From Octopus sinensis (Eukaryota): 28,026 nt of DNA. Location of the stretch: positions 1 to 28,026 of the forward strand of contig NW_021827523.1 of NCBI RefSeq assembly GCF_006345805.1, given 5' to 3'. This document shows positions 1-28,026 of the stretch, piece after piece (the stretch's first letter is position 1; each line of letters opens with the position of its first letter). The notes under the pieces are model-generated. The model was not told where the DNA came from, did no database searches, and saw only the letters and a program-made list of their open reading frames with translations. Position numbers and translations under genes: made by a program.

Positions 1-886
1 TCTATATGATGACTCGTCGGGCTAGAAAGAATAGCCAAATTTTCGCGATATTCAAACCACAATCATATAATTATCTTGAATAATGTATTGAGCCACTTAT
101 TGATGGATCGTCCTGCGAATGATTGACTCAAACCACAACCTACTCACTGTCTTAAATATCGGAAGAGTACATTGGTTAACGTAATCTAAGATACACTGTT
201 CCTGAAAAGAAGATGGATGGACACGGTTAGGACTAATGTAGTCTTCGGTCTGCTGGATCCTGCACGACATGAGACTAAACAACAACAACGGTGACGACAA
301 TGACAACGATAAAGCGATTTCGTTTCTAAGACTAACACGGACCCAGTTAAAAATAAACCATCGGACAGGTTATTTTACCTAAAAAAAAACAGTATTATAA
401 ACTGTGGTGAGCGTTTATTCTGATCCATGAAGCAGGAGGTCAACATGATTATATAAACCGCAAGGCAAAAAAAGTGAATTCCCCCGAAACACCGATACAA
501 GACGTGGCCAAACGCAAATACGATACCACTCCTACATCTGCACTCCATGTCATCTTTTTTTTGTTCGTGAATAGGAGCTTTATGACCAAAATATTATATA
601 AGTTATATAATAGTTTCTATTAAGGAAACTTTATGGCGGGCACTTTTTATTTGCATTCACTTGTATACATACGTGATCACACACACACAGAAACACACAC
701 ACATACACACACACTTATATATACATGTATTTTAGAATGAAAATAATTCTTCAATTTCTTTTCTTTTTTCTTTCTTGCCATAATTTTTCTTACATTTATT
801 CTTTCATTTTGTTTCGTTTCTTTTCTTGTTATTAAATTCTAGGGTGGGGTTAGGATTACTTTTCCCTCAGTTTACGTTTTATTTTC

Positions 887-888
<2 letters not shown>

Positions 889-917
<29 letters not shown>

Positions 918-939
918 TGTATGTATGTATGTATGTATG

Positions 940-980
<41 letters not shown>

Positions 981-1000
981 GACTGTCTTTCTGTCTGTCT
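889..1000. repeat. Compound microsatellite (TATG)n-(TATC)n-(TCTG)n
   Basis: Direct reading; explains the MYVC/YLSI ORFs at 826-1260. Confidence 0.95.
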
Positions 1001-1145
1001 GTCATTTTTACCTTTACTTTTTTGTGTATCCCTTGCTTCTCTACCTTTCTTTTTTAATTTCTCTTCTTTTCGTTATTTTTCTTTTTGCCTCATGTGGTCA
1101 TGTGACCCTCTCTGCAACAACAAACGTCAATCTCTTTCCTTCCAA

Positions 1146-1189
1146 CCACACATATAAACACGCACACACATACGCATGCACGCACACAA

Positions 1190-1242
<53 letters not shown>

Positions 1243-1565
1243 AAGTCATCGATCATTTAAGACACGAAACTTTACATCATTTGATACATCAGTGAAATGT
1301 GTCACTGTGACAATATGTATGCATGCATGTATGCATGTACATATGTATGTATGTATGTATGTATGAATTATGTATGTTTGTATAAATGTATGCATGTATG
1401 TATGCATTTATTTATGTATGTATACGTGTGTGTGTGCATTTATGGGATCGTGAATGGATATATATATATATATTTGTGCGTGTATGCGTAATTTTGTCAA
1501 TGTGTGTCCGTGTCTATACGAGTGTGTTTGCCTGCGTGCACATGTGCGTGTGTGTTTGTATATAT
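1146..1565. repeat. (CA)n tract followed by degenerate (TATG)n/(TG)n tract
   Basis: Direct reading. Confidence 0.9.
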
Positions 1566-1658
1566 GTTTCTTAAGATGCAGTAAAAAGATTTATTCGTCA
1601 TAGAATTCTGCCAAATTTGTCAAAAGGCGAGGAAATTGCCAATTATACTGATAATAAC

Positions 1659-2290
1659 AGAGGCACGATAACGTGGCTAAGTTCGTCCACTGGAGGCTAT
1701 GTGAAAAGTACGGCCTGAACACAGCACGAAAATGGTACGAACAGGAACCAGAAGTGACCGAGGACAAGGAACATAAGATACTGTGGGATTTTACAATCCG
1801 ATGCGACTCCCTAATCGAGGCTCGGAGACCAGATATTGTTGTGGTAGATAAAGGGGAAAAGGAAACCAAGATCATAGATATTACAATACCTAGAGATGCA
1901 CACATAAGTGATAAAAAATTAGAAAATATCGAAAAGTACAGACTACTAAAAGACGAAATTGCAAGAATGTGGACTATGAGGAGAGAGGTTGTTGGGGCAC
2001 TCGGAACACTAACAACCAAGTTCGAATAATTTGTCGAAGAAATCGGAATTGACATGAGAGCAGAGCGAGCCCCCAAAAACTGCTCTGCTGGGGACAGTTA
2101 GGATTTTGAGATTGGTACTTGGATGTTGAATGTCTCCCACAATAATTTAAAACGAAGTATCAAAGCTTATAATGTGCAGAAAGAGACCCTGTGAGGCCTC
2201 TGAGAGCAGTCTGCTGTCTGTTCTCATAGAATCTACCAAAGCAAACAAGACCAAACGTTCTGAGAAATAAAACGATAATAGTAATAATGA
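1659..2290 (+). mobile_element. 5'-truncated R4/Dong-like non-LTR retrotransposon 3' end (restriction-like endonuclease domain plus 3' UTR)
   Basis: Translation RHDNVAKFVHWRLCEKYG..KWY..KILWDFTIRCD..RRPDIVVVDK..IIDITIP..EKY..VVGALG, then after a frameshift ALLGTVRILR. This is the RHD / PD..D / KY pattern of RLE domains. Ends in degenerate TAA repeats at ~2266-2292. Confidence 0.88.
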
Positions 2291-2299
2291 TGGTTTCAA

Positions 2300-2500
2300 A
2301 TTTTGGGACCAGGTCAGCAACCTCGGGGAAGAGGGCAAGTCGGTTACATCGACCCAAGTGTTCAACTGGTACTTCATGTATCGGCCCTGAAAGAATGAAA
2401 GGTAATTCGATATCGGCGGAATTTGAACTCAGCACGTCAATACGGACGAAATGCCGCTCAACATTGTGCCCAGTGTGCTTAACGACTCTGGCAGGTCGCC
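2300..2500 (-). mobile_element. SINE family A, diverged monomer
   Basis: Reverse-complement similarity to 14031-14200 (head ggcga.ctg.caga, B-box-like gagttcaaattcc, core ctttcat.ctttc.ggg.cgat). Confidence 0.8.
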
Positions 2501-3021
2501 ACGTTTATGATAATGAAAATAATAATGATGATGATGAGGAGGAGGAGGATGCCGTTGCTGCTACTGATGCTTACATTGATCCAAGGTCATCATGTTTTGC
2601 TTTTCTTTTTTTTTAAGTTTAGGCGATTCGGCCAAATGTCGCAAAATGAAATATTTTGAAGGATGGTAGCTGTTTACTCTAGTTAATAGTATCTAGCTCT
2701 TATTTATTCATTTTATTTATGAGAATGTCCCAAACGGGGCATGAAGCTGCTTAGTGTAGGGGGCTATGTAGAAGGAGAAATTAAAATGAAAAGAATGAAT
2801 TTACTTTAGAATTGAAAGAGTTCAGGTCATAAGAAGTGAGGTAAAACAAGAGAGTTCCAAATTCTGGTTGTTCAAAGAAAAAAAGCTACGACGGTAGAAA
2901 GACTTCCTTATTCGTGGAAGGAGAACAGCATTTGGACAAAAACGTTGTGAGTTCCGAGTCAGGTGAGTTGGCACAAAGTGATCCGGAACGAAAAGAGAAA
3001 GCTTTGGAAGCAATCTACTAT

Positions 3022-3216
3022 CGACACAAGGCCTGACATTTTGGAGGAGGGTACTAGTCAATTAAATCGATCCCAGTGGTTCTCTGGTGCTTAATTCATC
3101 TATCCTGAAAGGATGAAAGGCAAAGTCGACCTCGATGGAATTTGAACTCAGAACGTAAAGACGAACGAAATGCCGCTAAGCATTTTGCCTAGCGTGCTAA
3201 CGGTCCTGCCAGCTCG
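3022..3216 (-). mobile_element. SINE family A monomer
   Basis: gaaaggatgaaaggcaaagtcgacctcg..gaatttgaactcagaacgt..gaaatgccgctaagcattt..gccagctcg matches copies at 4721-5114 and 14027-14641. Confidence 0.88.
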
Positions 3217-3524
3217 AATGATGTATTGAGGGAAACACCTGCCACAGATATGATTACCTAATCTAATGTTAATCATTTTGTCGTAAAGGGAGATAATTGA
3301 GAAGATATTTTAGTTCTATTATGACCTCGTCAGCAAAACAAACTTCAGGAAATGTAATCGGTTCTTAGACAGTTATATGGATAAATTATTTTTTATTAGG
3401 TTAGGCGACCATGCTTGGACATCACGATGTTCGTGCGTTGAAGTGTGATTTTTATTAATATTATTAGTGAAATCAGAAATGAGTTACGAAAAGAACAACG
3501 GTATTTATAATTATAACAAACTGG

Positions 3525-3856
3525 GAATATGTGTATGTATATGTATGTGTATATATATATTCATATACATACACAAACATACACAGACATACAAGTATGG
3601 ATATATTTGTATATGCATATACATATGTGGACGCATGTATGTATATATGAATGTATGTACGAATGTATGTATGAACGTATGTATGTATATATGTATGTGT
3701 GTGTATATATATACACATACTTATAAATACATAAATGTACACACATATAAATGTATGTATACACTTCCACACATATATTTACTCAAATATATATATGTAT
3801 GTATATATATATGTATATGTATATATGTATATAAGTATATATATATACATACGATA

Positions 3857-3928
<72 letters not shown>

Positions 3929-3938
3929 CACATATATT
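3525..3938. repeat. Degenerate (TA)n/(TATG)n/(CATA)n low-complexity tract
   Basis: Direct reading. Confidence 0.9.
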
Positions 3939-4720
3939 ACAAAGCAGACGTAAAAATTTATCAAGAAGAAGAAGAAAGCGAGAAAAAAAATGGCGAGTGA
4001 AACGACGGGGATAAAGAAACTGTCAAGTTGTCATGAAAAAGCTTGGTGTGCAATTAGACGTAATCCTTAATAATAGCCAGAACAAATCTGACTGGAAAAT
4101 CCATAATGGAACGACATTATACTTGGAAGATCCATCAAAAGGCATCAAAATGCAATAGAAATGATAACTCCTGAATCCCCTTTTCTACAGGCCCTTGTTT
4201 TAGGAAACTTTTGTTCAGTGTTTTCCCTTTTTTCTTCCCCTTTTTGTTCCTTTTTCCGTATTGTCTTCCCTCCCTGAAAAAATATGTAAAATATGTACAC
4301 GTATCTCGAAAATATGGAGGAAGGCTTCGCAATTTCACTGCCGTGTCATTTAAAGGCAGAACAGCTGTAATTATTGTTGTTGTTGTTGTTGTACTCTAAG
4401 TCAGTTGTAATCGAATAGATGATCCATGGTCAAAGACATTCCATTCATGCCCGCCCAGACATTTATTTTTGCATTTTCCATTCAGAATGTATCGAGGACT
4501 CTACTTATTCAATATATTTTCTCCGCCTTTTTTTTAACGACAGAGTGTGGTTTGAAGCAGATTTACCTGCTATTTCCTGCAAAGCTAGTGAGCACGTACA
4601 AGATCCTTGATTGGCTCATTGAACCGTTCGTCGCTTTGTGTATTAGATGAACAAAACACATCTTTATTGTTCATTCTGTTCAACGTCATATACATTTCAG
4701 AATACCATAGAAAGCTTATT

Positions 4721-5114
4721 CATTTCTGATCTAGGCACAAGGCCCGACATTTTGGAGGAGAGGGCCAGTCGATTAGATCGACCCCAGTATGCAATTGGTA
4801 CTTGGTTTATCGACCCCGAAATGATGAACGGCAAAGTCAAACTCGGCAGAATTTGAACTCAGAACATAAAGACAGACGAAATACGTATTTCATTACTACC
4901 CACAAGGGGCTAAACACGGAGAGGACAAACAAGGACAGACAAAGGGATTAAGTTGATTACATCGACCCCAGTGCGTAACTGGTACTTAATTTATCGACCC
5001 CGAAAGGATGAAAGGCAAAGTCGACCTCGGCGGAATTTGAACTCAGAACGTAACGGCAGACGAAATACCGCTAAGCATTTTGCCCGACGTGCTAACGATT
5101 GTGCCAGCTCGCCG
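4721..5114 (-). mobile_element. SINE family A dimer with 16-bp target-site duplication
   Basis: Two tandem core units; flanked by ccatagaaagcttatt at 4705-4720 and 5115-5130. Confidence 0.93.
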
Positions 5115-5249
5115 CCATAGAAAGCTTATTGAATAACGCTGTGTAGCTTTATTTTCCCCCTTCGACATCAACTGTTATTTCATATTTGCTTATCCTTAGA
5201 AAGTATGAAAAACGGCTAATATTTCCTTCAAACTTTACTTTTGTTACAT

Positions 5250-5404
5250 TTATTCAAACCCCAAAGAATCCCTCTCAACACATGGCTACGATGCTCCCGC
5301 CAATACTCGTGCTCTTGATCAGAGATACCCGTATCGTCAGCCACAAGTGGTTGAGGTCAAGCAATTGACCAGTGAATCTGTGGTATTGAGCAGAATATAT
5401 GCTA
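5250..5404. repeat. Internal fragment of unclassified repeat family D
   Basis: ttattcaaacc..aagaatccctctcaacac..gatcagagat..tatcgtcagccac..aatctgtggtattgagcagaatat matches 21950-22115 and 22550-22712. Confidence 0.88.
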
Positions 5405-5598
5405 TAATGGTATTTCCTCTTTCTGCAACTCTGAATCTGTCTGAAATGTAATGGAAAATGGGTCAGTTTCAAAGCACTGTTGTACAGGTCGCAAAAACAA
5501 AGTTTGAATTCCTTTGATTTCTAGATAGAAGTAAATAGGGAATAACGCTTACTGACCAATGACAAAAATAGAGTAAAATAAGATAAAATAAAAATTTT

Positions 5599-5780
5599 AG
5601 GAGTGGGTTTGTGCAGCTTACGAACCACATGGTTCTGGGTTCAGTCCCACTGCGTTTCACCTTAGGCAAGTGTCTTCTACTATAGTCTCGGGCCGAGACT
5701 ATAGTAGAACTATAGTCTGTGTGTGTGTGTGTCCCAGCATGGCCGCAGTCTAATGACCTGACTGAAGTAAAAGGCAAAAG
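5599..5780 (+). mobile_element. SINE family B, internally deleted copy
   Basis: aaccacatggttctgggttcagtcccactgcg..caagtgtcttctactatag joined to 3' end ccagcatggccgcagtc..gtaaaa; compare 20288-20725. Confidence 0.85.
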
Positions 5781-5843
5781 GTGAAAGGAATGGGTACTTT
5801 TTCACCGGTTTCATTCATTGGATTGCAGTCATGTCTACAGAAT

Positions 5844-5877
<34 letters not shown>

Positions 5878-6235
5878 TGTGTGTGTGTGTGTGTTAGAAT
5901 GTCCACTGCAAGACATATAATCTACCGTTTCTGCCATTCTGCTGGCTTTTAAAGGCAAACAACATCAAAGTATAGATTCTAGTATCTGAATGACCTGGAA
6001 AAACTAAATATATATCTTACAAAGTAAGGAACAAAGGAAGGAAGGAAGGAAGGAAAGAAAGAAAGAAAGAAAGAAAGAAAGAAAAAAGAAATGAGAGAAA
6101 AAGAGGAAGAAATGAAGAGAGATGGAGAGAAATAGAGAGATGGGGAGATAGACACAGAGAAAGAAACAGAAAGAAAGGCAGGGAGAAAGAGATTGAGAGA
6201 GGAAGGAAGAAAGAGAAAGAGAGTAAGAGAGAGCT
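5844..6235. repeat. (GT)n at 5844-5894 and polypurine (GAAG/GAAA/GA)n tract at ~6025-6235
   Basis: Direct reading. Confidence 0.9.
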
Positions 6236-6495
6236 TTGGTAGTGTCAATATCAGGAAAGATGTGTAATCCTGGGCTTATTGATTGTCACTCCTGCGCTTC
6301 CCAGTTTTGGTTAAGGTTTAAATCTAGATGAACCGTATTTTGCCTTTCAGAATACCAGCTGAAAACATTAGCATTGAAGACGGTTATTAACAGTTTACAG
6401 CTTATGAATGACGCTGAAATTGTTTCTGAGAAAAGTCGAGAATCAGTTGGACTCCGCGATGAAATAATTTCAATATTTCTGTAAAAGTCATGCAT

Positions 6496-6548
6496 TGTTG
6501 CAGACCATCGAATGTTGCAGACCATCGAATGTTGCAGACCAGCGGATG
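6496..6548. repeat. 17-bp tandem repeat tgttgcagaccatcgaa, about 3 copies
   Basis: Two exact copies plus a diverged third. Confidence 0.9.
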
Positions 6549-7659
6549 TGAATGCCTAGTTGAAAATTGGTGGTAGTGAGCGAGAAGGGACAGAATACTT
6601 GTAGTGAATTAATGTCAATGAAGACTACTCGAGCGGTTTAATGTCAGTTGTGTCTTTTATAATTTTAAGTAACAAAAGATTTCCTTAAAAAAGAAAAAGA
6701 TTGCGAATACTGGTGTTTTGCAAGAAAGAACAAAGTGAATTACTTTGTATCCTGGAAATCAGATCGAATCCAAACGAACAATTTCTTAGACTGGATCGTA
6801 ACAGTTGAATATTACGGTGGAATTGCGTTTGACCTTCTGGCCGTCAACTGATGAGGAATTGGTGACATTCTGTGCCTGTTTCCATTTGTTTGTGCATTTG
6901 TTATATATTAATTAATGGAAATCTATGTACCTTTTATTGTATTTTATTTTGTATTTTTATTTGTATCGTTTTTACGTCCTGTTTGTGTTACATTTTTTTT
7001 CTTTCTTTGTTTTTAACCCTCTGCGAAGTAATTTTATTTTAATTCTCTCGCAGGAAGGGCTAGTTTGTCGAGTCGTATTCTGTCCTACCTTCGAAACACG
7101 CTAGAGTTGAACTAGGGACAGCTGATGAAGGGGATTTTTCCTTGTGTAGTTTGTCTTGTACTCTGTTTTTCTATTGTAAAAAAAATGGTTTGTTCCATGC
7201 TTGTTTTTCCGTTTTCGTTTCTCGTTGAGTTCTACGTCTAGATGTGGTGTCCTGTACTCACGTATATATATTTATATATGCATGTATATATACATGTAGA
7301 TGTAGGTACGTACATATATGTATGTATGTATGCATATATTTTATTTATTACATTATATATATATATATGTTACTGACAAAAATGGTAGGACAACAAAAGA
7401 AAGAAAGAGACCTCGATATTATATAAATAGAGGAATGTATCTGTAAATGTAATATGTGACAATTATTCGGAAGCCATTAAAAAACTCCGAGTTTCGGATG
7501 TCGAGGTGGAAATCCACGCCGCCATCTCTTAAGTTATCCGGCCATCGGGAAAATACAATGAAAAATGACCGTTATACAAAGGGAAATTACTGTGTGATTG
7601 ACCGTTATTAAGACAAAAGAGCTATTTGAATGACCACTAAGCGAGGGGAGTGAGTAAAA

Positions 7660-7707
<48 letters not shown>

Positions 7708-7709
<2 letters not shown>

Positions 7710-7866
7710 GAAGGACGTCTTTCAGTTTCCGTCTACTAAATCCACTCACAAGGGTTTGGTTGGCCCGAGGCCATAGGAGAAGACACTTGCCCATGGTGCC
7801 ACGCAGTGGGACTGGACCCGGAATCATGTGGTTGGTAAGCAAGCTACTTACTACACAGCCACGCCT
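7708..7866 (-). mobile_element. SINE family B 5' half
   Basis: Reverse complement of 20288-20450; embedded between (TA)n tracts. Confidence 0.9.
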
Positions 7867-7929
7867 ATATATACACACATATATATATTTATGTATGTAT
7901 GTATGTATGTATGTATGCATGTATGTGTT

Positions 7930-7967
<38 letters not shown>

Positions 7968-8880
7968 ATGAGGACAATTATCCGCCAGTTGTAAATAATG
8001 TAAATAATGTATAATATGCTGGTTAAGCAATCAATCGGTTGTTTGTAAGTAAAAATTCTTTCGTCGTACCTCGCTACCTTTTCAGCAGTTTAGTTTGTTG
8101 GTTACATATTTAATCAGTTGGCTAATGATACAGAAGTGGAATTGAACCAGTGCGTGTGTTTATTATTATTGAATCAGCAAAGTTTGTTTCGACACACGAA
8201 TTCACATCAAGAATCTTGCAAACCAAATGCAAAAAACGTACACACACAGTCACACACATACACGCACGCACGCTCGCACACACACGTGCGCGCGTATGCA
8301 TGTATGTATATACGTACTCCTCGAACAAAACCTTAACAACAAATCGACAAATGGAACTACATTATTTACTAAACTATTATAATTTTCCTCTCAACAGAAA
8401 AATGAGGGAAAAAAAATATATTTAAAAATATGGGAAAAAAAAGCAACGCAAAATTCTTTTTAATTAAAAAAATTCAAATGTGAAACCATTATGAAATTCG
8501 TTTCTTTCATTCATCCGTTTTTATATACGTTCGAACCCTCACCCCGCATACCATCTGGCCAAATTGAACTCAACCCACCTTAAAGTGTAAATATCAAGAA
8601 GGTCAGAGAAACGGCGTCTTCTTGAAATGGCGAACATGTTGAGGTTGCCTGGTAATAGGTTTTGAAAACTAAATAAGGGACGGATGGATGTTGCTGGATG
8701 GTATACCTATGTTGTATTTAGGGATTTTTGTGTGTTTTTTTCTCATCAGGTTTGGTTTCTGGTTTAAAGTTGTATACGTAATGAATACATACATACATAC
8801 ATACATACATACATACATACATACAAAAGCGCGTGCGCGCACACAGTTACACACATTGATTGATGCATATTTGTACGTGT

Positions 8881-8936
<56 letters not shown>

Positions 8937-9036
8937 TTGAAAACATGTACAAATGTATATATAAATGTATATATATGTATATATATATAAGAAAAAATCA
9001 AATATATATATATATGTATATATATTTGTTTTTTTT

Positions 9037-9363
9037 TTTACTTGCTTCAGTCGAACAAATCGAACCAAGGTCTTATTCTTTGTAAGCCCGGTACTTATAT
9101 TCTACTGGCCTCTTTTGTCGAACTGCTGATTTACTGGGACATAAACACGCCAACATCGGTTGTCAAGCGATGGTGGTGGGGGACAAGCTCGGACACACAA
9201 ACTTATGCATATATACGACGGGCTTCTTTCAGTTTCCATCTACCAAATCCACTCACAAGGCTTTGGTCGGCTATAGTAGATGACACTTGCTCAAGGTGTC
9301 ACACAGTGAGACTGGACTCGGAATCATGTGGTTGGAAAGCAAGCTTCTTACCACATAGCCACT
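9037..9363 (-). mobile_element. SINE family B, near full length with internal deletions
   Basis: Matches both halves of 20288-20725 in reverse complement. Confidence 0.88.
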
Positions 9364-9389
9364 TTTATTAAAATTGCAAACTCTTCGCA

Positions 9390-9431
9390 AACTGTTACTC
9401 AGAGTTTCACGTTGCCGTTCGTCGGACAGCT
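9390..9431 (-). ncRNA. Type I hammerhead ribozyme-like motif (U4C core variant)
   Basis: Minus strand reads AGCUGU-CCGACGA-ACG(GCAA)CGU-GAA-ACUC(U)GAGU-A-ACAGUU: three helices, core boxes in order, GUA cleavage triplet. Confidence 0.7.
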
Positions 9432-9589
9432 GTGATGAAGGCTTTTTAATAAGAGCATATTACTCTACTTTAAGTATTCGAATACTATTTCTTCTAACAT
9501 GCTTCGCATATATATATGATCTCTTGAGCACCACCAGCAAAAAAATTTTTTTCTTCTGTCTTCCCTTCTTGGGATCTTTCCTTTTCCTT

Positions 9590-9624
9590 GTTTCCGACGA
9601 AGAGCTCCGCTCGAAACGTTAAAC
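9590..9624 (+). ncRNA. Minimal hammerhead ribozyme-like motif (Penelope-like pLTR type)
   Basis: GUUU-CCGACGA-A-GAGC(UCC)GCUC-GAAA-CG-UU-AAAC; helix III reduced to the palindrome AACGUU. Confidence 0.55.
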
Positions 9625-10261
9625 CCTCCTTCCCTTCTTTCCTGAGCGTCAAATAATACTTTAATTGTTCCACGTCCTCGCGTTGCTGTTTTTTCTGTGT
9701 TTTCTTGTTTGGATTAACTATATATATATATATATATAATATATTATATATATATTTATATACAGACACGCCACCATATATATATATAATATATATATAT
9801 ATATAATATATATATATAAAATTCAAAATGGGACAAGGATGCAAAAATACCGGACAACTAGGTGATACAAAAAGGGACAACAAAACATCCAGATAGACGG
9901 AACAAAAAAAAATAATAAAACAAGGACGGGTCATTCAAAGCTTTCTATCCTCAGCCAAGAACCAGATTATCGTCGCTATTTCGGCCGATTAATCTTGAGA
10001 TTGCTCCAATCTGGCCAGCCACAAGAAAAACTAAGCTAACAGCATTAGATTCCTCCTCCTCCTCCTCCTCCTCCTCCCTGAAAATGTGCGAGACCACACT
10101 ACCAATTAGAAATCTTTGTAATAATTTGTTTCCCTCCATGGGGCAATTGCAGATGGGATGAGTTTAAGGGGCAGACAAAATGCCTTACGGTGTTCTAGTT
10201 CTTCCTTTAATATTATTAAGGCGCGCGACGCTCTGACTAGGGGTGGGTGCACTTATCTTCT

Positions 10262-10405
10262 ATCTTTTATCTTTGACGTGCGGCAATGCTGGAGCAGCGT
10301 CTTGTGTAACTTTTAGCTCGAATAAACCGATCCCAGACCTTTTTTTAAAGCCTGGTACTTATTCTATCGGTTTCTTTTGCCGAACAGCAAGGTTACAGGG
10401 ACGTG
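10262..10405 (-). mobile_element. SINE family B-related 3' fragment
   Basis: atgctggagca..gtacttattctatcggt..ttttgccgaac..gttacagggacgt is the reverse complement of 20580-20700. Confidence 0.75.
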
Positions 10406-10411
10406 GATAGG

Positions 10412-10620
10412 GTGTAGCACATATGGTCGCAATAATATGGTTTTTATTCCTAAACCGGTTGATGCATTGTGTTTCCGAGCAAAACACTTCATTTCTCGTT
10501 GTTCCTGTCCATTCTGCTGACAAAAAATGAGTAATCCTACGACGGACTGGCGTTCCATCCAGGGGTTGGATAGGGGGATATATACAGCAACCAGCCTTAT
10601 GAGATTATGGCTCAGGAAGT
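10412..10620 (+). mobile_element. SINE family C, diverged copy
   Basis: gagcaaaacacttcatttc..aaaatgagtaatcct.cgacggactggcgt..atccagg aligns with 12604-12800. Confidence 0.7.
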
Positions 10621-10689
10621 AACTTTAATCTTTTTTTCGTTTTTTGAACTTAAACACGCACCCCAATCATATCACTTAACAAATTAACA

Positions 10690-10981
10690 CTTTCACCATC
10701 AGCAGTAACAACATCACCAACAAAACCATCGCTACCACCACCTCCATCACTAACGATAATATCACCATCACCATCGCCAGCTTTACCACCACCATTATTT
10801 CTACTATTATCATCACCACTACCACCATCACCACAGCCAAAACTACTACCTTTGTTGCCACTACCACCATCGCAATCACCATTACCAACACCACCACCAT
10901 AACTACCATCACCACCACCATCACCACCACCACCACCACCACCACCACCACCACCACCACCACAACAACAACAACAACCAT
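10690..10981. repeat. Degenerate (CAC/CAT/CAA)n trinucleotide tract
   Basis: Direct reading; explains the poly-G and poly-V ORFs. Confidence 0.9.
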
Positions 10982-11429
10982 ACAGCCAAAACCGTCCTAC
11001 CATATATTTATACAGACCTTGGTAATGTCGGGGCTTGGCTTGTAACAAACAATTATTTCAAGCTACAGAAGGGAGAAAGGTGTCGGTTCTTTGGGATATC
11101 TTTAAAACAGAGCATCTGCCGCCTCTTATCACCTCTGCCCGAAAAAGAGCAGGGTTCTTGAGGCTTGTATACACACTAAGGACCCTTACCCAGCGTATAT
11201 ATATAATATATATATATATTATATATAATATATATATATATATATAAATATAATATTATATTTTGCGAGCGAGCCCGTTACCCAGTGTCACACATTAACA
11301 CGCAATGCTGTGACACAAGCATTCTACAAATCCTCGTACGTTGTCTTCGGGAGTTAGATAGACACTGACATCGATGATGTCATAAGGCAAGCTCTCAACT
11401 TGCTTCCATTTTGCACATGTGTTGTGGTT

Positions 11430-11620
11430 TGTATGTATGTACGTATGTATGTATGTATGTATGTATGTATGTATGTATGTATGTATGTACGTATGTATGT
11501 ATGTATGTGTGTATGTGTGTATGTATGTATGTACGTATGTACGTATGTATGTATGTATGTATGTATGAATGTATGAGTGTATGTCTGTATGTATGCGTAT
11601 GCATGTATGCCTGTATGTTA
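11430..11620. repeat. (TATG)n array
   Basis: Direct reading. Confidence 0.95.
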
Positions 11621-11675
11621 GCATATCTGTCACATGCAGGCGTATATATATATATATATATAATATATATATATA

Positions 11676-11851
11676 TATTTCTTTATTGCCCACAATGGGC
11701 TAAACATAGAGGGGACAAACAAGGACAGACATAGGTATTAAGTCGATTACATCGACCCCAGTGCGTAACTGGTACCTAATTTATCGACCTCGAAAGGATG
11801 AATGGCAAAGTCGACCTCGGCGGAATTTGAACTCACAACGTAACAGCAGAC
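11676..11851 (-). mobile_element. SINE family A fragment (core plus internal tail)
   Basis: Reverse complement of ~14085-14258. Confidence 0.9.
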
Positions 11852-11964
11852 ATCTCTCTTTGAATGTATATAGGCAAATCAATCTGTCTGTCTATATATT
11901 TGTACGCCTGTCTGTATGTATGCCAGTGTGTATGATAATTTTCATGTATGTCTGTATATGTGTA

Positions 11965-12600
11965 TACAAACATACATACATACATCCATGCATACATACA
12001 TACATATATAATACATACATATACACACACACACATACATACATACATACACACATACATACATACATACATACATACATTCATACATACACACATACAT
12101 ACATATATACATACATACATACAAACATTCATACATACATACATACATACACACATACATACATACATACATACAAACATACAACATACATACAACATAC
12201 ATACATTCATACATACATACATATATACATACATACATACAAACATTCACACATACATACATACACACATACATACATATATACAAACATACATACATAC
12301 ATACATACATTCATACATACATACATTCATACATTCATACATACGTACATACATACATACATACATACATACGTACATACAAACATACATACATACATAC
12401 ATACATACATACATACATACATTCATACATACATACATACATACATACATACGTACATACAAACATACATACATACATACATACATGCATACATACATTC
12501 ATACATACATACATACATACATACATACATACATACAACAATACATACATACATACATTGTATTTATGTTTATACGTATGTATATATGCATTCATATATA
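11965..12600. repeat. Long (CATA)n array, about 600 bp
   Basis: Direct reading; explains the HTYI/MYVC ORFs. Confidence 0.97.
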
Positions 12601-12603
12601 TAT

Positions 12604-13053
12604 GTGGACTCATGATCGTAAGATTGTGATTTCGATTCCTCGACCGGGCGATGGGTTTTGTTCTTGAGCAAAAAACTTCATTTCATGTTGCTTCAGTCCA
12701 TTCAGCCGGTAAAAGTGAGTTTTCCTGCGACAGACTGGCGTCTTATCCAGGAAGATATATATATGCCAGAGAAACTGGGAAACCGGCCCATTAATTCTTA
12801 TGGAGGAATTGGATTAGGCAATACACACACACACACACACACGAGCACACGCACACACATACACACACACATGAATAGTATCTGTATTTCAAAGAGCCAG
12901 CCTTGTCAGACTCTGTGTTACGCTGAATCTTTCTGAGAACTACATCAAGGGTATACACGTTTGTGGAGTGCTCAGCCCGTTAATTTCACGACTAGGCTGT
13001 TCCGTCGATTGAATCAACTGGAACCTTCGCCGTCGTAACCGACGGAGAGCCAG
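12604..13053 (+). mobile_element. SINE family C composite (head plus tail 1, (CA)n, tail 2)
   Basis: 12604-12720 aligns with 14795-14910; 12875-13053 aligns with 14905-15066 and with the reverse complement of 25957-26142. Confidence 0.8.
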
Positions 13054-13062
13054 ATGTATATG

Positions 13063-13103
<41 letters not shown>

Positions 13104-13299
13104 AAATTAGAATAAAACCACCTTTTATTAATTCAAAATGAACAATTAAATTACACCATCCAGAAAATTACAATAAAATGTCAAAGATCAAGTAAATTGC
13201 AAACAAAAAAAATAATAATAACTCATATAAATTGTAGAATAACCCTGTTTTTTTTTAAAGAATACACCCTTACTGATTTCAAAAACACGTTATTGAAAT

Positions 13300-13427
13300 C
13301 AATCATGACAAATGCTCAAATTGAGCACCCTCTACAATAAAACATGCCGAAAAAAATATAATAGAATAAATTGCTTTAATAATTTTTAATGCAAACCAGA
13401 ATGGTGCGCAACTTCTGGGACGCACTG
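13300..13427 (-). mobile_element. Possible Tc1/mariner-like terminal fragment
   Basis: Minus strand begins TA|CAGTGCGTCCCAGAAGTTGCGCACC at the edge of a (TA)n tract; nearby C..VEGAQFEHL* resembles Tc1/mariner transposase C-termini. No second TIR seen. Confidence 0.4.
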
Positions 13428-13449
13428 TATATATATATATATATATATA

Positions 13450-13497
<48 letters not shown>

Positions 13498-13592
13498 GGA
13501 GTAAACACATAAAATGTGAAACAAGGTGGAAAAAGAGTACTGAAATACCAGTGGTAGAGTATATGCTTATTTAAAGCAGCAGAAAATTCAAC

Positions 13593-13636
13593 AAACTGTT
13601 ACTCTGAGTTTCGCGTTGCCGTTCATCGGACAGTTT
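13593..13636 (-). ncRNA. Type I hammerhead ribozyme-like motif (left arm of palindrome)
   Basis: AAACUGU-CCGAUGA-ACG(GCAA)CGC-GAA-ACUC(A)GAGU-A-ACAGUUU; 7-bp helix I. Confidence 0.65.
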
Positions 13637-13642
13637 TTGCAA

Positions 13643-13686
13643 AAACTGTCCGATGAACGGCAACGAGAAACTCAGTGTAACAGGTT
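13643..13686 (+). ncRNA. Hammerhead ribozyme-like motif (right arm, more mutated)
   Basis: CUGU-CCGAUGA-ACG(GCAA)CGA-GAA-ACUCAGUGU-A-ACAG; mismatches in helices II and III. Confidence 0.5.
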
Positions 13687-13716
13687 TTGTTGAATTTTCT
13701 GCTGCTTTAAATAAAG

Positions 13717-13758
<42 letters not shown>

Positions 13759-14026
13759 CGTGTGTGTGTGTGTGTGTTGTGTGTGTGTGTGTGCGTGTGT
13801 GTGTGTGTGTTAATAGTAATGGTAAGACAACAAAAGAATGAAAGAGACACCTGGAGGGGGAAGTGCCGCACTAGGATTGGGCTGCAACTCCCCTCTCCAT
13901 CCTTCAGCAATGTAGTACTCCCTATATATTAGGAAATTCATGTTGGCCAGGACTTTTAGTTACGTCTGGCGGCCTATTCAACCAGACAAAATTTGTTTTC
14001 ATCCCAATGTAATATTCCATGGTTTA

Positions 14027-14641
14027 AAGACGGCGAGCTGGCAGAAAGGTTAGCATGCCGGGCGAAATGCTTAGCGGTATTTCGTCTGCCGCTACGTTCT
14101 GAGTTCAAATTCCGCCGAGGCCGACTTGGCCTTTCATCCTTTCGGGGTCGATTAAATTAGTAGCTGTTACACACTGGGGTCGATGTAATCGACTTAATTC
14201 CTTTGTCTGTCCTTGTTTGTCCCCTCTATGTTTAGCCCCTTGTGGGCAATAAAGAAATAAGAAACGTTTACACGCCGGGCGAAATGCTTAGCGGTATTTC
14301 GTCTGCCGCTACGGTTCTGAGTTCAAATTCCGCCGAGGCCGACTTTGCATGTCATCCTTTCGGGGTCGATAAATTAAGTACCAGTTACGCACTGAGGTCG
14401 ATGTAATCAACTTAATCCGTTTGTCTGTCCTTGTTTGTCCCCTCTGTGTTTAGCCCCTTGTGGGTAGTAAAGAAATTGGTATTTCGTCTGCCGCTACGTT
14501 CTGAATTCAAATTCTGCCGAGGTCGACTTTGCCTTTCATCCTTTCGCAATCGATAAATTAAATACCAGTTGTGTACTGAGGTCGATCTAATCGAGTGGCC
14601 CCTTCCCCAAAATTTCCAGCCTTGTGCCTAGAATAGAAAAG
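14027..14641 (+). mobile_element. SINE family A trimer with 16-bp target-site duplication
   Basis: tRNA-like head (gagctggcagaa..gagttcaaattcc); three tandem cores; flanked by aatattccatggttta at 14011-14026 and 14642-14657. Confidence 0.93.
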
Positions 14642-14769
14642 AATATTCCATGGTTTAGCTTGCCTCGATGCATTTTCCACCTGAATATATTTTTAATTCA
14701 TCCCTAGCTTCCAGTAGAAAGGATATTGATGAAATAGTCAGATATTGGTGAAACAGTTTGGCCATCGTG

Positions 14770-15066
14770 AAGTCCGTGGCTTAGTGGTTGTAGTGTTCGG
14801 CTCATGATCGTAGGGTCGTGAGTTCAGTTACCGACGACGCGTTGTGTCCTTGAGCAAGACACTTTATTTCAAGTTGCTCCAATCTACTCGGCTGGCAAAA
14901 ATGAGTAGTACCTGTATTTCAAAGGGGCCAGCCTTGTTACACCCTGTGTCTCGCTGAATCTCTCTGAGAACTACGTTAACGGTACACGTGCACACGGGTA
15001 CGTTGCCCAGCCACATGCATGCCAGTTTCACAAGCGGGCTGTTCCGTTGATCGGATCAACTGGAAC
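14770..15066 (+). mobile_element. SINE family C (tRNA head, CORE-like centre, tail 2)
   Basis: A-box-like tggcttagtgg, B-box-like gagttca, CORE-like gtgtccttgagcaagacacttta. Confidence 0.85.
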
Positions 15067-15351
15067 TGGAGTTGAATTTGGAGCAGAACTTGCTTGTAGT
15101 TTTCCTTAGTTTTACAATGAATCAGAAATATTTAGCGTGACCAAATTCCACCTTTATACCCTATAGGAGCGTCCTAACCAGTCTAAAGCTCTTCTTCATA
15201 TAATTAATTGTTATTTTGTAAATGTATTCAAAATGTCCATAGAGAATCTAGGTTGCGTGTTGTTATTTCTGTTTTCCTGTAAATCAACCATTTACTCTTT
15301 CAGGTTTCTTAAAATGTAAACCTCGTCCCATATATTATATATCTCAGAAGG

Positions 15352-15650
15352 TGAGAGAACGTGGCCTAGTGGTAAGGATGTTGCACTCAAGATCTCTTGA
15401 TCAAGGGTTTCGATTCCTGGACCAGACGACGCGTGGTATTCTTGAGCATAGCACTTTGTTTCACGTTGCTCCAGTCTAACCAGCTGTAAATGGGTAACTC
15501 TGCAACGAAATAGCCTTCTGATTACGGGGAATATTGGCCTGCTCCCCAAGCAATCGAGGTGGCATCATTCGATAGCTGAAACGACGTGAATCGCATTGTG
15601 ACTAGTGATGAATAACGATATCCAATAGTCTGGTCGATACTGTGATACTA
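15352..15650 (+). mobile_element. SINE family C head with a different tail (tail 3)
   Basis: gtggcctagtggtaagg..gtttcgattcc..ttcttgagca.agcacttt.tttcacgttgctccagtc; 3' boundary approximate. Confidence 0.75.
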
Positions 15651-16124
15651 TGATATTTCATAGACCCCTGCAATACTTCTGTATCATATTAGAGACAATA
15701 TAATCATTCCAGACTTAATTAATTTTCAGGATACAGACTGATGACAAGACCAAAGCGCTGATTATGGTTTCTGGAATCTTAGTAATTTGAAGAGTCTTTA
15801 GCATCCAAAAGTACAGAACATAATCATTCACTGTCTTTGAATCCAAACATAGTTTTGTTCTTTACAAGTTCTCTAGCACATCCGCAGCTCCTGTCCTCCC
15901 AGCTACTGGTTAATCTTTGATGGCATTGTTTTAATGGAAATGATATTGGAAAAAGAGATTCATACATAGCATATATTTCAAAATTTGAATTTTAGTATAC
16001 AGATTGCTCGGTAGTTCTCACTAGACTTGTTACTGCTAAAGCCCGTTACTTTGGTCATATTTATATCGTCACAGTAGTCGTTGTTATCAGAAGGCAAAGA
16101 ACCACAAGAGATCCTGCAAAGTAT

Positions 16125-16236
16125 CTCGCCCAGTCCTGTAACAGCTCCACCGATTCTATCGCTCTAGATCGGTGCCTTTTTACCGACTCCGAAAGGATAA
16201 AAGGCAAAGTTAACCTCTGAGGTTTTTGAACACAGC
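16125..16236 (-). mobile_element. Highly diverged SINE family A-related core
   Basis: ccgactccgaaaggataaaaggcaaagttaacctc..tttgaacacag resembles the family A core. Confidence 0.6.
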
Positions 16237-16589
16237 GCAAAGAGATAGTATTTGAATATCTTAATCCATGTCGTCTTCTATGATATTTATACAAATTAAG
16301 ACTAAGATTAATTTTCTTTTGTAGGAAATAACTTCGATACGAAACTCGTTCATTATGAAATTTTCAATCCTCGAGTTCTTATATTTAGTCTGTTTAAATT
16401 CTTGCATTGACCATTTCCGATGGTCAAACGCAGGAGTTCAGAAGGAAGGTAATGCTAACATGTAGCAATGTGCTTGCTGGACGTAGGCCTTTGTGAGAAT
16501 CTTTCTGCCCCCCACCAAAACAACAAAAAGGACCGTTCGTGTGTTGTACTGCCCTTCTTAAAAATGGTTCAACTGTACCTGATATTTTC

Positions 16590-16640
<51 letters not shown>

Positions 16641-16650
16641 ACATATACAC

Positions 16651-16812
16651 AGGCGTAGGAGTGACTGTCTGGTAAGTAGCTTTACGAACCACATAGTTCC
16701 GGATTCAGTCCCACTGCGTGGCACCTTGAGCAAGTGTCTTCCACTATAGCCCCGGGCCGACAAAAGCCTTGTAAGTGGATTTGGTAGACGGAAACTGAAA
16801 GAAGCCGTTGTA
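16651..16812 (+). mobile_element. SINE family B 5' half
   Basis: Aligns with 20288-20452. Confidence 0.9.
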
Positions 16813-16819
16813 TATATGT

Positions 16820-17318
16820 ATATAGTGAAATAAGTCTCCATAATGGCCGATATACAAAAGCAATGTAAGCTACCATTTTGGTTACCTCACACACAAAAAA
16901 TAAAACAAGCAGTAATAATGGCCAATATACATAGGCGAACAGAAGCCACCATATTGGCGATTTAAGGGCCAACATACATAGAGTGAAGTAAGTCGCCGTG
17001 TTGGCTGAGCAACACTGCAATATAAACCACCATCAGGGTTACCTCACACAGAAAAAATACAAGCGTATAACGGCCTACATAACTAGACTAACAGAAGCCG
17101 CCATCATGGCTATCGAAGAGAAAATATAAGCTGCCATAGCAGCCAACACACATACAGTAAAATAAGTCGCCATGATGGCTGAGATACACAGCAACATAAA
17201 GCTACCATCTTCGCTACCTCACACAGAAAAAATAACACACGCGGTAATAATGGCCAACATACATAGACTAACACAAGCCGCCATGATGGCTAACGTACAC
17301 AGAAATACAAGTTCCATC
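16820..17318. repeat. Higher-order minisatellite: three ~158-175-bp units built from ~30-bp subunits
   Basis: Anchor gt(g/a)aa(a/g)taagtc at 16825, 16983, 17157; anchor acctcacac at 16884, 17041, 17216. Confidence 0.85.
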
Positions 17319-17865
17319 GGAAAAAAAAAATGTGTGTGTGTGTGGAGGGGCGGGGTGAAACACAAAAGTGTGTGAGGTGAAGGATAGAGGGCGGGGTGGA
17401 GGAGGACAGAAAAACGCTTTCAGCCGATGCCGTTTAGGCGGAAGGTGGCTTTGTCATCCAATCGACCTCCTGCCTTCTGTTTATGATTGATCACCTATTA
17501 CATCTGTTCAAATAGAAGTTGATCGGTTCGAATTTCACAAGATCCTTCGCTGTTTTATTTTTCCTCATCTTTATATGTTTTTTTTTTTTCTCTCTTAGTT
17601 TTAATATATATTTTATTTAGTTCTATTTTATTTTATTTTTAATATGCTTATTTTATTATTTTATTTTTTTATTTTTACCCATTTGTTGTTGATTGTGGTG
17701 TAGTTGCTTGTCATTGCTGTTGCTGATGTTGTTGTTGCTGGTCGTGGTGGTGGTGGTAGTGGTGGTGGTAGTGACGGCGGGGGTGGCGTAATAAGAGGAT
17801 GAGGATGTATTTTAAAAAGGGTGTATGCATGTATATAAGTATGTGTATTTGCATATATGTGTGTA

Positions 17866-17868
<3 letters not shown>

Positions 17869-17908
<40 letters not shown>

Positions 17909-17961
17909 CGGTAAGAGAAACCAATTTTATTTGGTTTCAGATATTATTATTATCATTATTA

Positions 17962-17992
<31 letters not shown>

Positions 17993-18154
17993 ATTATTAT
18001 TATTATTATTATTATTATTGTGGTTGTTGTGGTTGTTGTTGTTGTTGTTGTTAGTGGTGGTGGCGGCGGTGGTGGTACTGCTGGTGTGTATGATTTTTCT
18101 TTAATGCGTCATTATTTTTCTATTTCTGTCCATATTTATATTGCATATATATAT

Positions 18155-18203
<49 letters not shown>

Positions 18204-18236
18204 CATAATATATTATATACACCACACACACACATC

Positions 18237-18296
<60 letters not shown>

Positions 18297-18300
18297 ATAT
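17869..18300. repeat. Compound microsatellites (AG)n, (TTA)n-(TTG)n-(GTG)n, (TA)n
   Basis: Direct reading. Confidence 0.93.
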
Positions 18301-18499
18301 ATGCACACGCGCACACGCTTTATATAACGTATTCCTATTCATTCTCTACCACTGTTGCTGCTGCTGCTGCTCCTATTACTACTACTACAACAACAACAAC
18401 ACGAACAACAACTACTATACCGTTTCTACTACATGCAGACATTCTATCTACATGTAACTCTCCCTCTCTATCTCCCTCCCTTCATTCATCCATCCATCT

Positions 18500-18865
18500 T
18501 TATGTATGTAATTATGCATGTATGTATGTACCGTATGTATGTATGTATGTATGTAACATGTATGTATGCATGTATGTATGTATGTATGTATGTATGTAAT
18601 GTTTCATGTATGTATTCATGTATGTATGTATGTATGTATGTATATATGTATGTATTATGTATGTATGTTGTATGTATGTATATATGTATGTATGTATGTA
18701 GTATGTATGTATTATGTATGTATGTATATATGTATGTATGTATTATGTATGTATGTATGTATGTATGCATGTATGTATGTATGTATGTATGTATGTATGC
18801 ATGTATTATGTATGTATGTATGTATGTATGTATGCATGTATGTATGCATGAATGTATGTATGTAC
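18500..18865. repeat. (TATG)n array
   Basis: Direct reading. Confidence 0.95.
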
Positions 18866-18950
18866 GTGAGCATGCGTGTTTTTTTACGAATGACAATGTA
18901 ATTTTGTGTAAATAATTTCTTTAAACATTTTGAGCGTGTGTGTATATATA

Positions 18951-18990
<40 letters not shown>

Positions 18991-19090
18991 GCGTGTGTTT
19001 ATATTATTGTGGATCTGTATGTTTGTGTAAGTGCGCGCATATTATATACAATGTATGTCTCAGATACACACATATATACATATACACACC

Positions 19091-19130
<40 letters not shown>

Positions 19131-19267
19131 TAGTACGCGTTCGTGCATGCGTATTTGTCGCTTAGATTCGCCGTGTTCTGGGCTGGTTTGGAAAGGGTTT
19201 GTGCGAGTCGTTGTCCCCTACATACGCTTGTCACATTTTGTTTCATGCCCATCAAATGACAGCTTCT

Positions 19268-19278
19268 AGCTGCTGCTG

Positions 19279-19322
<44 letters not shown>

Positions 19323-19336
19323 GCTGCTACTACTAC
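19268..19336. repeat. (CTG)n/(CTA)n microsatellite
   Basis: Direct reading. Confidence 0.93.
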
Positions 19337-19654
19337 TTTTTTTTTTATTTGGAAATATTTTTGTAATGTATGTAATATTTTTTTATATATATATATATAT
19401 GTAGTTATGATGTTGTTATTGTTATTGTTGTTGTTGGTTGTGTTTGTGACTGTTGTTTCGTTGTTTAGAAAGAAAGGAAAGAAAACAACACTCACCATCC
19501 TTTGAGAATAACACTTTTCTTCTTCTTCTTCTTCTCCCCTCCTCCTCCCCTCATCATCATCATCATCATAGTCATCAGGTTCACTCTTAACGCATTATCA
19601 GTATCGTTATCAATTATTGCTAGCGCCTTATTTGTTGTTCTTTGAAAATATCCT

Positions 19655-19924
19655 CATCACCATCAAGATGATGATATTGACAATCACCATCATCATCGTC
19701 ATCATCATCTTTATCATCGTCATCGTCATATGACGGACATCATCATCATCATCGCCAGCATCATCTTCATGATCATCATCACCACCACGACGACCATCAC
19801 GACCAAAACGACAACGGCGACGACGACCATCATTATCATCGACGTCGTCATCATCACCACTACCACCACCGTCATCATCCTTATCATGGTTCGCCACTTC
19901 CTCATATCCTTTCTCCTCTCTTTC

Positions 19925-19981
<57 letters not shown>

Positions 19982-20080
19982 CATCATCATTATTATTATT
20001 GCTGTTGTTGTTGTTGTTGTTGGTTGTCGTTTTTGTGGCTGCTGCTGCTGTTGTTGTTGCTCTGTCGTTATTGTTGTCAT
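19655..20080. repeat. Degenerate (CAT/CAC/CGA)n followed by (TTA)n and (TTG/CTG)n
   Basis: Direct reading. Confidence 0.9.
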
Positions 20081-20287
20081 CGTCAGCCCAGCCGATATGC
20101 TGATGACACTGGACAGGTGTAAAAAGGCCAAACGGATAAATAATATCGTGTTAGCATAGGATTAACAACAACAGCAACAACAACAACAACAACAACAACA
20201 AATACAACATCGACCAGAAGAGCAACGATGTTGATGATGATGATGATGATGAAAATAAAAATAATTAAAGCAATGATGAGCAATGGT

Positions 20288-20725
20288 AGGCGCAGGGATG
20301 GCTGTGTGGTAAGTAGCTTGCTAACGAACCACATGGTTCCGGGTTCAGTTCCACTGCGTGGCACCTTGGGCAAATGTCTTCTACTAAAGCCTCGGGCCGA
20401 CCAAAGCCTTGTGAGTGGATTTGGTAGACGGAAACTGAAAGAATCCCATTGTATATATGTATATATATATATATATGTATGTGTCTGTGTGCGTGTGTGT
20501 GCGTGTGTGTGTGTGTGTGTATGTTTGTGTCTGTGTTTGCCCCCCCCTAACATCGCTTGACACCCGATGGTGGTGTGTTTACGTCCCCGTAACCTAGCGG
20601 TTCGGCAAAAAAGACCGATAGAATAAGTACTAGGTTTACAAGAATAAGTCCTGCTCGACTAAAGGCGGTGCTCCAGCATGGCTACAGTCAAATGACTGAA
20701 ACAAGTAAAAGAGTAAAAGAGTAAA
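20288..20725 (+). mobile_element. SINE family B, most complete copy
   Basis: tRNA-like head (tggctgtgtggtaag..gggttcagttcc), CORE-like accttgggcaa, internal (TA)n(TG)n tract, 3' module ending in (GAGTAAAA)n repeats. Confidence 0.9.
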
Positions 20726-20809
20726 GGCTGCGATTTTGTCCGGAGTAATAAAGTGAAGAAAGCAACGCCAATCACATTGATGACAAAATCGACGATGTCC
20801 ATGACCGTG

Positions 20810-21375
20810 GCGATGATGGTGATGATAATGATAACGTTGGTGACGACGATGATGATAATGATGATAATGATGAAAGTGATAACGATGATGAGGATGATGA
20901 GGATGACGAGAATGATGATGAAGATGATAATGATAACGTTGGTGACGACGATGATGATAATGATGGTAATGATGAAAGTGATAACGATGATGAGGATGAT
21001 GATGATGACGAGAATGATGATGAAGATGATCATGATAACGTTGTGACGACGATGATGATAATGATGGTAATGATGAAAGTGATAACGATGATGAGGATGA
21101 TGATGATGACGAGAATGATGATGAAGATGATAATGATAACGTTGGTGACGACGATGATGATAATGATGGTAATGATGAAAGTGATAACGATGATAAGGAT
21201 GATGATGATGACGAGAATGATGATGAAGATGATCGTGATCATGATGATCATAATGACGACGACGACTAAGAGGCTTTGCCGCTGAGGCTCGTGATGATGT
21301 GATGATGATGATGACGATGATGATGAGGATGATGATGATGATGATGATGTTGATGATGATGATGATCGCCGTAAT
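20810..21375. repeat. (GAT)n-derived tract containing four ~102-bp tandem units
   Basis: Anchor ataacgtt at 20831, 20933, 21035, 21136. Confidence 0.92.
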
Positions 21376-21689
21376 GATGTTCACAACACCTGCAATTCAC
21401 GAAGCAATATTGAAGAATATTCATCGCCTCGATGAAATATAATGTCCATCTCTTCAGGCAATCTTACATAAAAAACGAAGAATTAAACTCTGGTCCATCA
21501 TACCTCATCCTACCCCTCATGCCACAACACATTTCAGTTCTATCCGGATAATGTCTCTCAACAATAGTCAAACATATGATCCACAATAAAAATATTCTTA
21601 ATATATATTGGAGAGAGAATACAATGAACATTCAAGGTGATGATGATGAAGATGATGATGATGGTCATTATTATCATCATCATCATCAT

Positions 21690-22221
21690 CATCAAAGTGA
21701 CACCGAGGTAAAATACACGAAGCCCAGCATAACCATCATGATTATCCGTCTGATAAGGGTACACCAGGCACGTGCATCACAACCATATGTGCAGGACATG
21801 GCGATCTCATATCAAGATAAACAGTGCATGGCCTTGCAATTGGGGATCAGTTAGAATTTTTTTCATGTCGTGTAGTCCATCCTGTTCAAAAAGTCGCTGA
21901 ATAAGGGTTGTTTAAGGATGTTGAACGAAACATCTATATTTCAAAGGTGAATTTTCCAAACCTCAAAGAATCCCTCTCAACTCATGGCTACGATGATCCC
22001 CCCACTACTTCTGCTCGAGATCAGAGATGCACATATCGTCAGCCACCAAAGTACATGCTCAACTGGTTAAGGTCAAACAACTGACAAGCAAATCTGTGGT
22101 ATTGAGCAGAATATTTGCAGTAGCCCATCTTTTATACCAAGACAAAACAATTTACATGATAACACTTCCAATCAATTAAGATATGAAGCCATGAGAGCCG
22201 CTGCCTGGATTGCGTCAGAGC
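21690..22221 (-). mobile_element. Unclassified interspersed repeat family D, copy 1
   Basis: Colinear with 22268-22737; strand inferred from the position of the (TAA)n tail on copy 2. Confidence 0.75.
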
Positions 22222-22222
22222 A

Positions 22223-22267
<45 letters not shown>

Positions 22268-22737
22268 GAGTGAGAGCAGTGCATGCCATCAAAGTGACAC
22301 TGGGTAAAATATACGAAGCCCAATATACACATCATGACTCTACACGTCTGATAAGGGTACACCAGGCACATGCATCACAACCATATGTGCGCGACATAGT
22401 GATCTCATATCAAGATAAACAGCACATGACTTGCAGGTGGGGCCCAGTTAGAATTTTCTTCAGGTTGAGTAGCCCATCCCGCTCAAAAGGTCCCTGAATA
22501 AGGGTGTTTAAGGATGTTGAAAGAACCACCCATGTTTCCAGAGGTGAATTATTCAAACCCTCAAGAATCCCTCTCAACACAGGCTATGATGCTCCCCAAC
22601 ACTTCTGCTCGTGATCAGAGATGCACATATCGTCAGCCACTAAGGGACATGCTCAACTGGTTAAGGTCAAACAACTGACAAGCAAATCTGTGGTATTGAG
22701 CAGAATATTTGCAGTAGCCCATCTTTTATACCAAGAC
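22268..22737 (-). mobile_element. Unclassified interspersed repeat family D, copy 2
   Basis: Colinear with copy 1; bounded on both sides by (TTA)n. Confidence 0.75.
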
Positions 22738-22768
<31 letters not shown>

Positions 22769-22825
22769 TTATTATATTATTATTATTATTATTATTGTTA
22801 TTGTTATTATTATTATATTATTATT

Positions 22826-25512
22826 CAGTGGTTTTATTTTTATAGCGTGCTTACACTTCACTACCGAGCGCAGCTCTGTGTGCCTTGGGTATGTGCTGTG
22901 ATTTGTTGTGATGCTCTGATGGTTATTGCATGGAAAGTGTTCTGCGTAGGATGTGTGCAGTGCCTAGTAGTGCAATTTCTGTATGTTATATGTGTTTGTA
23001 AGTCCTGGTGTTTTTGTTATGTATTTGTCTGAATATTTTTTTATCATCCTAATGCAAATGCACCTACTATGATAGGAATTGTTTTCTGTTTTCAGTTCCC
23101 ACATTCTAGTTATCTCTATTTCCAGGTCTTTGTATTTTGAGAGTTTCTCCATTTCTTTTAGAGACACGTTGTCATCTGCCGGTATTGATACATCAATTAG
23201 AAAGCATTTTTTTCTTCATGATCTCTGACAACTATATCTGGTCTGTTGGCCTTAATTTCTCTATCTGTGGTATCGGCATATCCCAGAGTATGGTTGCTTT
23301 CTCGTTTTCTGTGACTTTTTCTGGTGTGTGCCTATACCATCTTTTTTCTGTTGTTATTCCATAATGTTGGCATAGCTTCCATGTATGTAGGTTCCAACTC
23401 TGTCATGTCTGTGAATATATTCCTTCTTAGCCAGGACTGGGCAGCTAGAGATAATATGATTTATTGTTTTCTTGTCCATCTCCACATATTCTGCAGTTAC
23501 TTGTAATATTTCTTTTCATTACATGTTTTTGGTAATTTCTTCTGGTGGGGAGGCTTTAGTCTTGTGCTGCAATTAACAATCCCTCTGTTTCTGCTTTGAG
23601 TCCTGAGCTTCTCAACCATTGCTGGGATTTTTCTTTGTCTATTTCTTTTGGCGTTTAGTTTAGTCCAGTATTTACCATGAAGGGGCTTTTCTTGCCAGTC
23701 GTTTTTATCATGGTTCGTTGCTGTTCTATTTTTAGTTTGGATTTCATTTGTTTATAGCTTTTTGTTGTTTCTTCTTCTTCTTCTTCATCTTCTTCTTCTT
23801 CATGTTTATTAGGTGGTATGATTTCTTGTTTGTATTTGTCAGCTTCCTTAAATACTGAGAACAGTTTTTTTGTGTTTTGCTCGTGTTTTGCCGCTATCTG
23901 GATCAGTTTTCCTTCTTCTGAAGTAGAAGTTTGTCAGTCCTATGGTGGTTATTTTATAGTAGTTTTCCAGCTGTATAAGGCCTCTACCACCTTCTATACG
24001 TTGTATATATAGTCTTTCTATGTCAGATTTTTGGTGATGCATCCTAGATCCTGTCATTATTTTTTCTTGTTTTCCTATCTATTTTGGTCAGTTCATTTCG
24101 TGTCCAGTTAAGGATATTGTAGCTGTAACTTATAACTGGGACAGCTAAAGTGTTGATACCTATTATCTTGTTTTTAGCATTGAGCTCTGTTTTTAGTATT
24201 GATCTAACTCGTCTATAATATTCTTTTTTTATTTTCTCTCATTTGTGTGTGTTGTGTCTTATCTATTCATGGATTCCTAAGTATTTGTAAGTTTGGCTTT
24301 GGTCTAATTCTTTTATTTCATTGGTTTTATCTAGTGTGATGTTGTTACTCTTAACTAGTTTTCCTCTTTTCATGGTTACTTTGGCGCATTTTCTAATCCA
24401 AATTTCATATCTATTTCTTTGGTAAATCCATGAACTGTCTTTAATAGTGTTTCCAGCTGTTTGTCATTTGCAGCGTATAGTTTTAGGTCATCCATATATA
24501 AAAGGTGGCTGATCGTTTTGCCGTAACATTTATATCCGCATCCAGTTCTATTTAGTATATCAGATAGAGGTGACAGTGCCAAGCAGAAAAGGAGTGAGAG
24601 AGCGTGTCTCCCTGGAATATTCCTCTTCTAATGGGGATGTCTTTGGTTTTCATGAGTCCCTCTTTTGTTTGGAGGTGTAGACGGTTTGCCATTTATTCAT
24701 AGAGTGCTCTATGAATTTTATGATTGTTGGTGCTACTTTGTTAATGGCTAGTGTTTCGAGGATCCATGTGTGGGGGATGCTATCAAACGCCTTTTTGTAG
24801 TCAATCCAGGCCATACTGAGGCTTTTCTTTCTTCTTTCTGTGGCTGTCTTCAGTTATGGCTTTATTAATCATTAGTTGATCTTTACAGCCATATGAGCCT
24901 TGCGGCATCCTTTCTGCTCTTCTGGGAACAGTTTGTTTTCGTCCAGGTGCTTGTTCAGCCTTTGCGATATCACTGCAGTAAATGCCTTGAACATAGTAGG
25001 GAGGCAGGTTATTGGTCTGTAGTTTTCTGGTTTTGCTGTTTCATTTGATTTGGGAATTAAGATGGTTTTCCCCTTTCGTGAGCCATTCAGGCATCGTCTC
25101 TGCTCTGCTAGTATGTGTTAAAGTTTTCAGCCAGCTTTTTGTGCATTCCTGTTAGATATTTCAACCAGAAGTTGGGGATCTTGTCATGCCCAGGTGCCTT
25201 CCAGTTGCTTAGTCTTTGCAGTGCCTGGGTGACCTCTTCAGGTTGTTATGGGGGTCCAAAGTTGTTCAGATGCCGAGTTTGTTATTTTGATACTCCTTTT
25301 TTTTTGGTTGTTCGTTCGCCGACCATATTTCTCTCCAGAATTCTTCCAATTCTTCTGCCGTTGGTGCTGCAGTGACTCCTATTTTATTTTTTCCCAGTTC
25401 TTGGTAGAACTTTTTGGGGTTGGTGTTGAACTTTTTGTTTTGTTTAAAGAAGCGTTGGCGTTTCTCGTACCGGCGGATCCTTTGTGCTTTGGCAAGGATA
25501 TCTTGCTTCAGC
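22826..25512 (-). mobile_element. 5'-truncated, frameshifted R4/Dong-like non-LTR retrotransposon (RT plus RLE)
   Basis: Minus-strand motifs in order: NWKAPGHDKIPNFWLK, NYRPITCLPT, EQKGC, WIDYKKAFDSIPH, GIFQGD, HLLYMDDLKLY, RLY..R..GGRGL, IISSCPVL..YIHRHD, RPDIVV..LIDV, KEMEKLSKYKDL. Flanked by (TAA)n on both sides. Confidence 0.93.
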
Positions 25513-25534
25513 TTATTATTTTATATTATTATCA

Positions 25535-25602
<68 letters not shown>
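25513..25602. repeat. (TTA)n microsatellite; also at 22223-22267 and 22738-22825
   Basis: Direct reading. Confidence 0.95.
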
Positions 25603-25822
25603 TCATATATACACAACAGATTAGAATTTTGGAAAAGAAAAAAATTCCTAACATCGGGCTACACGTAAACTTGGATGCCAAGAACCATCCTAAGATCCTA
25701 GTTGTCCTTCATAGGACTCTTTTCTGGAGTTGTACTAAATTGGGTTTTATAATTAATATCCTCTATCCAACTGTTCAAATCTTTAGGAAAAGTTCCTAAT
25801 GCACCTATAACTACTGGGATAC
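25603..25822 (-). mobile_element. Extreme 3' end of another R4/Dong-like element
   Basis: IPVVIGALGTFPKDL..W.E, then after a frameshift LQK..L..T.RILRMVLG, short UTR and (TAA)n. Confidence 0.8.
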
Positions 25823-25910
25823 ATATATATATTGTATGAATATATCTACATTTACACCACACAACACACACCCACACACACACATATATATATAATATAT
25901 ATATTATATA

Positions 25911-25949
<39 letters not shown>

Positions 25950-25956
25950 TATATCG

Positions 25957-26142
25957 TGGCACTCCGTAGGTCACGACGACGAGGGTTCCAGTTGATCCGA
26001 TGAACGGAACAGCCTGCTCGTAAAATTAACGTGCAAATGGCTGAGCATCCACAGACATGTGTACCCTTAACGTAGTTTTCGGGGGGGGGGAGATTCAGCG
26101 TAATACAGAATGTGACATGGTTGGCCCTTAGAAATACAGGTA
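25957..26142 (-). mobile_element. SINE family C tail 2 fragment
   Basis: Reverse complement of 12878-13053 and 14908-15066. Confidence 0.85.
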
Positions 26143-26381
26143 AAACAGAAACAGGAAGAAAGAGTGAGAGAAAGTTGTGGTGAAAAAGCACAGCATGGCT
26201 TTATGTGGCTATTCGAGTAAAAATTTGACTCTCATTTCTAGCAATTGCCGGTGCTATTTTGACCTTCATTTATTAATTTCACCTCTTTGGTTTTATTTGC
26301 TAAGTATATTATAATGTATGTAATATATCTCAATATATTGTTATTTTATTATAATGTATTATTGAATATATATATATATAT

Positions 26382-27960
26382 GTTTCGACCAAAGATTGGT
26401 CCAGGCCATGTCTAACTTAATAGCACCACCTGATAGGATTATTTGAATCCTGTTTAAGTCAAGTTTTGTTTATGGTCCATTCAAGTAGTGAGTTTTTGTT
26501 GGGTGAGTTGTATCCAATTATGGGTGGCTTATCTGGTATTCTTTGAAGGAATCTATCCAGACTCCGTTTAAAGTTGATGGGAACCTTTTTCCTCTTTGAT
26601 CTCTTTCGGGACAATGTTAAATAGGGCAGGGCCTGTTGAGGAAAAAATTATGTTGCAGTGTACATGTATGCTGTGATCTTGAATTGGGCAGGGGACGTAT
26701 GGCCCGTGGTCCCGTCTTGGATGAACCTTGAAGCTAATGTTCAGATCGTTTGGACAAAGTTGGCGGTATATCTCCACATCGTACAAATGATGTACCGCTC
26801 ACGGCGACGCTGAGAGAGTAGAGTTTCAGGCTTTAAGGCGATCCCAAAATCGAGAGCAGCCATGCTTCAATTCGTTTAGTGAGTGCCCTCTGGGGTGATT
26901 CAATCCTCGAGATGTTTTGTCTTGTATTGGGGAAACCACAGTGGGCAGCAGTATTCGAGGTGTGGCCGTACAAAAGGGAGAAAAGTGGTATGATGGCACC
27001 TTGTCTCTGGACGGAAAGTTCTTAAGATCCAGGAACTCATCCTACGAGCTATATCGACCTTATTGTTGATGTGTGCACTCCAACTGAGATCGTCATCACC
27101 AATTACACCCAGATCTCTGATATTGTTAGAGGCTGTGAGCGGTTCTCCTGAAGGAAGAGAGTATGGCTTTTTAGTGAGGAATTTCTTCAAAAATGCATCA
27201 CTCAAATTTTCCCTCGTTCAGTTGCATTTGTTTCTGTCTGCCTATTGACTCACAGCATATAGATCAGACTGGAGTTGAGTTCGGTCTGCTCTCTTCATTG
27301 ACGATTTGCTGGAGCTTAGTGTCATCAGCAAATATTTTCACTTTGCAGTAATGTACGACACTGGAAAGGTCGTTTATGTAAATTATGAGAGTAGCGGGCC
27401 CAAACAGTCTCCGGGGGATACCGCAGGTGACTTTTTGCTGGCTTTGAGTGGATTCCATCAACTACAACATGTTGTGTTCTATTCGCCAGGAAATACTTAA
27501 TCGGTGTAGAACTTTTCCACGGATTCCAACAGTTGCCAATTTTGAGAGTAGGATGTTATGGTCCTACCCTGTCGAACGCTTTACTGAAGTCAAGATATAT
27601 GACATCAGAGTTCGAACCTGTTCCCAAGGCTTTGAGTATATCTTCATGTGGTGTAAGAGCTGAGTTAGACAGTCCCTGCCACAGCGAAAGCCATGCTGAT
27701 TTGCATTTAGGATTTGTGGGTCTCCAGGAGTCAGCTATCCTCGATCTTAACACTCTTTCAAACACTTTAATGATGTAGGAGGTGAGTGAGATTGGGCGAT
27801 AGTTGACTGCGAGGAATCTGTTTTCCGCCTGTTGGAAAACCGGGATGACTGACTGGGATAAAACTGTTCGGTATAAACCTGCATCTAACGGAATTTCTCT
27901 CCAGAGGTTGGTCAGAGGGACTGCTAGTTGGGTGTCCTACATTCTTTCGTGGAGACTAGC
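26382..27960 (-). mobile_element. 5'-truncated, disrupted CR1/L2-group LINE (reverse transcriptase and 3' end)
   Basis: NYRPISLTS..KVFER, DVIYLDFSKAFDRV, G(I)P..GP..IYINDL, KIFADDTKL, RDLGV..D.DLSW..HI, FVRPHLEYC..LW.P; terminates at a (TA)n tract. Exact clade not resolvable by eye. Confidence 0.9.
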
Positions 27961-27978
27961 GGGGAATCTATGTATTAA

Positions 27979-28026
<48 letters not shown>

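What the first reader, a model, noticed from the sequence alone, without database searches (positions are those of the whole stretch)
13496..13721. Palindromic cassette encoding a hammerhead ribozyme on each strand
Seen: a ~160-bp loopless palindrome centred on tttttg|caaaaa, set between (TA)n tracts, each arm holding the same type I hammerhead motif. The arms differ at a few positions, which argues against a simple read fold-back artefact, and a related inverted arrangement occurs independently at 9390-9510. A transcript from either strand would contain a ribozyme preceded by its own antisense, so the RNA could be either a long dsRNA hairpin (Dicer/ADAR substrate, ribozyme off) or a self-cleaving fold. 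Known: Penelope-like elements often leave inverted pLTRs. Inference: a small non-autonomous palindromic ribozyme element, possibly an undescribed family.
Basis: partly seen in the sequence, partly recalled or inferred. Interest (0 to 1): 0.75.

Follow-up and report, generated by a model that had tools for sequence, protein, structure and literature searches.

The report
Head-to-head Hydra-clade Penelope insertion stub
The palindrome is two short back-to-back copies of the end of a protein-coding Penelope-type jumping gene, one of at least 1,100 such stubs in this genome; it is a known insertion shape, likely made when both cut ends of a TA repeat each copy the element's RNA up to its front end and the two copies join.

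Summary
The palindrome and both hammerhead-like motifs are real. It is not a self-propagating palindromic element. It is the shortest form of a head-to-head insertion of an autonomous 3.35-kb Hydra-clade Penelope-like element (PLE) found here. The genome holds 1,107 tight palindromes among 6,706 arms. One arm ends at a fixed 'short' site and the other at a 'long' site 71 nt further (46 of 50, none long/long). Centres are made anew: 12 centres among 17 near-identical copies. Either arm can reach further upstream (15 versus 5 of 49 pairs), which a single fold-back cannot give. About half the arms stop within 13 nt upstream of the ribozyme, with a one-base edge at an initiator-like A (13.6% loss against 2% per base beyond). 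Likely mechanism: twin priming, run-off at the RNA 5' end, joining by microhomology. Against a simple version, 22 of 23 ORF-start copies extend past that edge. Both window ribozymes carry core and stem defects and are predicted silent. The shape is published, and this scan noted it on other DNA.

The parts
13428..13495 (.). (TA)n target tract, left side
13496..13633 (-). Long arm: pLTR from helix I of the hammerhead to the 'long' end (CCGG|TA), 138 nt here, 142 in most copies
13496..13565 (-). One-sided 70-nt tail between the short and long end sites; in intact elements it runs on into the leader and ORF start
13596..13633 (-). Hammerhead-like motif, left arm (U4C; A10.1.C11.1 mismatch; predicted cut after GUA between 13600 and 13599)
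13634..13645 (.). Head-to-head junction; both arms end 7 nt upstream of helix I and share a GC microhomology at the axis
13646..13683 (+). Hammerhead-like motif, right arm (U4C; A10.1.A11.1 mismatch; helix III pair broken at 13676; predicted cut after 13679)
13646..13716 (+). Short arm: 71 nt ending at the 'short' site (AATAAAG|TA)
13717..13738 (.). (TA)n target tract, right side, followed by (TG)n
9378..9513 (.). Older, diverged head-to-head pair of the same family with an off-centre junction

Best explanation
The palindrome is a pair of 5'-truncated, head-to-head copies of the pLTR of an autonomous Hydra-clade Penelope-like retrotransposon inserted in (TA)n, likely made by twin target-primed reverse transcription. 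Shown: the parent element, two fixed 3' end sites that are internal to its tandem unit, one end of each kind per insertion, separate truncation of the two arms, short overlaps at junctions, and a sharp upstream edge at -13. Inferred: the endonuclease cuts both strands of (TA)n; one DNA end primes at the short site and the other at the long site; on the first pLTR of the RNA both cDNAs run off at or just before the RNA 5' end (-13, probably the transcription start); their 3' ends anneal through 1-7 nt (here GC) and each templates the other's second strand. The hammerheads are passengers of the pLTR and are predicted inactive in this copy.
For: Parent: L111 and L112 carry the same arms around an RT-endonuclease ORF of 707+ aa with RWK, DKT, CxCX5C, CxxC and CxH motifs. 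In 29 of 30 ORF-start loci (read by eye) the tail runs through the long site into the leader and ATG, so both ends are internal sites. End pairing: 46 of 50 long/short, 0 long/long, 4 other. Two syntheses: the short arm reaches >15 nt further upstream in 15 of 49 pairs, the long arm in 5, within 15 nt in 29 (read by hand). Edge: arms reaching -7, -13, -14, -15, -18 number 2291, 1394, 1204, 1180, 1117, a loss of 7.9, 13.6, 2.0 and 1.8% per base; 58 of 100 census arms end within 14 nt. Same source: arms agree at subfamily sites (67 of 75 at position 21, shuffle mean 23.4, max 39), and both pass -14 in 10 of 49 pairs when long arms do in 12 and short arms in 14 (Fisher p 7e-6). Junction overlap is 1-8 nt in 44 of 50. 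Independent contigs show TA loose ends at both sites in 4 of 4 runs and opposite-strand joints at -13/-14 in 2 of 4. In vitro, an Anolis PLE cuts and extends both strands from two internal sites (PMC11167929).
Against: In 22 of 23 ORF-start copies with an intact upstream motif the pLTR extends past -13; only L179 starts at about -12. So -13 is not the 5' end of every template, or a further template jump is needed. No RNA data fix the start site. In vitro the Anolis enzyme used the same start sites on both strands, whereas here the pairing is nearly strict. 39 of 79 census regions gave no automatic pair; some are single-armed or had the partner outside the DNA fetched. L048 is short/short and L036 has an end at +40. 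Subfamily agreement between arms could also come from subfamilies being active at different times. Chance matching lengthens measured ends by a few bases (background). The pairing count rests on the first 50 of 1,107 loci, all on contig C1.
Confidence: 0.72

Rival explanations
1. Self-priming or fold-back: one cDNA, or an antisense template, folds on itself and copies its own arm, as proposed for head-to-head Penelope junctions in Adineta.
For: Published model (PMC3846280, Discussion passage). Loopless centres are common, and two rare changes are mirrored in both arms of L009 and L025.
Against: A fold-back copy must lie within the first arm. The short arm reaches further upstream in 15 of 49 pairs, and it cannot supply the tail of the long arm. 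L081 and L105 have a long arm of only 10-13 nt. Singleton variants: 0 in both arms, 60 in one arm.
Confidence: 0.08
2. A self-propagating non-autonomous palindromic element, transcribed as a hairpin with a tail and mobilised in trans.
For: Fixed outer ends and a narrow size range; all 40 scored hits cover both arms; one centre recurs in 6 of 17 young copies.
Against: 12 centres in 17 near-identical copies; one odd centre recurs on two different arm haplotypes (L035, L062); mirror-image centres occur; sizes grade up to 5-kb ORF-bearing insertions; stubs lack the sequence 3' of the long site, which the Anolis enzyme needs in its template (PMC11167929).
Confidence: 0.07
3. Same twin-primed origin, but the -13 edge is a reverse-transcriptase block (RNA structure, bound protein or a processing site), not a transcription start.
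For: 22 of 23 ORF-start copies pass -13; the edge lies 7 nt from the extended helix I; losses are spread from -4 to -13.
Against: The last step is one base wide and falls on the A of a YYANWYY-like motif (consensus recalled) kept across subfamilies. Penelope of Drosophila has an internal pLTR promoter with an initiator (PMC2377424, passages). A splice acceptor is unlikely, since older subfamilies lack the AG and arms run past it.
Confidence: 0.2
4. Assembly or polishing artefact, or arms made alike after insertion by gene conversion.
For: No independent contig spans this locus; its indels differ from the family.
Against: 1,107 loci with varied, often asymmetric junctions; short-read contigs hold many such joints; 0 of 60 singleton variants are shared between arms.
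Confidence: 0.02

Closest known systems
Hydra clade of EN+ Penelope-like elements (Craig et al. 2021, PMC8557442; saw section 11, search passages, and supplement rows of Files S1, S2, S7 and Fig. S7)
   Same: RWK, DKT, CxCX5C, CxxC and CxH motifs, no cysteines in the GIY-YIG core, C-terminal endonuclease, (TA)n target, hammerhead in the pLTR. The File S2 row of Hydra-2_aMil has the same helix I, core, helix III stem and GUA site as the young subfamily here.
   Different: A different family from Hydra-1_Obim (protein and hammerhead differ, compared by eye). The unit is about 3.35 kb, above the '<3 kb' given. Helix II is shorter and mismatched in young copies, and U4C is common. No two-site pairing or 5' edge is reported in what I read.
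Typical EN+ PLE insertion with inverted 5'-truncated pLTR and one-sided tail (PMC8557442 Fig. 2 legend; PMC3846280, passages and Discussion passage)
   Same: Head-to-head pLTRs, palindromic junction, tail at one end only.
   Different: The tail is 71 nt, not 30-40. Here the whole insert is often only the two pLTR ends. The published explanation is self-priming on an antisense template, which the asymmetric pairs contradict.
PAc (Poseidon of Anolis) in vitro reaction (Frangieh et al. 2024, PMC11167929; read parts 1-2 of 4)
   Same: Both strands cut and extended, two internal start sites that bound the tail, AT-rich target, hammerhead cleavage not needed.
   Different: PAc showed no strand difference in start site, and its sites lie in the ORF. 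Here they lie upstream of the ATG and pair one-and-one.
Minimal hammerheads of PLEs (Cervera and de la Pena 2014, PMC4209133; read parts 1-2 of 4)
   Same: Type I, palindromic helix III suited to dimers; the paper notes dual motifs about 100-700 bp apart on opposite strands and low activity in vitro.
   Different: No G10.1-C11.1 pair; U4C in 108 of 225 arms; motifs only about 12-30 nt apart.
LINE-1 twin priming (recalled, no paper read)
   Same: Both DNA ends prime cDNA, joined by microhomology into an inversion.
   Different: LINE-1 arms copy non-overlapping parts and start at the poly(A) tail. Here they overlap and start at two fixed internal sites.

Membership tests
EN+ Penelope-like element (parent) | Single ORF with RT and C-terminal GIY-YIG endonuclease | tested here: met
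   707+ aa ORF with YRDDG and a GIY-YIG-like block; 1143 homologues at E<=1e-20, the best one carrying PF01541. Direct Pfam and PDB searches gave 0 hits.
EN+ Penelope-like element (parent) | Partial tandems forming pLTRs | tested here: met
   29 of 30 ORF-start loci are preceded by the tail; tandem spacing about 3.35 kb.
EN+ Penelope-like element (parent) | Inverted 5'-truncated copy with tail at one end | tested here: met
   46 of 50 long/short; L111, L112, L113.
Hydra clade | RWK, DKT, CxCX5C linker, CxxC and CxH, no CCHH | tested here: met
   All present in the L111 protein; no cysteine in the GIY-YIG core; DKG and CX2-5CxxC absent (definition).
Hydra clade | Insertion in (TA)n and a hammerhead in the pLTR | tested here: met
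Hydra clade | Placement in the RT phylogeny | not tested
   Reference proteins were seen only in the supplement and compared by eye; no tree built.
Type I hammerhead ribozyme (window arms) | Core CUGANGA/GAAA/NUH with helices I-III | tested here: inconclusive
   Layout present; helix I and III pairs hold in 215-225 of 225 family arms, with little compensatory change; both window arms have U4C and an unpaired 10.1-11.1.
Type I hammerhead ribozyme (window arms) | Self-cleavage | not testable with these tools
   The hammerhead fold scores -0.9 to -2.9 kcal/mol against -6.1 to -7.6 for the best monomer fold, and the full hairpin -112.7.
Non-autonomous palindromic element or MITE | One inherited structure with a fixed centre and symmetric termini | tested here: not met
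   12 centres in 17 copies; termini asymmetric.
Non-LTR retrozyme | Head-to-tail non-coding monomers, each with a hammerhead | tested here: not met
   Arms are head-to-head and derive from a coding unit (definition in bioRxiv 10.64898/2026.07.22.740005, part 1 of 5 read).

The most novel reading that the evidence does not exclude
These stubs are the 'strong-stop' record of Penelope replication: an asymmetric enzyme dimer primes one DNA end at each of two fixed sites in the first pLTR, both cDNAs run to the capped 5' end at -13, and either anneal to each other (palindromic stub) or jump to the downstream pLTR as in retroviral strand transfer (long and more-than-unit copies). This would explain inverted pLTRs, the one-sided tail and partial tandems with one mechanism.
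Probability: 0.3. Interest if true: 0.7.

Novelty: new member of a known kind. Interest (0 to 1): 0.38.

Why it matters
As an element it is ordinary: a new family in a described clade, leaving a described insertion shape. Its use is as a data set. How PLEs form inverted pLTRs with a one-sided tail is called open in PMC8557442 and PMC11167929. More than a thousand stubs from a young family with an apparently intact ORF give three testable rules: one end of each kind per insertion, two separate cDNAs, and a one-base 5' edge. The second argues against the published self-priming model. The loci could also be a source of 80-bp double-stranded RNA when read through, which I could not test.

Tried and rejected
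Rfam at E<=1: no hammerhead match; the miRNA hits reflect the hairpin and microsatellites. Centres first looked like flip-flop isomers; wider sampling showed nested truncations of either arm. Arm homogenisation after insertion: 0 of 60 singleton variants shared. Splice acceptor as cause of the edge: AG not kept in older subfamilies. Pfam and PDB searches with the 621-aa ORF part: 0 hits. A genome-wide count of long/short, short/short and long/long pairs was not obtained, so pairing rests on samples. The automatic end caller gave false short/short calls where a C>T change in the long arm mimics the short end (L094, L039, L167, L072, L001, L006, L007). The young-centre count had an index error and was redone. 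Sequencing runs: no RNA holder listed; only contigs were available, so start site, strand and expression are untested. The motif at 24853 lies in an RT-like coding stretch (recognised by eye) and was dropped. Literature: searches with twin priming + Penelope + inverted (2 unrelated papers), Penelope-like + inverted + both strands + cDNA + microhomology + tail from 2022 (0), Penelope + head-to-head + strong-stop (0), Penelope-like + Hydra clade, octopus + Penelope + hammerhead and one search found no paper with this mechanism; the library lacks most subscription papers. No paper on the effect of U4C was found; Lunse et al. 2017 was not read. Supplements of the bioRxiv preprint and of PMC11167929 were not seen and may bear on strand-specific start sites.

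Full report
Observation. The palindrome is at the stated place, with its axis between 13639 and 13640. The arms align over 80/83 nt with three substitutions and two gaps, between (TA)n tracts. Each arm reads as a type I hammerhead: helix I CUGU/ACAG, core CCGAUGA and GAAA, a palindromic helix III, and a GUA site. Both have C at position 4 and an unpaired first pair of helix II; the right arm also loses a helix III pair at 13676. The left arm carries a 70-nt tail that the right arm lacks. Positions below count from the C of helix I (CTGTC); the right arm ends at +71 ('short' end) and the left arm at the equivalent of +142 ('long' end).

Copy number. A DNA search of the own genome (2.72 Gb) gave 1,770 candidates; the 40 scored all cover both arms. 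A pattern for two head-to-head arms at most 20 nt apart matched 1,107 loci, control 0. A pattern for a single arm matched 6,706 places. Tight palindromes are therefore roughly a third of the arms, and the rest include wider inversions and single arms.

Parent element. Two loci with arms 4-5 kb apart hold an ORF between them. In L111 it is open for 707 aa and has RWK, DKT, YRDDG, CxCX5C, CxxC and CxH, and no cysteine inside the GIY-YIG block. These are the features that Craig et al. give for the Hydra clade, which inserts in (TA)n (PMC8557442 section 11). Their hammerhead table lists Hydra-2_aMil with the same helix I, core, helix III stem and cut site. The octopus member they list, Hydra-1_Obim, is a different family by eye. 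In 29 of 30 loci holding the ORF start, the tail continues through the long site into a leader and the ATG. Both end sites are thus internal to a tandem unit of about 3.35 kb, as for the two start sites of the Anolis element in vitro (PMC11167929). I built no tree. The host is probably an octopus, judged from recalled repeats and scan notes only.

Rule 1: one end of each kind. Of the first 50 of the 1,107 palindromes, 46 pair a long with a short end, none pairs two long ends, and 4 were called short/short. By eye one of those is long/short with an internal duplication, one has an interrupted arm, one has an end at +40, and one is truly short/short. In a census of 79 regions covering the first 100 arm matches, the automatic caller found 38 long/short and 4 short/short pairs, and no pair in 39 regions; three of the four have a long end further out. 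After the short site 75 arms read (TA)n and 90 read on into the tail; after the long site 74 read (TA)n and 21 read on into the leader (top classes).

Rule 2: two separate copies. I read the upstream ends of both arms by hand for 49 pairs of the census. The short arm reaches more than 15 nt further in 15, the long arm in 5, and they are within 15 nt in 29. A fold-back of the long arm cannot give a short arm that reaches further, and a fold-back of the short arm cannot give the tail. This contradicts self-priming, the model offered for such junctions in Adineta (PMC3846280), at least for asymmetric insertions. The arms do share a source: they agree at subfamily sites far above shuffled pairs (67 of 75 against 23.4; 70 of 74 against 28.5), while 0 of 60 singleton variants are in both arms. 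Two rarer changes are mirrored (L009, L025). Junction overlaps are 1-8 nt in 44 of 50. Seventeen palindromes whose arms are within two edits of an intact pLTR have 12 different centres, so the centre is made at each insertion.

Rule 3: a sharp upstream edge. Of 100 census arms, 58 end within 14 nt upstream of helix I, 9 at 15-30, 6 at 31-58 and 27 at 59 or more (chance matches add a few bases). Genome-wide for the U4 subfamily, 2291 arms reach -7, 1394 reach -13, 1204 reach -14, 1180 reach -15 and 1117 reach -18. The loss is 7.9% per base up to -13, 13.6% in the next step, then about 2%. The A at -13 sits in CCATTCT, an initiator-like motif (consensus recalled). Contigs of two other studies show opposite-strand joints at this place. 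The two arms tend to fall in the same class: both pass -14 in 10 of 49 pairs, with margins of 12 and 14 (p 7e-6). Against a simple start-site reading, 22 of 23 ORF-start copies extend past -13 in their upstream pLTR; 7 of the 30 loci were left out because the upstream motif was absent or altered. Longer read-through templates or a template jump would be needed.

Mechanism. The best fit is twin priming at a double-strand cut in (TA)n, one DNA end at each start site, with run-off at the RNA 5' end and annealing of the two cDNA ends. In the window both arms end at -7 and share GC. The commonest centre anneals through CTAG. The cut, the priming and the start site are inferred; the end pairing, truncation pattern and edge are shown.

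Ribozyme. Across 225 indel-free arms helices I and III pair in 215-225, but position 4 is C in 108 and the 10.1-11.1 pair forms in only 56; the youngest subfamily has U4 with an A.A mismatch. A read-through transcript of the window copy would form an 80-bp hairpin that hides both motifs. Published PLE hammerheads are weak, need dimers or protein, and are not needed for insertion in vitro. I predict no cleavage here. Expression was not testable.

Verdict. Real, and a known kind of structure from a new family of a known clade. Opposite-strand hammerhead pairs and the inverted pLTR with a one-sided tail are in print. Earlier notes of this scan reached similar readings on other DNA, which I saw after forming mine and do not count as support. 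The counts that separate twin priming from self-priming, and the one-base edge, were not found in my searches and are the part worth following.

Noticed in passing
window 9586-9625 (+): An unrelated hammerhead-like motif (CCGACGA, 4-bp helix II GAGC/GCTC, GAAAC) 80 nt from the older pair; probably the end of another Penelope-like family.
   Followed up: no
window 24700-24950 (-): A CTGAAGA..GAAA match lies in what looks like a LINE reverse-transcriptase coding stretch, so it is not a ribozyme.
   Followed up: partly
family arms, position 21 (hammerhead 11.1): All four bases occur by subfamily; the youngest subfamily regained U4 but has an A.A mismatch at the base of helix II (106 of 225 arms). 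Unexplained.
   Followed up: partly
L100, L131, L162: The long arm stops at +63 to +70, at the short start site, as if the two polymerases met on one RNA; only 3 of 49 pairs, weak.
   Followed up: partly
L120 (two units 299 nt apart), L060, L065, L118: Duplicated stubs and internal duplications starting near the hammerhead; possible template jumps.
   Followed up: no
L179: An ORF-start copy whose 5' end lies at about -12, directly against (TA)n.
   Followed up: partly
window 14043-14476, 4751-5114, 11676-11851: A 218-nt tandem unit with inverted copies elsewhere in the window; looks like a common SINE-type repeat.
   Followed up: no
window 20812-21239: A 102-nt higher-order repeat built from (GAT)n, 4 copies, 97% matches.
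   Followed up: no
window 1658-2029, 26900-27936: Fragments that read like LINE proteins (recognised by eye).
   Followed up: no
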